This document shows positions 1 through 64,000 of a stretch of 64,000 nt of DNA, in pieces. The stretch spans positions 201,631-265,630 of the forward strand of contig DOZJ01000006.1 of the NCBI GenBank assembly GCA_003518055.1. The letters are read 5' to 3'. The position numbers and the translations under genes are program-made. This stretch comes from Candidatus Falkowbacteria bacterium (lineage in GTDB: Bacteria; Patescibacteriota; Patescibacteriia; UBA11705). Below the pieces are notes generated by a model. That model was not told the DNA's origin. It ran no database searches and saw only the letters and a list, made by a program, of their open reading frames with translations. Positions within the stretch are counted from its first letter, which is position 1, and the number at the start of each line of letters is the position of its first letter.

Positions 1-3
1 GTC

Positions 4-276
4 ATGAATAATATAGATGAAAAAATAAAAATATATATTGATTTTGATATCGCCGGACATGAGGGACGGTATGTTTTTAGTCTGGATGGGATTGGTGAGG
101 TGCCGTTTGAAATGTATCACAAATTGGGTGATCAGCTTGGATTCGGCTGGACGATTGAACATCGCGGTACCAGTTTGGAGATATTTAATGAGATGGAGGG
201 TTATCGGGATGATAATTTTATTTGTAATTGTATTAATAAAATAATCGGCGAAGAGTTTGTCTTTGAGGCTATTTAG
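4..276 (+). CDS. hypothetical protein (90 aa)
   Basis: Intact ORF followed by a hairpin plus T-run terminator at 305-329. No recognisable motif. Confidence 0.4.
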   Translation: MNNIDEKIKIYIDFDIAGHEGRYVFSLDGIGEVPFEMYHKLGDQLGFGWTIEHRGTSLEIFNEMEGYRDDNFICNCINKIIGEEFVFEAI

Positions 277-304
277 TGATAATTGATCGAGAAGAAAAAG
301 AAAA

Positions 305-329
305 AGACCGATTGGGGTCTGTTTTTTTA
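305..329 (+). terminator. rho-independent terminator (AGACCGattggGGTCT + T7)
   Basis: Perfect 6-bp stem followed by TTTTTTT immediately after the stop of the 4-276 ORF. Confidence 0.6.
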
Positions 330-430
330 TTAGTTAATGATTTTGTAAAATTTAGGTTAATATTTTTTTACCCGGGTCGGCATGATATTTTTAGTTTAAT
401 TTATGACAAAATTGTTGGGGATAACTTTGG

Positions 431-459
431 TTGACCGGGTATGGTTAGCGGTATATAAT
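431..459 (+). promoter_or_regulatory. sigma70-like promoter of the mraZ operon (TTGACC-N17-TATAAT)
   Basis: TTGACC at 431-436 and TATAAT at 454-459 with a 17-nt spacer, ~150 nt upstream of mraZ. Confidence 0.6.
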
Positions 460-477
460 GGGGTTGTAAGGTGTTAC

Positions 478-497
478 GTGGGGAAATGTGGGGAAAT
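478..497 (+). promoter_or_regulatory. putative MraZ operator: tandem GTGGGGAAAT x2
   Basis: Direct 10-bp repeats containing the GTGGG core immediately downstream of the -10. MraZ is known to bind tandem GTGGG-type repeats in its own promoter. Confidence 0.5.
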
Positions 498-606
498 TGT
501 TTAACCAGGTGTTAAATGATTGCCCCGCTTTTAATACAGCAAGTTTGAAGATTTAAGAGAATGAGTAATTGAGAGAATTAAGTTTTAAACTTGTTGATAA
601 ATAATT

Positions 607-1038
607 ATGTTCATCGGCGAATACACACATTCAATTGATGAAAAAGGTCGTTTGGCGATTCCAGTAAAGTTTCGAGCCAAATTGCTAAAAGGGGCAGTTG
701 TCACACGCGGTTTAGACAACTGTTTGTTTTTGTATAGTAAGGATGAGTGGAGTAAGTTGGCGGAAAAGTTGGTTCAGCTGCCAATCAGCCAAGCTAATAC
801 ACGCGCGTTCTCACGTCTGATGCTCGCCGGAGCCATGGACGTGGATTTGGATAAACAGGGAAGGATCACCTTGCCTGATTATCTAAGAAAATTTGGTACA
901 TTAAAGAAAAAGGTCGTGGTCGCCGGATTGTATAATCGGTTGGAAATCTGGGATGAAAAAGCTTGGAGCGAATATAATCAGGTGACCCAAAAAGACGCTA
1001 ATAATATCGCCGAAAAACTCGGCGAGTTGGGAGTTTGA
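607..1038 (+). CDS. mraZ: transcriptional regulator MraZ
   Basis: 143 aa with two tandem MraZ/SpoVT-AbrB-like halves (DEKGRLAIP, DKQGRITLP). Directly precedes rsmH. Confidence 0.9.
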   Translation: MFIGEYTHSIDEKGRLAIPVKFRAKLLKGAVVTRGLDNCLFLYSKDEWSKLAEKLVQLPISQANTRAFSRLMLAGAMDVDLDKQGRITLPDYLRKFGTLKKKVVVAGLYNRLEIWDEKAWSEYNQVTQKDANNIAEKLGELGV

Positions 1039-1042
1039 GATT

Positions 1043-1972
1043 ATGACTATACATGATCCGGTTTTATTAAACGAAGTTATAGAAATCTTAAATCCTGAAG
1101 CCAATCAGGATTTTATTGACGGAACGCTCGGCGGCGGCGGGCACGCGGAAAAGATTGTTGAACGGATTTTGCCTTCAGGCCGGTTGTTGGGCTTTGATTG
1201 GGACGGTGGCGCGGTTTCAGCGGTTAAGGAGCGGCTGAATAATTATAAAAAAAATGTTGTTTTGATCAATGATAGCTACATTACAATAAAGAAACATGCT
1301 TATGAAAACGGATTTGATGCAGTTGACGGTATTCTCCTTGATTTGGGCTTATCACTGGATCAGCTCAAAACCTCTGGTCGAGGCTTTACCTTTGAGAAGG
1401 ACGAGCCGCTAGACATGAGATATTCCCTTGAAGGGGAAATGATGGCGGCGGATATTATCAACACATATTCACAGCGCGAGTTGGAGTCAATTTTTCGAGA
1501 ATATGGTGAGGAGAAGCAGGCGGGAGCAATCGCCAAAGCGATTATTCAACAGAGAGGAGAGACACGAATTACCAGAACCGGTGAGTTGGTTGAATTGGTG
1601 AAGGCGGTAAAAGGGGTAAATCCAAGATTGAGAACCAATCCGGCGACAAAGGTTTTTCAGGCTTTGCGAATTGAAGTTAACCGTGAGTTTGATAATGTGA
1701 GGTTTGTAATTAGTGAGGCGATAGATTTGTTGAAGTCTGGCGGCCGGTTAGCAATAATCACGTTTCATTCGCTCGAAGACGCAATCGTGAAAGATTGTTT
1801 CAAGGCCGAAAGCGCCGGCTGTGTTTGTCCCAAGGAACTGCCGGTATGTGTGTGTCATCACGAGGCCAGAGTCAAATTGGTGACCAAAAAACCAATGGTC
1901 CCGAGTGAAGCAGAATTGAACCGAAATAGACGATCCAGATCGGCAAAGCTGCGAGTGGTGGAAAAACTTTGA
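1043..1972 (+). CDS. rsmH: 16S rRNA (cytosine1402-N4)-methyltransferase RsmH (MraW)
   Basis: 309 aa with a GTLGGGGHA SAM-binding motif and FHSLED motif, placed in the conserved mraZ-rsmH pair. C-terminal CxCP..PxCxC insertion. Confidence 0.9.
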   Translation: MTIHDPVLLNEVIEILNPEANQDFIDGTLGGGGHAEKIVERILPSGRLLGFDWDGGAVSAVKERLNNYKKNVVLINDSYITIKKHAYENGFDAVDGILLDLGLSLDQLKTSGRGFTFEKDEPLDMRYSLEGEMMAADIINTYSQRELESIFREYGEEKQAGAIAKAIIQQRGETRITRTGELVELVKAVKGVNPRLRTNPATKVFQALRIEVNREFDNVRFVISEAIDLLKSGGRLAIITFHSLEDAIVKDCFKAESAGCVCPKELPVCVCHHEARVKLVTKKPMVPSEAELNRNRRSRSAKLRVVEKL

Positions 1973-1995
1973 GTGGAAATTTTAAGGTGAAATAT

Positions 1996-2148
1996 ATGTC
2001 AGCGATAAAAATACAACGGCAGAAATGCGAAGTTTATACCAGGGTTGTCGGATATCTCAGTCCGGTGCACCGCTGGAATAGGGGTAAACAGCAGGAGTTC
2101 CGTGATCGGCGGATGTTTGATGCTAGGCAGATCGAAATTCGAGGGTGA
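1996..2148 (+). CDS. small ORF (50 aa) resembling the NrdD C-terminal glycyl-radical domain
   Basis: AAGGTG Shine-Dalgarno 7 nt before the ATG. The peptide EVYTRVVGYLSPVHRWNRGKQQEFRDRRMF matches the class III RNR (NrdD) C-terminal signature TRRVCGYLGSP...NAGKQEEVKRRVKH, with the radical-site RVxGY motif conserved. Below the 60-aa cutoff of the ORF track. Confidence 0.4.
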   Translation: MSAIKIQRQKCEVYTRVVGYLSPVHRWNRGKQQEFRDRRMFDARQIEIRG

Positions 2149-2207
2149 AATATTAAAACGATTTTGATGAAAATACTTTTCGTTTAAATAAAAATAAAAA
2201 TAAAAAC

Positions 2208-2567
2208 ATGACCCGCTATTCAACCTCAATGAAGTCGAAAATGGCTAAGAATCAAAGCCGGAAGCAGATAAGTTTATTTAAATTATTCAAATCAAAATTG
2301 ATCGGAGCTTTGATTGTCGTGGTGGTTTTGGCTTCAGCCCTGCTATATCTTTTTGAAATAAACAATATGGCGGTAACCGGTTATCAAATAAGAGAGTTGG
2401 AAAAGCAAGTCGCGGCAGTGAAGGCGGAAAACGAACATCTTGAATTGAAAACGGTTGAGTTGCAGTCGATGAAACATTTGCGCGAACGCGTGGGTGAGTA
2501 TAATTTTGTGGAGGCAGCTCAGATCAATTATGTTTCATGGCATGATACGTCGTTTGTACAGCGGTAA
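2208..2567 (+). CDS. ftsL: cell division protein FtsL/DivIC-like (single TM plus coiled coil)
   Basis: 119 aa with a basic N-terminus, one TM helix and a leucine-zipper-like coiled coil. Sits after rsmH in the dcw position. Confidence 0.6.
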   Translation: MTRYSTSMKSKMAKNQSRKQISLFKLFKSKLIGALIVVVVLASALLYLFEINNMAVTGYQIRELEKQVAAVKAENEHLELKTVELQSMKHLRERVGEYNFVEAAQINYVSWHDTSFVQR

Positions 2568-2866
2568 ATCGGGGTGAAATTCAAGGCTAAAGTTTACAGT
2601 GATTGCCGGTCGGTATTTGGCGGAAACACGATTCCCGCTAAAAGCTGACCGATAATGAAAGAAATTGTTTGTTCTTTCTATTTTACGAAAAGACCATGGC
2701 TCATTTGCCGTGGTTTTTTCGTTGTATAATGCGATTATTAATGTGAAAATTATAAACAGACCGAAAAATGGTTGGAACAAGGTTTTTTTTGTGCTATTAT
2801 GGCATTAGATTAGGTTGTTAACTTAACTAATTTCAGTTGGGTAATTAACCATAGACCATAAATAAA

Positions 2867-3904
2867 ATGTTTGGATTTTTCAAAACAAAAATTAAGGTGG
2901 CCATCGTAGCTCCGCCATTTGGTGATACAGGCGGTCCGGAAGTGGTGGCGCAAATTTTGGCTGAATCCTTGCTGGATTTGGGCGTTGAGGTGACTCTTTT
3001 TGCTCCCGCTGACTGGAAAACCAAAGCAGCGCATATTCCGACGTTGGACAAAAGTATTTGGAATATGATAAATCTCAAGGGGATGGATAGCGGAATTCTA
3101 AGAAATTTTGTGACGGCCAGTCAGGTAAAAATCATTGATTATCAAGATGATTTTGACATAATCCATTTGCATTCGCAGACATATGCCTACGCTATCGCCA
3201 AAAATCTGCGAAAACCATGTGTTTTGTCGCTGCACAACCGGTTTACCAGAGGATTTTTGAAGCAAATAAAACAAGCTGGAATATACCCGGTCGCCTTGTC
3301 GAGATCGCAAAGAGGTCAACAAAGAGTTTCGGCGGTGATTATGAACGGAGTGCCGACAGCGGATATCACATATTCAGTTGAGCGTGGGCAGTATTTGATT
3401 TTTGTTGGTCGTTTGACCGACCAGAAGGGGGTTGATACAGCAATTCAGATTGCGTTGAAAGCAAAAAAGAAATTGTTGATTTTTGGCCGGATTGGTAATT
3501 CGGAAAAGCGCCAAAGATTTTATCAGAAAAAAATTGCGCCATATTTGAATAAAAGGGTTATTTATAAGGGTGAGGTTGGGCATAATGAAATTTATGAATA
3601 TTTGCGCGGGGCGGAAGCATTGCTTTTCCCAATTAGACGACCTGAGGTGTGTCCGATGGTGATGGCGGAGGCGTGGGCGTGTGGTACGCCGGTTATTGGG
3701 AGCAAAGTTGATCCTTTGCCCGAGATGGTTAAAAATAAAAAAGTTGCTTTTTTGTCTGATAATTTTAATGATTTGGTAGCGGCGGTAAAGAATCTTGATC
3801 AATTTGACCGGCTGGAATGTCGAAACTACGCTGAAACTTATTTTGATAGCAAAGTAATGGCGGGGAGATATTTGGAGTTGTATAAAAAGATTTTGAAGAA
3901 ATAA
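2867..3904 (+). CDS. glycosyltransferase family 4 (GT-B, EX7E motif)
   Basis: 345 aa with a typical GT4 C-terminal domain (EVCPMVMAEAWACGTPVIGSKVDPLPEMV). Confidence 0.75.
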   Translation: MFGFFKTKIKVAIVAPPFGDTGGPEVVAQILAESLLDLGVEVTLFAPADWKTKAAHIPTLDKSIWNMINLKGMDSGILRNFVTASQVKIIDYQDDFDIIHLHSQTYAYAIAKNLRKPCVLSLHNRFTRGFLKQIKQAGIYPVALSRSQRGQQRVSAVIMNGVPTADITYSVERGQYLIFVGRLTDQKGVDTAIQIALKAKKKLLIFGRIGNSEKRQRFYQKKIAPYLNKRVIYKGEVGHNEIYEYLRGAEALLFPIRRPEVCPMVMAEAWACGTPVIGSKVDPLPEMVKNKKVAFLSDNFNDLVAAVKNLDQFDRLECRNYAETYFDSKVMAGRYLELYKKILKK

Positions 3905-3909
3905 TTAAT

Positions 3910-5076
3910 ATGTCTTATAGACGATTGAAACAATCAAAATCATCAAAGGCGCGGCGAGGTCAGCTGACAACGCGACGCGGAGTATTGGAAACGCCGTTTT
4001 TTATGCCGATCGCGACCAAAGCAGCGGTTAAAAGTTTGACTTATGAAGATTTGCAAGCGCTCGAGGCGCAAATTGTGCTCAGCAATACATATCATTTGAT
4101 GCTCAAGCCGGGAAATTCATTGATAAAAAAAGTTGGAGGATTGCATCACTTTATGAATTGGGATAAACCGATTTTAACCGATAGCGGCGGTTTTCAGGTG
4201 TTTTCATTATCCAAAATCAGAAAGATTACCGAAGAAGGGGTTGAATTTCGGTCACACATTGATGGCAGCAAACACTTTATAAAACCGGAAGATTCAATTC
4301 AGATTCAGTTGGATTTGGGGTCGGATATTGTCATGGCTTTTGATGAATGTGTGGAATTGCCGGCGAAAAAAGAATATCTGGAGAAATCCGTGGAGTTGAC
4401 AACGAGATGGGCGAAGCGGTGTCAAGAGTATTTCGTTTCAAATTTACGAAAGGTTACGAATAATACGAAAACAAGACAGCCATTATTGTTTGGGATTGTG
4501 CAGGGAGGGTTGGATAAGGGGTTGCGCAAAAAAAGTGCTCAGGATTTGGTGAGTATTGGTTTCGACGGTTATGCGATTGGAGGCTTGTCCGTGGGAGAGT
4601 CGGAAAAAGAAATGTATAAAGTGTTGGATTATATCACTGATGAATTACCGGAAGATAAGCCCAGATACCTCATGGGTGTTGGCCGACCGGAAAACATCAT
4701 AAACGCGGTTAAAAGAGGTGTGGATATGTTTGATTGCGTGATTCCGACCAGAGAGGCGAGGCATGGGCGGCTCTACCTGTGGCGTGATGGGTTACGAAAT
4801 TACAAAAGGTTGCGAAAGGTTACAAAAACTAAACAGCTAAATATTTTAAATAATCCGAAGAGTTGTTATAAAACAATCAACATCACGTCGGAAAAGTATT
4901 CAAAGAAGTTTGAGCCGATAAACGCGGAATCGAAATTTCCGGTGTTGAGGAATTATACCAAAGCGTATTTGAGGCACTTGTTTTCTGTTAACGAACCTTT
5001 GGCCATCAGATTGGCGACTTTGAACAATTTGGAGTTTTATTTGGGATTGATGGAGAAAATTAGGCGGGCGATATAA
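3910..5076 (+). CDS. tgt: queuine tRNA-ribosyltransferase Tgt (divergent, zinc-site cysteines absent)
   Basis: TIM-barrel Tgt motifs are present (LTDSGGFQV, FDCVIPTR, GVGRPE). The region that normally carries CxCxxC is replaced by a lysine-rich insertion, and a second small insertion lies at 4441-4470. Confidence 0.85.
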   Translation: MSYRRLKQSKSSKARRGQLTTRRGVLETPFFMPIATKAAVKSLTYEDLQALEAQIVLSNTYHLMLKPGNSLIKKVGGLHHFMNWDKPILTDSGGFQVFSLSKIRKITEEGVEFRSHIDGSKHFIKPEDSIQIQLDLGSDIVMAFDECVELPAKKEYLEKSVELTTRWAKRCQEYFVSNLRKVTNNTKTRQPLLFGIVQGGLDKGLRKKSAQDLVSIGFDGYAIGGLSVGESEKEMYKVLDYITDELPEDKPRYLMGVGRPENIINAVKRGVDMFDCVIPTREARHGRLYLWRDGLRNYKRLRKVTKTKQLNILNNPKSCYKTINITSEKYSKKFEPINAESKFPVLRNYTKAYLRHLFSVNEPLAIRLATLNNLEFYLGLMEKIRRAI

Positions 5077-5143
5077 GGGGTGTTTGGAGAACAACGATTT
5101 TTGCGATGAAGGCGAATTTTGAAACAGGGTGGAGGTTTCTTCG

Positions 5144-5313
5144 TTTGACAGTTGACGGAGGCTGTCACGCCTGCCTGCCGGCAGGCAGGGCGCTACTTCG
5201 TACGCCTCGCAGCAAGAAAGAGAGGATTTTTTGCGAGGAAGGTACGACGAAGCAAACTACGATTGGCTGCTAATGGAGGCTGCTGCGTCGGTACTGCGTA
5301 CTCCTCGCAGCAA
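5144..5313. repeat. repeat family R1 (two units plus spacer; the first unit carries the R2 palindrome) upstream of the GIY-YIG gene
   Basis: Consensus unit TTGACAGCTAA(T/C)GGAGGCTGC(C/T)GCGTCGTTACTGCGTACTCCTCGCAGCAA. Units lie at 5144-5216 and 5265-5313, joined by the spacer TTTGCGAGGA(A)GGTACGACGAAGCAAACTACGA. Confidence 0.8.
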
Positions 5314-5326
5314 CAAACGTTTATCT

Positions 5327-5647
5327 ATGGGAGGGTTTGTATATATAATAACAAATAAATATAACACAGCTTTGTATGTAGGATCGGCAACTGATCTGCT
5401 GTTTAGAATTCAACAGCATAAGAACAAGGCATATAAGAGTTCATTTTCGGCTAGATATAATATTTCAAAATTGGTTTATTTTGAATGTTTTAATAGCAGA
5501 TATGAGGCATATCAACGAGAATATCAAATAAAGTCAGGATCAAGGGCTAAAAAGATTGCGTTAATAATAAAAGCGAATCCAGATTTTGATGATCTTTATG
5601 ATGATATTGTTTTAAATGGGATTGAAAAAAGTATATATAATAAATAG
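5327..5647 (+). CDS. GIY-YIG nuclease superfamily protein (YhbQ/UPF0213-like, ~106 aa)
   Basis: GFVYIITNKYNTALYVGSATDLLFRIQQH matches the GIY-YIG core of the short stand-alone family. The ATG at 5327 was chosen because the upstream part of the listed ORF is repeat sequence. Confidence 0.7.
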   Translation: MGGFVYIITNKYNTALYVGSATDLLFRIQQHKNKAYKSSFSARYNISKLVYFECFNSRYEAYQREYQIKSGSRAKKIALIIKANPDFDDLYDDIVLNGIEKSIYNK

Positions 5648-5686
5648 TGTAGCGTGAATTACGGAGCTGGTTGGAGACTGCTAAGA

Positions 5687-5922
5687 TTGACAGCTAATGG
5701 AGGCTGCTTCGTCGTAACTGGGTTGATGTGGAGTTCGAAACCGGGTGGAGCTGCTACATCTGTCAGCTAACGGAGGCTGCCACGGCGTTACTGCGTACGC
5801 CTCGCAGCAAAAGAAAGAGATGATATTTGCGAGGAGGTACGACGAAGCAAACTACGAACAAGCTGCCGTGTTTGCCTACTGATGGAGGCTGCTTCGTCGT
5901 TACTACGTACTCCTCGCAGCAA
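5687..5922. repeat. repeat family R1 (three units plus spacer) downstream of the GIY-YIG gene
   Basis: Units at 5687-5720 (truncated), 5758-5810 and 5876-5922. The same spacer as upstream lies at 5826-5857. Confidence 0.8.
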
Positions 5923-5948
5923 TAAAAAGGGGTTATGTTCAAAATAAT

Positions 5949-6680
5949 ATGTCTGCAAGCGATGTTGTAAAAGAATTAAAAGCTTTAAAAGATCCGAAAA
6001 AAGCCAATAATTTGGCTTGGTTTTTTAAAACAGGGAAGGGTGAATACGGCGAAGGTGATAAGTTTCTGGGAATCGTGATGGGTGATTTGCGGCAAATAGC
6101 GAAAAAATATTGTGACTTGCCGTTAACTGAAGTTCAAAAATTGGTTGTTAATCCTTACCACGAAATAAGAATGGCCGCGTTGTTGGTTCTGGTTTATAAA
6201 GTTACGGATTTACAGAAATTACGAATATTACGAACACGAGAAATTGATTCTTTGAAACAAATTTACGATTTTTATTTGAAAAATACTAAATATATTAATA
6301 ATTGGGATTTGGTGGATGTGACAACGCCGCAAATCGTAGGGAATTATTTGGTCAATCGAGACCGGAAGATATTATACAAATTAGCCAAGTCAAAGAGCTT
6401 GTGGGAAAAAAGAATCGCTGTCTTGGCGACCTTTTCGTTTATTAAAAATAGGGATTTTCATGATGCCTTGAAAATAGCTGAAGTTTTACTTAATGATAAT
6501 CATGACTTGATTCATAAGGCGGTAGGATGGATGCTCCGGGAGGTGGGTAAACGAGATCCGGCGGAGGAAAGAGCTTTTCTTGATAAACATGGTTTAAATA
6601 TGCCGAGGACGATGTTGCGATATGCGATTGAAAAGTTTCCGGAGCCAATGAGACAGAAGTATTTGAAAAGAAAATCCTAA
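5949..6680 (+). CDS. DNA alkylation repair enzyme (AlkD/AlkC HEAT-like repeat family)
   Basis: 243 aa with N-terminal KANNLAWFFKTGKGEYGEGDKFLG and a HEAT-repeat architecture typical of PF08713. Confidence 0.7.
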   Translation: MSASDVVKELKALKDPKKANNLAWFFKTGKGEYGEGDKFLGIVMGDLRQIAKKYCDLPLTEVQKLVVNPYHEIRMAALLVLVYKVTDLQKLRILRTREIDSLKQIYDFYLKNTKYINNWDLVDVTTPQIVGNYLVNRDRKILYKLAKSKSLWEKRIAVLATFSFIKNRDFHDALKIAEVLLNDNHDLIHKAVGWMLREVGKRDPAEERAFLDKHGLNMPRTMLRYAIEKFPEPMRQKYLKRKS

Positions 6681-6749
6681 TAACATAGGGATCAATCTAA
6701 ATGATACGAATTAAAAAAAATTGACGTTGATTAGCGTCTGATTTTTTTA

Positions 6750-7049
6750 TCACGGATTACTGTTTTTAGAAGTCTTGTCGCCAGTTAGTAGTTGAAATTT
6801 TTGGAATTTTTTGTAAAATACGATATAGGTGGAGACGTAGTTCAACGTGAGGGAGAGGCAAAACCACAGCAGCGGAGAAATATTAAAGGTCAAGAGATGA
6901 TTAACCAGCCAGAGATAAAATAGATTGACTGTAAGCCAGCAAATGGCGTATGGCCATGTGGATATATAATCGAACGTCAAGTGGAAAATTTGTTCATAAT
7001 AAGCGTTGGTTTTGGTGGTCATGTTGATTCTCCTTTGGTGATGGTTCAC
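6750..7049 (-). CDS. hypothetical small membrane protein
   Basis: 99 aa with 2-3 predicted TM helices. AAAGGAG RBS upstream. Confidence 0.4.
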   Translation of the reverse strand: MNHHQRRINMTTKTNAYYEQIFHLTFDYISTWPYAICWLTVNLFYLWLVNHLLTFNISPLLWFCLSLTLNYVSTYIVFYKKFQKFQLLTGDKTSKNSNP

Positions 7050-7089
7050 GATATCATTTATTTATAATTTTGTCAATATTATTTGATTT

Positions 7090-7563
7090 ATGAAGATTAC
7101 TATTTGTTTGAGCATTTTATTCTATCCGGAGATGTTGGCGATAAAAGAAGCGCTTGAAAATTCTGGTCATGAAGTTTTGGTGCCGCCGAGCGAAGTGGCG
7201 GATGGCGAGGGAAAAATGATTCCGGTGGCTGAATATTACAAATTGCGGCACGCGGATGAAGTGGGTGAAGATTGGGTTTGGGAAAGAAAAAAAGAAGCCA
7301 TGAGATGGCATTTTGACAAGGTGGCGGCGGCGAACGCGGTGTTGATTTTGAATTTTGATAAACATGGCATAAAAAATTATATAGGCGCGAATACTTTACT
7401 TGAGATGGGGCTGGCGTTTCATTTGGGTAAACCGATATATTTGTGGAATCCGATACCGGAGGGAATGAGCTATTTGGAAGAAATTAAGGGGATGATGCCG
7501 GTGGTGATAAATAATGATTTAAGTAAAATAATCCTCCGCCAAAGGACGCCTGCCTGCCGGTAG
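7090..7563 (+). CDS. nucleoside 2-deoxyribosyltransferase-like protein (putative); 3' end supplied by the R2 palindromic element
   Basis: 157 aa. The central LILNFDKHG...GANTLLEMGLAFHLGKPIYLW resembles the Rossmann-like deoxyribosyltransferase/DUF4406 fold. The last 9 codons and the stop lie inside repeat R2. Confidence 0.4.
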   Translation: MKITICLSILFYPEMLAIKEALENSGHEVLVPPSEVADGEGKMIPVAEYYKLRHADEVGEDWVWERKKEAMRWHFDKVAAANAVLILNFDKHGIKNYIGANTLLEMGLAFHLGKPIYLWNPIPEGMSYLEEIKGMMPVVINNDLSKIILRQRTPACR

Positions 7564-7577
7564 GCAGGGACGCGTCC
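7544..7577. repeat. repeat family R2: palindrome GGACGCCTGCCTGCCGGTAGGCAGGGACGCGTCC
   Basis: Near-perfect 34-bp inverted repeat. The same core CCTGCCTGCCGG(C/T)AGGCAGG also occurs at 5170-5189, 20367-20399 and 43374-43416. Confidence 0.85.
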
Positions 7578-7726
7578 TCCGGCGCGGAATAGAAAGCGGC
7601 AATCCGAATAATCCGAATGAGAAATTTGAGTTTTGCGTTAATCAGATAAAATTACACTAGTTGACAAAGAAGCATATATAAGGTAATTTAAGGGAAGTAG
7701 CAACCACAACCTCAGGGAGGTGGCCG

Positions 7727-8914
7727 ATGGTGCTTAATTTCCGGTTGTTTGAAAATTCAACTGATATGGTTGTGTCTGCGGCTAGTTTACAGCTCGAAAC
7801 AAATTTTGGCGTTAAGTTGATCAAGGTGCCCGGGTTGGTTCAAGTGATCAATACCTTGTTTAGAGAAGTCGTTCGGGTGAAAACCGACCGAGGTGAATTG
7901 CTGACAGGGGTTGATATCGGTTGGGACAATGTGGCGTGGATGCGTTTGCTTGATACCAATGACAAGGGATTTGAAGTTTTGTTGGAAGGCATTCAGGCGA
8001 CGCCGAAATATGATGAATCGAATTTGTTATTCTTGAAAGATCTCGGTGCTATGGCAGAATTGGTCAGGGCTTTGCACAGTCTCTGTCATTCGATTGTAGG
8101 TTTTTCTTCGAATCGAGTGGCTTTCGCGCTGCCCGATTGCGCGGTTATGACGAAGTATTTTTCCTTTGACGCGGCTGAGAGCGATAACCTGGAAGTTCTG
8201 GTTAAAAGACGGTTTGAGGAAACCTTTCCGTTCGCACCGGAGCATTTTATCTGGGGGTGGCGGGAATCAGCGCGAGTTGATGGTTGTATTTTTGTCATGG
8301 CGTCAGCGGTGAAGAAAGATCTTTATAATGGATATTTGGCGGTATTGACTCAAGCGGGTTTGGACCCAGTGGTCATGACGACTCGAGCTGAGGTTTATAG
8401 TTTGACTCACAGCATTCAAGAGAGCGCTCGAAGGGGTGAAAACGCGGTGGTGATTGATCTTGGTCGAGCGGATTTTTCCGTTTACTCGTATCAATCCGGC
8501 CGGTTGTGTTTTGACCGTTATGTGGCCCCAAGTGAAACAGGTGAAGTGTCGCTGGGACAGCTGTGGCGGACGATTAATTATGAAAGGTTGGTTGCCCTTC
8601 ATAGAATTGATCGGTTTTTTATTACCGGTATCGGAGCAGATGATCCGGAATTGGCTGAAAAGTTTCATCATACAGCCTGTGAAGTTTCAGCCCGGCATGA
8701 TCATTTGCCCGGTTTGTCTCTTGACGAAGACGAGCCGTCAACCGTAACTATAACCAATTCAGTTGCACCAAAGACTGAACCGGAAAGAATTGTGTTTGAA
8801 AAGCTGGAGGTGTTTGATCCAACGCTGGAAGTGTTTGATCCAACATTGAATAGCGCGATCCGTTTCGAGCCGGAAATGAGTCTGGCAGCGGCACTTGCCA
8901 GTATTAAGGGTTAA
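7727..8914 (+). CDS. hypothetical protein, possibly actin-like ATPase fold (PilM/FtsA-like)
   Basis: 395 aa with GVDIGWDNVAWMRLL (phosphate-1-like) and VIDLGRADFSV (phosphate-2-like). Internal tandem duplication LEVFDPT x2. Locally higher GC (~50%). Confidence 0.3.
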   Translation: MVLNFRLFENSTDMVVSAASLQLETNFGVKLIKVPGLVQVINTLFREVVRVKTDRGELLTGVDIGWDNVAWMRLLDTNDKGFEVLLEGIQATPKYDESNLLFLKDLGAMAELVRALHSLCHSIVGFSSNRVAFALPDCAVMTKYFSFDAAESDNLEVLVKRRFEETFPFAPEHFIWGWRESARVDGCIFVMASAVKKDLYNGYLAVLTQAGLDPVVMTTRAEVYSLTHSIQESARRGENAVVIDLGRADFSVYSYQSGRLCFDRYVAPSETGEVSLGQLWRTINYERLVALHRIDRFFITGIGADDPELAEKFHHTACEVSARHDHLPGLSLDEDEPSTVTITNSVAPKTEPERIVFEKLEVFDPTLEVFDPTLNSAIRFEPEMSLAAALASIKG

Positions 8915-8940
8915 GAACGTTATCAAGACGTTCTTTTTTA
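8915..8940 (+). terminator. rho-independent terminator (GAACGTtatcaagACGTTC + T-run)
   Basis: Stem-loop plus TTTTTT right after the stop of 7727-8914. Confidence 0.6.
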
Positions 8941-8997
8941 TTATCGTGAGGTGGTTGGTGGAGGCTCATTCATCTGTCGGTTAATGAGGCTGCCGCG

Positions 8998-9048
8998 CTT
9001 GACAGCTAATGGAGGCTGTCGCGTCGTTACTGCGTACTCCTCGCAGCG
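8998..9048. repeat. repeat family R1, solo unit (a degenerate partial unit lies at 8951-8997)
   Basis: CTTGACAGCTAATGGAGGCTGTCGCGTCGTTACTGCGTACTCCTCGCAGCGA. Confidence 0.8.
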
Positions 9049-9124
9049 AGGGAAAGGGATGATTTTTACATAGTTTTTATTTTGGTATATAATATGGATG
9101 TAAAAGATAAATAATTGGAAATTT

Positions 9125-10147
9125 ATGACTATGGAATTTGCGGCCGCGGCCATGAATAAACAGCCGAATATTAATGATTTGAGGTCTGAGTTTGATGAAG
9201 AAAGTATTGATCGAGCCAAACGGTCTATTGAAAAAGGAAAGGGTGATATGAAATTAAAAGAGTTGTTGGCTGATCCTGACAGCGCAGCCTATTTGGAAGC
9301 GTTACGGCGAAATTTGGTGGGTTTGGATAAAAGACGCCGGAAATCAGAACGGTTGGTCGAGAGAGAAAAACAAGGGCGAGTCGCAAAAGCGGAAAATACG
9401 ATTATGCTTTTGGCGGGGAGGGGAATGATTTATTCAAATGACGCGCAGACTTTGGAAGGAGCTCTGTCCGTGGTAAAAGGGGCTCCCGAGGCTACGCGGG
9501 AAGAATTTTCAGCCAAGTGGAATGAGATGTTTTTTTCAAGGATGACTGAATTGACCGATCGAATGGAAAATCCGCTGGAACAAAAATTGGAAACATTACG
9601 GGAATTGATGGGATTAGCCTATGATTGGCTCAGAGCCAGACAGCGTAAATATTTTGAGGGCGGCGCAGCTTTTGCCGGCAATAAAAGCAAAAGCAATTTT
9701 GTGGATATGACAATTTTTACTGCCGGGCCGTTGATCAAAGCGTTGCGGGATAATTTGGGAGACGGATTTGCAAAAAAAATGGCGGTGTTGAATGAATTGA
9801 ATGATTCTCCCGGATCATACGGCCGGTTTATTGGTGATTTGAATCGCTTTGTGAAAAAATTTGAGGTTTTAAAGAGGGAGGCTGTCATGATGTCAAATGG
9901 TGATGATCGTCAAGAACGGACTCGAGGAGATAAACTCCAAAAAAAAATGGTCGCGTTGGAATCTTTGGATGATAAACATGCCCATGAAGTATTCGCGGCT
10001 TTGGCGGAGAATCTAAATTTGATTGATGAGGGCGATGAAGCGGTAATAATGACTCCGGGGAAGGTTTGGGACAGTCCGCAGATGACGATGAGAAAATTGC
10101 AGGCTGTAGATGAGTCCGTAACCGCCGCTTTGGCAAAAAAAGAATAA
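9125..10147 (+). CDS. hypothetical protein (340 aa, soluble, charged or coiled-coil rich)
   Basis: Intact ORF with its own -10 region and a terminator at 10163-10190. Confidence 0.45.
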   Translation: MTMEFAAAAMNKQPNINDLRSEFDEESIDRAKRSIEKGKGDMKLKELLADPDSAAYLEALRRNLVGLDKRRRKSERLVEREKQGRVAKAENTIMLLAGRGMIYSNDAQTLEGALSVVKGAPEATREEFSAKWNEMFFSRMTELTDRMENPLEQKLETLRELMGLAYDWLRARQRKYFEGGAAFAGNKSKSNFVDMTIFTAGPLIKALRDNLGDGFAKKMAVLNELNDSPGSYGRFIGDLNRFVKKFEVLKREAVMMSNGDDRQERTRGDKLQKKMVALESLDDKHAHEVFAALAENLNLIDEGDEAVIMTPGKVWDSPQMTMRKLQAVDESVTAALAKKE

Positions 10148-10217
10148 ACAAAAGAAATAAAATAGACGTCAGATGAGCGTCTATTTTCTTGTAAAAAAAA
10201 GAGAAGTTATCTCTTTG

Positions 10218-10445
10218 TTAACGAAATTTGTCACCGCTGTACATGGGATTGGCCAGATAATCATTGGTTGGCTGATGGCCGGAATCAAAATTGATTTCAA
10301 TTGAAAATATTTCAGGATGTTCGCGGATTAGTTTACCGGCGGCGGCGTCAGCGCTGAGCGACGATTTGGCCGTGGTGGCCGGTGAATTTGAGGGAAAGGC
10401 AATGAACCAGACACTATCCCGGCGGATAAAAATTTTTGGTGGCAT
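10218..10445 (-). CDS. hypothetical protein (75 aa)
   Basis: AGGAGG RBS upstream. Shares a bidirectional terminator with the convergent upstream gene. Confidence 0.35.
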   Translation of the reverse strand: MPPKIFIRRDSVWFIAFPSNSPATTAKSSLSADAAAGKLIREHPEIFSIEINFDSGHQPTNDYLANPMYSGDKFR

Positions 10446-10564
10446 TTGTCCTCCTTGGTTGATTGAATCATAATGACATTGACAGGGAAGTTTGTCAACT
10501 TTACGGACCGAGAAGAAATCAGCTATAATAAAATTATATTTGCGAAATAAATAATCATAAAAAT

Positions 10565-11596
10565 ATGAAAAAACAATGGCGGTATTTGGGCGGGATTCTG
10601 AGTGTTTTATTACTGATGGTATTATTGACCGGCTGCACCAAAACGCCGGAGTCCGTGGTGGATAAAATGATCGCTAAAATGGCGGCGGTAAAAACTTACC
10701 AATTTGATGCCACCGTTGGTTTGAAGGGGACGATGGCGGCCTTGGAGCAGGGGCTTCAGCTCAGTAACGAGAGTAGCGAAACCAAAATTAAGGCTAAGGG
10801 GCAGGTTGATATGAGAAATGATGATAATGTAAAATATGTCGCGAATCTGGATGTGGCTTTTCAGGCTGAAGGTACGGCCCTTACGCTGAAGGCGGATTTG
10901 TTGACTACCAGCCAGGCGACATATATCAAGGTGAATGAAGCACCCCAGATCGCTTTGATGGATTTTTCACAGTTGAAAGATACGTGGTATAAATTCCAGG
11001 CTGCGGATGGAACAGCGGAGTCGGGTGAAGAGCCGCTGTCAGCTTCTCAGGTCAGAAAAATCAAGAAGTTATTTCAAAATACAGATTTTTTCACGGTCGC
11101 TGAAGATTATGGCACCGAAGATTTGAATGGTATAAAAACATATCATTATCGGGTAAAATTGAACGGCGATGAGCTGAAACGATTTTTTGTCGAGATGAAA
11201 ACCATTGTTGATGAACAGGAACCGACAACGCAAGAGTTTGAAGAGATTCAGGCAAATTTGGCTAAATGGTCTGGTATGGAAGGTGATGTTTGGATCGGAA
11301 CAAACGATTATTATTTGTATCAGGTTAATGTTGGCGCTAACATTGAAGAAGAAAATAGCGATCTCGAAAGGATGGATTTGTCATTGTCGATGTCTGCGTA
11401 TAATGAGCCGGTTACGATTGACATACCTGCGAACGCCAAGATAATGGATTGGGCGGAAATAATGGGAGTGAATGACGCGACAATTCCAGCTGGAACAGAT
11501 CAGAATTTGACCAAACAACTTGAAGATTTGAATTTGTCAGACGAAGAAATGGCCGTGTTTCAAAAACAGCTTGAGGCGTTGGAAGCCGGACAATAA
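10565..11596 (+). CDS. lipoprotein, hypothetical (signal peptide plus LTGC lipobox)
   Basis: N-terminal MKKQWRYLGGILSVLLLMVLLTGCTK is a canonical lipoprotein signal. 343 aa acidic mature domain. Confidence 0.6.
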   Translation: MKKQWRYLGGILSVLLLMVLLTGCTKTPESVVDKMIAKMAAVKTYQFDATVGLKGTMAALEQGLQLSNESSETKIKAKGQVDMRNDDNVKYVANLDVAFQAEGTALTLKADLLTTSQATYIKVNEAPQIALMDFSQLKDTWYKFQAADGTAESGEEPLSASQVRKIKKLFQNTDFFTVAEDYGTEDLNGIKTYHYRVKLNGDELKRFFVEMKTIVDEQEPTTQEFEEIQANLAKWSGMEGDVWIGTNDYYLYQVNVGANIEEENSDLERMDLSLSMSAYNEPVTIDIPANAKIMDWAEIMGVNDATIPAGTDQNLTKQLEDLNLSDEEMAVFQKQLEALEAGQ

Positions 11597-11630
11597 AATA
11601 GGCGCGAAATAATTATTAAATCAAAAAAGT

Positions 11631-12371
11631 ATGTGGTATGTAATCGGTTTTGTGGTGCTGGTGTTGTTGATCAGTTTGCGCCAAATCAATGAGTATGAAC
11701 GCGGGGTGATGTTTACCACGGGAAAATATAGCGGGACCAAGAAACCCGGCTGGAGATTGGTGGTACCGGTTTTTCAACAGATGAGGAAAATCGATTTGCG
11801 GGTCAAGGCGGTAGACGTGCCGGACCAAAAAGCCATTACCAAAGATAATATTTCCGTGACGGTAAACGCAGTGATTTATTATAAAATCAGCATGGCGGAA
11901 AAAGCGGTGCTGGAAGTTGAGAATTTTTTCTTTGCCATGAGCCAATTGGCGCAGACAACGATGAGAAACGCCGTTGGTGAGGTGGAATTGGACCAGCTTC
12001 TTAGCTCGCGCGAAAACGTATCGGAGAGGATTCGCGCAGTCATCGATAAAGCGTCAGATCCATGGGGCATTAAAGTCGAGAATGTGGAGTTGAAAGATAT
12101 TTCTTTGCCGGAAGATATGGAACGAACCATCGCTAAACAGGCTGAAGCGGAACGCGAAAAGCGAGCGGTAATTATTCGCGCCGAGGGTGAAGTAGTGGCC
12201 GCGGAAAATATGGCGAAGGCGGCAACTATGTTGTCAGCAGCGCCCGGGGCTTTGCATTTGCGTACTTTGCAGTCAATCAATGATATCAGTTCAGATCAAT
12301 CAAATACGGTAGTTTTTGCGATGCCGATTGAGGTGTTGAGAGCGCTGGAAAGGGTGGGGACGAAGGAGTAA
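11631..12371 (+). CDS. SPFH/band-7 (stomatin/prohibitin-like) membrane protein
   Basis: N-terminal TM followed by an SPFH domain (YERGVMFTTGKYSGTKKPGWRLVVPVFQQM...) and a C-terminal coiled coil. Confidence 0.85.
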   Translation: MWYVIGFVVLVLLISLRQINEYERGVMFTTGKYSGTKKPGWRLVVPVFQQMRKIDLRVKAVDVPDQKAITKDNISVTVNAVIYYKISMAEKAVLEVENFFFAMSQLAQTTMRNAVGEVELDQLLSSRENVSERIRAVIDKASDPWGIKVENVELKDISLPEDMERTIAKQAEAEREKRAVIIRAEGEVVAAENMAKAATMLSAAPGALHLRTLQSINDISSDQSNTVVFAMPIEVLRALERVGTKE

Positions 12372-12385
12372 AGCGAGTAAAGTAA

Positions 12386-12423
12386 AGAGAGATTAAGAGA
12401 ATTAAGAGATTTAGAGATTAGAG
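12386..12423. repeat. repeat family R3, solo copy (AGAGATTAAGAGAATTAAGAGATT)
   Basis: Matches the inverted repeats that flank the four-helix-bundle gene at 20544-20584 and 20977-21015. Confidence 0.7.
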
Positions 12424-12567
12424 TAAAAAAATAAAAAAAGAGGCTCGAGAGGGCTTCTTTTTTTGAACAAAAAAAGATACAATAAATGGAAAATTGGAAT
12501 GTGGTTGACAATGATGATGTTTTGAGCTAAGATTATCAACCGAATCATCCACGGACAGGAGGCGCGG

Positions 12568-13077
12568 ATGGATAAGGGAAAACCACTGAGTTTTGGTGGA
12601 ATGGAATTGCGGGAATTGCTGCTCGGAGGATTTTATTTGTGGAGCGGAGTGCCGGAACCGATGGAGGGGGTGGTGGTTCTAAATGTTTTTGTTCGCGGTG
12701 ATGATCTGCATCTGGAAATGGTGGATAATGATGTTCGTTGTCCCTGTGAGATTCCAATGGATTTGGTGGTCCGTCGATTTAAAACTGATCCGACAATTGA
12801 TGTTTTTTGTCCGGCTAAGCGGTTGGTTGATCCTGATCCTTTTGGGATGTCGACGGCGTTAAATGTGTTTGTTTTTTCTCTGTCATTTACACTTTCGGTT
12901 TCCCCCATGCTTTTGGGGCTGCGGTTTCTGATTGGGGCAACCAATAAGATTCGAGGATACAGTCAGTATGGTGCGGAGTTTCTTTATCGGTTGAAGGGGC
13001 AGGTGAGCGAGGATGTTTTTGAAACGGTAAAGCAAGCGCTCCGAAATTATTACCGCGAAGGTCCGGTTCTGGTTTGA
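12568..13077 (+). CDS. hypothetical protein (169 aa)
   Basis: Preceded by a TTGACA-N17-TAAGAT promoter and an AGGAGG RBS, and followed by a terminator at 13077-13103. GC ~47%. Confidence 0.45.
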   Translation: MDKGKPLSFGGMELRELLLGGFYLWSGVPEPMEGVVVLNVFVRGDDLHLEMVDNDVRCPCEIPMDLVVRRFKTDPTIDVFCPAKRLVDPDPFGMSTALNVFVFSLSFTLSVSPMLLGLRFLIGATNKIRGYSQYGAEFLYRLKGQVSEDVFETVKQALRNYYREGPVLV

Positions 13078-13103
13078 GAGTCATAATGGTGACTCTTTTT
13101 TGT
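13077..13103 (+). terminator. rho-independent terminator (AGAGTCAtaatggTGACTCT + T6)
   Basis: Perfect 7-bp stem plus TTTTTT at the end of the 12568-13077 ORF. Confidence 0.65.
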
Positions 13104-13193
13104 TGGGTGATAATGGCATTAATAAAATGGGAGACTTGACATTGTTTTATTATTATGATATTATTTTAAGTTCAAACAACAAAAGGGGGAATT

Positions 13194-13799
13194 ATGAGCT
13201 TAAGTGATCATGATTTGGCTAAATTGTCTTCGGTTTTGGAATCGGCGGGATATGGCGTTCAGGGAGCTTTAATTAGATTAAAAATAGTTTGTTTGCGACT
13301 TAATATCTCTGATCTTGAACGGTTGACGTCAGTTTATCATAGACATTTGGAATTGATGAAGGATTTATTGCGCAAAATGGAAGATAAATGGAATGATTTT
13401 GCGGTGAACTGTTTTACTGATTTTGAATTAGCTTGTATTGACGCCCTGTATCCGCTGGGTGATAAACCTACGCCTGTGAGTAATGTTCCGGAAATTTTGA
13501 AGACGGAAGAAAAGTATACTCAAGCAGCATTTATCAGAATGGAAATTAATCATCATCGTCGGAGGCTGGCGGCTATCAATTGGATGAATGATTTACTTCC
13601 TGTTGAATATGCAAGTTCAGCAAAACATTTGGCGAATCAAGAGTGGCTGTGGGCAGAATTGACGAGAGGATTGCCGGTGGAGGTTATTCAGGCCATTGAT
13701 GATCTGTATCCGCTGGTTAATCCGGAGCCAATAACGAAAGCTATGGCTAGACAAATTTTTATGACCAGATTAAGCCTAGTATTCAATAGCGAGCATTAA
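13194..13799 (+). CDS. hypothetical protein, paralog 1 of a tandem pair
   Basis: 201 aa. Own TTGACA-N17-TATTAT promoter at ~13128-13157 and a terminator at 13791-13816. Shares ELACIDxLYPL, VPEILKT and LYPLVxPEP blocks with 13988-14581. Confidence 0.5.
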   Translation: MSLSDHDLAKLSSVLESAGYGVQGALIRLKIVCLRLNISDLERLTSVYHRHLELMKDLLRKMEDKWNDFAVNCFTDFELACIDALYPLGDKPTPVSNVPEILKTEEKYTQAAFIRMEINHHRRRLAAINWMNDLLPVEYASSAKHLANQEWLWAELTRGLPVEVIQAIDDLYPLVNPEPITKAMARQIFMTRLSLVFNSEH

Positions 13800-13987
13800 T
13801 AGATGCTCTTTTTTGTTGAAAAAAATACTAGGCTTAGAACAAATCATATAAAATATGAGTAATTAAGGCTGGTGGCGGGATATTTTAGCGGTGGATGGTT
13901 AGATTCAAGGGTGAATAAAATGGATGATTTGACAGTTTTTATTCGATGTGTTATATTATATAGTCACTTCACACACGAGGGGGAAGC

Positions 13988-14581
13988 ATGAAACTTAGAG
14001 ATTTTGATTCTTATAAGCTAAGTACAGTTTTTGACTCTGCCGGCTATGGTAGTCATGGAGCTTTGATTAGGCTAAGAATAAATTTTGGGCGGCGGCATAT
14101 CGCGGATCTTGAATGGTTGAAAGATGTTTATCAGGTATATTTCGTATATTTGAAAGCATTTTTGCGTCAACAGGAAGATAAATGGAATGTTTTTACTGGC
14201 TTTTTTACTGCTTTTGAATTGGCTTGTATTGACGAGCTGTATCCACTTGATGATAAGCATAAGTCCGTGAGTGGTGTCCCTGAAATTCTGAAGACAGCAC
14301 AAATCGGCCCACAGGTAGCGTTTCGCCGAATGAAAATTAATTATCGGCGCCAGATGGTCGCGGCCATGGATTGGATGAAGGATCTGTTCCCCGATGAATA
14401 TGAAAATTCAGTACTAGAATTGGAGTCATCTGAACAGATGTGGGTAAGGTTGACTGAAAGTTTGTCGGTCGAGGTACTTCGTGCAGTTGATGATTTATAT
14501 CCGCTGGTTCATCCGGAGCCAATGACAAAAGATAAGGCTAGGCAAATGATCATTGATCAAAATCTTCTCGAGATTAATTAG
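13988..14581 (+). CDS. hypothetical protein, paralog 2 of a tandem pair
   Basis: 197 aa, clearly homologous to 13194-13799. Own TTGACA-N17-TATATT promoter and a terminator at 14582-14610. Confidence 0.5.
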   Translation: MKLRDFDSYKLSTVFDSAGYGSHGALIRLRINFGRRHIADLEWLKDVYQVYFVYLKAFLRQQEDKWNVFTGFFTAFELACIDELYPLDDKHKSVSGVPEILKTAQIGPQVAFRRMKINYRRQMVAAMDWMKDLFPDEYENSVLELESSEQMWVRLTESLSVEVLRAVDDLYPLVHPEPMTKDKARQMIIDQNLLEIN

Positions 14582-14677
14582 AGAGCATGAATAAGGTGCT
14601 CTTTTTTGTTGGAGTGGATGTGAATATTAAAGGGGGTAATTTTGTGGTATAATAAAGTTGAATAAAGGAGAGGCTTT

Positions 14678-16609
14678 ATGTCTTTTTTAATAAAAAAAAC
14701 CAAAATACGCAAAGTCAAAAAGTACGGTTATTCTTTCACGCAGAATAAAAGCGTGAAAATTGAACCGTCAAATCGTCGAATTAAAATTTTGATGGTATTT
14801 TTTACGTTGGTGACAATTGCGATTGTTTTTCGGCTGACGCGGCTGCAGATTTTCGATGGTGGTTATTATTACGCCTTGGCCAATGATCAGCATGAAATTT
14901 TTCAGCAGTTGTATCCGCAGCGAGGGACGATTTATGTTCAAGACAAATCAATAAGCGGTGAGGAAAAATTGTATCCAATCGCCACCAATCGGGAACTGAC
15001 TTTTATTTACGCCATCCCCTCGGTGATCACCGATCCGGAGGCGGTTTTGACGGCCTTGATGGAAGTACTTGATTTTGACGATGAGATCGGTAAACTAAAA
15101 AAAGATTTGCCGCCGATGGCGATGTCAGAGGAACTAACAGCGGAAGAGGTTGAAAAAGAAAAAAAACGATTGGAAGGATTGGCCCGGTCGGAAGCCCTTG
15201 ATTTATTTAAGGCCAAAACTCTCGAGCGTCTGAGTAAAAATGATGACCCGTATGAACCAATACAACATCGGGTGACTGATGACAGAGTCCAAAAGTTAAA
15301 AGAATATAATTTGGAGGGAATACGTTTTGTGGCTGAGGATGCTCGTTATTACCCCGAGGGGAATGTCGGGAGTGTTTTGCTTGGATTTGTCGGACATACA
15401 AGTGAGAATAATATGCTGAAAGGATATTACGGCATTGAGGGGAATTTTAATGAATACTTGGCGGGAGAGGCTGGTTTTATTCGCTCGGAGTCTGATGTGG
15501 CCGGACGATGGATCGCTTTGGCCGGTAAAGAGTTTAAGCAAGCCAAGGACGGATCGGACGTGGTTTTGACGATTGATAAAACTATTCAATATTACGCGTG
15601 CGATGAGTTGAATAATGGATTGAGCAAATATGGCGCCGATAGCGGTTCAATCATCGTTATGAATCCAAAAACAGGAGCGATTATCGCTATGTGTTCCGCT
15701 CCTGATTATAACCCGAATGATTACAACAAAGTTGATGACGTTTCAGTCTATAATAATCAGTCATTGATTACAGCGTATGAGCCGGGTTCGGTATTCAAGG
15801 CGGTTACCATGGCAATCGCTCTTGATTATGGTAAGGTGACGCCATTTACCACTTACAACGATACCGGGGTGGAAAAAATCGCGGAATACAGTATTCGAAA
15901 TTCAGATTTGAAAGCTCATGGAATCAGAACTATGACGCAAGTGTTGGAAGAGTCATTGAATACAGGCACGATTTTTGCCGCGAGGCAGGTGGGGATTGAT
16001 GTGTTTGCCGATTATGTCAAACGGTTTGGGTTCGGCCGGCAGACAGATTTTGATTTGACGCCGGAAGCTGCGGGGGACTTGAGTAATTTGGATAAAAAAC
16101 ATGATTTGTATTTGGCTACCGCTTCTTTTGGGCAGGGAATAACCGTCACTCCGATGCAAATGGTTCGCGCTTATGCCGCGATTGCCAATGAAGGTAAATT
16201 GATGCGGCCGTTTGTGGTAGAAAAGGTTAACGGTTTGGATCAGAGTAAAATTACAGAACCGAAGACGGTCGGACAGATAATTTCCAAGGAAACTGCGAAA
16301 CAACTTGGGAGTATGCTGGTGTCCGTGGTGCAAAATGGTCATGCCAAAGGCGCTCAGGTTTCGGGATATTTGGTCGCCGGTAAAACCGGCACAGCTCAGG
16401 TGCCTGATTTGGAACGTGGCGGCTATTCCGATAAAACGATTCATACGTTTGTTGGATATGCGCCTTATGATGACCCGGCGTTTGTCATTTTGGTTAAGTT
16501 CGATAATGTGAGAAACGGTCGGTTTGCTGAGTCCTCGGCTGTGCCCTCGTTTCAAAAAATTGCCAAATTTATTCTTGATTATTATGAAATTCCGCCGAGT
16601 GTAAGGTAG
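14678..16609 (+). CDS. ftsI: peptidoglycan D,D-transpeptidase FtsI/PBP2 (class B PBP)
   Basis: 643 aa with an N-terminal TM, a PBP dimerisation domain and a transpeptidase domain carrying SVFK and KTG motifs. Confidence 0.85.
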   Translation: MSFLIKKTKIRKVKKYGYSFTQNKSVKIEPSNRRIKILMVFFTLVTIAIVFRLTRLQIFDGGYYYALANDQHEIFQQLYPQRGTIYVQDKSISGEEKLYPIATNRELTFIYAIPSVITDPEAVLTALMEVLDFDDEIGKLKKDLPPMAMSEELTAEEVEKEKKRLEGLARSEALDLFKAKTLERLSKNDDPYEPIQHRVTDDRVQKLKEYNLEGIRFVAEDARYYPEGNVGSVLLGFVGHTSENNMLKGYYGIEGNFNEYLAGEAGFIRSESDVAGRWIALAGKEFKQAKDGSDVVLTIDKTIQYYACDELNNGLSKYGADSGSIIVMNPKTGAIIAMCSAPDYNPNDYNKVDDVSVYNNQSLITAYEPGSVFKAVTMAIALDYGKVTPFTTYNDTGVEKIAEYSIRNSDLKAHGIRTMTQVLEESLNTGTIFAARQVGIDVFADYVKRFGFGRQTDFDLTPEAAGDLSNLDKKHDLYLATASFGQGITVTPMQMVRAYAAIANEGKLMRPFVVEKVNGLDQSKITEPKTVGQIISKETAKQLGSMLVSVVQNGHAKGAQVSGYLVAGKTGTAQVPDLERGGYSDKTIHTFVGYAPYDDPAFVILVKFDNVRNGRFAESSAVPSFQKIAKFILDYYEIPPSVR

Positions 16610-16654
16610 GTCATCGATAGATAATTCGGAATGGAATCGGTAGATGTTGCTTCG

Positions 16655-16706
16655 TTTGACAGCTAACGGAGGCTGCCGCGTCGTTACTGCGTACTCCTCG
16701 CAGCAA
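16655..16706. repeat. repeat family R1, solo unit between ftsI and murF
   Basis: TTTGACAGCTAACGGAGGCTGCCGCGTCGTTACTGCGTACTCCTCGCAGCAA. Confidence 0.8.
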
Positions 16707-16774
16707 TAAAAGTTTAATGTCGGGAGTTGAAATTCTTGTGAAATTGATATATAATGAATATTATTCATTGAAAA

Positions 16775-18061
16775 ATGAAAGCAATTATGAAGAAATTACT
16801 GCAAAAAATATTGGCTTATTATTCAAAAAAAATATTGCTCAAATATAAACCAAGGGTGATTGGAATCACCGGTTCAATTGGAAAAACTTCGACCAAGGAA
16901 GCGGTTTTTGCCGTGGTGAAAACAAAGTTCCGGGCGCGGCAAAATATTAAAAACTATAATAATGAAATTGGGGTGCCGCTCACGGTAATTGGAGCTGAAA
17001 CAGGCGGACGGTCAATTGGCGGTTGGTGGCGAGTGTGGCGGCAGGCGATTAAGCTGTTGACTTCAACCGATGATAATTATCCGGAAATTTTGGTTTTGGA
17101 GATGGGCGCGGATAAACCGGGTGATATCGAGTATCTGGTTGATGTGGCGTCTTGTGATATTGGGGTGGTAACAAAAGTGGCGCCGGCTCACGTGGAGTTT
17201 TTCGGTTCAATCGAGGAAATCGCCAAAGAAAAAAAGAAAATTGTCACTCATATTGATAAAGATGGATTTGCTGTGTTGAATTTTGATGATAATCGAGTGA
17301 AAAACATGGCTAAACAGGTAAAGGCCAAAGTGGTGTCTTATGGTTTCGCTCCCGAGGCGGCGGTCCGAGCGATTGAGCTGACCAGTCAGGGGCAGGGAAT
17401 TAATTTATCAGGATTACAATTTAAACTATCTTATGGCGGAAGTTCGGTGCCGGTTTCAATTCCGGGTGTGATCGGCGGTCATCAGATATACGCGGCCTTG
17501 GCGGCGGCGGCTGTCGGCGTCTGTCTTGGGTTAAATATTCTGGAGATTTCCGATGGGTTGAAAAATTATCAGGCGCCGAAAGGCCGAATGCGGCTTTTGC
17601 CCGGAATAAATGGTTCTCTGCTGGTTGATGATACATATAACTCTTCACCCGAAGCAGCTAAAGCGGCGGTCGAGGCGGTCGGAAAGATTGAGACCGTCGG
17701 ATCGAGGGTGGCCGTGCTGGGTGATATGCTGGAATTGGGTGAAATATCAAATGAAGAACATCAGAATTTGGGCCGAGAAATCGCTGTTAATGGTTTTGAT
17801 GTTTTGGCGGCGGTGGGAAAATATCGACAAGAAATAATTAAGGGAGCCAAAGCAAGCGGTTTTGGCGGCTTGATTTTGGACTTTGAGCAATCAGATGGAG
17901 TGTCTGAGGAACTTGTTCATGGGTTAAAATCAGGCGATGTGGTTTTGGTGAAGGGTTCTCAGGGGTCAAGAATGGAGAAAGTGGTTCGAGGCTTGCTGGC
18001 TGATCCGAGCCGCGCGAGTGAGTGGCTGGTTCGGCAGGACGGAAAGTGGCTAAAAAATTAA
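16775..18061 (+). CDS. murF: UDP-N-acetylmuramoyl-tripeptide--D-alanyl-D-alanine ligase MurF
   Basis: 428 aa Mur ligase with a GITGSIGKTSTKE P-loop and a C-terminal Mur ligase domain. Its position after ftsI fits murF. Confidence 0.8.
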   Translation: MKAIMKKLLQKILAYYSKKILLKYKPRVIGITGSIGKTSTKEAVFAVVKTKFRARQNIKNYNNEIGVPLTVIGAETGGRSIGGWWRVWRQAIKLLTSTDDNYPEILVLEMGADKPGDIEYLVDVASCDIGVVTKVAPAHVEFFGSIEEIAKEKKKIVTHIDKDGFAVLNFDDNRVKNMAKQVKAKVVSYGFAPEAAVRAIELTSQGQGINLSGLQFKLSYGGSSVPVSIPGVIGGHQIYAALAAAAVGVCLGLNILEISDGLKNYQAPKGRMRLLPGINGSLLVDDTYNSSPEAAKAAVEAVGKIETVGSRVAVLGDMLELGEISNEEHQNLGREIAVNGFDVLAAVGKYRQEIIKGAKASGFGGLILDFEQSDGVSEELVHGLKSGDVVLVKGSQGSRMEKVVRGLLADPSRASEWLVRQDGKWLKN

Positions 18062-18107
18062 TCATTTAATTTTGTAAAATATTGACAATGTAAACAAGGG
18101 GGGATCA

Positions 18108-18404
18108 ATGCCCGGGTTCAACGAAGCACGGGTAAGAAAATTTTTTAAGCAGGTTTTGGGGCGGAATTTTTTGAAAATAATGTTCGATGAAATTGATTCA
18201 ACCTTGACGATTGAGTTTGAGGCATTCAATGATGTTATTGATTTTTCGCTAAAAAGGTATTTGATGGTGCAAAAAGTTTTTGGCGCTGAAGATGTGTTGG
18301 GAACGGTAAAATTGATGGAATATCCCAAGACGTCACGTCATTCGGCGACGAGATGTAAGAGAGTGATCATCTCGGTGTTGAAAGTTTCCTCTTGGCCCGA
18401 ATGA
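18108..18404 (+). CDS. hypothetical protein (98 aa)
   Basis: Intact ORF with a terminator hairpin at 18404-18440. Confidence 0.35.
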   Translation: MPGFNEARVRKFFKQVLGRNFLKIMFDEIDSTLTIEFEAFNDVIDFSLKRYLMVQKVFGAEDVLGTVKLMEYPKTSRHSATRCKRVIISVLKVSSWPE

Positions 18405-18497
18405 TCTCCTGATAATGTCAGGAGATTTTTAATTTTTAGTTGATTGACGAAAGGAAAAAATGATGATAGAATATTTTTGTTATTTCTTGTTTTTTTT

Positions 18498-18572
18498 GCC
18501 TCCATCGTCTAGCGGTTAGGACATCGCCTTCTCACGGCGGAAACCGGGGTTCGATTCCCCGTGGAGGTACCA
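18498..18572 (+). tRNA. tRNA-Glu (anticodon CUC)
   Basis: 75-nt cloverleaf with acceptor GCCTCCA/TGGAGGT, a CTC anticodon in the loop cTTCTCAc, a GGTTCGATTCC T-arm and an encoded CCA end. Preceded by a TTGACG-N17-TAGAAT promoter at ~18446-18475. Confidence 0.85.
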
Positions 18573-18592
18573 GCCTACGCTCTTACTGCGTA

Positions 18593-18690
18593 GAGCTTCG
18601 GCTGGCACGGCCAGTACTATAGCTTTTTAAATGAGCTTCGGCTGGCACGGCCAGTACTATAGCTTTTTAAATGAGCTTCGGCTGGCGAGC
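18593..18690 (+). repeat. 40-bp tandem repeat x2.5 (GAGCTTCGGCTGGCACGGCCAGTACTATAGCTTTTTAAAT) immediately 3' of tRNA-Glu
   Basis: Two perfect copies and one partial copy. Each unit contains a CTGGC-acg-GCCAG hairpin followed by a T-run. Confidence 0.85.
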
Positions 18691-18714
18691 CAATATTGGC
18701 GAGATAAGGGGGAA

Positions 18715-18745
18715 AGAGAATTGAGAGATTAAGAGAATTAAGAAA
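18715..18745. repeat. repeat family R3, solo copy
   Basis: AGAGAATTGAGAGATTAAGAGAATTAAGAAA. Confidence 0.7.
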
Positions 18746-18814
18746 TGTAATTTGTAGAAATAGTAAAAAGTAAAAATACTGAAATATACATAAATAAAAG
18801 CGCGTGATGGCGTG

Positions 18815-18852
18815 TTTTTTTTGTACGAAAAAACCTGAACGATGTCAGGTTT
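18815..18852 (-). terminator. rho-independent terminator of the GC-rich cassette A (minus strand)
   Basis: AAACCTGAacgatgTCAGGTTT hairpin, followed on the minus strand by a T-run. Confidence 0.6.
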
Positions 18853-18883
18853 GGGGAAGTTGAGGCGGGAAAGAACTGGTGGG

Positions 18884-19429
18884 CTAGAGGTGGAAGTCGG
18901 TGCAGATGATGGATTCGAGCATGTTGTAGGAGTCGTCCCATTCGGGATGCTCGGGGTCGTGGCAGCGGAGGTCGGGCAGGTCGTCGGCGAAGGTGCCTTG
19001 GGTGACGGTGCCGGCGGGAACGGTGCGTCTGGTGCGGATGGCGACCGTGAGCTCGGCCACGGTCTGCAGCGCGATGATGTCGGGGTGGGTCGGGTCTCCG
19101 GTTTCGCGCAGGATCTCGATGGCGCGTCGGGCGTGATTCGGGCCGTAGTAGAAGTTGTACTGGCCCGTCTCGATCTTCCCGTGCTTCTTCACGTCGCCGA
19201 AGTCGATCACGAAGCGCTTGCCGCCGGCCCAGTCGATGTAGAAGCGGCTGGTGGCGTGTTCGAGCAGAATGGCGAGCGCCCCCACGTCGTCGATGATGTT
19301 GGGGGTGGGGTCGGCGGCGCTGACGCCGAACTTGACGCCGGCGTTGTACAGAGCCGCCAGAATATCTTCCTCGACGAGTCCTTGAACGTCCACGATGCTG
19401 TCGTGGGTGCAGGTGCGATCGAATGGCAT
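18884..19429 (-). CDS. hypothetical protein encoded in GC-rich island A (181 aa)
   Basis: Body ~65% GC against ~40% in the flanks. AAGGAGGAGG RBS and the shared TTGACT-N17-TATAAT promoter immediately upstream, with a terminator downstream. The overlapping plus-strand ORF is regarded as a GC artefact. Confidence 0.55.
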   Translation of the reverse strand: MPFDRTCTHDSIVDVQGLVEEDILAALYNAGVKFGVSAADPTPNIIDDVGALAILLEHATSRFYIDWAGGKRFVIDFGDVKKHGKIETGQYNFYYGPNHARRAIEILRETGDPTHPDIIALQTVAELTVAIRTRRTVPAGTVTQGTFADDLPDLRCHDPEHPEWDDSYNMLESIICTDFHL

Positions 19430-19490
19430 GGTTTTCTCCTCCTCCTTAAAGCGGCCGTTGAGAGCGAAGGAACAGTTGAATTAACTTTAA

Positions 19491-19519
19491 ATTATATCAT
19501 ATATTTATCAAAAAGTCAA
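19491..19519 (-). promoter_or_regulatory. shared promoter module, copy A (TTGACTTTTT-N-TATGATATAAT)
   Basis: Minus-strand -35 TTGACT and -10 TATAAT with a 17-nt spacer. A near-identical 35-nt module recurs at 50097-50128 and 55685-55716. Confidence 0.7.
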
Positions 19520-19753
19520 TAGGCTGGGGGGCGGTTATTGTTTAAACGATATGAGCAGCCTTTATTTGGCTTAAAATGGACGATATTTGTCCTTGGTGGA
19601 ATTGTGTATTATTAATGAACCATGAAGAGCATTTTTTTTGTTGTGAAAAAAAGGAATATTGGGTATAATTTATGGCAGAAGTATAATTGACGTCGGAGAA
19701 ATAAAGCTTAAAAGGATTATAAAAAATAAGTTTATAAATTTAATTTTAATTAT

Positions 19754-19987
19754 ATGGGATTTTTTGATGTGTTCAAACCTAAAGTTGAGCCAGTTCAATC
19801 AGCAGTGGTTGAAAAGCCGAATCTAGATCGAGATACAGCCGTGGCGACAGAGGCTGTGGTTTTGGCGACGGCGCGGGAAACCGTGGGGGAAAACGGACGT
19901 TTGATTGTTGAATTGTTGGATCAGTCAACTCAGTATTTTGCTAATAGCGATCGGGTGCCTGAGCACCAAGAAGGTGAAGCTGCTTAA
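19754..19987 (+). CDS. hypothetical protein (77 aa)
   Basis: ORF with an extended -10 (TGgGTATAAT) upstream. Confidence 0.35.
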   Translation: MGFFDVFKPKVEPVQSAVVEKPNLDRDTAVATEAVVLATARETVGENGRLIVELLDQSTQYFANSDRVPEHQEGEAA

Positions 19988-20016
19988 CAAGCATAATTTA
20001 AAATAAAATTAAAAAT

Positions 20017-20307
20017 ATGGATCGAGACGAAAAATTCAATAAAGTCGTGGAAATGATGAATCGCGCTGAAACCGATCCGAGGCAGCAGGAGCATTTGAGA
20101 GTGTTTTTGTTTCAAATGATTGAGAAACCGGAATTTGATCGGTTGGTGGAGTTGTTTGATAAAAATCATGAATTATTTGATAAGTTTGTTCGTATTTTTG
20201 AATTAAAGTTGAAGTTTTTTGAATTCGGTGATGATGAGGCTTCATGGAATCATCTGATGGACGAAGAAAAAGAGGCGGTGTTGATGGCGGAGAAGTCGGC
20301 AAATTAA
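20017..20307 (+). CDS. hypothetical protein (96 aa, acidic, helical)
   Basis: Intact ORF with an R2 palindrome ~55 nt downstream. Confidence 0.35.
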   Translation: MDRDEKFNKVVEMMNRAETDPRQQEHLRVFLFQMIEKPEFDRLVELFDKNHELFDKFVRIFELKLKFFEFGDDEASWNHLMDEEKEAVLMAEKSAN

Positions 20308-20357
20308 TGGAAATTGATCCCGCTCCTTACGAGGCGTGGGATTGATGGAAATAAATA

Positions 20358-20409
20358 TCCGCCAAAGGACGCCTGCCTGCCGGTAGGCAGGGATGCGCCT
20401 CTGGCGCAG
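20358..20409. repeat. repeat family R2 (extended copy, identical in its outer arms to the 7533-7588 copy)
   Basis: ATCCGCCAAAGGACGCCTGCCTGCCGGTAGGCAGGGATGCGCCTCTGGCGCAG. Confidence 0.85.
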
Positions 20410-20543
20410 AAATTACTAGGCAGGTAAAAATATAAGCCGCTTCGGGGAAGCGGTTTTTGGTTTATCCACAGGTGGGTTTTGACGTTCGGTTTTTGTTTGG
20501 GTATAGTGGAGGTAGGCGAACAAGAAGCGAACAGAAGAAAGAT

Positions 20544-20584
20544 AATTGAGAGATTAAGAGAATTAAGAGATTGAGAGAGTGAGT
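20544..20584. repeat. R3 left inverted repeat flanking the four-helix-bundle gene
   Basis: AATTGAGAGATTAAGAGAATTAAGAGATTGAGAGAGTGAG, the reverse complement of the right-hand repeat at 20977-21015. Confidence 0.75.
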
Positions 20585-20609
20585 TAAAAAAAAGACAAAA
20601 TATTATTTT

Positions 20610-20981
20610 ATGCCTACTTCATATCGAGAATTAAGAATTTGGAAGAAAGGATACGATCTTCTTTTGGAGGTTTATGAAATAACGAGTCATTATCCAAATG
20701 GTGAAAAATTTGGCTTGGTTTCTGATACTAGACGTTCGGCTAATTCGATTATCGCCAATATTGCGGAAAGCCATGGGCGTTATTACTTTCTGGATAAAAT
20801 TAGGGTTTTATATATTGCTAGGGGTGAAGTTGAGGAAGTGAGAAGTCATTTAGAAGTGGCTTTTGGGGTGAATTATTTAACACAAGAAGTTTATAAAAAA
20901 TTAGATTTAGAGTATCAAGGTTTATTAATTGGTTTAAATGAATACATAAACAGCATTTTTAAAGAAAAAAATAAAACTTAA
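20610..20981 (+). CDS. four-helix-bundle protein (23S rRNA intervening-sequence protein / Avd-like family)
   Basis: 123 aa. YRELRIWKKGYDLLLEVYEITSHYP...GLVSDTRRSANSIIANIAESHGR matches the PF05635/TIGR02436 signature. Confidence 0.8.
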   Translation: MPTSYRELRIWKKGYDLLLEVYEITSHYPNGEKFGLVSDTRRSANSIIANIAESHGRYYFLDKIRVLYIARGEVEEVRSHLEVAFGVNYLTQEVYKKLDLEYQGLLIGLNEYINSIFKEKNKT

Positions 20982-21015
20982 TTCTCTTAATCTCTTTTTA
21001 TTCACTTAATTCTCT
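20977..21015. repeat. R3 right inverted repeat flanking the four-helix-bundle gene
   Basis: CTTAATTCTCTTAATCTCTTTTTATTCACTTAATTCTCT. Confidence 0.75.
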
Positions 21016-21023
21016 AAAAACAT

Positions 21024-21626
21024 ATGACTTTAAGCAAGCGTCAAAGTGAAATTCTCAGTTTTATAAAAGAATTTGTCCGTGATTATGATTATTCGCCGAG
21101 TTATCGCGAGATCGGGGAAGCCATGGGAATTTCTTCGCCGGCGACGATTCATCAGCATATGCAGACGCTCAAGGCCAAGGGATATCTGGATATTGATCCG
21201 AACGCGCCGCGGTCATTGCAGCTAACTAGCAAGGTGATGAAATTGGGCAAGAGCATTGAGCTGCCCCTTCAGGGGTTGATTGCCGCGGGTGAGCCGATTG
21301 AGGCGGTGATGCAGAATGAAACTATCGCGGTGCCGGTTGATTTTGTCACCAACGACAATTCTTACGTTTTGAAGGTCAAGGGGTTATCGATGATTGATGA
21401 GGGAATTTGGGATGGCGATTATGTGGTGGTGGAATACAACCCATCACCTAAAAATGGGGATGTGGTTGTGGCCTTGCTTGATAATGCTTATGTGACATTG
21501 AAAAAGTTTTTTCGGGAAAAGACTCGCATTCGATTACAGCCGGCCAATGCCAGCATGAAACCGATTTACTGTAAGGATGTGATTATTCGGGGTGTGGTCA
21601 AGGCGATTATAAGAAAGTTCGCGTGA
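21024..21626 (+). CDS. lexA: LexA repressor (S24 peptidase)
   Basis: 200 aa with an N-terminal wHTH, an AAGEP cleavage region, and a catalytic Ser (GLSMIDEGI) and Lys (VTLKKF). Confidence 0.85.
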   Translation: MTLSKRQSEILSFIKEFVRDYDYSPSYREIGEAMGISSPATIHQHMQTLKAKGYLDIDPNAPRSLQLTSKVMKLGKSIELPLQGLIAAGEPIEAVMQNETIAVPVDFVTNDNSYVLKVKGLSMIDEGIWDGDYVVVEYNPSPKNGDVVVALLDNAYVTLKKFFREKTRIRLQPANASMKPIYCKDVIIRGVVKAIIRKFA

Positions 21627-21918
21627 TGATTAAAAAGAATGGAGGCAGGATGAATCAAGTTCAGAGTTTGGCTACTGGTAGGAGATGCTGAAACGAGTTC
21701 AGCATGACGATAATTCAGGTTTGGTCATTCTGAACTTGCTAATAGATGTAATAAAAATAAATAAATAAATAACTAACTAAGGGGGCTCGTTTATTGGGTA
21801 ATTTACAAGCATGGTTATCCAACAGCGTTTCCCCCGCCAAAACAAAAATGTATGTCAAAAAGAAAAGTCCGGTCGTTTTATCGACGTTATTTCAAGGCGT
21901 ATTTTGAAGCATTAACAA

Positions 21919-22179
21919 TTGAAGTTTAATTCTATGTACAGCAAAATAAACGAAAAAATTGAAGTCTTGTGCGCTTACGTCAAAAATAAATCTTTGCCGC
22001 TGTATTTCCGCTGGGGTGAGAAAAAATATAAGGTTGATAAAGTTAATTTGGTTCATTCGATGAGGCGCGGTCGTGATAAGCTGTATTTTTATTCAGTCAG
22101 TAACAAAGATAATTTTTTTAAGTTATGTTTTGATACGGAAAAAAATCAGTGGATGCTGGTGGAAAGATTTTGCCAATAG
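21919..22179 (+). CDS. hypothetical protein (86 aa)
   Basis: ORF only. Confidence 0.3.
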   Translation: MKFNSMYSKINEKIEVLCAYVKNKSLPLYFRWGEKKYKVDKVNLVHSMRRGRDKLYFYSVSNKDNFFKLCFDTEKNQWMLVERFCQ

Positions 22180-22196
22180 AAATAAAATATTAATTT

Positions 22197-22643
22197 ATGC
22201 CTGATAGACACAGCCTGATTCACGCTTCCTACTTGGTTTTAATTAAGGATAATAAAGTGCTTTTGGCTCGAAGAATCAATACTGGTTATGAAGACGGGAA
22301 TTATTCTCTGATAGCCGGTCATGTGGAGCGGAGTGAAACTTTCACTGAATGTGTAATCAGGGAATCCATGGAGGAGGGGCGGATTATAATTAAAGCTGAG
22401 GATTTGCGAGTGGTTCATGTAATGCAGAGAAATTCTAAAGAAAAAGTAGCTAATGAACGGCTCGATGTGTTTTTCGTCGCGGAAAAGTGGTCCGGCGAGC
22501 CGATGATTAATGAACCACATAAGTGCGATTATATGGGTTGGTTTGACATGGATCATTTACCTGAGAATATCATTCCATATATCAAACACGCTTTGGAACA
22601 GATTCAACGCCGGAATTTTTACAGCGAGTATGGCTGGCATTAA
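22197..22643 (+). CDS. NUDIX hydrolase
   Basis: Nudix box GHVERSETFTECVIRESMEEGRI (GX5EX7REUXEEXGU). Confidence 0.8.
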   Translation: MPDRHSLIHASYLVLIKDNKVLLARRINTGYEDGNYSLIAGHVERSETFTECVIRESMEEGRIIIKAEDLRVVHVMQRNSKEKVANERLDVFFVAEKWSGEPMINEPHKCDYMGWFDMDHLPENIIPYIKHALEQIQRRNFYSEYGWH

Positions 22644-22764
22644 TTAGTGTAGAAAGTTTTTGTTAATAGAACGTGAAATTTATTTATGAATACTTTTGTT
22701 CTTGAATAAAAAAGACAATCCGATTGGGGATTGTTTTTATAATTTTGTCAGGAGTAGTTACTTC

Positions 22765-23082
22765 TTATCTGTAGCTATAATACTGCGGCTCGTCGGGCTG
22801 CGCATTTTTGTACAATTTTACCCCACCATAAGTAAAACCAATTATGCCGCAGCTGGTAATGATAGCAAGTGCGATACTTGCCCCGATTTGTTTCATGATT
22901 GGAATCAGAGTGGGGTCAATGATCGCGGTAATGACGCCAATGACGTAGCTTATTGGGAGGCCTAGGAAGTAGAGAATTAGCCCTGAGCCAAAGAATCCGA
23001 TTGCACAGCCGATTAGCGCCCAAAACAGAAACTCCATAGTTATCCAGACCCAGCGATTAATATGGTTTTTGGCAGCTTCCAT
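22765..23082 (-). CDS. small membrane protein (glycine-zipper rich), member 3 of a tandem trio
   Basis: 105 aa with 2-3 TM helices and GxxxG motifs, paralogous in character to the two upstream genes. Confidence 0.45.
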   Translation of the reverse strand: MEAAKNHINRWVWITMEFLFWALIGCAIGFFGSGLILYFLGLPISYVIGVITAIIDPTLIPIMKQIGASIALAIITSCGIIGFTYGGVKLYKNAQPDEPQYYSYR

Positions 23083-23155
23083 TTCAGAACCTTCCCTTGT
23101 TGCGGTGATCGGAGACTAAATGAGATTGTTTTTGTTCTGGATGAAGATTCGATTT

Positions 23156-23467
23156 TTAGGCCGGAAGTGATTTCTTGTAGGCTTTTTTGCTAAAATCGAG
23201 GCCAAATAGAACGAAGCCAATGGAGCCTCCGACCCAAATCCCTATGGGATAAATCCACTGGAAGAAAAATATCACGGTATCATGCAGAGATGTGGTGGAA
23301 AAAAGAAAGCTATACGCGGGTGAAAGAAGGTAGGCAGCAAAGAAAATTCCGATAAGGGCTATTGCTGTAATTAGGCCTCCAATAATAGCACCCCCGATAC
23401 CGCCGCCAATGAAACCGCTAATTGACCAGAGAAAGGCTGAGAATTTTTTGGTTTTGAATTGGTTCAT
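23156..23467 (-). CDS. small membrane protein (glycine-zipper rich), member 2 of a tandem trio
   Basis: 103 aa with a GGGIGGAIIGGLITAIALIG glycine-zipper TM. Confidence 0.45.
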   Translation of the reverse strand: MNQFKTKKFSAFLWSISGFIGGGIGGAIIGGLITAIALIGIFFAAYLLSPAYSFLFSTTSLHDTVIFFFQWIYPIGIWVGGSIGFVLFGLDFSKKAYKKSLPA

Positions 23468-23515
23468 GTTGAATCCTTTCTTTGGCGATGGGTTTTATGA
23501 TTAAAATGTCTCTGA

Positions 23516-23812
23516 TTAATCTTTTTTCAAATCCCAGTATACACCGTCTAGGGCACAGTATACTCCACCCCAGATTAGTCCAATGGCAATGCCCATGATA
23601 TAGCAGATATATCTAAGAGTTATTCCGAATTGTTGAACTGCTGGAATGGATTCAGGGCTAAAAGTTTGAATAAACGCATAGGCGATATTGCTGATAATGA
23701 CAGCCAAGACGAGTGCGATAGCGAATCCGCAGATAGCTCCGAAAGCGCCGCCGGCAAGAAACCAGCTGGTAGCGATTCCTGCATTTCGAATTGTGGCCAT
23801 GGTTCTTGTCAT
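23516..23812 (-). CDS. small membrane protein (glycine-zipper rich), member 1 of a tandem trio
   Basis: 98 aa. Strong TTGACA-N17-TAATAT promoter at 23850-23878 (minus) and an AAAGGAGG RBS. Confidence 0.5.
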   Translation of the reverse strand: MTRTMATIRNAGIATSWFLAGGAFGAICGFAIALVLAVIISNIAYAFIQTFSPESIPAVQQFGITLRYICYIMGIAIGLIWGGVYCALDGVYWDLKKD

Positions 23813-23849
23813 GTTGGTCCTCCTTTTGTGTGGGCTGGCGGAATAGTGA

Positions 23850-23878
23850 ATATTAACCTTTTAAAAATAAGTTGTCAA
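23850..23878 (-). promoter_or_regulatory. promoter of the small-membrane-protein operon (divergent from dinB)
   Basis: On the minus strand, TTGACA (plus 23873-23878) with a 17-nt spacer and TAATAT (plus 23850-23855). Confidence 0.55.
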
Positions 23879-23945
23879 TCCTGTCTCTCGTCCCGATTTT
23901 CGCGAAGGGCGGGATGGCGAGAAGCGGGATCAATGTTTTTGAGAT

Positions 23946-25157
23946 ATGCAGCGGATTATTTTTCACATTGACATGGATTCGTATTTTGCCACGCTGGAGC
24001 AGCAGGCTAATCCGTTTTTGCGCGGCAAACCGGTCGGTGTCAGCGGCAAGGAGGATTCCCGAACGGTGATTGTGGCGGCGTCGCGTGAAGCCAAGCAATT
24101 TGGCGTGAAAACAGCAATGAGTTTGTTTGAGGCGCGAAAATTGTGTCCACAGATGTATTTGGTTGAAGGTGATGGGCCGAAATATCGGTTTGTAACCGAT
24201 GAGTTTATTAAAATTTTTAAACGCGTGTCATCACAAGTTGAAATTTATAGCATTGATGAAGCGTTTTTGGATTTGACCGGGTATGTCAATGATTTTAAGG
24301 CGGCGAGAATTAGGGCGCTTTGGATCAAGGAGCAGTTGAAAATCAAGGCGGGTGAGTGGGTCACATGCTCCATTGGGATCGCCAAAAATAAATTGCTGGC
24401 CAAAGTGGCCTCAGATTTGAATAAACCAAATGGATTGGTGGTGATTAACGATACAAATTTATTTAATATTATTGATAAGTTGAAACTAACGGATTTTTGG
24501 GGGCTCGGACCGCGGATCAATCGGCGGCTGGAAGCAATGGGAATTGAAACGGTGAAGAAACTTCGAGCTTATCCGGTTGCCGAGTTGATAAAAGAGTTTG
24601 GGTTGTTTTACGGTCGCAAATTGCATGATATGGTTAGAGGCGAAGATGTCGGATCGGTGGTATCTGACTACAATGAACCAGCGGTGAAGTCTGTTAGCCG
24701 GGCCTATACTTTGGATCGTGATACTTGGGACAAAGGAGAAATTTTTCAGGTGCTGGCGCATTTGTGTTATAAATGCGGTCGAGAACTCAGGCGGAAAAAA
24801 ATCGCCGGCCGAACTTTGGAATATTATTGGCGTTATGATGATTTTACTCATGCCGGTTTTAGATTCACATTAAAAAAGAAGATTGATGATGGGTTGGAGT
24901 TATTCAAAATCGGGCAGGTAAAATTAATCAGATATGATTTGGCCAAAGCGGTGCGTTTGGTTGGCGTTAGGGTAGCCAATTTGGAGCCGGTTAGCGGTCA
25001 GCAGTTATTGTTTACCAATGAACGTAAATGGCAGCGGCTGGGGCCGTTTTTGGACCAAATTAATGACACTTATGGGGAATTAACGATAAAATCAGCTTAT
25101 TTGGTAAAAAAGTCTAGATTAAGAAATAAAATAGGCGGGTTTAAGTATGGAGATTGA
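23946..25157 (+). CDS. dinB: DNA polymerase IV (DinB, Y-family)
   Basis: 403 aa with an N-terminal IFHIDMDSYFATLE motif and Y-family palm, fingers and little-finger organisation. Confidence 0.85.
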   Translation: MQRIIFHIDMDSYFATLEQQANPFLRGKPVGVSGKEDSRTVIVAASREAKQFGVKTAMSLFEARKLCPQMYLVEGDGPKYRFVTDEFIKIFKRVSSQVEIYSIDEAFLDLTGYVNDFKAARIRALWIKEQLKIKAGEWVTCSIGIAKNKLLAKVASDLNKPNGLVVINDTNLFNIIDKLKLTDFWGLGPRINRRLEAMGIETVKKLRAYPVAELIKEFGLFYGRKLHDMVRGEDVGSVVSDYNEPAVKSVSRAYTLDRDTWDKGEIFQVLAHLCYKCGRELRRKKIAGRTLEYYWRYDDFTHAGFRFTLKKKIDDGLELFKIGQVKLIRYDLAKAVRLVGVRVANLEPVSGQQLLFTNERKWQRLGPFLDQINDTYGELTIKSAYLVKKSRLRNKIGGFKYGD

Positions 25158-25162
25158 CAAAA

Positions 25163-25192
25163 ATGGCCAAATTTGTTACAATTTATGGTGCG
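25163..25192 (+). promoter_or_regulatory. promoter TTGACA-N17-TACAAT of the Cys-rich secreted protein gene
   Basis: Consensus -35 and near-consensus -10 hexamers, followed by a GGGGGAGG RBS. Confidence 0.55.
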
Positions 25193-25249
25193 TTTGAACC
25201 TTGAAAAAGACCAACAAAGACAGCAACCCATAAGCCGGGGGAGGCTAAG

Positions 25250-25831
25250 ATGATGCGGAGAGTTGCGATGTCGGTGTTTTTTGCTGTTTTAGTTTTTGTT
25301 ACTTTGTGTGGTAACCGCAGCTGTGTTCCGGTAGAGCCTGAGCAGGTGGTTGGGATTCCTTGTGAGATTAATGATGATTGTGATGATAATAATGAGTGCA
25401 CGGTGGAAACTTGCGTTGCCGGCGAATGTGTTTATGATCTGACGGTCATGGATGGAGAGGTGTGGTTTGGTTCATCACCCTCGATGGGTTTTTACAAAAT
25501 TTGCTGGAATGGCCGCTATGCTGGTTACAACGGTTATTGTCATGTGGGTGAAGATGCGGCGATTTGTTCGGATACAACCATGGAGCTTTACAATTCTGAT
25601 ACGGGTCATTATGAATATTTGTGGGGTGTAGATTATTGTGTCGCTGATGAAGCCGGCAGAGGTTGGTGTCAGGAGTGCCAGCCAGGCACAGCTCTAGATG
25701 ATGGTGTTGATGCCGGGTGTTCGCTGGATTTTCCTCGGTGCACTACGGAAATGATTAGTTTGAACGGTCTTTGGGAGGAAAGCGCTACAGGAACAATATA
25801 CCGGCCTAGGTGGTTTTGCTCTGGTATCTAA
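25250..25831 (+). CDS. secreted cysteine-rich protein (signal peptide)
   Basis: 193 aa with the N-terminal signal MMRRVAMSVFFAVLVFVTLCG and more than 20 Cys in the mature part (CEINDDCDDNNECTVETCVAGECV). GC ~50%. Confidence 0.55.
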   Translation: MMRRVAMSVFFAVLVFVTLCGNRSCVPVEPEQVVGIPCEINDDCDDNNECTVETCVAGECVYDLTVMDGEVWFGSSPSMGFYKICWNGRYAGYNGYCHVGEDAAICSDTTMELYNSDTGHYEYLWGVDYCVADEAGRGWCQECQPGTALDDGVDAGCSLDFPRCTTEMISLNGLWEESATGTIYRPRWFCSGI

Positions 25832-25897
25832 AATATAGAAGTCTAAATCGGCTTCTTTTTTATATGAAAAAACCAGCGTATTACTGGTTTGGGAAAT

Positions 25898-26764
25898 TTA
25901 TTTTTCGAGTTGTTTCTTGGTTCTCATCAAGTGATCACGAAGTTTTTCTAGAGCGGATCTCTGTTCCGGATCACTGGCAGACGAGGTTGGGGGCAGGGTA
26001 ATGTCGGTTACTTCATTCGGGTAGCGAAGCCGCATGGCGACTTGGGTGTCGATTGGCTTAAGTGGAATATTCAGTTGTGGGTGGCGTCCGGGCTGCATGA
26101 ATAATTCGAAATCGCCGTTCGCGTGTTCATAATACCAGAATAGCGGCTGGCCATCCGGAGTGAAGAGTCTCAGATTTGGGTTTAGCTCTACGGTTTCGAT
26201 GGTAATTGGCGGCCGGCTAACCATTTCTTTGGATCGGTTCAGGCTTTTGATTTCAGCTGGGTCGCGAATGACAGGATTACCGGTTTGGGGATCAATTTCC
26301 CACTCGCATGGGACTTCGACATAACTGTCAAGGCGAGCGCTGAAGCATTTTTTCGGTTCTCCGGTTTCGGGATCAAAGAGCAGATTAGCGTCAGCGTAAT
26401 ACATGAAACCGCAAAAGGCCAAATAGGCGGAGCTGCCCAGAATGATGCCAATCAGACGTTTACGTCGGCGGAAAGAAAGTATCATGCCTACGCTGATCAC
26501 GAACAGAATGGCTGGCAGAATGGCGATCATTTTGGCCAGCCATGGATTAAGTGCGGCATGAAGTTCCAAATATTCGGAGATCCACGGAAATACCAAGAAA
26601 AAGGCAATTAGACTGCCGAATTTAAACAGGCTGAATAGCATCAATAGTCCAAAGACAAATAAAATAATACCCCAAATGAGTTTTTTTCGGCTGCGTTTGA
26701 TCTTTGGTGGTTCATCTCGGTTGGATTCGGATTTGATTTCACCAAATGGCTGTGTCATGATCAT
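25898..26764 (-). CDS. membrane protein, family M (cytoplasmic N-terminus, TM helices, extracytoplasmic C-domain)
   Basis: 288 aa, paralogous to the disrupted copy at 34676-35466 (same LIWGxILxxFGLLMLFSLFKFGS and VPCxWEIDPQTGNPVI blocks). Confidence 0.6.
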   Translation of the reverse strand: MIMTQPFGEIKSESNRDEPPKIKRSRKKLIWGIILFVFGLLMLFSLFKFGSLIAFFLVFPWISEYLELHAALNPWLAKMIAILPAILFVISVGMILSFRRRKRLIGIILGSSAYLAFCGFMYYADANLLFDPETGEPKKCFSARLDSYVEVPCEWEIDPQTGNPVIRDPAEIKSLNRSKEMVSRPPITIETVELNPNLRLFTPDGQPLFWYYEHANGDFELFMQPGRHPQLNIPLKPIDTQVAMRLRYPNEVTDITLPPTSSASDPEQRSALEKLRDHLMRTKKQLEK

Positions 26765-26779
26765 CTCCTTGCTGGTGGT

Positions 26780-27175
26780 TTGGAAACGAACAGGTTATGT
26801 ATCATTGTGTGGTTTATGGCGCAATTTGTCAAGTCGCTTTTGACAAGAAGGGTCATTTTTGGTAGGTTAAGGGCAAGGAATCATAGTTTAATCGAGACCT
26901 CAAAATTGAGGGAAAGGGAGGCTCAGATGCTGAGAGTATTGCTCATTGTAGCAGTGGTGGTCTTGATCGCCATCATCTTGGCCGGTGTCGCGTTGATCAG
27001 GGATTATTGGCGGCCGTTGAAGGATAGCAATGGCCAGCCGGTTGAACTTGATTCAAAGCAAAAGTCAAGATTGAAAATTATGATGGGCGCGGCGGCGATC
27101 GCGTTGTTCACGATTTTTCTTTCATCCAAGCATAATTGGGTGAAAAAAATGAAGCGGTCAATGGGCCGAGCGTAA
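26780..27175 (+). CDS. small membrane protein, hypothetical
   Basis: 131 aa with 2 TM helices and a terminator at 27185-27208. Confidence 0.35.
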   Translation: METNRLCIIVWFMAQFVKSLLTRRVIFGRLRARNHSLIETSKLREREAQMLRVLLIVAVVVLIAIILAGVALIRDYWRPLKDSNGQPVELDSKQKSRLKIMMGAAAIALFTIFLSSKHNWVKKMKRSMGRA

Positions 27176-27217
27176 TTATTGTCCAGCAAACTAACAGTTT
27201 GCTTTTTTGATTAAAAA

Positions 27218-27240
27218 AAACTAACAGGTGCTGTTAGTTG
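27218..27240 (-). terminator. terminator family AACTAACA-N-TGTTAGTT (copy for L1)
   Basis: AACTAACAGgtgCTGTTAGTT followed by a T-run on the minus strand. Related hairpins lie at 28542-28567, 30580-30603 and 35545-35568. Confidence 0.6.
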
Positions 27241-27253
27241 TTGTTTTATTCGG

Positions 27254-28465
27254 TCATCGCTTGAAAGGAACCAATGGTAATGCATGAGTCGGACAATGTT
27301 CGGTGGCGCAGTTTCCTTTGAAATCCACATCAGAAATAATAGTTTGGTAGTCACATCTGATGTTTGGGCAAAAACAGTATTTTTTTTGATTTTCTTCTTT
27401 CCATGCTTTCCATTCTGCGACCGATGCAGCCGCTTTTTCTTCTTCTTGGCGTTTTTTTTCTGCCGCCACCTTTATAAACAGTACTGCTAGTTCCAATTGG
27501 CGTATAAATTGTTCTTTGGCTACTCTTTGTCTTTCTAATTCTGCTTCACGCCTTTTTTCATCTTCGATCTGTTTCAAACGTTCAAATTCGATTTGCCGTT
27601 GTCGTTCTTGTTCGATTTGTTTCTGTTTGGCCAGTTCTATTTCATGGAGTTGTGTTTCCGCTTTCTTTTTTTCCAATATACGTAACCTACGGGATTTTTG
27701 GCGGCGTTGTTCGAGTAATTCAGCCCTTTTCTGTTTCTCAAGTTCTTTCTTTTGTTTTAATTCTTCTTCCTGTTTAGATTTAAGCAACTTCTCTTGTACT
27801 TTTTTCTTTTCTTCTGCAAAGATGTATTGATCATAAATTTCATCAAGTTCTTTGAGGTCTGCCTCTTTGGGAGGCGGCAAAATCAGCTTTTGAGTTCGGG
27901 GTTGATATTGGGTTATGACCAGATCCAAACGATCAAGTAGTCGGTCAATTTCCGCGTCTTCCATGCTGTCGAGAAGAATAATGTCTAAATCAAGCTGCTT
28001 TTCCACCCCGACCAGTTCAATTTCACCGGCTTCGGTTTTTTGTGCCGCTTCGATCACGATTTGTTTATATCCATGGGCTTTTTGTATCGCTTCAAGACAA
28101 TTTCTAATCCGCTGATTTTTAATACTTTCATCAAACCCCTGTTGACCAGTATAGCTTTTTTCCTCTTGAATTTCTTTGACGTTTCTTTGAATTTCTGATT
28201 CAAATTTGACGACTGTGCCGCGTAGCGTTTGGGCTTTGGCCGCCAGTTCGGCTTTTAGAGCTTTGACTGTTTGAAGTTTTTCTTCTGAGAGCTGCTTTTT
28301 ACTTTTGGCGTCATGTTGTTGAATATCTTTTGTAGTTTTGTGTACGCCAATTTGTTTCCGATTTGGATTTTTGTTCGGGCTTTCTGATTGTTGATGAGAG
28401 CAGGAAGCAATTATCAGCCATAGAACAGCAATGATTGTAATGCCAAGGTATTGACGGTGGAGCAT
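27254..28465 (-). CDS. lipoprotein L1 of a paralogous family (conserved N-domain, KE/QR-rich coiled coil, Cys-rich C-terminus)
   Basis: 403 aa with an IIASC lipobox. Shares the N-terminal ~200-aa domain (…CLEAIQ…LDLVITxYQP…) with 28562-30505, 30603-32915 and 35568-37634. Its C-terminal CxCPN…HCPTHALPL is shared with L3. Confidence 0.65.
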   Translation of the reverse strand: MLHRQYLGITIIAVLWLIIASCSHQQSESPNKNPNRKQIGVHKTTKDIQQHDAKSKKQLSEEKLQTVKALKAELAAKAQTLRGTVVKFESEIQRNVKEIQEEKSYTGQQGFDESIKNQRIRNCLEAIQKAHGYKQIVIEAAQKTEAGEIELVGVEKQLDLDIILLDSMEDAEIDRLLDRLDLVITQYQPRTQKLILPPPKEADLKELDEIYDQYIFAEEKKKVQEKLLKSKQEEELKQKKELEKQKRAELLEQRRQKSRRLRILEKKKAETQLHEIELAKQKQIEQERQRQIEFERLKQIEDEKRREAELERQRVAKEQFIRQLELAVLFIKVAAEKKRQEEEKAAASVAEWKAWKEENQKKYCFCPNIRCDYQTIISDVDFKGNCATEHCPTHALPLVPFKR

Positions 28466-28541
28466 GGTTCCTCCTTGGGTGTAGTTGTAAATGAACTTTT
28501 CATGATATTTTATATCAAAACTTCTAATTTGTCAATGAAAA

Positions 28542-28567
28542 AACTAACATCGGGTTAAATGTTAGTT
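28542..28567 (-). terminator. terminator family AACTAACA-N-TGTTAGTT (copy for L2; contains the stop codon)
   Basis: AACTAACATcgggttaaATGTTAGTT. On the minus strand it is followed by TTTTTTCATTGACAA, which runs directly into the promoter of L1. Confidence 0.6.
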
Positions 28568-30505
28568 GAGTTGCCGCATATCCCAAATGCAAAATCTCCA
28601 GCCGTCAGATCTCGCGAGAAGGTAACGGCCATCATGACTCCAGTCAAAGTTGGTTTGAATAAGAGGGCCGCCGCAAAGTAAGGCGGCAACAGTTTTTTGA
28701 GTTGAGTAATCTTTTACGTAGTATACGCCATGAGCTTTGGCCATGTTCGCGCTGAGAGCGGGATTTTCGGTGGTGGGATTGAGAAAATAGAGTGGATTGG
28801 TTGGCGACCAAAATTTGAGATCGACAGAATGTTCAGGCAAGGACATGGGTAAAGTTAATGGCGTTTGGGTGTTTTTTTCCGGATCCAAGACAATAATCTT
28901 ATCACCGTTGGCAATCAGTAATTGCTGGCCATGCCACCACATGTGAGTTTTCGCGGTAACAAGCGGTAGACGACTGAGGAGGCTGTTGGTAACCGTATTC
29001 CAGACAGACACTCTGAGGCCTGTTTGATCCTTGACCAGCGTGGCCAATCGATGGTTGGCGTAGTTTAAGCGAACGATTTGGACTTTATTGCATTCAGTGG
29101 CAAACAAAGTCGGATCCGAGGCGTCCGGACATTCATTGAGCTCAACCATGACGGTATTGGTCGTGAAATCAAGCAATCTGATTTTTCCTGATTCTCCGTA
29201 GTAAAAAGATTTTGAATCTTTATCGCATGAAGAATTGGCTCGAAATGAAATTGAAAGATTAGATGCAAATGCCTTACTGTAACCCAGTCTTGAATAACAA
29301 GAGTCAGGAGAAATGCATGATCCCTGATGAACAACATACCCATGGTCTGTCCAGCTGATTAATTTATTCCTGGCGTCAGCGCAGCTTACAGATTCATAAG
29401 CTGTGAAAATGGTTTCCCCAGATTCAATTGCCCAAATCCGAAATGTAGATCTGACTGTATCTGTAGCTGAACATGCCACCTGATCGATAATGGCCAGTCT
29501 TTGATCATCGGTTGACCAGACAACGTCAGTAAGATTTCCGATATAACGTTCTTGAAAAGAGGTGATTATATTTTCAGTGCCGGTTTCGTTAATCAGAATT
29601 TGTGTCGTTGAACTGCCATTGATTAATGCGATATACTTTCCAGAGTAAGAAAATCTGGCGAATCTAAAATGGCCGCCTAGCTGTTCGATGGTGATGTGGA
29701 AAGCCGGCCGAACGACCTTGATCCGCGACAGATCGGCTTGAACTCGTTTTTCTTGTTCGATTCTTCTTTGTTCCTCGAGCTCTTTTTGACGCTGTAAGGC
29801 GGTTTGTTGGTCTTGGAGGTCTTTTTGCCGTTGCAATTCCAATTGGCGTTGTTGGTCTTTGGCCGCTTCTTCCGGTCGAATATAATGGTCGTAGATTTCA
29901 GACAATGGTTTTAGGTCGGTTTTTTCATCGGTGAGGACCAACCTGTTGGAGTCGGGTTGGATGCGAGTGATGACCAAGTCAAGATCAGCCAGAATATTAT
30001 TGATTTCGTCTTCATCCAAGCTATTAAACATGATGGCGTCAAGTCTTAATTTTTTTTCCAAGGTACTGAGTTCAACGGTGCCCGCTTGGGTCAGATGGAT
30101 ATGTTTGTTCACAATTTGAATGTAGGCATTAGCTGTTTGGATCGCTTCGAGACAACCTCGGATTTTTTCATCCTTGATCGCTTGATCAAAACCAATCAAA
30201 CCGGTTCGGCTTTTCTCCGTCTTAATTTCGATAACATTAGCGTTGATTTCAGCATCAATTTGGGTCAGGGTAGCGGCAAGGGTGGTTTCTTTTTGTTGAA
30301 GCACGGATTTGAGCGTTTGAACTTCTTGTAGTTTTTCCGTGGTTAATTCTTGCTTGCTTTTTGTCGCTTTAGCCGCGGGGACAATTTTGACACTTTCGGT
30401 TGGCTTCATTTCGTCGGAATGGTTGGGGTTGGAATTACAGGCGAGGCCGGTCATGATGATTAAAATTCCAAACGCTAGCGTCTCAAAGAAATTTGATGAT
30501 TTCAT
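28562..30505 (-). CDS. lipoprotein L2 (conserved N-domain, coiled coil, PD40/TolB-like beta-propeller repeats)
   Basis: 647 aa with a signal peptide and a Cys at ~22. The N-domain is homologous to L1, L3 and L4. C-terminal repeats of the WSTDDQRLAIID / WSHDGRYLLARSDG type match PD40/WD40-like blades. Confidence 0.65.
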   Translation of the reverse strand: MKSSNFFETLAFGILIIMTGLACNSNPNHSDEMKPTESVKIVPAAKATKSKQELTTEKLQEVQTLKSVLQQKETTLAATLTQIDAEINANVIEIKTEKSRTGLIGFDQAIKDEKIRGCLEAIQTANAYIQIVNKHIHLTQAGTVELSTLEKKLRLDAIMFNSLDEDEINNILADLDLVITRIQPDSNRLVLTDEKTDLKPLSEIYDHYIRPEEAAKDQQRQLELQRQKDLQDQQTALQRQKELEEQRRIEQEKRVQADLSRIKVVRPAFHITIEQLGGHFRFARFSYSGKYIALINGSSTTQILINETGTENIITSFQERYIGNLTDVVWSTDDQRLAIIDQVACSATDTVRSTFRIWAIESGETIFTAYESVSCADARNKLISWTDHGYVVHQGSCISPDSCYSRLGYSKAFASNLSISFRANSSCDKDSKSFYYGESGKIRLLDFTTNTVMVELNECPDASDPTLFATECNKVQIVRLNYANHRLATLVKDQTGLRVSVWNTVTNSLLSRLPLVTAKTHMWWHGQQLLIANGDKIIVLDPEKNTQTPLTLPMSLPEHSVDLKFWSPTNPLYFLNPTTENPALSANMAKAHGVYYVKDYSTQKTVAALLCGGPLIQTNFDWSHDGRYLLARSDGWRFCIWDMRQLN

Positions 30506-30579
30506 GGGTGGTCTCCTGTTTGGTTGTCAAGGGTCATTCAATTAAAGCTACCTCTAATCGCACTCTTTGTCAATGAAAA

Positions 30580-30603
30580 AACTAACATTGGTTGATGTTA
30601 GTT
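30580..30603 (-). terminator. terminator family AACTAACA-N-TGTTAGTT (copy for L3)
   Basis: AACTAACATtggttgATGTTAGTT plus a T-run on the minus strand. Confidence 0.6.
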
Positions 30604-32915
30604 TAGTAAACCATGATTGTTAGAGGAAGGTGATGCTTGGGGCATTTTTTTCTAGAGCACGGAAGAGTTCTCGAGGCATCTCTTGCGAAATCACAACTCT
30701 CATTCGGACAAGTGCAATAATCCCTGTTGTTTGGGTCATCAGGCTCCATTTCACTGTAGTTATTTTCATAATCATCTTTTGTATAACTTTTTTTTGCGTA
30801 TTTCAGGTATTCAGAATATTGTTTTTCATTAAGAAGTGGGATTCCATGCTCTAAACAAGTTTGTTTTGAACACGTATCGAACTTTTTAATATACACAGTG
30901 GTAGCTTCAATTGGACAATAACAGTGAGAACCTTCGGGAATTTTAACTTCTACATATCGTGGTGATGATAATTGAGGATCGACTGGAGTAACTTCTAGGG
31001 GCGGGGTGGTCGGTGCGGTTTCAATTTCAACTTCGGGTTCTTTTGGTTTTTGGGGTGGTGGTGTGAAAGGTGGTGAGTATGGTGGTGAGTAAGTCACATT
31101 CCACAAACAATAATTCCATCCGTTAGTTAATCCGATGATGTGTTTCCCATCTGGACTCCACGATATTTCCCCAGCAATTCTTTGATTGCAGAGTAGAGCG
31201 GCGATGGTGCTTTCTGATTCTATGTCTTTAATATAGTACTTCCCATAAGCCGCCGCTATTTTTTTCGCTAGACCAGTGACTTCTGTCGTCGGACTTAGAA
31301 ATACATAGGGATCTCGAGGCGACCAAGAAATATCGGCGGTAACAAAGAAGCTGGTTTTTTTTAATTCCCATTTTTGGGAGCCCAGTTTGTAGATCTCGCC
31401 ACCGGTGACAATTACAAGAGCATCGCCCCACCACCAGAATTGGGTGTCGGGAACGAGTTTAATCATGGAGTTGATCTTTTCTTTGGTCGTGGTGTCCCAG
31501 ACTGATAGTCTGTATCCTTTTTTGTCTTGAACAAAGGTTACAAGGCGATCGCGTTCATATAGCATCTGGAGCACAACGACTGAACTGCATTCTGTTTTAA
31601 ACAGATTTGGATCTGATTTATCAGGACATTCATTAACTTCAACGGTTTCTTGGCCGGTGTTTAAGTCATACAACTTTACTTTTCCGTCTTTACTATAATA
31701 AAAAGAATGATCATCTTTCCAAAACGTGGAAGAAGCTCGGAATGAATGTTTGCCGATTCTTTCTCCAGTATCGCTAAGAATGTTCACATGACAATTGTAA
31801 CCAGCACTATCTCCATAAATTACAATGTTTATTTTATTCCAACCAAGAAGCTGGGGAGTACAACCGGAATAGTCAAGCGAAACGTTAACGGAAGTATAAT
31901 CACGTTGATCCACCGACCAAACTCTAAATGTTTGATCTACACAATTTCCTGATAATACGGCGATGGTTTTGTCATCCGGAGACCAAGCGACATCATATAA
32001 GGCGTGAAGTTTATGAGCCCTTTCTGCTGGCACAGGGATAGGGATTTCGGTTGTTTCGGGTGGATCTTTGCTAAAATCTTCAATATAGAGTTTTCTTTGG
32101 TCATTACTTGTACCATATAGTAAGACTAGTGGTTTTGAGTGTGCCCATAGAACACGAGTCACTGCAGCATCCGCACCTTGAATCGTTTTGTATAAAGTGG
32201 GTTCAATTATCGGCATTTCTTGAAGTTGTTGCTTGGATTCTTCTTGGTGTTCAAGTTCTACTTGTCTTTGTCGCTCTTTTCCTCGTTCTTCTCGCCCAAT
32301 ATATTGTTCATAAATATCAGGCAGTGGCTGGCGGTCAATATCTTCCTCGGTAACGATTGATTCCACAGCATTTGGGCCTACGCGATCGATAACTAGATTT
32401 AGATCGGTGATGAGATCATCGAGTTTGGCTTCTTCCAGCCCTTCGAGATAGATAACGCCAAGTTCAGTTTGTTTCTCTTCTCCTTTTAAGTCTACTAACC
32501 CAGCTTCGGTGATTTGGGCGTGTTTGGTATAAGATTGTTTGTAGGCGTGGGCTGTCTGTATGGCTTCAAGGCAGTGACTAATAGAGACTTGTTGCATGGA
32601 CTGTTCAAAGCCGGTAATGCCGGCGCGGCTTTGTTCAGTTTTGATTTCAGCTACGTTAGCGGTGATTTTCGCATCAAACTTAGCAAGTGTGGTTTGTAAA
32701 ACGGTTTTTTTCTGTTGCAGTGCAACGGAGAGATCTTTTATTGCCTGTAGTTTTTCTTGATACAAGAGAACTTTGCTTTTTTTATCAATGGGTTTCGGAG
32801 TGTAGCGAATTACTACTTCATCCGGAGGCGGAGGTACCGGAGTTTCAGTCTTGTTGCAGGCGGCAAAAATCATGATGGTAGCTAGGAAAAAACAAAAGAT
32901 GGGTTTAGATCTCAT
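30603..32915 (-). CDS. lipoprotein L3 (conserved N-domain, beta-propeller, Pro-rich linker, Cys-rich C-terminus)
   Basis: 770 aa with an IFAAC lipobox. PD40-like WSPDDKTIAVLSG / WSPDGKHIIGLTNG blades, a PPYSPPFTPPPQKPKEPE linker, and a C-terminal CxC…HHLPL module related to the L1 C-terminus. Confidence 0.65.
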   Translation of the reverse strand: MRSKPIFCFFLATIMIFAACNKTETPVPPPPDEVVIRYTPKPIDKKSKVLLYQEKLQAIKDLSVALQQKKTVLQTTLAKFDAKITANVAEIKTEQSRAGITGFEQSMQQVSISHCLEAIQTAHAYKQSYTKHAQITEAGLVDLKGEEKQTELGVIYLEGLEEAKLDDLITDLNLVIDRVGPNAVESIVTEEDIDRQPLPDIYEQYIGREERGKERQRQVELEHQEESKQQLQEMPIIEPTLYKTIQGADAAVTRVLWAHSKPLVLLYGTSNDQRKLYIEDFSKDPPETTEIPIPVPAERAHKLHALYDVAWSPDDKTIAVLSGNCVDQTFRVWSVDQRDYTSVNVSLDYSGCTPQLLGWNKINIVIYGDSAGYNCHVNILSDTGERIGKHSFRASSTFWKDDHSFYYSKDGKVKLYDLNTGQETVEVNECPDKSDPNLFKTECSSVVVLQMLYERDRLVTFVQDKKGYRLSVWDTTTKEKINSMIKLVPDTQFWWWGDALVIVTGGEIYKLGSQKWELKKTSFFVTADISWSPRDPYVFLSPTTEVTGLAKKIAAAYGKYYIKDIESESTIAALLCNQRIAGEISWSPDGKHIIGLTNGWNYCLWNVTYSPPYSPPFTPPPQKPKEPEVEIETAPTTPPLEVTPVDPQLSSPRYVEVKIPEGSHCYCPIEATTVYIKKFDTCSKQTCLEHGIPLLNEKQYSEYLKYAKKSYTKDDYENNYSEMEPDDPNNRDYCTCPNESCDFARDASRTLPCSRKKCPKHHLPLTIMVY

Positions 32916-33198
32916 GGATTTTCTCCTGTTGGGGTTGTCAAAGGGCTTTCAATTAAGGGTAGTGGTTATGGGGTGTTTTGTCAATCAAAAAACAGGTTTC
33001 TTTGTTGGTTGAAGTAATTAATTATAAATACATAATATTGATCTAAAAATTTGTTTATATGGTTGACGGAAAAATAAGTTTGTGTTAATGTATTCTGTCA
33101 AACATAAACGGAGGGTGCGTGAGAGCGAATTTTGTTTTTGCGTTTGAAATTGTCCGGGTAAAAACCAATCAACTTCAAATTCAACCAAGGAGGGCAGC

Positions 33199-33684
33199 AT
33201 GAGGCTGATGGTTAAATTTCAGCAGGCGGTTGGATGTGAGGCGGCTCAGCAGATTCTGGCGCCGTTTATGGCTCGGTTGGCTTTGATTGAGTCAAAGACG
33301 TATCAACTATTGATGTTTAATGAAGTCTCAGTGGAAGAATTGCTACGAATGTTTTTTTCTCAGATGAAGCAGTCAGAATCAAAGGTGCATTTTTTCCCCA
33401 GTTCAAAAAGTGTTATTCTGTCGGCCAAGAATCAGGCTCCTGATGTGGTGGTTACCACGATTATTAGCGAATTGACTGAGCAGCAGCTGCTTTTGCTTAA
33501 AGTTGTTTATGATTTGTACCAGTTGAATCAAGATGAAAAGGTTTTTCTCGTTTTTGTTAACGCCTTGAGCGATTTTTGGCGAGCCAAAGGAGATGGCGGT
33601 TTTTATCAGATGATTGGGGTGGATGCGGATGATGTGTGGCGCTTTTGGCAGGAATTTAGAGACCGGCAAATGCGAATGAGGTAA
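33199..33684 (+). CDS. hypothetical protein (161 aa)
   Basis: AAGGAGG RBS, a TTGACG promoter-like element upstream, and a terminator at 33755-33778. Confidence 0.4.
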   Translation: MRLMVKFQQAVGCEAAQQILAPFMARLALIESKTYQLLMFNEVSVEELLRMFFSQMKQSESKVHFFPSSKSVILSAKNQAPDVVVTTIISELTEQQLLLLKVVYDLYQLNQDEKVFLVFVNALSDFWRAKGDGGFYQMIGVDADDVWRFWQEFRDRQMRMR

Positions 33685-33893
33685 AGAATTTATGGTGGAA
33701 AAAAATAATGAAAGTATCAGTCAATTGAGTTGGTTTGAATTGATAATAATCCGTAAGAGCTAAACAAGCTCTTTTTTGGTGGGAAAAAAGTGCGAGATAA
33801 AAATTGAAAGAAGTATCAACTGGTAATAAAACGTGCTTGACAAAAATAACGCTTATTGATAGTATAAACACATAATATTCATTTGAAACTTAT

Positions 33894-34010
33894 ATGCATA
33901 AAATTAGACCGAGTGAACGCGCAAGCAAATTTCTCAATCCGGTAAAGAAGGACAAAAAGTCCAAAAAGGCGAAAATCAGGGACCGGAAGAAAAAGACTAA
34001 AATGCGATAA
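33894..34010 (+). CDS. possible small lysine-rich peptide (38 aa), or an untranslated short transcript
   Basis: A TTGACA-N17-TAGTAT promoter at ~33837-33866 and a terminator CAGCTGaaaaGCTG plus T8 at 34019-34040 bracket a ~170-nt unit. No SD in front of the ATG, so translation is uncertain. Confidence 0.2.
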   Translation: MHKIRPSERASKFLNPVKKDKKSKKAKIRDRKKKTKMR

Positions 34011-34159
34011 AAAAAATTCAGCTGAAAAGCTGTTTTTTTGTTTTTAGCCAAAAATTTCAGGCTTTCAACTGATGCGAGGTACTGTTTATGGTTTATGCCC
34101 AACGGTTTTTACAAAAAGGAAAAAATTTTGTATAATTTATCCATAATATATTAAAGATT

Positions 34160-34633
34160 ATGACTATACTTTTTAAGGAGAGGCAGCTGATGCAGCCGAT
34201 TTTTACGGTTGTTAATCTCGGGGTCATCGGGTTCCTGTTGTATTCCATTTTAGTTTACAATGAACAGTACAGTCGAGGTTCGTTGATTTTTTTGGCGGCC
34301 GCGCTATGCGTCTTATCGTTTACCATGATTAATTTCGCGGTCTTAAACATTAGAGTGACGGAAACAGCGTTGGATTTTGGTTTTGGATTATTCAAACGAT
34401 CATTTTTTATCAAAAATTTGGTCGAGGTGGAAATCCAGAAATACGAATTTCGTCGTTTTGGCGGTTATGGTATCCGAAAATCATTAACCGGCGAAACCGG
34501 TTTTGTCGCTCGCGGCGGAAGCGGAGTATATTTTCGCGATACTAATTCCGGAAAAAAAGTCTATCTCAGCAGCGATAAACCGGAAGAATTGTATACCAAA
34601 TTGATTGAAAATGGTGCGATGGAAAAAAGGTAG
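34160..34633 (+). CDS. membrane protein with a putative bacterial PH-like (bPH/YdbT-like) domain
   Basis: 157 aa with two N-terminal TM helices then a ~90-aa soluble domain. Assignment is by architecture only. Confidence 0.3.
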   Translation: MTILFKERQLMQPIFTVVNLGVIGFLLYSILVYNEQYSRGSLIFLAAALCVLSFTMINFAVLNIRVTETALDFGFGLFKRSFFIKNLVEVEIQKYEFRRFGGYGIRKSLTGETGFVARGGSGVYFRDTNSGKKVYLSSDKPEELYTKLIENGAMEKR

Positions 34634-34675
34634 TCTTTATATAAAAAGTAAAAGACCGCATTGTTATGCTGTTTT

Positions 34676-35466
34676 TTAATAGGGGCCATGTTTGACTTCT
34701 TGTTGTTTAATTTGCCAATAATTGCGAAGGTCTTCTAACGCCGTGCCATACTCTGAACAGGGACCTGCTTCGGCTTGTTCGGGATCAGGTGGCGAGAATG
34801 TGGCTTTGGGCAGTTTCTTGTATCTTTCCGGAAAGTAAATGCGTTTAACGATTTCGGGTGTGATTGGTTTTAGTTCAATTTGAAATTGAGGATCAAACCC
34901 CGGTTCGCTCGCAAAGTAAAAATCATCGGTTGCTCGTTCTGAATACCAGATTAGTGGTTGGCCGTCATTACCAAAATAGCGGGTGTTTTGAGTTGTTTTG
35001 ATTGACACGATTTCGTGTGATACGGGTTTTTTAAACTGTTGCGCTCTGGCAATTGTTTTGATGTTATCAGGATCTTTGATAACAGGATTGCCGGTCTGAG
35101 GATCAATTTCCCACGAGCAAGGAACTTCGATATAACCGACACTACCCATAATGACACAGATCAGGTGTTTACGTCGGCGAAGGAGAAAATCATGCCTACG
35201 CTGATGATAAAAAAGATAGCCGGCAGAAAAGCGATGATTTTGGCTAGCCAAGTATTGATTGCGGCATGAACTTCCATGTATTCAGCGAACCAAGGGAAGA
35301 CCAAGAAGAAAGCGATAATACTGCCGAATTTAAACAGGCTGAATAACATCAGGAGGCCAAAGGCTACTAAAATAAAACCCCAAATGAGTTTTTTCCGATT
35401 GTGCTTGGTCACCGGTGTTTCAGTTTTGTTGGATTCGGATTTGATCGCAGCAAATGGTTTTGTCAT
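34676..35466 (-). pseudogene. disrupted paralog of membrane protein family M (frameshift plus internal deletion)
   Basis: Two overlapping ORFs (35161-35466 and 34676-35251) together align with 25898-26764. About 37 codons are missing relative to the intact copy and the frame changes near 35160-35250. The 5' region, including the upstream motif, is duplicated. Confidence 0.6.
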
Positions 35467-35544
35467 GATCAGCTCCTCGCCGGAGGTTTGGAAATGAACA
35501 GGTTATATATCGTTGTACATTGTTTTGTGTCTAATGTCAACAAA

Positions 35545-35568
35545 AAACTAACATCTTTGGTGTTAGTT
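35545..35568 (-). terminator. terminator family AACTAACA-N-TGTTAGTT (copy for L4)
   Basis: AACTAACATctttggtGTTAGTT hairpin plus a T-run on the minus strand. Confidence 0.55.
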
Positions 35569-37634
35569 TAATCGAGTAACGAGGTGTCCCAAACAGCAAC
35601 TTTTAGTTCGCGGTTAATTCCTATCAGGTAGCGGTTGGTTGGATCCCAGTGGAAGTTGACGGCATCATCTTTGATAAATCCATCGGGGAAAAAGTCAAAT
35701 GGAGCTTTCAAAACAGCTAAGAATTGTTTTGGTTGCAAGTGATCTTTGAAGAGCCTATAAGTTTTACAAATATACGTTGGAGTTGGTTCAAGCTGTAGTC
35801 CTGAAGATTTGACAGGTGTCGTTTTTTTATAAGGTGGTTGCTCGAGAACAACAAAATAATTTTTTGACGGACGTGAAGTAATCCGGCCACTATTATATAA
35901 CATCCACCAGATGTCAATAATATTTACAACCGGTGCGTCTGTAGTAAATGAAGTTTGCGTTTTATCGCTCCAGTTCCAAAAAGATATTCTGTACGTTGTT
36001 TTAGAGAAGTCATCATTTTTGGATTCAGATAAAACTACCAAGGTTCCGTTGTCATACATAATTTGGCTAATATGCAAAAGATCTTGGCACTGTTTGAATA
36101 AATTTTTGGGATCTGACTTCCAAGGGCATTCATCGAATCCAACTTCCTTTCGTGTTGCGAGGTTGTACTCATAAAAATTATTTGCTCCAACGTGATAAAT
36201 AATTGTACCATTACCCGTTGCAACAGTCTGGTCCACATTGGTTAAATATGCTTTTCGTCGGAAGGCATACTCGTGAGATTCAGAAACATCTATGATATGT
36301 ATGGGGAAATCATTAAAAAACTTACCACCAGAAGCGCCAAATCGGTGTATTACGATTGTATCATTGGTCCAGTTAATGATGTGTTGCGCCTTAAAACAGC
36401 AGTTTGGGTCCCACCAGCAATCACGCTCACTTTGTTGGACGTTAACTCCCTTTAATATTTCACGAAAAGTTGCCTCTCTTTGAGTAAACGACCAAACCTT
36501 GAGACTGCTTTCACAATCATCATCCTTATGTTCAGTTAATATGGCAAGACCGGTATTGTCTGGTGACCACATAACATCTTTATATGATTCTGCTCTTGGA
36601 GTTAAACGGCTGAAAGGGCTATAAGCTTTTTTTTCGGCTGCATCATAAATAAAAATTCTGATAGGGGAAAAAAAAGCAAAGAGACTTGGTTTCCCGGACC
36701 AAATAACCTTGAACTCAGATAAGAATTCTTTGGCGTTACTTTCGGGGAATGGTTTATTGAGTTCAAATGTATACAGCGGTTGCAGACACAAAAAGTCGAA
36801 ATCAGGGTCTTTTGTCGTGAATTTAGCTTTTAATTGCTGTAGTACTTGTTTTTTATATTCAGCCTTTCTGGCCTCATCTTGCTGTTTTTGTTCCTGAGAT
36901 TTTTTTTGTTCCTGTTGTCTTTTTTCTTCTTCAGTCCGGATATACTTTTGGTAGATTTCATCAAGACTTTTGGTTTTGGCGTCTTGCGGGCGTGGCAACT
37001 TCAGCATTTCAGCTTGGGGTTGATATTCGGTGATGACAATATTCAGTTTGGCGATTAGATCGTCAACGCTGTCAACGTCCATTGAGTCCAAGAGTTCAAT
37101 ATCCAGTTTTAGTCTTTTTTCCAGACCATTCAATTCACTTCGTCCAAGTTCAGTTTGGCTTAGCGCTTCGGTTACGATTTGGATGTAGGCATCGGCCACG
37201 CTAATGGTTTCAAGGCAAAATTGAATATCTTTGTTAGCGATTGTTTTTTCAAGTACGGTTTGTGAGGTTTCACTTTTTTTTGCCATAATTTCATTGACAT
37301 TGGTTTGAATGTCATCAGTGAATTTTTGGATTTTTTGGCGCAATTCCGTGGCGCGATCGGATAGGCTTGCTTTCAGAAGTTGAACCTCAGATAATTTTTG
37401 ACGAGTCAAGTCCTGTTTGCTTTTAATTTCTTTGGTGGGCGCCGGTGGACTGATGACAATTACTTTTTGCGGTTGATTGGTTGGAGTTGGTGAGTTTGAA
37501 TGTTGATTGCAAGAACAGAAGGTCAGGATAATGATCGTCAGCAAGGCAAATTTTCGGTGTTTCATGGTTGGTCTCCTAGTTTGGTTGTCAATGGGCATTC
37601 CTTTATGTTTACATCGAATTGATAATTTTGTCAA
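35568..37634 (-). CDS. lipoprotein L4 (conserved N-domain, coiled coil, beta-propeller-like C-domain)
   Basis: 688 aa with signal peptide LLTIIILTFCSC. The N-domain is homologous to L1-L3, followed by a KE/Q-rich segment and C-terminal MWSPDNTGLAILTEH-type blades. Confidence 0.65.
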   Translation of the reverse strand: MTKLSIRCKHKGMPIDNQTRRPTMKHRKFALLTIIILTFCSCNQHSNSPTPTNQPQKVIVISPPAPTKEIKSKQDLTRQKLSEVQLLKASLSDRATELRQKIQKFTDDIQTNVNEIMAKKSETSQTVLEKTIANKDIQFCLETISVADAYIQIVTEALSQTELGRSELNGLEKRLKLDIELLDSMDVDSVDDLIAKLNIVITEYQPQAEMLKLPRPQDAKTKSLDEIYQKYIRTEEEKRQQEQKKSQEQKQQDEARKAEYKKQVLQQLKAKFTTKDPDFDFLCLQPLYTFELNKPFPESNAKEFLSEFKVIWSGKPSLFAFFSPIRIFIYDAAEKKAYSPFSRLTPRAESYKDVMWSPDNTGLAILTEHKDDDCESSLKVWSFTQREATFREILKGVNVQQSERDCWWDPNCCFKAQHIINWTNDTIVIHRFGASGGKFFNDFPIHIIDVSESHEYAFRRKAYLTNVDQTVATGNGTIIYHVGANNFYEYNLATRKEVGFDECPWKSDPKNLFKQCQDLLHISQIMYDNGTLVVLSESKNDDFSKTTYRISFWNWSDKTQTSFTTDAPVVNIIDIWWMLYNSGRITSRPSKNYFVVLEQPPYKKTTPVKSSGLQLEPTPTYICKTYRLFKDHLQPKQFLAVLKAPFDFFPDGFIKDDAVNFHWDPTNRYLIGINRELKVAVWDTSLLD

Positions 37635-37718
37635 ATGATCAGGGATGAAAAGTCTGTAGGGATTGTATTTACCTTACTCGAATAAATATGCTATAATTAT
37701 GAATGAATTAAAATCATT

Positions 37719-38909
37719 TTGGTTATGAAATTACGTTCAATCAAAGAAATAAGAAGCTTGGCGGGGAAAACGGTTTTGGTCCGGGTTGATTTTAATGTTG
37801 ACATAAAAAATGGCCGAGTGTCAGAGAAATTTCGGTTAAAACAAGCGGTGGAAACCGTCAAATATTTATTAAAACACGATTGCCGGGTGATTGTCATGGC
37901 TCATTTGGGGCGTCCCGGAGGAAAGTTGAACCATGATTATAGTTTGGCGCCGTTGGTAAAAGAATGGCGGCAGCTGATCTCTCCGTTTGGGGTGAAGTTT
38001 TATCCCGGGAAAATCGATGCCGGTTTGGTTGGGCGGGTTAGTGCTGATAAGTCACGATTGATAATGTTGGATAATTTGCGGTTTAATGCCGGTGAAGAAA
38101 AAAATGATCGGAAGTTTGCTGAAATGTTGGCGTCGATGGTGGATTTTTATGTTAATGAGGCATTTTCGGTTAGTCATCGAGAGGCGGCGTCGGTCGTGGC
38201 TATTACCAAATTATTGCCCAGTTACGCTGGATTAAATCTGATGGATGAAGTTAATTTTTTAAGCCGGGCCGCTGATCCAAAGAAGCCGGCAATGGCTTTG
38301 ATCGGTGGAATTAAGATCGGGTCTAAATTTGGCGTGATTGATACATTTGTGAAAAAGTACGATGTGGTGGCGGTCGGCGGCGGGATTGCCAATACGTTTT
38401 TTTACGCTCAAGGTTGTTCCGTCGGCAAGTCAGTGGTTGATAAAAAATGTTTGGGGAAAATTAAAAAATTAAGCAAGAAAAAAATATTGCTGCCGCTGGA
38501 TGTGATTGTAACCGACGTCAAGACAAAAACCAAAAAAAGATATCATAAGTTGAGCTGGGGAAAAGATATTTGCGAGCCGGACGAAATGATCGCTGATGTA
38601 GGTCCGGAAACCATCCAAATGATTACAAAGATTTTAGCCGGAAAAAAGAGCATTGTTTGGAGCGGAGTTTTTGGCGATACATCAATTCCGGAATTCAAAA
38701 AAGGGTCTAAACAAATTATGACTGCCGTGGCCGATCAGGTGAAAAAAAAGAATGTGGTCGGGGTAATCGGCGGTGGTTCGATGATTGATTTGGTGTTCGA
38801 AATGAAAAAAAATACCAGTTTGGATTTTATTTCCACCGGCGGCGGGGCGATGCTGGAATTTTTGGAGCAAAAAACTTTGGTCGGGTTAAAATCGTTGATA
38901 AAAAAATAA
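37719..38909 (+). CDS. pgk: phosphoglycerate kinase
   Basis: 396 aa with RVDFNVDIKNGRVSE…MAHLGRPGG N-domain motifs and a C-terminal nucleotide-binding domain. Confidence 0.9.
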   Translation: MVMKLRSIKEIRSLAGKTVLVRVDFNVDIKNGRVSEKFRLKQAVETVKYLLKHDCRVIVMAHLGRPGGKLNHDYSLAPLVKEWRQLISPFGVKFYPGKIDAGLVGRVSADKSRLIMLDNLRFNAGEEKNDRKFAEMLASMVDFYVNEAFSVSHREAASVVAITKLLPSYAGLNLMDEVNFLSRAADPKKPAMALIGGIKIGSKFGVIDTFVKKYDVVAVGGGIANTFFYAQGCSVGKSVVDKKCLGKIKKLSKKKILLPLDVIVTDVKTKTKKRYHKLSWGKDICEPDEMIADVGPETIQMITKILAGKKSIVWSGVFGDTSIPEFKKGSKQIMTAVADQVKKKNVVGVIGGGSMIDLVFEMKKNTSLDFISTGGGAMLEFLEQKTLVGLKSLIKK

Positions 38910-39015
38910 ACAAATATAAAAATTAATGGCGGGTGCGGTTGATTGACGCGGATAGCGATGCAGGCTTCGGCCCTTTGTCGTTCATCTCGTTAATCGGCTA
39001 AACCCGTGAAATAGT

Positions 39016-39801
39016 ATGGAAAACAAATCTATGAGCGGGCAATGTTGCGGCTCAGCTCATTTGTGGAAAATGGTGTTGATGACCGTGGGCGTGGTGTTTT
39101 TGTCGCTGTTTTTGATCTTTTTAACTCGTAATGCTTGGAAACAGTATGATTATATCGGCCGGTCAGCTGAGGTCAGAGATACTATTAGTATGACTGGTGA
39201 AGGTAAAGTTGTAGTCGTTCCTGATATTGCCAAGGTCTCGCTTGGGCTTGAAACCAAGAATTTTGATGTAGCCAAAGCGCAAAAAGAAAATTCCGATCGA
39301 ATGAATCAAGTGATCGGAGATTTGAAGGCGCTCGATGTGGCAAAGGAAGATATCAAGACCACGAATTACAATATTTATCCGAATTATGATTGGACATCCG
39401 GCAGTCAAACTTTGCTGAATTACAGCGTGACTCAGACGGTGGAAATAAAAATTCGCGATTTGAACAAAGTTAGTCAGGTTTTGGCTTTGGCCGGAAAATA
39501 TAACTTGAACCAGGTCGGCGGGCTGCAATTCTCGGTTGACAATATTGAAGCGGTGAGAGAAGAAGCGCGGATTAAAGCGTTTGATCAAGCTAAGTCAAAA
39601 GCCAAGGTGTTGGCTGAGGCCGCGGGAGTTAAACTCGGTAATGTCGTGTCTTTTTATGAAAATAACGGCGGATCATATTATTACAGTGATGATGTTTATG
39701 GTTTGGGTGGATCTCCGGAGGCTTCATATAAAGAGCCAACCATTGAAACCGGTAGTCAGGATGTAATTGTTAATGTGACAATCGATTACGAAATTTTGTA
39801 G
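39016..39801 (+). CDS. SIMPL domain protein (DUF541; periplasmic/immunogenic protein family)
   Basis: 261 aa with an N-terminal TM then GEGKVVVVPDIAKVSLGLETK…, typical of PF04402. Confidence 0.7.
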   Translation: MENKSMSGQCCGSAHLWKMVLMTVGVVFLSLFLIFLTRNAWKQYDYIGRSAEVRDTISMTGEGKVVVVPDIAKVSLGLETKNFDVAKAQKENSDRMNQVIGDLKALDVAKEDIKTTNYNIYPNYDWTSGSQTLLNYSVTQTVEIKIRDLNKVSQVLALAGKYNLNQVGGLQFSVDNIEAVREEARIKAFDQAKSKAKVLAEAAGVKLGNVVSFYENNGGSYYYSDDVYGLGGSPEASYKEPTIETGSQDVIVNVTIDYEIL

Positions 39802-39892
39802 CGAAAAATTTTGTTAAAATCGGGCAAGTCGGCGTGATGTTGGCTTGCCTTCATTTTTACGAAATTGATTTTAAGTATGTTGCTGGTAAATT

Positions 39893-40654
39893 ATGGTAGA
39901 AGAAATTAAAACAAGAACAGAAGTGAATGATAAGCCATGGATGTATTTTGCTGATTCAAAAGTTAGAGAGCAATTCAAAAAAAGAATTGAGCAGTTAATA
40001 CTTGAAGTGTCAGATCGACAGCCTCGAGCGTTAATCTTCATTGATCGGGCGGCGAGACCATTGGCTTGGGCTCTAAAAGCGGCGTGGGAGAAACAGTCTC
40101 AGGGATCATTGCCGCCAATAAAGTTTTTTAATTTGGCCGCGGTGAAAGAAAAAATCTTTCCTTTGATTAAGAAAGATTCCAATATGGCTTTGCGCGAGGG
40201 CGGTGAATATACGACGCAGAGAGCTCCGTGGTCGGAGCTGCAGATTGATACAGAAAAAGCGAAAGCAGTGTGGCGGACGGTGGGATCGGACAAGGAACTG
40301 TTGGCGATGATGCCAGATTTGTATAGTTCAAGTGGACCGGTATTGGTGATTGATGATTACCGCGGTCAAGGATCAACAATGAAAGTGGCGAGGAGTTTTT
40401 TGGAGTTTCAGTTTCCTGAAATTGATTTCGAAGAGTATACGGTTTTCTCGGAAATGGACGCGGTTAATTTCCGACCGCCAAAAGGATTGAGCTGGATTGG
40501 CCCGTGGCTGCCATGGAATAGTGATAAGGATTTGACTGGGGTTGAGTCTCGGGAAAATGACAAAGAAGTAATTTCAAAGAGACAGGATTCGCCCGAAGCA
40601 AGACAGAAAATGAAACGACTGAGAGAAGAAATAAATAGACTTTTTGCTGATTAA
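39893..40654 (+). CDS. hypothetical protein with a phosphoribosyltransferase-like motif
   Basis: 253 aa. VLVIDDYRGQGSTMKVA resembles the PRTase PRPP-binding loop. Confidence 0.3.
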   Translation: MVEEIKTRTEVNDKPWMYFADSKVREQFKKRIEQLILEVSDRQPRALIFIDRAARPLAWALKAAWEKQSQGSLPPIKFFNLAAVKEKIFPLIKKDSNMALREGGEYTTQRAPWSELQIDTEKAKAVWRTVGSDKELLAMMPDLYSSSGPVLVIDDYRGQGSTMKVARSFLEFQFPEIDFEEYTVFSEMDAVNFRPPKGLSWIGPWLPWNSDKDLTGVESRENDKEVISKRQDSPEARQKMKRLREEINRLFAD

Positions 40655-40675
40655 AAAAACATCCAGTTTTGGATG

Positions 40676-41305
40676 TTATGAAGCGCAAAGAGTGAGTTTG
40701 TCGGCAATAAATACCAGATGGACCTTGGCAGTTAAAGGAATTGGTGCGGTTATGCAGTGCTGTTTGAGATTAGCGGCAAAAACACTGAATTCCGCGATGA
40801 AAGTTTCGGGTTTGGTTAGATTGAATTCCCTTGTTCCTGCAGAGACCAAAGAAGTTTGCCAGGCTTCGGCGAGGTCACTCGGAATATCACATTCAGGCAT
40901 AGCGTAGTTGTTCAAGGTAAAAGAAGTATTACGTCGTCTATGGAGCAGAAGAAGAAATTCCCGCCATTGACTAACAATGTTTTCGGTACAAGTAAGCACA
41001 TTCTCATTGAGGATTTCAGCGTCAACCGGGTCGGAGCTGTCAAACGGTTTTTCCATGATATCGATTAATTCTTCTGCTTGAACCCTTGCTCGGGTATTCA
41101 TTTCAGAGCATTCCCTTCGCATTTGCGCAATTTCATCAGAGCTTGGGGTAGCGGCTTGGGCCTCTGCAAGAAAAGCTTTTTTCATGTGTTCTTCAGGGAA
41201 AAGACCGATAAGAATATGAATCGCTTGACTACGAGCTTGAGTGGCTAATCGGACTTGAGCCATGTTATGAACCGGAAGGTCTGGAATCGGGCTTTTGGGC
41301 TCCAT
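40676..41305 (-). CDS. hypothetical protein, paralog pair member A
   Basis: 209 aa. Its C-terminal block (FAANLKQHCITAPIPLTAKVHLVFIADKLTL) is related to the C-terminus of 41412-41990. Terminator hairpin ACATCCAgttttGGATGT at its 3' end. Confidence 0.4.
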   Translation of the reverse strand: MEPKSPIPDLPVHNMAQVRLATQARSQAIHILIGLFPEEHMKKAFLAEAQAATPSSDEIAQMRRECSEMNTRARVQAEELIDIMEKPFDSSDPVDAEILNENVLTCTENIVSQWREFLLLLHRRRNTSFTLNNYAMPECDIPSDLAEAWQTSLVSAGTREFNLTKPETFIAEFSVFAANLKQHCITAPIPLTAKVHLVFIADKLTLCAS

Positions 41306-41411
41306 GTGTCCTCCTGTTGGTGTTAAAGTATCAACTTATAATTATAGTAAAAATAAATCATTTTGTCAAGTATTATGAAGATTAAAAAAACATCCAAATG
41401 ATTTTGGATGT

Positions 41412-41990
41412 CTATTTCCGGGCAGTCACGGTGAGTTCTTCGTTGACTAGCTTTAGATGAAATCTATCGGTTAAGCAAAGTGGTTCGTTCGTGGTCTGAA
41501 GATGTGTTCTGAGATTGGTGGCGAAAGTCTGGAAAAATGGTACTTCCATACCGGGCTGATAGGTCGTAACTGTGTTGAAGATTACAGCAATAGTTATTTC
41601 CCATGTGTCTTGGACATTGGTGGGAATTGGAGCCATTGACAAGGCATGGTCATTCAATTTCATTTCATTTGTATGGGGTGTCTGTATAGTAGTCAAAATA
41701 ATAAAGTTCAACCAGTTGTTAGTGAACATTTCGAGAAGCCATTGTTCAATGTTTTGAGATGGCGTTTGCGCTTGTTTCGACTGTGACGTTTCATTTGATT
41801 GAGTGGCGGGCTGCGTAGCCGAATCGGCAACCGAAGATGTGTGATTTAATTCGGCTAGAAGCCACTCTTGAGCAAGCGGTTTGAGTGTTGCGACTGTTTC
41901 GATATTTTCTTTCCCAACAATTTTTCGTAGAAAATCGGTGATCATGGTAATCGGAAAGAGTGATTTCAGTGTTGCGTCACAATGGAGCAT
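41412..41990 (-). CDS. hypothetical protein, paralog pair member B
   Basis: 192 aa whose C-terminus (FATNLRTHLQTTNEPLCLTDRFHLKLVNEELTV) is homologous to that of 40676-41305. The same ACATCCA…TGGATGT hairpin follows it. Confidence 0.4.
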   Translation of the reverse strand: MLHCDATLKSLFPITMITDFLRKIVGKENIETVATLKPLAQEWLLAELNHTSSVADSATQPATQSNETSQSKQAQTPSQNIEQWLLEMFTNNWLNFIILTTIQTPHTNEMKLNDHALSMAPIPTNVQDTWEITIAVIFNTVTTYQPGMEVPFFQTFATNLRTHLQTTNEPLCLTDRFHLKLVNEELTVTARK

Positions 41991-42050
41991 GTTCCCTCCG
42001 TTTGTTGTGGAAAAATAAATGAAAATTGATTATAACAAATATAACATTTT

Positions 42051-43319
42051 TTGTCAATCAGTATGAAAATCAAAAAAATTACAGCTCGTGAAATCCTCGA
42101 CTCCCGCGGCAATCCGACCGTGGAAGCTTTAGTTGAGCTTGAAAATGGCATCAAAGCCAAAGCATCGGTGCCGAGTGGCGCGTCAACAGGAGAACACGAA
42201 TCGTTAGAGTTAAGAGATGGGGATAAAAAAAGGTATTTGGGCCGTGGCGTGCTTAAAGCGATAAAAAATGTGAATCAGAAAATCGCGCCGAAATTGAAAG
42301 GCATGGATGTAACGAAGCAAACGGATTTGGATCAAATGATGCTTGAGCTTGACGGCACAGAAAATAAATCAAAACTTGGGGCGAATGCGATTTTGGCGGT
42401 TTCAATGGCCGTGGCCCGAGTCGGAGCTCTAGCTACGAATAAACCGTTATATAAATATATTCGTGAAACTTTCGGTTTTAAGGAGAAGGGTTGGAGGCTG
42501 CCGATTCCAACTATGAACATTATCAATGGAGGCAAGCACGCGGATAATTCTTTGACCGTGCAGGAATTTATGGTGGTGCCATTGGCGTCAAAGTTTGCCA
42601 CCCGTGTTCGAATCGGGTCGGAAGTGTTTCATCATTTGAAAAAATTGTTAAAGGAAGCAGGGTATCAGACTTTGGTCGGAGATGAAGGCGGTTTCGCGCC
42701 GAATTTGAAAAGAAATGAGGACGCTCTGGAGTTTATTGTCAAGGCGATAAAAAAAGCCGGATATACTCCGGGCAAAGACGCGGTTTTGGCGGTGGATTTG
42801 GCGTTGTCGGAGTATTACAGCGGCGGCAAGTACGCGATGAATGATAAAACAGGAAAAATAAAAATTTCCGCCGACCAGGTGATCAAAACTTTGGACAAGT
42901 GGGTGGCTAAATATCCGATCGTGTCACTCGAAGATCCTTTGGCTGAGGATGATTGGGAAAATTGGGCCAAGATGACGGATTTTCTTGGCCATAAAGTATT
43001 GTTCGTCGGCGATGATTTGTTTGTGACAAACGCCGAGCGGTTGCAACAGGGAATCGATACCGGTGTGGCCAATGCGATTTTGATTAAACTTAATCAGATA
43101 GGAACATTGTCGGAAACAATGGAAACTATTTATCTGGCGAAAAAGAATGGCTATAAAATCAGCGTTTCTCATCGTTCCGGTGAGACAGCCGATACATTTA
43201 TCGCTGATTTGGCGGTGGCGGTCAACGCGGATTTTATCAAAACTGGGTCATTGTCGCGGTCGGAACGAGTGGAGAAATATAACCGGCTCATGGAGATTGA
43301 AGGGGAAGTAAAAGCATAA
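42051..43319 (+). CDS. eno: enolase
   Basis: 422 aa with canonical enolase N- and C-domains ([17 protein letters not shown]…, …SHRSGETEDT-like [10 protein letters not shown]). Confidence 0.95.
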
Positions 43320-43373
43320 ATAATCAATGTGGATCGAGTTCGATAAATCGACGTCGAGATAATTTAATTTTGT

Positions 43374-43416
43374 CATGCTGAGCCTGCCTGCCGGTAGGCA
43401 GGGCCCTCGAAGCATG
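43374..43416. repeat. repeat family R2 (43-bp palindrome CATGCTGAGCCTGCCTGCCGGTAGGCAGGGCCCTCGAAGCATG)
   Basis: Same core as the other R2 copies, sitting between eno and gpmI. It is followed at 43436-43462 by a second hairpin GTCACCCttcaagagcctcaGGGTGAC. Confidence 0.85.
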
Positions 43417-43470
43417 GCAACTCAATTTTATGACCGTCACCCTTCAAGAGCCTCAGGGTGACAGAATGCT

Positions 43471-45045
43471 ATGCAAAAAAAACCAATAGTCTTGCTAATC
43501 CTCGACGGCTGGGGTTTGGCCCCGAAGTCAAAATTTAACGCGGTGGAGCAGGCCAAAAAGCCTAATTTCGACAAGTTGTGGAAAAAATATCCGCATACTT
43601 CGTTATCCGCGAGCGGGGATGGTGTCGGTTTGCCGGCGCGGCAGCCGGGAAATTCAGAAGCCGGTCATATGAACATCGGCGCTGGGCGTTTGGTGTTACA
43701 GGACACGATGATTATCAACCGCTCCATTGATGATAGAACTTTTTTTGGCAATACAGCGTTTTTGCACGCGTTTGATCATATAAAGGCCAACAAGTCGCGG
43801 CTGCATTTGATGGGTTTGGTCTCGGTTAACGGCAGCCCGCATAGTGATTTGAGGCATCTTTTTGCTTTGATTGAGTTGGCTAATGCGCAAAAACAACAAA
43901 AGATTTTTTTGCACCTTTTTACCGATGGCCGTGATTCGCCGCAGCATTCAATTTCTTCAATTATAAAAAAAATAAGATCACACGTACAAAAAATAAATGT
44001 TACCGGTGATATTGATGTTCAGATTGTAACTTTGATGGGTCGGTTTTACGCGATGGATCGGGGTAAAAATTGGAATCGAACCAAGGCGGCGTACGATTGT
44101 TTGGTTGAAAGTCGCTGCCGGCGTTTTCCTTCGGTTGAAGCGGCAATTGAGCACTCATATAACGCTGGTAATACGGATGAATATTTTGAGCCGTCAATTG
44201 TTGAAGATGATGATAATAAGGAACAGACACGGGTCAAAAAAAATGATGCAATTATATTTTTTAATTTGAGATCAGATCGAGCGCGGCAAATAGCGAAGGT
44301 GTTTGCGCAAAATGATTTTACCAAAAAAAACAACAAATCATTTACTCGGTCAAAGGTGGTGAAAAACGTTTTGTTTTGCGCCTTGACGGATTTTGGTCCG
44401 GATTTATCGAGTAATTTGGTCACTGCTTTTCCCGGTGATGATTTGATCGGCACGATGCCGTTTATCATGAATCGATATAAACAATTGTATATCGCTGAAA
44501 CGGAAAAATTTGCCCATGTAACATACTTTATCAACGGCGGTCATGCTGATCCGGTTTTTGCTGAGCAGCGCGTAAAGATTGATTCACCGAAAATACGCAG
44601 TTATGCGCAAAAACCGGAAATGTCAGTTTACAAAATTACCGATTATATAGTAAAAAGTATACAGAAGGGGACGGCAAATTTTATTGTGGCGAATTTTGCT
44701 AATCCTGATATGGTTGGGCATACCGGTGATTTTGAAGCCACGAAGGCGGCCATCTCGCATGTTGATAATTGTCTTGGGATGGTGGTGGCGGCGGTTCATG
44801 AACAGGAAGGAACATTGTTTGTTACCGCTGATCATGGTAACGCGGAAAAAATGATGGATGCCAATGGGGAAATTAATGTCCAGCATACGACCAACCCGGT
44901 GCCGTTCATTGTGGCTAACCATGATAAATCCATCCGGCTACGAAAAGGAATCTTGGGTGATATCGCGCCGACAATATACGATTATTTTGATATTATTAAG
45001 CCGGATTATGTGACTGGTAAGTCATTAATAACAAATCACAAATAA
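43471..45045 (+). CDS. gpmI: 2,3-bisphosphoglycerate-independent phosphoglycerate mutase, copy 1
   Basis: 524 aa with an LILDGWG N-terminus, a GNSEAGHMNIGAGR phosphoserine loop and an HTGDFEA metal-site motif. Confidence 0.85.
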   Translation: MQKKPIVLLILDGWGLAPKSKFNAVEQAKKPNFDKLWKKYPHTSLSASGDGVGLPARQPGNSEAGHMNIGAGRLVLQDTMIINRSIDDRTFFGNTAFLHAFDHIKANKSRLHLMGLVSVNGSPHSDLRHLFALIELANAQKQQKIFLHLFTDGRDSPQHSISSIIKKIRSHVQKINVTGDIDVQIVTLMGRFYAMDRGKNWNRTKAAYDCLVESRCRRFPSVEAAIEHSYNAGNTDEYFEPSIVEDDDNKEQTRVKKNDAIIFFNLRSDRARQIAKVFAQNDFTKKNNKSFTRSKVVKNVLFCALTDFGPDLSSNLVTAFPGDDLIGTMPFIMNRYKQLYIAETEKFAHVTYFINGGHADPVFAEQRVKIDSPKIRSYAQKPEMSVYKITDYIVKSIQKGTANFIVANFANPDMVGHTGDFEATKAAISHVDNCLGMVVAAVHEQEGTLFVTADHGNAEKMMDANGEINVQHTTNPVPFIVANHDKSIRLRKGILGDIAPTIYDYFDIIKPDYVTGKSLITNHK

Positions 45046-45090
45046 TAAATCATAAAAATTAAAATAGCTAGTTTAGAATTTATATATTAT

Positions 45091-46668
45091 ATGGCTCAAA
45101 AAAAACCGTTTGCTTTGATTGTCATGGATGGCTGGGGCGTTGCTCCGGCTTGCGATAGTAATGGCGTGACTTTGGCCAAAACGCCTAACTTTAACAATTA
45201 TATCTCGAATTTTCCCACATATACGTTATTGGCTTCAGGCGAAGCGGTGGGCTTGTCGTGGGGGGAAATCGGTAACTCGGAAGTCGGCCATTTAAATTTG
45301 GGGGTTGGGAAAATTATGTTTCAGAATTTGCCGCGAATCGATCGTGAAATCAATGACGGTAGTTTTTTTTCCAATGAAAGCTTTTTGAAGGCACTGGAAC
45401 ACGTAAAGAAAAATCGAAGCCGCTTGCACTTGATTGGTCTCATGAGTGATGGCAAGGTTCATTCAACCATAACGCATTTTTACGCTTTTTTGGATTTAGC
45501 CAAAAAAAATAAAGTGAAAGACGTATATATTCATGGGTTTTTGGATGGACGAGATACTCTGTACAACGGCGGCAAGGGTTATGTTCAAGAAATGCTAAAT
45601 AAAATGAAAGAAATCGGGGTCGGTGAATTGGCGACTTTGAGTGGTCGTTATTATGCCATGGATCGGGATAATCATTGGGAAAGAGTTGAAAAAACATATA
45701 AAGCGATGACTGAGGGCGTTAGCGATGAGTATTTTGATGATCCGGGTGAGGCGGTTGAAGCTTCTTACGCCAAAAAAGTGTATGATGAAGAGTTTATTCC
45801 GGTGGTTATTGGTAAACAAGGAAAACCAACAGCTGTAGTTGAGGCCGGTGATGCGTGTATTTTTATTAATTATCGCTCTGATCGGGCACGGCAGCTGACC
45901 AAGGCTTTTGTGGCGGATGATTTCAACAAGTTTAATCGAACGAAGATTGATAATTTGGTTTTTGTGACCATGACCGAATATGAAAAGGGCTTGCCGGTTG
46001 ACGTGGCGATGTCAAGGGACGACGCGGAGACCTGTTTGGCGCGGGTCGCCAGCGAGTCAGGGGTAAGTCAGTATCATATCGCGGAAACGGAAAAGTACGC
46101 GCATGTTACGTTCTTTTTTAATGGAGGCAAGGAAGATGTTTTTAAAAATGAAGATCGTGATGTGATTCCATCGCCCCGCGTGGCCAGTTTTGCTGATAAG
46201 CCGGAAATGTCCGCGCTTGATGTTACTCAGAAATTATCAAAAGTAATGTTGCAGGAGAAACATGATTTTTATGTGGTTAATTATGCCAATCCGGATATGG
46301 TTGGTCATACCGGCGATATTAACGCGGTGATCAAGGCGGTTCAAACAACCGATTATTGTGTGGGACAGATTGTTGATTTGATTTTGTCCAAAGGCGGCAG
46401 CTGTATTTTGACGGCTGATCATGGCAACTGCGAGGAGCTGCGGAATTTGCAGACCGGGGAAATCAGCAAGGATCACTCAACCAATCCGGTGCCGTGCGTT
46501 GTTATCGGTGAAAAGTATCGCGGCAAAACCAACCCTGATTCTCAGGTTATTGGCGGTGATTTGAGTTTACTCCGGCCGGTGGGGTTGCTGTCCGATGTTT
46601 CGGCCACAGCGTTGAAAATGATGGATTTGGAGATTCCCAAGTACTTGAGTGGGAGACCGTTGATATAA
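45091..46668 (+). CDS. gpmI: 2,3-bisphosphoglycerate-independent phosphoglycerate mutase, copy 2 (tandem paralog)
   Basis: 525 aa with IVMDGWG, GNSEVGHLNLGVGK and HTGDINA. Divergent from copy 1 (~35-40% identity by eye). Confidence 0.85.
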   Translation: MAQKKPFALIVMDGWGVAPACDSNGVTLAKTPNFNNYISNFPTYTLLASGEAVGLSWGEIGNSEVGHLNLGVGKIMFQNLPRIDREINDGSFFSNESFLKALEHVKKNRSRLHLIGLMSDGKVHSTITHFYAFLDLAKKNKVKDVYIHGFLDGRDTLYNGGKGYVQEMLNKMKEIGVGELATLSGRYYAMDRDNHWERVEKTYKAMTEGVSDEYFDDPGEAVEASYAKKVYDEEFIPVVIGKQGKPTAVVEAGDACIFINYRSDRARQLTKAFVADDFNKFNRTKIDNLVFVTMTEYEKGLPVDVAMSRDDAETCLARVASESGVSQYHIAETEKYAHVTFFFNGGKEDVFKNEDRDVIPSPRVASFADKPEMSALDVTQKLSKVMLQEKHDFYVVNYANPDMVGHTGDINAVIKAVQTTDYCVGQIVDLILSKGGSCILTADHGNCEELRNLQTGEISKDHSTNPVPCVVIGEKYRGKTNPDSQVIGGDLSLLRPVGLLSDVSATALKMMDLEIPKYLSGRPLI

Positions 46669-46729
46669 AATTCTAAATCATAAATTATAAATTCTAAAAC
46701 ATTTAGGATTTATAATTTATTTTGTAAAT

Positions 46730-47599
46730 ATGCCTGAGCTGCCAGAGGTTGAAACCGTCCGGAGTGATTTGGAACGGTTTGTGACCGGGAAAAAAGTGAT
46801 AAAAATCACGATTAAACAAGATTTTGTTAAAAAAATTCAGCCATCAGCGGCGGAATTTGTTTCAAGTCTTGAAAATGAAAGATTGGCAGGAATATACAGG
46901 CGAGGGAAAATGCTGGTGTTTGATTTTGGGCCAAATAAAAAGGTGCTGGCCCATCTCAAAATGACCGGCCAGTTTGTATTTGTTTCGCCGCGCAACGAAT
47001 TAACCGCCGGCGGTCATCCTATTGATCAAGAAGCGGGAAAACCAATGAAGTTTAACAAAGTTCACTTTGATTTTGGGTCGGCTGGGGATTTGTTTTTTAA
47101 TGATATGCGGAAATTCGGTTATTTCAAATTGGTTGGTGATGAAGAAGCGGAAAGAGAAATGATAAGATTTGGTCTTGAACCTCACACTAGAAGTTTTACC
47201 ATAAAGAAATTTGAGGGTATTTTAGAGCGACGCCCAAGGTGGGAAATAAAAAAATTCCTGCTGGCACAGGATTTAATCGCTGGTGTGGGGAATATTTACG
47301 CGGATGAATGTTTGTTCGCGGCTGGAATCCGAGGTGATCGGCCGGTAGCGAGTTTGGCTGGAGACGAAATTGAAAAGTTGTTTGCAGCCCTGAAACGGAT
47401 TATGGCTAAGGCCATTAAATATCGCGGCACGTCGGTCAGTGATTATGTTGACGGCCGAGGCAACAAGGGAGGCTATGCTCGGTTTCTCAATGTTTATAAA
47501 CAAGCAGGGAAAATTTGTCACCGCTGCGGCCGCGGGCAGATTCAAAAAACCAAGTTGGCCGGCAGAGGAACGAGTTATTGTCCCGTGTGTCAGAAGTGA
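46730..47599 (+). CDS. mutM: formamidopyrimidine-DNA glycosylase (Fpg/MutM)
   Basis: An N-terminal PELPEVE catalytic proline, an H2TH domain and a C-terminal CHRCG…CPVCQ zinc finger. Confidence 0.9.
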   Translation: MPELPEVETVRSDLERFVTGKKVIKITIKQDFVKKIQPSAAEFVSSLENERLAGIYRRGKMLVFDFGPNKKVLAHLKMTGQFVFVSPRNELTAGGHPIDQEAGKPMKFNKVHFDFGSAGDLFFNDMRKFGYFKLVGDEEAEREMIRFGLEPHTRSFTIKKFEGILERRPRWEIKKFLLAQDLIAGVGNIYADECLFAAGIRGDRPVASLAGDEIEKLFAALKRIMAKAIKYRGTSVSDYVDGRGNKGGYARFLNVYKQAGKICHRCGRGQIQKTKLAGRGTSYCPVCQK

Positions 47600-47662
47600 A
47601 CTTTATAGAGTATTTTTTCAGGTTGTGGTAACTGATAACGTAAAGAACAGTTAGTTGACAGA

Positions 47663-48094
47663 TTAACCGAGAAATAAAATATATAAAGCGGTGATTAGCA
47701 AGCCGACAACCATACCGGCAAAGACTTCGAGGTAGGTGTGGCCGACTCGTTCATTAAGATATTGATATTGGTAATTTTTATCGTGTGGCAGCCGGCTGAT
47801 TTGCAAATTAATGGTCTGCGCGTGGAGACCGATTTGGCGGCGGAAGCCGACGGCGTCGCGCAGGACGATCAGAGAGAAAACGATGGCCAAAGCAAAGATA
47901 GCTGAATCCCAGCCGTCATAATAACCGGCGGCAGCGCTGAGAGATATAACCATTGCTGTGTGAGAAGATGGCATCCCGCCATAACTGTTGAATTCTTTCC
48001 ATGAAAATTGGCGCTTGGAGAGAAAAATTATTATTTTGATGATTTGGGCCACGATGGCGGCAGTAAGCGGGATGATCAAAAGGGTGTAGTTCAT
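47663..48094 (-). CDS. divergent PAP2 family membrane protein (YuiD/DUF212-like)
   Basis: 143 aa with 4 TM helices and a GGMPSSHTAMV motif. Confidence 0.7.
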   Translation of the reverse strand: MNYTLLIIPLTAAIVAQIIKIIIFLSKRQFSWKEFNSYGGMPSSHTAMVISLSAAAGYYDGWDSAIFALAIVFSLIVLRDAVGFRRQIGLHAQTINLQISRLPHDKNYQYQYLNERVGHTYLEVFAGMVVGLLITALYILFLG

Positions 48095-48176
48095 ATGGGA
48101 TTTTATGTATAATAGAATATATTAACTATGACGGTTGAAAGTTTGGCGTGTTGGTTTTAAATATTAATAATGTATT

Positions 48177-48986
48177 ATGATAATTATTTACGCGACATTT
48201 TTTGCCTTGGTTCAAGCGGTAACGGAATTTTGGCCCGTGTCGAGTTCCGGACACTTGGTTTTGCTGCACGAATTGCTCCAGATGCAGGTGATAGATGATT
48301 TAACTTTTGATGTGGCCTTGCATTTAGGTACAGCATTAGCTTTGATTTGGTATTTTTGGGTTGATATCAAGCGGTATGCCAAAGCTTTTTTTTCTATCTT
48401 TCGTGGAGTGAACTTGGGCAGTGAAGATCAGAAAACTGTATTTAATTTAATGCTGGCAACCGTGCCGGCTGTGTTGGTTGGAATCTTTTTGGAAAGTACG
48501 ATTGAGGTGGTGTTTCGCAGTGTCATCATTGTAGCGATAAATCTTATAGTCGGCGGATTGATTATTTTTGCCGTAGAGCGCTGGGGGCAGAAAAAACGAG
48601 ATTTTGAGAATTTGTCACTGATTGAATCGTTTGGGATCGGCTGCGCTCAAGCTTTGGCGTTGATTCCCGGCGTGTCGCGGTCCGGCAGTACCATTATAAC
48701 AGGAATGATTTTAAAATTGAAACGACCGGAAGCGGCGAGATTTTCTTTTTTACTCAGCATCCCGATTGTGCTTGGCGCCGCGGCCAAAAAATTATTTGAA
48801 ATTTCATGGAATTTGGTCAGTGCCAAAGAATTATACATTTTTTTGTATAGCGTTATTCTGACCTTTGTCATCGGCTATTTCATTATCAAATATTTTTTGC
48901 GCTTTTTGCAAAATCGGTCATTAAATATTTTCGGCTGGTACCGGATTTTGTTGGGATTGATTATTTTGGCGGTGTATTATTTATAG
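48177..48986 (+). CDS. uppP: undecaprenyl-diphosphatase UppP (BacA)
   Basis: 269 aa polytopic membrane protein with the conserved VTEFWPVSSSGHL N-terminal motif. Confidence 0.9.
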   Translation: MIIIYATFFALVQAVTEFWPVSSSGHLVLLHELLQMQVIDDLTFDVALHLGTALALIWYFWVDIKRYAKAFFSIFRGVNLGSEDQKTVFNLMLATVPAVLVGIFLESTIEVVFRSVIIVAINLIVGGLIIFAVERWGQKKRDFENLSLIESFGIGCAQALALIPGVSRSGSTIITGMILKLKRPEAARFSFLLSIPIVLGAAAKKLFEISWNLVSAKELYIFLYSVILTFVIGYFIIKYFLRFLQNRSLNIFGWYRILLGLIILAVYYL

Positions 48987-49002
48987 CGATTGCATGTTTG
49001 GC

Positions 49003-49034
49003 CAAACGAAAAAGACTCCAGGTTTGAAGTCTTT
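49003..49034 (-). terminator. terminator of GC-rich cassette B (AAAGACTccaggtttgaAGTCTTT), bidirectional with uppP
   Basis: 7-bp stem. On the minus strand it is followed by TTTTTCGTTT. Confidence 0.55.
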
Positions 49035-49067
49035 TCTCAATGTTGTGAGATTTGTTCGATCAGTGGG

Positions 49068-49622
49068 TTAGTAGCGGAATGCTTCATCTTCGAGTGGGAG
49101 GCCGAGCGCGGAGCCCAGCCGGTGAAGGCCGAGCCAGATCAGGGCGATGAGGCTCACGACGTAGCCGATGGCCATGAACGGCCAGACGAACGACATCAGA
49201 CCGATGTACGTGCCGCGTTCGCCGACGATGTTGGTCCCGAAGGATAGCTTTTCCGGGATTTCGACATCGTTAATGTTGCTATCTCGGTCGAGAAACGCTG
49301 GCAGGAGTGACGGGAACAGGATGAAGTGGTACCAGCGGATGTGGTCGAGCCGGAAGAAGATCCGGCTGACATCCCTGCTGGGAAGCTTGTAATGCCCCAA
49401 GAGAGTCAGTCTGAACTGGTATCCTTTGTTGGCCTCGTGCCACCGGATCCAGCCGTAGATCAGGCCGAATGCGAAGTAGCCGAGCGGAATCATGACGAAC
49501 CAAGTCCACAGGAACGCGTGAGCGGCTTCCATGTATTTCTCTTTCCGGTCAGCATTGGCTGACTGAATTGACGTTGTTTGAGCTTCAGGCACGCTCGAAG
49601 GACAGGTTTTCTTGGCCGTCAT
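49068..49622 (-). CDS. membrane protein encoded in GC-rich island B, distal gene (real start probably MEAAHAF… near 49532)
   Basis: ~62-65% GC with 3-4 TM helices. Lies downstream of and slightly overlapping the 145-aa ORF. The listed start overlaps the upstream gene. Confidence 0.45.
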   Translation of the reverse strand: MTAKKTCPSSVPEAQTTSIQSANADRKEKYMEAAHAFLWTWFVMIPLGYFAFGLIYGWIRWHEANKGYQFRLTLLGHYKLPSRDVSRIFFRLDHIRWYHFILFPSLLPAFLDRDSNINDVEIPEKLSFGTNIVGERGTYIGLMSFVWPFMAIGYVVSLIALIWLGLHRLGSALGLPLEDEAFRY

Positions 49623-50022
49623 CGTCGATGTAGTAGTTGAATACTTCTCCGTTGTATTCGGCTTTGAGCGCTCGGGCGAAGTAGATTCGGGTGGCGGACT
49701 GTTCGATGTATATGGTGATGTAGAACGTCGATCCTGACGGGAAGCTGATCGAGGCTAGGATATGCCAGTCCCAGCCGGCGCCGTTGTGGAATTCCTTCAG
49801 ATCAGGATTGAAGAGAGTGGTGGCGACCGGATTGCCGAAGTTGGCCTGGAGAATTGCGGCATATGCGTTCAGCACGGCGATCGTTTTGAGATCGATACGT
49901 GTCAGTGTCAGCTTCGTGCCGGATTTACGGCACTTGTCCGAGATGCTCCTTGAGACAAATCCGGGCAGCGTCGGATCGATACCCAGAAACAGCCGAGCCA
50001 TGTCACGACCATGAGCGTTCAT
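49585..50022 (-). CDS. hypothetical protein encoded in GC-rich island B, proximal gene (145 aa)
   Basis: ~65% GC. GGGAGGGAAACC RBS, a structured 5' UTR and shared promoter module copy B immediately upstream. Confidence 0.5.
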   Translation of the reverse strand: MNAHGRDMARLFLGIDPTLPGFVSRSISDKCRKSGTKLTLTRIDLKTIAVLNAYAAILQANFGNPVATTLFNPDLKEFHNGAGWDWHILASISFPSGSTFYITIYIEQSATRIYFARALKAEYNGEVFNYYIDDDGQENLSFERA

Positions 50023-50096
50023 GGTTTCCCTCCCGGAGCCTTGAGCTCCAATGTGTCCCTCTTGAAGGGACGGGTGAAAAGAACTATATAGTAGAT

Positions 50097-50128
50097 ATTA
50101 TATCATACTTTGAATAAAAAGTCAATAG
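50097..50128 (-). promoter_or_regulatory. shared promoter module, copy B (TTGACTTTTTATTCAAAGTATGATATAAT)
   Basis: Minus-strand TTGACT-N17-TATAAT, near-identical to copies A and C. Confidence 0.7.
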
Positions 50129-50291
50129 TAGTGGCTAGAATTAGGTGAAAATAGGCGATAATTGTTATAATTTTGCTAATTAATCTAATTATTTTGATAA
50201 TTGTTCTTATTTAGAGCAATTAGAATAATTAGGACTTAGAATAATTTTTAATGATTTTTTGTTTTTTAGATTTATGCTACAGTAGTTTTAT

Positions 50292-51371
50292 ATGAAATTA
50301 GTGATCATGGCCGGAGGCGGCGGGACTCGATTGTGGCCGCTCAGCCGCGAGGCCAAACCAAAACAATTCAGCCGAATTGTCGGCAACAAAACCATGTTCG
50401 AGGAAACAGTGGCCAGATTTATGGCGGATTTTAGTTTCAACGATATTTACGTGGTTTTGAATGAACAGCTGTTGGCTCAAGCGCGGGAATTGGTCCCGGA
50501 AATCCCGCGACAAAATTATATCGTGGAACCGGAAAAACGTGATACAGCGCCGGCGATGGGTTTTGTCGCGGCCACGTTGTATGATCAAATGCCGGATGAG
50601 CCGATCGCTTTTATTCCGTCCGATCATTATATCGCTGATACTGGTAAATTTATTCGGATGATCAAAATGGCTGAGGCGATAATTCGCAATCAAGGCAAAA
50701 TGGTTGATATCGCCATTCATCCGACTTTTCCCAGCACAGTGCTCGGCTATACCAAAGTCGGTCAATGTTTAAGCTGCGACGATGTTGAAATATATGAATT
50801 TCTTGGCCATACGGAAAAACCCAAATTCGAAACGGCCAAACAATACCTTGAAGACGGTAGTTATTTGTGGCACGCCAGCTATTATATGTGGACACCGCGG
50901 AAAATGCTCGAGGCTTTTAGCAAACACAGCCCAAGCCACGGCGACAAATTGCATCAAATAGTCGAAGCGTTAAAAATAAATAATCAAGAATTGGTGAAAA
51001 TGGCTTTTAATCAGATGGAAAAGATTTCGTTTGACTACGCGGTGACGGAAAAGATTGATCCGAGTGAAGTTTTGATTATGAAAGGTGATTTTGGCTGGAG
51101 CGATGTGGGTGCGTTTGATGTGCTGCACGAGGCGCAAAAGCATTTGATGGATGAAAATTCCAATGTGGTAAAAGCCAACCATATTCATCGTGATTCTTCC
51201 GACAATTTGATATACACGACCAAGGATAAATTGGTGGCGACGGTCGGTTTGAATGATTACGCGGTGATTGATACTGATGATGTTCTCTTGATTTGTCCGA
51301 AAAGCAAATCGCAGGAAGTAAAAAAAATTGTCGAGCAATTAAAAAATAACGGGCAGGATAAATATTTATGA
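50292..51371 (+). CDS. mannose-1-phosphate guanylyltransferase (NTP-transferase family)
   Basis: 359 aa with an N-terminal LVIMAGGGGTRLWPLS nucleotidyltransferase motif. Confidence 0.8.
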   Translation: MKLVIMAGGGGTRLWPLSREAKPKQFSRIVGNKTMFEETVARFMADFSFNDIYVVLNEQLLAQARELVPEIPRQNYIVEPEKRDTAPAMGFVAATLYDQMPDEPIAFIPSDHYIADTGKFIRMIKMAEAIIRNQGKMVDIAIHPTFPSTVLGYTKVGQCLSCDDVEIYEFLGHTEKPKFETAKQYLEDGSYLWHASYYMWTPRKMLEAFSKHSPSHGDKLHQIVEALKINNQELVKMAFNQMEKISFDYAVTEKIDPSEVLIMKGDFGWSDVGAFDVLHEAQKHLMDENSNVVKANHIHRDSSDNLIYTTKDKLVATVGLNDYAVIDTDDVLLICPKSKSQEVKKIVEQLKNNGQDKYL

Positions 51372-52372
51372 ATGTGGCAGTGAAAATCATTCTAGGTTTA
51401 CTCGCAGTGTTTGTGGTTTTTTGGTTTGGGTTGAATATTATGATCGAAGCGCCGAATAATAATCCTTTCGGATCAAAAAAACTTATTGTCGATGAGGGAA
51501 TGGGTGTCGGTGACATCGCTGAAAGATTAAAAAATGAGGGTTTCACAAAAAAAGATTTTATTTTCAAAACCTATGTGTTATTGAGAGGGCTGCGGGCTGA
51601 ATTTCATCCGGGTGAATATCAACTTGAGACCAACATGAATTTGAAAGAAATCATTACCATTTTAACTGATGAGAGAACGGTCCGTGATGAAGTGTCAATA
51701 ACGATAATCGAGGGGTGGAAAAACGTAGAGATCGCCGAGTATTTGGAAAGTAAGGTTTTGTTTTCGGCTGAGGATTTTTTACACGTGGCAAATGAAACGC
51801 CAAATTTTGATTATAATTTTTTGGGATTTAAGCCGCGAACGGTTGGTTTGGAGGGATTTCTTTATCCTGATACATATGTTGTCTACACGGATTCAACGCC
51901 CGAAGACGTGATAATAAAAATGTTGGATAATTTTGAGAGAAAACTTGATGCTGAGGTGATGAAAGAGATTGGGCGTCAGAAAAGAGACCTGTATGAGGTT
52001 TTAACTTTGGCCAGTATCGTGGAAAAAGAGATGTTTGGGTATGAGAATCGGCAAATCGTCGCCGGGATTTTTTGGGAAAGGTTAGGCGACAATTATCCTT
52101 TGCAATCGGACGCGACCGTAAATTACATCACTCGAAAGGGGACAACCAGACCCAGCCTTGATGACACAAAAATTGAAAATCCCTATAATACATATCAGGT
52201 GATAGGGCTGCCGCCAACTCCGATATGTAATCCCAGCATTGAGGCGATTAGAGCGGTGGTTTACCCCAAAGAAACTGATTATTACTTTTTTCTCACTACG
52301 CCGAATAATAAAATAATATTCAGCCGAAATCATGAGGAACACATCGCGAATAGAATAAAATATTTGGATTAA
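51368..52372 (+). CDS. mltG: endolytic murein transglycosylase MltG (YceG-like)
   Basis: 334 aa with an N-terminal TM and a YceG domain (LTLASIVEKE…, QSDATVNY). Confidence 0.8.
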   Translation: MNVAVKIILGLLAVFVVFWFGLNIMIEAPNNNPFGSKKLIVDEGMGVGDIAERLKNEGFTKKDFIFKTYVLLRGLRAEFHPGEYQLETNMNLKEIITILTDERTVRDEVSITIIEGWKNVEIAEYLESKVLFSAEDFLHVANETPNFDYNFLGFKPRTVGLEGFLYPDTYVVYTDSTPEDVIIKMLDNFERKLDAEVMKEIGRQKRDLYEVLTLASIVEKEMFGYENRQIVAGIFWERLGDNYPLQSDATVNYITRKGTTRPSLDDTKIENPYNTYQVIGLPPTPICNPSIEAIRAVVYPKETDYYFFLTTPNNKIIFSRNHEEHIANRIKYLD

Positions 52373-52404
52373 ATAAAAATCATTACTATTATATTGAAAT
52401 AAGT

Positions 52405-52977
52405 ATGCTCAATCAAAATTTTTGGAAGAAAATCAATGATGATCAGGCTGAATATGATCAATCTCGACGGATTATTATCGGTCAATCGAGCAAGGCCTTG
52501 CATCTGGCAAAACAGACTATTTTCGCGCTTCATCGGAATAACCTTGATGAGGCGAGGACGAAGCTGGAAGAAAGTGAGCAATTTTTGAAAGCTTTGGAAA
52601 AGGATTTCGCCAAGAACCAGAAGCTTCGATTCGAGGGCAGCTGGTGTGCGGCGGTCGAGGAGTATGTGGAGGCCAGATTATTTTTTATGTATGTGAATGG
52701 CGATGAGGTCGGTGAAATTACCGGTTTGCATATTGAGCCGCAAGAATATTTGGGCGGATTTTCAGATTTTACCGGCGAGCTTTTGCGCCGAGCGGTGTTG
52801 CTTTCCGCCGAAGAAAAGTTTGATGAGGTGAAAAAGATTGCTCAGGAAATATCTGATGCGATTGATATCTTGTTGGCTTACAATTTGAGCGGCTTGCTCA
52901 GAACAAAGTTTGATCAGGCCAAGAATAATTTGAATAAAATTGAACATGTGTTGTACGATATTAGCATGAGAAGATAA
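52405..52977 (+). CDS. hypothetical protein (190 aa, helical)
   Basis: ORF only. No confident family assignment. Confidence 0.4.
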   Translation: MLNQNFWKKINDDQAEYDQSRRIIIGQSSKALHLAKQTIFALHRNNLDEARTKLEESEQFLKALEKDFAKNQKLRFEGSWCAAVEEYVEARLFFMYVNGDEVGEITGLHIEPQEYLGGFSDFTGELLRRAVLLSAEEKFDEVKKIAQEISDAIDILLAYNLSGLLRTKFDQAKNNLNKIEHVLYDISMRR

Positions 52978-52980
52978 CTT

Positions 52981-53655
52981 ATGATCGAAAATAATGATTA
53001 CAATCAAGAGGATCGGTATGCTGACGAACTGCATGAACGGCGAGAAGAAAAAAGAGGCCGGATTCCAGAGCCACATGATCGGCCGGAGAAAAAGAAACGT
53101 TTGAGCTTGTCATGCGGCGTGTTATTGGCGGTTATATTGGGTTTATCTTTTTATTTAATTTATTTTGTTTGGTCACAGCTCAGTGGTCCGCTCAAGGATG
53201 AATGGGCTAAAAGAAAAGTTGATTGGGAAAAATTGCCGCAGACAATTGAACAATTAAAAATCGACGCACAGAAACAAGCGGAGGAAGGCAAAGAGGTTTT
53301 GGATCAGCCCAATAATTCAAATAACGACGGGGGCGAAATTGACAATACGTTGCCTCTTTGGATGTCCAAGATGATTTTGAATGATGATAATTACGCGCCC
53401 AGTGTCAGGTGTGATTATTTGGGCGAGAAATATTATATCGGGTTTAATCGGGAGGTCGATTGCCGTGATTGTTATACCGATCAAGTTTATAACAGAGATG
53501 GTGTGGCTTTTTGTTCGACCGGCGGAGGATTGAGCGGCCGCGGCGATGGGGGCTGTCCTGACTTCGATTCAATGGCGGGAAACTGTCAGATTTGGAATGG
53601 CGAGCGGTGGGAAAAGACGATTTGGAGCGGGGCAATGAAAAATAAGGTGCCGTGA
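52981..53655 (+). CDS. hypothetical membrane-anchored protein with a Cys-rich C-terminal domain
   Basis: 224 aa with a charged N-terminus, one TM helix and a C-terminal domain containing 8 Cys. Confidence 0.4.
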   Translation: MIENNDYNQEDRYADELHERREEKRGRIPEPHDRPEKKKRLSLSCGVLLAVILGLSFYLIYFVWSQLSGPLKDEWAKRKVDWEKLPQTIEQLKIDAQKQAEEGKEVLDQPNNSNNDGGEIDNTLPLWMSKMILNDDNYAPSVRCDYLGEKYYIGFNREVDCRDCYTDQVYNRDGVAFCSTGGGLSGRGDGGCPDFDSMAGNCQIWNGERWEKTIWSGAMKNKVP

Positions 53656-53718
53656 GATCAATTGAAGCCTGATGAAAATTTAATTTTCAATAATTTTAAA
53701 TTAGTTTGATGTTTATAT

Positions 53719-53749
53719 AGAAAAAATCGGGTTGTCCCGATTTTTTTTG
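53719..53749. terminator. bidirectional terminator (AATCGGGttgtCCCGATT flanked by an A-run and a T-run)
   Basis: Perfect 7-bp stem between convergent genes. Confidence 0.65.
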
Positions 53750-54358
53750 TTATAAATATTTTTTGATTTGATCACAGGCGATTTTGCGATGATTGATTTG
53801 GGCGTGTTCTTTTTCCGTCAGCGATGAATATGGTTTGGCAAATTCTTTAACTATGAACAAAGCTCTAAATGGGAAGCCGGGCGTGTATTCAGCAATAACG
53901 TGATCAGCGATTGATCCTTCGATTGATTCAGCAATAAATACGGGTTCTTGATTTGGTTTAATAAAGCATAGCGTCATGGTCAGTCGGGCGGTTCTTTTTT
54001 CATTTGGAACTTTTCGTAGTCGAAATAATGTATATTCAATAATTTCTTCGTCTGTCATTTCGACTTCTGGTAGTCCCTCAGCTCGGCTTTTCCAGCGGCG
54101 GCTATAAACTCCGGGTTCTCCGTTTAGGGCATCAATCTCAATCCCGCCATCATCAGCCAGGGTGGGTAAGCCGGTTAATGCAAAAAAGTGTCTGGCTTTG
54201 AGTTCGGCGTTGGCTCTGAAAGTTTGACCGGTTTCTTTGATATCAGCTTCAAGCCCCAATTCAGCTGGAGACACAATTTCATAACCGATATCAGCCATGA
54301 ATTTTTTAAAATCAGAGATTTTGGCTTGGTTGTTGGAAGCGATGAGTAGTCTTTTCAT
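53750..54358 (-). CDS. rdgB: non-canonical purine NTP pyrophosphatase (RdgB/Ham1/ITPase)
   Basis: 202 aa. LIASNNQAKISDFK…TGQTFRANAELKA…ADDGGIEIDALNGEPGVYSRR is a typical Ham1 pattern. Confidence 0.85.
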   Translation of the reverse strand: MKRLLIASNNQAKISDFKKFMADIGYEIVSPAELGLEADIKETGQTFRANAELKARHFFALTGLPTLADDGGIEIDALNGEPGVYSRRWKSRAEGLPEVEMTDEEIIEYTLFRLRKVPNEKRTARLTMTLCFIKPNQEPVFIAESIEGSIADHVIAEYTPGFPFRALFIVKEFAKPYSSLTEKEHAQINHRKIACDQIKKYL

Positions 54359-54484
54359 AGTTTTACAAAAATTTGTTAGTCGGTTACTGGTTTCTGATTT
54401 GTTTTTACAAAAGTATAACAGTAACTGCGAAAGTTTGGCTGCGTGTGATTGGTTTTTACTCGTCCTATGGCGGACAAAAATTTG

Positions 54485-55372
54485 TTAGTCAGCTACTGAT
54501 TTCAGATCTTTGTTTACTGTTAACTGTAATCTTTTGTGGGACAGAATATAAAACTTTTTATCGATTTCAAAACCAATATATTTTCGGTTCAGTTTTTTGG
54601 CCACGGCAGCCGTTGTTCCTGAGCCGAGAAATGGGTCAAGAATAATATCACCTGTATTTGATGATGCCATGATTAAACGTTCAATGAGTTTTTCCGGTTT
54701 TTGGGTTGGGTGTTCGGTATTTTCCGGCATGGACCAAAAGGGGACGATTAAATCTGTCCAAATGTTTGAGGGATGAGTATAGCGAAATTTTTGGCCGTTT
54801 TCTTCAAACCAGTCTTTGGGCCGGCCGAGCGAGTCGATATACGGTGCTTTGACCGCGCGTTTTTCTTTGACGGCGTCGAGATTGAAGGTGTACTCAGGAC
54901 TTTTGGTGGCAAACCAGATGTCTTCCATGTTGTTTTTCCAGTTGGATTTTGAACCGCGGCCTTTGTCGCGTTTCCAGGTAATACGGTTTTGGATAATCAA
55001 ATATTTTTCCAAGATGTTTTGAAACAAACATGAGCTGGGCCAGTCAATACATAGATACAAACTGCCGGTTGGTTTTAAAATTCGGCTTGATTGTTCAATC
55101 CAAGCCAGGTTCCAATTGTAGTATTCGTTTTTGCTCAAATTGACATTGCCGGCGCCAAAATTTTTACGCAGATTAAAATATGGTGGGTCGGCAATGATTA
55201 AATCAACGGATTCTGATGGAAGTTTTTTTAGCGCGATGATGGAATTTTCCAGATAAATTTTATTTTGGAGAGTCGTTATGTTTTTAATTTCATCAGGTAA
55301 ACGCAAAAAATGACTGAAAGATTTCAGGTCAAGATCAGAAACTGATAAGGTTTTATTTCTTGATGACGGCAT
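54485..55372 (-). CDS. DNA methyltransferase (N6-adenine/N4-cytosine, beta class; orphan in this window)
   Basis: 295 aa with motif IV IIADPPYFNL preceding motif I ILDPFLGSGTTAAVA (PF01555-like order). No adjacent restriction endonuclease is recognisable. Confidence 0.8.
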   Translation of the reverse strand: MPSSRNKTLSVSDLDLKSFSHFLRLPDEIKNITTLQNKIYLENSIIALKKLPSESVDLIIADPPYFNLRKNFGAGNVNLSKNEYYNWNLAWIEQSSRILKPTGSLYLCIDWPSSCLFQNILEKYLIIQNRITWKRDKGRGSKSNWKNNMEDIWFATKSPEYTFNLDAVKEKRAVKAPYIDSLGRPKDWFEENGQKFRYTHPSNIWTDLIVPFWSMPENTEHPTQKPEKLIERLIMASSNTGDIILDPFLGSGTTAAVAKKLNRKYIGFEIDKKFYILSHKRLQLTVNKDLKSVAD

Positions 55373-55439
55373 TAGAATGTAGGTAACGGTTTCAAATCAT
55401 CGCGTGTGATATAAAATAGTATAGCAGATGAATTGATTT

Positions 55440-55684
55440 TTAAAAGGTTATTTAAAATATTAAACCGCCGGGCGCTTGCGCTCGGCGGTGTCGAACTGGT
55501 TTGAATTGTAGGCTCTTGCGGCCCCATAACCGTTGAAAGAGCGGATCTCTTCGGCTCGGGGTGGTTGGCTCGCAAGGGGCAGTTTGCCCGCGCCCATGAT
55601 CACTGCTCCATTCCTTGTTTCGGGTCATTTCACGTATCGTGAATCTCCTAGAGCTGCGCCGTTGCAGCTCATATGGGCATATAT
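55440..55684 (-). promoter_or_regulatory. GC-rich (~63%) structured leader/small-RNA-like segment between shared promoter copy C and the methyltransferase gene
   Basis: Contains perfect hairpins GAGCTGCaacggcGCAGCTC and TTCACGataCGTGAA, and ends in CCGCCGagcgcaagcgccCGGCGG plus TTTAATATTTT, which is terminator-like. It could encode a 45-aa peptide (MGAGKLPLASQ…) instead. Confidence 0.35.
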
Positions 55685-55716
55685 ATTATATCATGTTTGT
55701 ATAAAAAGTCAATAGG
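55685..55716 (-). promoter_or_regulatory. shared promoter module, copy C (TTGACTTTTTATACAAACATGATATAAT)
   Basis: Near-identical to copies A and B. Oriented toward the GC-rich leader and the methyltransferase. Confidence 0.7.
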
Positions 55717-55837
55717 AATTACAATTATTATGAAAAAAAGGCTAAAATATGTGTGTCTGTACGCTTTTGAGATTCAAATTGTTGACATGTTTGATAAATT
55801 GTGATAATATTTAAAGTCTCAAACAAGGAGGAGACAC

Positions 55838-56578
55838 ATGGAACACATGGATCGGTTGCGAGCGTTTGAAAATGGATTAACGCGATTTTTCCATGGTGTT
55901 TCAAATTTGAGGGCGAGTGTCTCAGCGCAGAGTTTTACTTTTAACATGAAAAAGCCTAACGGCTGTTTGGTATTGCAATATAATCAGCGTTTGGTTGATT
56001 ATTTGCTTGAGCAGTTTGGCACCGCCAAGATGTTGATTTCAATTTCAAGCGTCAGTAGTGTTGGTCTAGTGGGATTGAGCTCACAAGTATTTCCAATGCG
56101 TGATAATTGCGGAATTATGGGGCAGGTTGAACTTCGGGATGCAGACGTGTCGCAAATTTTGGGCACAGAGTTGCCGCCGGCTAGGAATCTGAAGCTGATT
56201 GAGATTTATGAAAGACTCGCATCAGTCGAACATGTTTTCGCGACTGCCACACTGGATTTGGCTAGAGCAAAGGATTCCACGCGGGTAGCGAGTGGATGGA
56301 GAGCCTCGGAAATTAATCAGGAACTGAACGTGGTGTTGTGTCCTGAGCTCTTGGAGTCAGTCCGTCAATTCGGGTATTCCAGGTTGGAGCTGGAATTTGA
56401 TCCAAGCGTTGAGCGTACTGATGCCGATCCTATGTGGGCAGATTATAATTTCTGGGTTAAGTATCAATACGTGGCGTTGCATAAATTAAAAGTAGGTAAA
56501 TCACCTTCTTTTTTATTGGTAATATTGACAAATGCTATTATGCAATGTACAGTGATACATTCAAATCTGTTTTGTTGA
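55838..56578 (+). CDS. hypothetical protein (246 aa)
   Basis: TTGACA-N17-TAATAT promoter and an AAGGAGG RBS. GC ~48%. Confidence 0.45.
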   Translation: MEHMDRLRAFENGLTRFFHGVSNLRASVSAQSFTFNMKKPNGCLVLQYNQRLVDYLLEQFGTAKMLISISSVSSVGLVGLSSQVFPMRDNCGIMGQVELRDADVSQILGTELPPARNLKLIEIYERLASVEHVFATATLDLARAKDSTRVASGWRASEINQELNVVLCPELLESVRQFGYSRLELEFDPSVERTDADPMWADYNFWVKYQYVALHKLKVGKSPSFLLVILTNAIMQCTVIHSNLFC

Positions 56579-56601
56579 ACTAACCACCAAGGAGGGGATA
56601 G

Positions 56602-57048
56602 GTGGCAGCTAAAAAGATCGAAACATTTGAAGAATTGTGTTCTTTGCCAATTGGTACTCTGATTTTGAATATGAGAATCAACTCTATATTTCATCCGGCG
56701 AGTACAAAGCCGTGTGTCGGGGTAACGATGATTGTGGATCAGGCAAGATATGATCGCGTTTCGAATAAAGGCGGTGGGTATGTGTTTACAGGTATTGCCG
56801 ATAAAAAGTTTTTCAGAGCGTTGTATTTATCAGATGAGGCGCAAAAAGAAATGGCGGATGATATTAACGCGGAAACTTTTAGTGAATGTGAATTGTATGT
56901 ATTGGGTCCTGAAGCTTTGGCGGATTTTTGGCTTCATTATTGTCAGCAGGCGGAAGATTTTATTGAAATGCAAAGTCGTGTAAGCGAAAAAGTCAAGCAG
57001 GCGAAATATACCACGTTTCAGAGATTGCGTGAAAGATCCGGATCATAA
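56602..57048 (+). CDS. hypothetical protein (148 aa)
   Basis: AAGGAGGGG RBS. Co-oriented with, and immediately after, 55838-56578. Confidence 0.45.
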   Translation: MAAKKIETFEELCSLPIGTLILNMRINSIFHPASTKPCVGVTMIVDQARYDRVSNKGGGYVFTGIADKKFFRALYLSDEAQKEMADDINAETFSECELYVLGPEALADFWLHYCQQAEDFIEMQSRVSEKVKQAKYTTFQRLRERSGS

Positions 57049-57139
57049 ATTCGGTCAAAAAAGGTCAGTTACATAGAGTCTAACAAGGCTCTTTTATGTT
57101 TTTATAATCAAAAAATGCTGGTGTTACAGCATTTAATAA

Positions 57140-57361
57140 TCAGCCGCGGCGTTTTTGATTGTGCCGGATGGCTTTCGAATCACCATGTCTTTTCCCGTAA
57201 AAGCGTTTGGCTCGGCCCTTGTGACCATCAGAGTCTCGGCTCGCAGGCAGCGGAAGCACCGAGTGTGGTTCGCTTCGCAAATGAGTAAATAGAAAGCTTG
57301 GAAGACGCTTGATCTTGTCAATGGTTCGACGGAAGAAATGGGCAAGGCTTGCTCGAATCAT
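57140..57361 (-). CDS. small basic protein, hypothetical (73 aa)
   Basis: A GGAGG RBS 6 nt upstream, 12 nt after the stop of 57374-57892. Terminator hairpin at 57114-57133. Confidence 0.35.
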   Translation of the reverse strand: MIRASLAHFFRRTIDKIKRLPSFLFTHLRSEPHSVLPLPASRDSDGHKGRAKRFYGKRHGDSKAIRHNQKRRG

Positions 57362-57373
57362 CGGCCGCCTCCA

Positions 57374-57892
57374 TTACCATGTTTTGTTGGCCGCGATTTT
57401 TTCGGCGAATCTGGGATGATTCTTGTCATACCCCAGACAGTTAATTACCCATTGCTCCAGCAGAAAATCAACTTGAAGGCGATCGACAACGGCTTTGAGC
57501 GTATCCGTGTGCCGTTCGAAATTAAAGTGCAGTCCAGCCTTCAAGTGAGGCTCAAGAAATTCGCGATAACAGGCGGTCAATTTGCAGAACCAACTGATGA
57601 TAAGGTTAGTATCGATGGTGACGTTGACCGGTTTGGTTTTCGGCCAGTGGCTTTCAATATGCCGGTTCATTCCCACAATTCCGAATTCAACCAAGCGATC
57701 CATCAAGTCGTAAAGAAAATGATTAGGCGTCAGATCTGGGAAATTGGCCACGAGACTTTGCAGTCTTTTCTGGATGTCTGTCCACGTGAAAATAACGAGA
57801 GGCCTTTCACCTTCAAGTTCAGATCGGTGGTTTTCCAGAAGCGCGGAGAAATCTTCGGCGGCGATAATAAAGTCGCGCGGGAGTGGCTTCAT
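57374..57892 (-). CDS. hypothetical protein (172 aa)
   Basis: AGGAG RBS. Part of a minus-strand operon running 59241 to 57140. Confidence 0.45.
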   Translation of the reverse strand: MKPLPRDFIIAAEDFSALLENHRSELEGERPLVIFTWTDIQKRLQSLVANFPDLTPNHFLYDLMDRLVEFGIVGMNRHIESHWPKTKPVNVTIDTNLIISWFCKLTACYREFLEPHLKAGLHFNFERHTDTLKAVVDRLQVDFLLEQWVINCLGYDKNHPRFAEKIAANKTW

Positions 57893-57918
57893 GATGTGTT
57901 CTCCTAGCTGTCGGGGTG

Positions 57919-58431
57919 TTAATTGTGAATAAATGTATGAATTTTTTTTACCGTATCAAGCCGGTTCAGCTTACACTTGGCAATATAAATCAAAACATTT
58001 AACACGTCTAGCCAGAGCCAGCTGATCAGCCAAAAGGTAATGATAAGGTTTCGAAATTGTTCCGTTGAATCCGGTGCGCCACGAGTCATAGCCGGCGCCA
58101 GATAAAGCGCTATCAGGACGATAATGAAAGATATAATGCTTACTAATTCTGCAATCGGCGGGTTATTCAGTTTCGTGACCATGAATATTTTGACCACAGC
58201 GGAAAAACTCATGAAATTTGCCAGCGCCCAGCTAGCGATCAATACTTCAGTTGAAAATTGAGACGGGTTATATTTTGGTTCGTATTCAACCATATAAAGG
58301 AAGAGCATACCAATCGTACCAATTATGAGCATGTATATACCGGTGGTGCGTTTGTAGGTGTCAAGTTTCAGGAGAAATAAACCAAGAGCATTTAACAGCT
58401 CGTTGAGGCTGCGTCGAAGCGTGGTCAGCAT
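57919..58431 (-). CDS. hypothetical membrane protein (170 aa, ~4 TM helices)
   Basis: ORF with multiple hydrophobic helices, in an operon with the flanking hypothetical genes. Confidence 0.45.
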   Translation of the reverse strand: MLTTLRRSLNELLNALGLFLLKLDTYKRTTGIYMLIIGTIGMLFLYMVEYEPKYNPSQFSTEVLIASWALANFMSFSAVVKIFMVTKLNNPPIAELVSIISFIIVLIALYLAPAMTRGAPDSTEQFRNLIITFWLISWLWLDVLNVLIYIAKCKLNRLDTVKKIHTFIHN

Positions 58432-58494
58432 GTGATGGTCTCCTTTGTCGGTGAAGTTAAAATTTGACTCGCATTCAGTTCAGCTAGGCGGGAT

Positions 58495-58755
58495 CTATTT
58501 TGTCAGACCAAACGCTTTGGCCAGTTCCTCCGCTTTGTCTCTGACAGCAGCATGAAACGCCAAACAATCTTCTTGATAGCTGGAATCAGGATCACAATAG
58601 TCAAGATCAATTCCGAGTGATCGGACTTGAATCGCGACGCAATCATCATCACCGAGAAGAATCTCATATTTCGTTTCCCAATCAGCGGTTGATTCCATAA
58701 TATTCGCAGTGGTGATGGCGAGTTCAAGAAAGGAGATCAATTTTTTTTCGGTCAT
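58495..58755 (-). CDS. hypothetical acidic protein (86 aa)
   Basis: ORF only, in the operon. Confidence 0.35.
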   Translation of the reverse strand: MTEKKLISFLELAITTANIMESTADWETKYEILLGDDDCVAIQVRSLGIDLDYCDPDSSYQEDCLAFHAAVRDKAEELAKAFGLTK

Positions 58756-58815
58756 TGATTCCTCACTTCGGCCGTTGAAGTTGTTGCGAATAGTTGTCAG
58801 CAGGTGAATGCCGCT

Positions 58816-59241
58816 TTAGACTTTGGTGTTAAGAACTTGAACCAGATCTCGATAATTCACCTGAACCAACACCGTCTCACCCTCATAATCAAACCGGCAA
58901 CATCCGGTAAGATCGATAATGTTTTCAATTTTTGATCGCTCAAAAACAGTTAGAAATCGACTCACGTAATAATCCGGCGAGTTGAAGTACTGGCGCAGCG
59001 CGACGAAGTCAGGATTGGCCACCAGCCATAGACAAAGGTCAGCCGGAGTTTCGGTGAATGATTGATTTACTCGTTGGTTATTGGGGTCAAATTCATCATC
59101 CATAATATACGGTCCGGTATGCTCAATGGTAGTATTTCCGGCGGCATCTTCGGAGATATTTTTGATATCATCAACAGCAAAAAGCCATGGGAGTTCTTCG
59201 CCTTGGCCGGCATAGATTTCCAGAATGATTTTGTGGCTCAT
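58816..59241 (-). CDS. hypothetical protein (141 aa)
   Basis: First gene of the minus-strand operon, divergent from rsmI. Confidence 0.4.
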   Translation of the reverse strand: MSHKIILEIYAGQGEELPWLFAVDDIKNISEDAAGNTTIEHTGPYIMDDEFDPNNQRVNQSFTETPADLCLWLVANPDFVALRQYFNSPDYYVSRFLTVFERSKIENIIDLTGCCRFDYEGETVLVQVNYRDLVQVLNTKV

Positions 59242-59359
59242 TGTTTGCTCCTGTATGTGGGACGAGTCGAACGCTGAATATTATCATAAAACTAATTATT
59301 TGTCAATGGGTTGTGACTTTACTGATAGTTGCGAAATGATTCAACTTCTGGTATAGTTT

Positions 59360-60040
59360 TTGTATATGAATAAGGGAAATTTATACATCGTAGCCACACC
59401 GATTGGAAATCTCGGGGATATGACGTTTAGAGCGGTGGAGATATTGAAATCGGTCGAGATTATCTGGTGTGAAGATACGCGTGAAACCGCAAAGTTGCTC
59501 GCTCATTTTGATATTAAGAAAAAAACGACTGGTTTGCACCAGCATTCCGATGACAGCAAGATTATTAAAATGATCGAACAATATTTGGGCGAGGGGCAGG
59601 ACGTGGCTTATGTCAGTGATGCCGGTACCCCTGGAATATCGGATCCGGGCGGCAAGGTAGCGCAGCTGGCGATTGAAAGGGGAGTGAATATAATTCCGAT
59701 CCCTGGTGCCAGCGCGGTGACGGCGATTCTGAGTGTGTCGGGGTTCCCAACCGATAAATTTTTGTTTCTCGGCTTCATGCCGCACAAAGGCAAGGGTAAA
59801 TATTTTGATCAAATCAATGAATCAAAAATTACGACCGTTTTTTATGAATCACCTCACCGAATAATCAAAACATTAGAGCAGATGTTGGCGGTTGTAGAGT
59901 CTGAAAGAGAAGTCGTAGTTGGCCGCGAGTTAACAAAAATGTTTGAGACGATTTATCGCGGAAAATTGTCAGAAGTGATTGAAACGGTTAAGGAAAAGGT
60001 AAAGGGTGAGTTCGTGGTCGTGGTTAGGGGGAATCAATAA
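59360..60040 (+). CDS. rsmI: 16S rRNA (cytidine1402-2'-O)-methyltransferase RsmI
   Basis: 226 aa tetrapyrrole-methylase-fold protein. LYIVATPIGNLGDMTFRAVEILKSVEIIWCEDTR is the RsmI N-terminal signature. Confidence 0.85.
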   Translation: MYMNKGNLYIVATPIGNLGDMTFRAVEILKSVEIIWCEDTRETAKLLAHFDIKKKTTGLHQHSDDSKIIKMIEQYLGEGQDVAYVSDAGTPGISDPGGKVAQLAIERGVNIIPIPGASAVTAILSVSGFPTDKFLFLGFMPHKGKGKYFDQINESKITTVFYESPHRIIKTLEQMLAVVESEREVVVGRELTKMFETIYRGKLSEVIETVKEKVKGEFVVVVRGNQ

Positions 60041-60140
60041 TGTGATACAAAAGACACAAAACGTTACAAAAGGTTACAAAAATAAAAAATTGTGATACAA
60101 AAGTTACGAAAGGTTACAAGGGGTTACAAAAATAAAAATT
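60041..60140 (+). repeat. R4 tandem repeat (2 x ~49 bp, rich in GTTACAAAAGGTTACAAAA) upstream of the GxxExxY gene
   Basis: TGTGATACAAAAG…GTTACAAAAGGTTACAAAAATAAAAAAT x2. An inverted partner lies at 60532-60568, and related in-frame copies lie inside tgt at 4441-4470 and 4791-4830. Confidence 0.75.
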
Positions 60141-60515
60141 ATGGTCACTGTGTATTATAAGGATTTGAGTTATGAATTGAATGGTTTAGCATTTGAAATG
60201 TTTAAGTATCATGGCTACGGACAAAGAGAAAAAACATATTGTGATTATTATTGCTCATTGTTAGATGAGAAAAATTTGAAGTATAAAAGGGAAAGATATA
60301 TCCCTGCACTTTGTCACAATGAAAAAATATTAAAACGCTACGCAGATATTATTGTTGAAGATTTGGTGGTGATTGAAATGAAAGTGGGTAAGCGTCTTCG
60401 AAAAGTAAGTTTTGATCAAACTTTAGAGTATCTGAAATTATTAGATAAAAAATTGGGATTATTAATTTGGATTTCTCCCAATGGGGCTCAAGTTTATAGA
60501 GTTCTGAATGGTTAA
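60141..60515 (+). CDS. GxxExxY family protein (PDDEXK_3 nuclease-fold family)
   Basis: 124 aa. LNGLAFEMFKYHGYGQREKTYCDYY matches the GxxExxY motif region of PF13366. Flanked by inverted R4 repeats. Confidence 0.65.
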   Translation: MVTVYYKDLSYELNGLAFEMFKYHGYGQREKTYCDYYCSLLDEKNLKYKRERYIPALCHNEKILKRYADIIVEDLVVIEMKVGKRLRKVSFDQTLEYLKLLDKKLGLLIWISPNGAQVYRVLNG

Positions 60516-60531
60516 ATAAATATTATTTGAA

Positions 60532-60568
60532 TTTTGTAAGGTTTTGTATTGTTTTGTAATTTTGTAAC
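60532..60568 (-). repeat. R4 inverted copy downstream of the GxxExxY gene
   Basis: TTTTGTAAGGTTTTGTATTGTTTTGTAATTTTGTAAC, the reverse complement of GTTACAAAATTACAAAACAATACAAAACCTTACAAAA. Confidence 0.7.
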
Positions 60569-60576
60569 AAATATAT

Positions 60577-62103
60577 ATGCAAAAATTTTATATTACCACT
60601 CCAATTTATTACGTGAATGACAAGCCGCACCTCGGACACGCGTACACGACAATCGCAGGCGATGTTTTAGCGCGGTATTACCGGCAAAAACTCGGTCCGG
60701 ATAATGTTTGGTTTCTGACCGGCACCGATGAACACGGCGTCAAAGTGTCACAGACAGCGGAAAAGTTTGATAAAACACCGCAGGCATACGCGGATGAAAT
60801 TTCTGCGAAGTTTCAGTTTGCTTGGGATCAGTTGAATATTTCCTATAACGATTTCATCCGTACCACTCAGACGCGGCATGAGGAGAACGTTGAATTTTTT
60901 GTCAGCAAATTAAAAGAAGCGGTTGGTCCCGATGGTCAGTCGGTAATTTATAAAGGAACATACGAAGGTTTGTATTGCTACGGCTGCGAGGCGTATAAGA
61001 CTGAAAACGATTTGGTCGATGGCAAGTGTTTGGATCACCCGAATATTGAGCCGGCGTATCTAAAGGAAGAAAATTGGTTTTTTCGATTGTCCGCTTTTGC
61101 CGATCATATAAAAGAGGTGATTGAGCGTGGTGATTTTATTGTTGCGCCGGAATCGCGCAAGAATGAGGTACTGCGATTTATCACTGATGGGCTCGACGAT
61201 ATAGCTATCAGCCGCGCCAATGTTGATTGGGGGATAAAAGTGCCGTTTGATCAGGATCAAACCATATACGTTTGGGTTGACGCGCTTTTGAATTATATTT
61301 CCGCGTTGGGGTACAAAGACAATGACGAAAAATTTAAAACTTTTTGGCCGGCCAATGTGCAGCTTTTGGCCAAAGATATTTTGAAGTTTCACGCGATAAT
61401 TTGGCCGGCGATACTAATGGCTGGCGGGCTGGACTTGCCCCGCGTTTGTTTTGCTCATGGTTTTTTTACTGTTGACGGCCAGAAAATGAGCAAGACGATT
61501 GGCAACGTGATCGATCCGAATAATTTGGTGGCTGAATTCGGTTCGGACGGCGCTCGGTATCTGATTTTATCTCAATATCCTTTTGGTAATGACGGTGATA
61601 TCAAAGCCGATGATTTTGTGATTAAATACAACGCTGATTTGGCCAATGGCATCGGTAATTTGGTCAGCCGCGTTCTTGGAATGATAGAAAAATATTTTGG
61701 CGGATTGGTGCCCCAGGGCAAATATGGAGCTGAATACAATTTAAAAGATTTTTGGGGCAACCTTGATCAGGGATATGCGGATTTGAAATTGTATGAAAAT
61801 TTGAAGTCAATGATTGATTTGGTTTCTTGGTGTGATAATTACATTGATCAAACAAAACCGTGGGAGCTCGCGAAAAATGATCAAGACAAATTGGAAAAAG
61901 TATTATATAATCTAATTGAAATTGTTCGACATTTATCAATCGCGGTTTATCCGTATTTACCGGAAACAGCGGAAGCGATTTGGGATAAACTGAATATTTC
62001 ACAGGTGATGGTGGAAACAAAATTTGAGGATTTACAAAAAATCGGTTTAATGGAACCGGGGTTGAAAGTGACGAAGGGTGATGCGTTGTTTGCGCGAAAA
62101 TAA
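60577..62103 (+). CDS. metG: methionyl-tRNA synthetase (short form)
   Basis: 508 aa with PHLGHAYTTIAGD (HIGH-type) and KMSKT motifs and a zinc-knuckle CxxC…C region. Confidence 0.9.
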   Translation: MQKFYITTPIYYVNDKPHLGHAYTTIAGDVLARYYRQKLGPDNVWFLTGTDEHGVKVSQTAEKFDKTPQAYADEISAKFQFAWDQLNISYNDFIRTTQTRHEENVEFFVSKLKEAVGPDGQSVIYKGTYEGLYCYGCEAYKTENDLVDGKCLDHPNIEPAYLKEENWFFRLSAFADHIKEVIERGDFIVAPESRKNEVLRFITDGLDDIAISRANVDWGIKVPFDQDQTIYVWVDALLNYISALGYKDNDEKFKTFWPANVQLLAKDILKFHAIIWPAILMAGGLDLPRVCFAHGFFTVDGQKMSKTIGNVIDPNNLVAEFGSDGARYLILSQYPFGNDGDIKADDFVIKYNADLANGIGNLVSRVLGMIEKYFGGLVPQGKYGAEYNLKDFWGNLDQGYADLKLYENLKSMIDLVSWCDNYIDQTKPWELAKNDQDKLEKVLYNLIEIVRHLSIAVYPYLPETAEAIWDKLNISQVMVETKFEDLQKIGLMEPGLKVTKGDALFARK

Positions 62104-62121
62104 AAATAGAAAAAATAAAAT

Positions 62122-62619
62122 ATGAATCCATTGGATTACATCCTTCTTGGCACAATGATTTTATTTTTGCTTTGGGGGGCTAAAAAAGGTTTTTTGCAGG
62201 CGGTTGGCAGTATTGTCGGAATTGTTATTGCCACGGTGGTCGCGGGTCAATTTTACGAATGGCTGGCCGAGTTTTTTGGTCAGTCCAATTTGTCGCTATT
62301 TATTGCGTTTATAGTCTTGTTTTCAGTCGTGCTGAAAATCGTTGGTTTGGTATTCTGGGGTTTGGGCAAGGTGTTTCAACTGATTTCTCTCGTGCCGTTT
62401 TTGCGGACTTTTGATCGTGTCCTTGGTTCGGTTTTGGGGTTGGTCTCCGGAATTTTATCTTTGGCAGTTGTGGTTTATTTTACCAACAAATTTCCTTTTA
62501 ATGACTGGGTGGCACTGCAATTAAAAGATTCTGTGGTTGCTCCGGTATTGCTTATGGTTTCGTATATCTTTTTACCGTTAATGCCGGAGGCGCTGAAAAG
62601 GATGAAGGCAGTAATTTAG
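62122..62619 (+). CDS. cvpA: CvpA family membrane protein (colicin V production protein-like)
   Basis: 165 aa with 4 TM helices. The N-terminal DYILLGTMILFLLWGAKKGFL is typical of CvpA. Confidence 0.7.
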   Translation: MNPLDYILLGTMILFLLWGAKKGFLQAVGSIVGIVIATVVAGQFYEWLAEFFGQSNLSLFIAFIVLFSVVLKIVGLVFWGLGKVFQLISLVPFLRTFDRVLGSVLGLVSGILSLAVVVYFTNKFPFNDWVALQLKDSVVAPVLLMVSYIFLPLMPEALKRMKAVI

Positions 62620-62675
62620 TGTGTTGGTTAACTAGTTAATTAGTTAACTGGTTAATTTATTTTATAATTTATAAT

Positions 62676-63518
62676 ATGCTTTTCGACACCCATGCCCATG
62701 TAAATTTTAATGACTTCAAAGATGATCATGAAGATGTTTTGACGCGGGCTAGAGAAAAAAATGTCGTGATGATTAATGTTGGTTCTCAGATATCCACAAG
62801 TGAACGTGCGGCGGAAATGGCGGTGAAGTATGCAAAAACATTTGCCGCGGTCGGTTTGCATCCAATTCATTTGCAGTCATTTGAGGTCAAAGAAGAGGGT
62901 TTGACGTTTATGTCTCGCGCCGAGGATTTTGATGTCGAAGCATATGCCCTGCTCGCGGCCAAGGATCAGGTGGTGGCAATTGGCGAGTGTGGGTTGGATT
63001 ATTACCATATTGATTTGAATGGTGATCTTGATTTGATTAAACAAAAGCAAAAACAAGTATTAAATCTGCAAATTGATTTGGCGAACCAGCACGAATTGCC
63101 GCTGATATTGCATTGCCGCGGCAGCAAAATGAATCCCCAAGACGCTTATAAAGATTTACTGCGGGAATTGAAAAAAAATTTACCGCGCAAGCGAGGTGTG
63201 CTTCATTGTTTTGGTTCGAATTGGGAAGTGGCACAAGAGTTTTTGGAATTGGGTTTTTATCTCGGATTCACCGGCGTGATTACATTTGATAAAACCGGAA
63301 ATTTGGCTGAGGTAGTCCGCAATGTGCCTGAGGCGCAAATGCTGGTTGAAACCGATTGTCCGTATTTGACGCCTGATCCATATCGAGGCAAAAGAAATGA
63401 ACCCATATATGTGGAGTATGTAGTCAAAAAAATAGCTGAATTACGTAATTTATCTTTTGAACAAGCGGCGGAGATAACCACGCGTAATGCGAAGAATTTA
63501 TTTAATGTTGTGGTCTAA
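62676..63518 (+). CDS. tatD: TatD family metal-dependent hydrolase/DNase
   Basis: 280 aa with FDTHAHV at the N-terminus, plus conserved His and Asp metal ligands (IGECGLDY, LHCR, VETDCPY). Confidence 0.85.
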   Translation: MLFDTHAHVNFNDFKDDHEDVLTRAREKNVVMINVGSQISTSERAAEMAVKYAKTFAAVGLHPIHLQSFEVKEEGLTFMSRAEDFDVEAYALLAAKDQVVAIGECGLDYYHIDLNGDLDLIKQKQKQVLNLQIDLANQHELPLILHCRGSKMNPQDAYKDLLRELKKNLPRKRGVLHCFGSNWEVAQEFLELGFYLGFTGVITFDKTGNLAEVVRNVPEAQMLVETDCPYLTPDPYRGKRNEPIYVEYVVKKIAELRNLSFEQAAEITTRNAKNLFNVVV

Positions 63519-63618
63519 TTTTGAGTTAAATTAAATAAAAAGTAGCCATTGTGGTTGACTTTTTTTATATTTTGTTATATAATCGATTGTTGCGTTCCAC
63601 TCACGCGGGAGGATGAAG

Positions 63619-64000
63619 ATGGCTAATGTTGTTGGAATTTTGTTTTTTCTGGTAATTATCATCACTCCTTTGGTAGTGTTTTTCCGGATCGTTTGGTGGA
63701 TTGGGCGGATAACTATCGGATCAAAAATGTTTTCGCATACGGGATGTTTGGTTGGCTATCATTTGGTTCGGCCGATCGGTGATGATTTGGAAGGAGACTA
63801 TTTTCTGCGACGAACGATTTATTTGTATCTCCAGAAGGGCAAAGACAAGCAAAAGGTGCGGTTGGGGACTTTCTTTTGGGATAATGTTCCATCTTTGGAG
63901 CTTCAAAAATTGCTTGGCGAGAATGTCCAAGTTCACGTACCCGGTGTCGGCGCGAAGATTTTTTCGAATCAAAAACCGATGATTTCGCTTGCATCTGCAG
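63619..64000 (+). CDS. hypothetical membrane protein (5' partial; runs off the end of the window)
   Basis: A GGGAGG RBS 7 nt before the ATG at 63619. More than 127 codons are open to the window end, and the N-terminus carries a TM helix. Not in the ORF track because no stop lies within the window. Confidence 0.45.
   Translation, partial: MANVVGILFFLVIIITPLVVFFRIVWWIGRITIGSKMFSHTGCLVGYHLVRPIGDDLEGDYFLRRTIYLYLQKGKDKQKVRLGTFFWDNVPSLELQKLLGENVQVHVPGVGAKIFSNQKPMISLASA

What the first reader, a model, noticed from the sequence alone, without database searches (positions are those of the whole stretch)
55373..55720. Orphan DNA methyltransferase preceded by promoter module copy C and a ~220-nt GC-rich structured leader ending in a terminator-like hairpin
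The same TTGACT…TATAAT module points at a 63% GC segment containing perfect hairpins (GAGCTGC-aacggc-GCAGCTC and TTCACG-ata-CGTGAA), then CCGCCG…CGGCGG plus TTTAATATTTT immediately upstream of the beta-class MTase gene (54485-55372). This could be an attenuator or riboregulator controlling the MTase. It could be a small RNA in its own right, or a 45-aa peptide gene (MGAGKLPLASQPPRAEEIRSFNGYGAARAYNSNQFDTAERKRPAV with a plausible AAGGAATGGAG SD). The MTase has no recognisable cognate endonuclease nearby. Two ~41-bp direct repeats (54366-54406 and 54472-54513) bracket its 3' end.
Basis: seen in the sequence. Interest (0 to 1): 0.6.

Follow-up and report, generated by a model that had tools for sequence, protein, structure and literature searches.

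The report
Unclassified structured small RNA gene
A GC-rich RNA of about 220 nt, with its own strong promoter and terminator, sits in front of a conserved orphan DNA methyltransferase in a groundwater Falkowbacteria (candidate phyla radiation) genome. It folds into a three-way junction conserved in four species and matches no known RNA family. It looks like an independent small RNA, not a control leader or a peptide gene.

Summary
On the minus strand there is a near-consensus promoter (55712-55685), a 58% GC segment of about 220 nt between 26% GC flanks, two perfect 5' hairpins and a terminator hairpin with a U-tract. A beta-class N6/N4 DNA methyltransferase gene (54485-55372) follows.

- **Homologues.** They exist in three other Falkowbacteria species. 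All four fold independently into the same three-way junction (3WJ), with many compensatory changes. So it is a real structured RNA.
- **Not a leader.** The methyltransferase (MTase) has its own conserved extended -10 promoter. In most relatives this lies 6 nt before the ATG, which implies a leaderless mRNA. In one species another RNA and an opposite-strand gene lie between the RNA and the MTase. Six of 19 distinct MTase loci carry no RNA there.
- **Not a 45-aa peptide gene.** The ORF is 45, 10, 13 and 5 codons in the four species. However, the Shine-Dalgarno (SD) motif and AUG at the foot of the junction are conserved.
- **No known family.** Rfam gave no match and I found no description in the literature.

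Best reading: a stand-alone small RNA of a new family, function unknown, probably engaging ribosomes.

At the same genomic spot, other Patescibacteria carry RNAs with tandem mini-ORFs encoding x-SGF-x peptides. That is the more striking lead.

The parts
55685..55712 (-). Promoter of the RNA: -35 TTGACT, 16-nt spacer, extended -10 TG-a-TATAAT. Inferred transcription start near 55678-55680.
   Evidence: 11 of 12 matches, TG present. Equivalent TTGACA-17-TGnTATAAT promoters precede the homologues in L088, L095 and L096. Copy of a promoter module also at 19491-19522 and 50097-50128 (D14 and D19).
55460..55680 (-). Inferred transcript of about 220 nt, 58% GC between 26% GC flanks.
   Evidence: The ends are inferred from the promoter and terminator, not measured.
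55651..55670 (-). 5' hairpin 1 (GAGCUGC / GCAGCUC, 7 bp).
   Evidence: A 5'-proximal hairpin of unrelated sequence sits at the same place in F (ACCGG / CCGGU), L095 (GUAUGGUCC / GGACCAUAC) and L096a (weak, AUAG / CUAU).
55629..55643 (-). Hairpin 2 (UUCACG-AUA-CGUGAA).
   Evidence: A counterpart is seen only in L095 (GUCUU-GGA-AGAC), so it is not a family-wide feature.
55617..55626 (-). Conserved single-stranded block GACCCGAAAC (family consensus YCGAAA).
   Evidence: C5 G6 A7 A8 are invariant in the four sequences. The same YCGAAM motif precedes the SD of mini-ORFs in L131 and L135.
55595..55616 (-). Translation-initiation-like region: AAGGA-AUGGAG (SD-like), 8 nt, AUG (55597-55595).
   Evidence: AAGGAGG(UGA) followed 6-7 nt later by AUG is conserved in F, L095 and L096a, although the register of the closing helix relative to the AUG shifts.
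55509..55596 (-). Three-way junction core. Closing helix Pc: 55596-55592 with 55513-55509. Short hairpin Pa: 55589-55577. Long hairpin Pb: 55576-55515.
   Evidence: It is the MFE structure of each of the four cores folded alone, z = -2.4 to -4.2. On the hand alignment A7, 84 of 84 cells pair and 14 of 28 pairs change on both sides, against at most 2 when the partner is slid. That alignment was fitted by me.
55499..55509 (-). Conserved A/C-rich single-stranded tail ACAAUUCAAAC, directly 3' of the junction.
   Evidence: ACAA invariant. Predicted mostly unpaired.
55454..55488 (-). Intrinsic-terminator-like hairpin (CCGCCG-a-GCG-caag-CGC-c-CGGCGG) plus UUUAAUAUUUU.
   Evidence: Each homologue ends in a different GC-rich hairpin plus U-tract.
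55418..55426 (-). Extended -10 promoter of the MTase (TGCTATACT), within a 17-nt block AATTYATCTGCTATACT identical in W and F.
   Evidence: TGnTAYAMT lies 6 nt before the MTase ATG in L095, L111, L126, L128, L131, L135 and L147, and 9 nt before it in L096. In this window a 45-nt spacer without an SD follows.
54485..55372 (-). Orphan beta-class N6-adenine/N4-cytosine DNA methyltransferase, 295 aa, YhdJ-like.
   Evidence: PF01555 at E = 9e-48. Best NCBIfam model is PRK11524, adenine-specific, below its cut-off. Closest solved structures are 8urk, M.MboIIA and M.RsrI. About 60-80% identical across Patescibacteria in conserved synteny.
54365..54517 (-). Two 44-nt direct repeats (54365-54408 and 54474-54517), a 109-bp tandem duplication of the MTase 3' end and spacer.
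   Evidence: D17, 84% identity. In L088 the MTase-rdgB spacer is 64 nt, against 127 nt here.

Best explanation
The segment is a stand-alone gene for a structured RNA of about 220 nt.

**Shown**
- A near-consensus promoter starts it and a hairpin plus U-tract ends it.
- The MTase downstream has its own promoter.
- The RNA consists of a 5' hairpin, a single-stranded YCGAAAC block, an SD-like motif and AUG at the 5' foot of a 3WJ, an A/C-rich tail (ACAAUUCAAAC) at its 3' foot, and the terminator.
- This architecture is kept in four Falkowbacteria species by compensatory changes. The ORF behind the AUG is not kept.

**Inferred mechanism**
- The RNA itself is the product, not a peptide.
- The conserved SD-AUG and the A/C-rich tail, brought together by the junction, form an initiation-site-like platform.
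- 30S subunits bind there. A few codons of a meaningless ORF may be translated.
- The RNA would then act as a ribosome-engaging regulatory RNA or a degenerate mini-ORF RNA.
- It occupies the position that tandem SD-led mini-ORF RNAs occupy in other Patescibacteria.

Its target and physiological role remain unknown.
For: - **Transcription unit.** Promoter matches 11 of 12 positions with an extended -10. The terminator hairpin forms in the MFE fold. GC is 58% against 26% in the flanks, in the top 0.9% of windows.
- **Homologues.** They carry the same promoter type, a 5' hairpin, the core and a terminator: L088 (MTase 81% identical), L095 (68%) and L096 (61%).
- **Structure conserved without sequence.** BLAST and nhmmer do not link W and F.
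- **Same fold in all four.** All four cores fold alone into the same 3WJ, z = -2.4 to -4.2.
- **Covariation.** 14 of 28 pairs change on both sides, 100% of cells pair, 0 of 500 shuffles reach this, and slid controls give at most 2.
- **Independence from the MTase.** A conserved TGnTAYAMT promoter lies between terminator and MTase. L096a is separated from the MTase by another RNA and an opposite-strand gene.
- **SD-AUG selected as such.** The AUG is retained 6-8 nt after GGAG(G) in all four, although the closing helix starts at AUG position +3, +4 or +5 in different species.
- **Positional equivalence.** In L096 this RNA type precedes 'RNA b', exactly where L115, L131 and L135 carry SGF mini-ORF arrays.
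Against: - There are no expression data. Transcript ends and abundance are inferred from sequence only.
- Only four species-level members exist, and the alignment used for pair counts was fitted by hand to the structure.
- The covariance model R2 found no further member in 693 kb of related Patescibacteria loci, so the family is narrow.
- Predicted ensembles leave the SD and AUG partly paired in W, F and L095, with mean unpaired probability 0.37-0.48. This argues against efficient initiation.
- The SD in this window is the weakest of the four (GGAG, 8-nt spacing).
- In three of the four species the RNA is directly upstream of the MTase and co-oriented with it. The U-tracts are interrupted, so read-through into the MTase cannot be excluded.
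Confidence: 0.55

Rival explanations
1. Classical trans-acting base-pairing sRNA. The 3WJ is only a scaffold. The single-stranded tail (ACAAUUCAAAC) or the YCGAAAC block is a seed that pairs with mRNAs elsewhere in the genome. The SD-like G-rich run is structural or pairs with C-rich targets.
For: - The unit runs from its own promoter to a terminator.
- The conserved blocks are predicted to be single-stranded.
- The ORF is not conserved.
Against: - A purely structural G-run would not keep an AUG at SD spacing while the helix register shifts.
- No target was found. Pairing with the MTase 5' region is no better than with shuffled targets.
- Only 64 kb of the genome was available for any target search.
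Confidence: 0.2
2. Cis-acting leader or attenuator of the MTase. Transcription from the strong promoter stops at the hairpin unless some signal, or translation of the short ORF, lets it read through into the MTase.
For: - The RNA is co-oriented with the MTase and directly upstream of it in W, F and L095.
- The U-tracts are interrupted.
- In this window the 45-codon ORF ends inside the terminator U-tract, so a translating ribosome could melt the hairpin.
- In W and F the MTase has lost the leaderless arrangement. The spacer after the -10 is 45 nt in W and about 130 nt in F, with no SD.
Against: - The MTase has its own conserved promoter.
- L096a is not adjacent to the MTase.
- Six of 19 distinct MTase loci have no RNA.
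- The ORF stops 110 nt before the terminator in F, and similarly early in L095 and L096a.
- No alternative antiterminator pairing was found, and no junction nucleotides are conserved.
- No Rfam riboswitch or leader matches.
Confidence: 0.12
3. Small-protein gene: the 45-aa ORF (MGAGKLPLAS...) or another short ORF is the functional product.
For: - The SD-AUG is conserved. The first three codons are MGA in W, F and L096a, with synonymous differences (GGC/GGG, GCG/GCA).
- Promoter-module copies A and B in the window drive GC-rich protein genes with the same layout of two hairpins, an SD and an ATG.
Against: - ORF length is 45, 10, 13 and 5 codons.
- No peptide similarity exists beyond MGA in any frame.
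- Indels of 4, 5 and 2 nt lie inside the ORF between W and F.
- The substitutions are compensatory for helices, not synonymous.
- Pfam gives no hit.
Confidence: 0.05
4. Decaying relic without function, for example the remnant of a mini-ORF array or of a GC-rich cargo gene, in a hotspot prone to small duplications.
For: - The spot between RsmI and the MTase is hypervariable. It holds ORFan genes, different RNAs, or nothing.
- Local tandem duplications occur in W (D17) and in F.
Against: Compensatory maintenance of three helices, the promoter and the terminator across species whose MTases are only 61-81% identical is not expected of a relic.
Confidence: 0.08

Closest known systems
Dual-function or mini-ORF-bearing bacterial sRNAs (SgrS/SgrT, RNAIII/hld, SR1/SR1P), from my own knowledge
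   Same: A short, strongly transcribed RNA ending in an intrinsic terminator. It is highly structured and also carries an SD, an AUG and a short ORF.
   Different: In those RNAs the peptide is conserved and functional. Here the ORF is 5 to 45 codons with no conserved sequence. There is no sequence or structural homology (Rfam negative), and no target is known.
Three-way-junction regulatory RNAs overlapping a start site (purine-riboswitch-type 'tuning fork'; the rpsO/S15 leader of Geobacillus, which mimics a 16S rRNA three-way junction), from my own knowledge
   Same: A closing helix plus two hairpins of about 70-90 nt, placed at a translation start.
   Different: - Here the SD-AUG lies 5' of the junction and the ORF runs through it.
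- Junction and loop nucleotides are not conserved.
- No regulated gene follows.
- No Rfam model matches.
Transcription-attenuation leaders with leader peptides (trp, phe, pyrBI, erm)
   Same: A short SD-led ORF followed by hairpins and a terminator, upstream of a co-oriented gene.
   Different: - There is no alternative antiterminator.
- The leader peptide is not conserved.
- The downstream gene has its own promoter and is not always adjacent.
- The only Rfam hint was a Phe_leader match at E = 3.6 and 18.5 bits against a 55-bit threshold, in a relative (L115). That is chance level.
Orphan beta-class DNA adenine methyltransferases (E. coli YhdJ; CcrM)
   Same: - PF01555 domain with DPPY before FxGxG.
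- Best NCBIfam model is PRK11524 (YhdJ-type); the CcrM model also matches.
- No partner nuclease, and conserved as a core syntenic gene.
   Different: - Scores are below both equivalog cut-offs (167 against 292; 116 against 830).
- It lacks the CcrM C-terminal domain.
- The target sequence is unknown.

Membership tests
Any Rfam 15 family (riboswitches, leaders, 6S, SRP, RNase P, tmRNA, known sRNAs) | Covariance-model score at or above the family's gathering threshold | tested here: not met
   - Whole window at gathering thresholds: only tRNA-Glu.
- 55350-55800 at E up to 10: five chance-level hits, all far below threshold.
- Relatives also negative. ARAGORN found no tmRNA.
Independent sRNA gene | Own promoter and own intrinsic terminator bounding a non-coding segment | tested here: met
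   By sequence only. The same bounding elements occur in three other species. Transcription itself cannot be tested here.
Independent sRNA gene | Conserved secondary structure supported by compensatory substitutions | tested here: met
   Caveats: four sequences only, and the alignment for one search was fitted by hand. One search is alignment-free.
Independent sRNA gene | Detected transcript of discrete size | not testable with these tools
   No RNA-seq or RACE data were available.
Cis-regulatory leader or riboswitch of the MTase | Lies in the 5' UTR of the regulated gene with no intervening promoter | tested here: not met
   A conserved extended -10 lies between terminator and MTase, 6 nt before the ATG in most relatives.
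Cis-regulatory leader or riboswitch of the MTase | Consistent association with the regulated gene family | tested here: not met
   - This RNA type was found at 4 of 19 distinct MTase loci examined.
- Six loci have no RNA and nine carry other RNA types.
- L096a is not adjacent to the MTase.
Cis-regulatory leader or riboswitch of the MTase | Mutually exclusive terminator and antiterminator, or a conserved ligand pocket | tested here: not met
   About 20 nt of unpaired tail separate the junction from the terminator. Junction strands vary in length and sequence.
Small-protein gene | ORF conserved in length, frame and sequence | tested here: not met
   45, 10, 13 and 5 codons, with frame-breaking indels.
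Type I toxin-antitoxin mRNA | Conserved small hydrophobic ORF plus an antisense or overlapping RNA | tested here: not met
   The ORF is hydrophilic and not conserved. No promoter-like site on the opposite strand reads into the segment.
Type II restriction-modification system | Cognate endonuclease gene adjacent to the MTase | tested here: not met
   - The neighbours are rdgB (PF01725) and six ORFans with no hit in Pfam, PADLOC, NCBIfam or PHROGs.
- The 246-aa neighbour has no homologue among 5.8 billion proteins.
- Neighbours differ between species while the MTase is kept.
- An unrecognisable nuclease among the ORFans cannot be formally excluded.
Beta-class N6-adenine/N4-cytosine DNA MTase (PF01555) | PF01555 domain above threshold, with motif IV (DPPY) N-terminal to motif I (FxGxG) | tested here: met
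   163.6 bits against a 26.7-bit cut-off. D62-P-P-Y65 and F248-x-G-x-G252 are invariant in 25 homologues.

The most novel reading that the evidence does not exclude
The RNA may be one form of a Patescibacteria-wide, so far undescribed locus between rsmI and a core orphan DNA methyltransferase.

- The locus encodes abundant, terminator-bounded RNAs whose conserved feature is a very strong SD plus start codon.
- In at least six other genomes these RNAs carry two to four tandem mini-ORFs of 7-10 codons encoding M-x-[FYH]-[TP]-S-G-F-x. Serine codons switch between TCN and AGY, which points to selection on the peptide.
- On this reading the window's RNA is a ribosome-engaging regulatory RNA, or a peptide-less derivative of a new class of directly encoded hepta- or octapeptide genes. 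Those peptides could be signals, or arrest or regulatory peptides.
Probability: 0.2. Interest if true: 0.75.

Novelty: new member of a known kind. Interest (0 to 1): 0.45.

Why it matters
- **An unexplored area.** Almost nothing is known about non-coding RNAs in candidate phyla radiation bacteria. They are uncultivated, have tiny genomes and lack many standard regulators.
- **A concrete candidate.** This is a new RNA family there, with exact coordinates, a structural model and four members. It can be tested directly in existing groundwater metatranscriptomes.
- **Corrected annotation.** Gene callers annotate a 45- or 47-aa protein here, or extend the MTase N-terminus over the homologous RNA (a 330-aa call in L095). 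Both are probably wrong.
- **Leaderless MTase.** The comparison shows that this widely conserved orphan methyltransferase is typically expressed as a leaderless mRNA.
- **A hotspot worth study.** The rsmI-MTase spot carries unannotated RNAs, including tandem SGF mini-ORF arrays that deserve a study of their own.

Tried and rejected
1. **Rfam.** Whole window at gathering thresholds, the local region at E up to 10, and 17 related loci. Nothing credible.
2. **Genome-contig scan with a 25-sequence MTase alignment.** That scan was wasted.
3. **Viral contigs pattern scan** (GGGCGCGGG...GCCCC...ATGGGGC). Twelve hits, all judged chance matches: eleven in phage contigs of 57-70% GC and one (L106, 49% GC) showing no other block of the RNA.
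4. **BLASTN and nhmmer** with W or F against all loci. They do not even find each other.
5. **Covariance models.** R1 (W+F) and R2 (four sequences) recover only their training sequences in about 700 kb of Patescibacteria loci. Gaps had to be written as N to impose my alignment, which degrades the models.
6. **Regex and helix descriptor scans.** No new members, but they exposed other RNAs.
7. **Known housekeeping RNAs.** 6S, SRP, RNase P and tmRNA were considered and rejected. There is no 5'/3' closing rod, no domain IV motif, no P4 motif, no tRNA-like end and no Rfam or ARAGORN hit.
8. **Retron, guide RNA and DGR.** Rejected: no reverse-transcriptase or effector gene among the neighbours and no second copy of the segment in the window.
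9. **Pairing of the RNA with the MTase 5' region.** Not better than with shuffled targets.
10. **CsrA-sponge idea.** GGA motifs sit in hairpin loops in L095 but not in W, so I dropped it.
11. **Nucleotide homology between this RNA and the SGF arrays.** Not significant by BLAST. Only the shared position and short motifs link them.
12. **Literature searches.** Nothing relevant on Patescibacteria ncRNAs or mini-ORFs. One possibly relevant 2026 preprint is not held.
Full report
**Source and setting**

The window comes from a Candidatus Falkowbacteria (Patescibacteria, candidate phyla radiation) genome assembled from groundwater. The MTase protein is identical to an NCBI entry of that name. The same DNA occurs on a 173-kb JGI contig and on several ENA and Logan contigs. 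The window averages 42% GC. The finding lies on the minus strand.

**Checking the observation**

- **Promoter.** TTGACT, 16 nt, TG-a-TATAAT at 55712-55685, matching 11 of 12 positions with an extended -10. It is one copy of a promoter module also found at 19491-19522 and 50097-50128 (D14 and D19).
- **Hairpins.** Two perfect hairpins lie downstream, at 55670-55651 and 55643-55629.
- **Terminator.** CCGCCG-a-GCG-caag-CGC-c-CGGCGG plus UUUAAUAUUUU lies at 55488-55454.
- **Composition.** The segment between promoter and terminator is 58% GC, not 63%. Its flanks are 26% GC. Only 0.9% of 220-nt windows reach this level.
- **Fold.** It folds better than all 200 dinucleotide shuffles, z = -3.2.
- **MTase.** The downstream gene is a PF01555 DNA methyltransferase with the beta-class motif order.
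- **ORF and repeats.** The 45-aa ORF exists. The two 44-nt direct repeats at the MTase 3' end exist (D17). They are a 109-bp tandem duplication of the gene's last codons and the spacer before rdgB.

**Is it a known RNA?**

No. Rfam 15 finds only a tRNA in the whole window at gathering thresholds. It finds nothing credible locally at E up to 10. ARAGORN finds no tmRNA. Related loci are equally negative. Literature searches returned nothing on such an RNA.

**Relatives**

I collected loci through MTase homologues. A metagenome scan seeded with the nearby translin-like gene added 80 loci.

The MTase is a core syntenic gene. The order is MetRS, RsmI, a variable stretch, MTase, then translin, YceG and an NTP-transferase. 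The MTases are about 60-80% identical to the one in the window. One homologue (P0037) is even fused to RdgB.

Homologues of the RNA were found in three other species:
- L088/L089/L090/L110, called F here (MTase 81% identical);
- L095/L112 (68%);
- L096/L097, called L096a here (61%).

Each has a TTGACA-17-TGnTATAAT promoter and a 5' hairpin of unrelated sequence. Each has a YCGAAA block, then AAGGAGG(UGA) with an AUG 6-7 nt later. A structured core, an (A)ACAA... tail and a GC-rich hairpin with a U-tract follow. Sequence similarity is so low that BLASTN and nhmmer do not connect W and F.

**Structure**

Each of the four cores, folded alone, gives the same three-way junction as its minimum-free-energy structure. 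A closing helix (Pc) starts at or just after the AUG. A short hairpin (Pa) and a long hairpin (Pb) follow. The z-scores are -2.4, -4.2, -3.5 and -2.8.

I aligned the four by hand, writing gaps as N so that MAFFT kept the register.
- All 84 comparable cells form standard pairs.
- 14 of 28 pairs change on both sides.
- No shuffle out of 500 reaches this.
- Sliding the 3' partners by 1-3 columns drops pairing to 32-48% and double changes to 0-2.

That alignment was fitted to the structure, so it is biased. The alignment-free result is the independent support.

Window coordinates are Pc 55596-55592 with 55513-55509, Pa 55589-55577 and Pb 55576-55515. Junction strands and loops are not conserved. 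The conserved nucleotides lie in the single-stranded flanks: YCGAAAC, the SD-AUG and the ACAA tail.

**Not a leader of the MTase**

- A 17-nt block containing TGCTATACT is identical in W and F, directly after the terminator.
- The same extended -10 lies 6 nt before the MTase ATG in L095, L111, L126, L128, L131, L135 and L147, and 9 nt before it in L096. The MTase is therefore normally a leaderless mRNA with its own promoter.
- W and F have secondarily acquired spacers of 45 and about 130 nt. In F the spacer includes a decayed duplicate of the promoter and of the first MTase codons.
- In L096 the RNA is about 800 nt from the MTase, with a second RNA and an opposite-strand gene in between.
- Six MTase loci (L091, L094, L111, L128, L190, L192) have no RNA.
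- There is no antiterminator.
- The RNA does not pair with the MTase 5' region better than with shuffled targets.
- Read-through remains possible, because the U-tracts are interrupted.

**Not a 45-aa protein**

The ORF behind the conserved AUG is 45, 10, 13 and 5 codons long in the four species. No frame shows peptide conservation beyond M-G-A. Indels of 4, 5 and 2 nt break the frame between W and F.

The AUG itself is retained at SD spacing even though the closing helix begins at different offsets from it. This suggests that the initiation site, not the product, is under selection. Predicted ensembles leave it partly paired.

**Orphan status of the MTase**

- On one side the neighbour is rdgB.
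- On the other side lie six ORFan genes (55838-59241) with no match in Pfam, PADLOC, NCBIfam or PHROGs.
- The adjacent 246-aa protein has no homologue among 5.8 billion proteins.
- These neighbours are absent from relatives that keep the MTase.
- The best named relatives are YhdJ-type (PRK11524) and CcrM, both below their cut-offs. The closest solved structures are 8urk, M.MboIIA and M.RsrI.
- A PF13366 PD-(D/E)XK gene lies 4.8 kb away. It is not linked to the MTase in relatives.

**The hotspot**

The stretch between rsmI and the MTase is a hotspot for unannotated RNAs.
- In L115, L126, L131, L135, L138 and L193 it holds promoter- and terminator-bounded RNAs. They carry two to four SD-led mini-ORFs of 7-10 codons.
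- The encoded peptides include MRFTSGFA, MKFTSGFL, MRYTSGFP, MYTSGFD, MFTSGFL, MPYTSGFL, MHTSGFV, MHTTGFT, MRRCSSGFL, MSRRYPSGFT, MYLSGFT, MKHLSGFL, MRRYSVGFK, MVTPSGFT and MNHFTSGFS.
- Serine is encoded by both TCN and AGY codons, and Thr, Gly and Phe codons vary. Selection therefore acts on the peptide.
- Most of these ORFs stop at UAG.
- In L096, L115, L131 and L135 this 'RNA a' is followed by a second RNA of about 300-400 nt, 'RNA b'. It ends in GCCGGUGCAUUUUU in L096, L115 and L131, and in the variant GCCGGUCCAUUUUU in L135.
- In L096, RNA a is the 3WJ type. The window's RNA is thus the positional equivalent of the mini-ORF arrays. It shares their YCGAAM-SD-start motif, although nucleotide homology is not significant.
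- L147, L194 and L195 carry yet other structured RNAs at the same spot.

**Verdict**

The segment is a real, conserved, structured RNA gene of a family not in Rfam. It is independent of the MTase and does not code for a protein. The transcription-unit features and the structure are shown by comparative sequence analysis. Expression and function are inferred.

My preferred mechanism is a ribosome-engaging or mini-ORF-type regulatory RNA. A conventional base-pairing sRNA is the main rival.

I rate it as a new member of a known kind (bacterial small RNAs) and of moderate interest. The SGF mini-ORF arrays found in passing may be the more novel lead.

Noticed in passing
L126:5300-5700(-), L131:9930-10400(-), L135:9270-9870(-), L115:9640-10150(-), L138:7480-7930(-), L193:1200-1900(+): Promoter- and terminator-bounded RNAs between rsmI and the MTase, or near translin, in at least six Patescibacteria genomes. 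They carry 2-4 tandem SD-led mini-ORFs of 7-10 codons encoding M-x-[FYH]-[TP]-S-G-F-x-stop. Serine codons switch between TCN and AGY, which indicates peptide-level selection. Most stops are UAG. No Rfam or literature match.
   Followed up: partly
L096:2266-2560(+), L131:9560-9880(-), L135:8960-9210(-), L115:9150-9570(-): A second conserved RNA ('RNA b', about 300-400 nt) with its own promoter, directly after the mini-ORF or 3WJ RNA. It ends in GCCGGUGCAUUUUU (GCCGGUCCAUUUUU in L135). In L096, L115 and L131 that end can pair with an internal GCACCG. It is not in Rfam and is absent from the window.
   Followed up: partly
window 18884-19429(-), 49585-50022(-) and 49068-49532(-): The other two copies of the promoter module (19491-19522 and 50097-50128) drive unusually GC-rich protein genes in a 42% GC genome: 150-nt windows peak at 0.72 GC for 18884-19429 and at 0.57-0.66 for the two genes near 49.0-50.0 kb. 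The genes have strong SDs and no Pfam match. They look like foreign or ORFan cargo under a shared promoter.
   Followed up: partly
window 55838-59241: Six consecutive ORFan genes (246, 148, 172, 170, 86 and 141 aa) between the RNA and rsmI, with no hit in Pfam, PADLOC, NCBIfam or PHROGs. The 246-aa protein has no homologue at all. Two long ORFs overlap on opposite strands at 57338-57907 and 57374-57892. The block is absent from relatives, so it is a hypervariable island.
   Followed up: partly
L095:974-1966; L005:934-1071; L088:330-473: Gene callers mis-annotate the RNA. In L095 the MTase is extended to 330 aa over the RNA; the true start is at 1113. Elsewhere spurious 45- or 47-aa genes are called on the RNA.
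   Followed up: yes
MTase starts in L095, L111, L126, L128, L131, L135, L147: The conserved Patescibacteria MTase has an extended -10 (TGnTAYAMT) exactly 6 nt before its ATG, so it appears to be a leaderless mRNA. W and F have lost this through small insertions or duplications. P0037 is an RdgB-MTase fusion protein.
   Followed up: partly
window 5128-5940, 8982-9067, 16639-16724: A family of GC-rich, REP-like intergenic repeats of 45-80 nt (...TTGACAGCTAAYGGAGGCTGC...GTACTCCTCGCAGCAA), with 5-6 copies and internal dyad symmetry (D2-D6).
   Followed up: no
window 18593-18672: Two exact tandem copies of a 40-nt unit (GAGCTTCGGCTGGCACGGCCAGTACTATAGCTTTTTAAAT) directly after tRNA-Glu (18498-18572), plus a partial third copy. 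Each contains a hairpin followed by a T-run.
   Followed up: no
L091:7558-9727: Two radical-SAM/SPASM genes lie next to translin in one relative that lacks the RNA. I noted them because such enzymes often mature small peptides. No link to the SGF mini-ORFs was established.
   Followed up: no
L195:2200-2460(+), L147:6360-6600(-), L194:1100-1340(+): Further, mutually dissimilar, promoter- and terminator-bounded structured RNAs at the same rsmI-MTase position. None is in Rfam for L147 and L194. L195 was not scanned.
   Followed up: no
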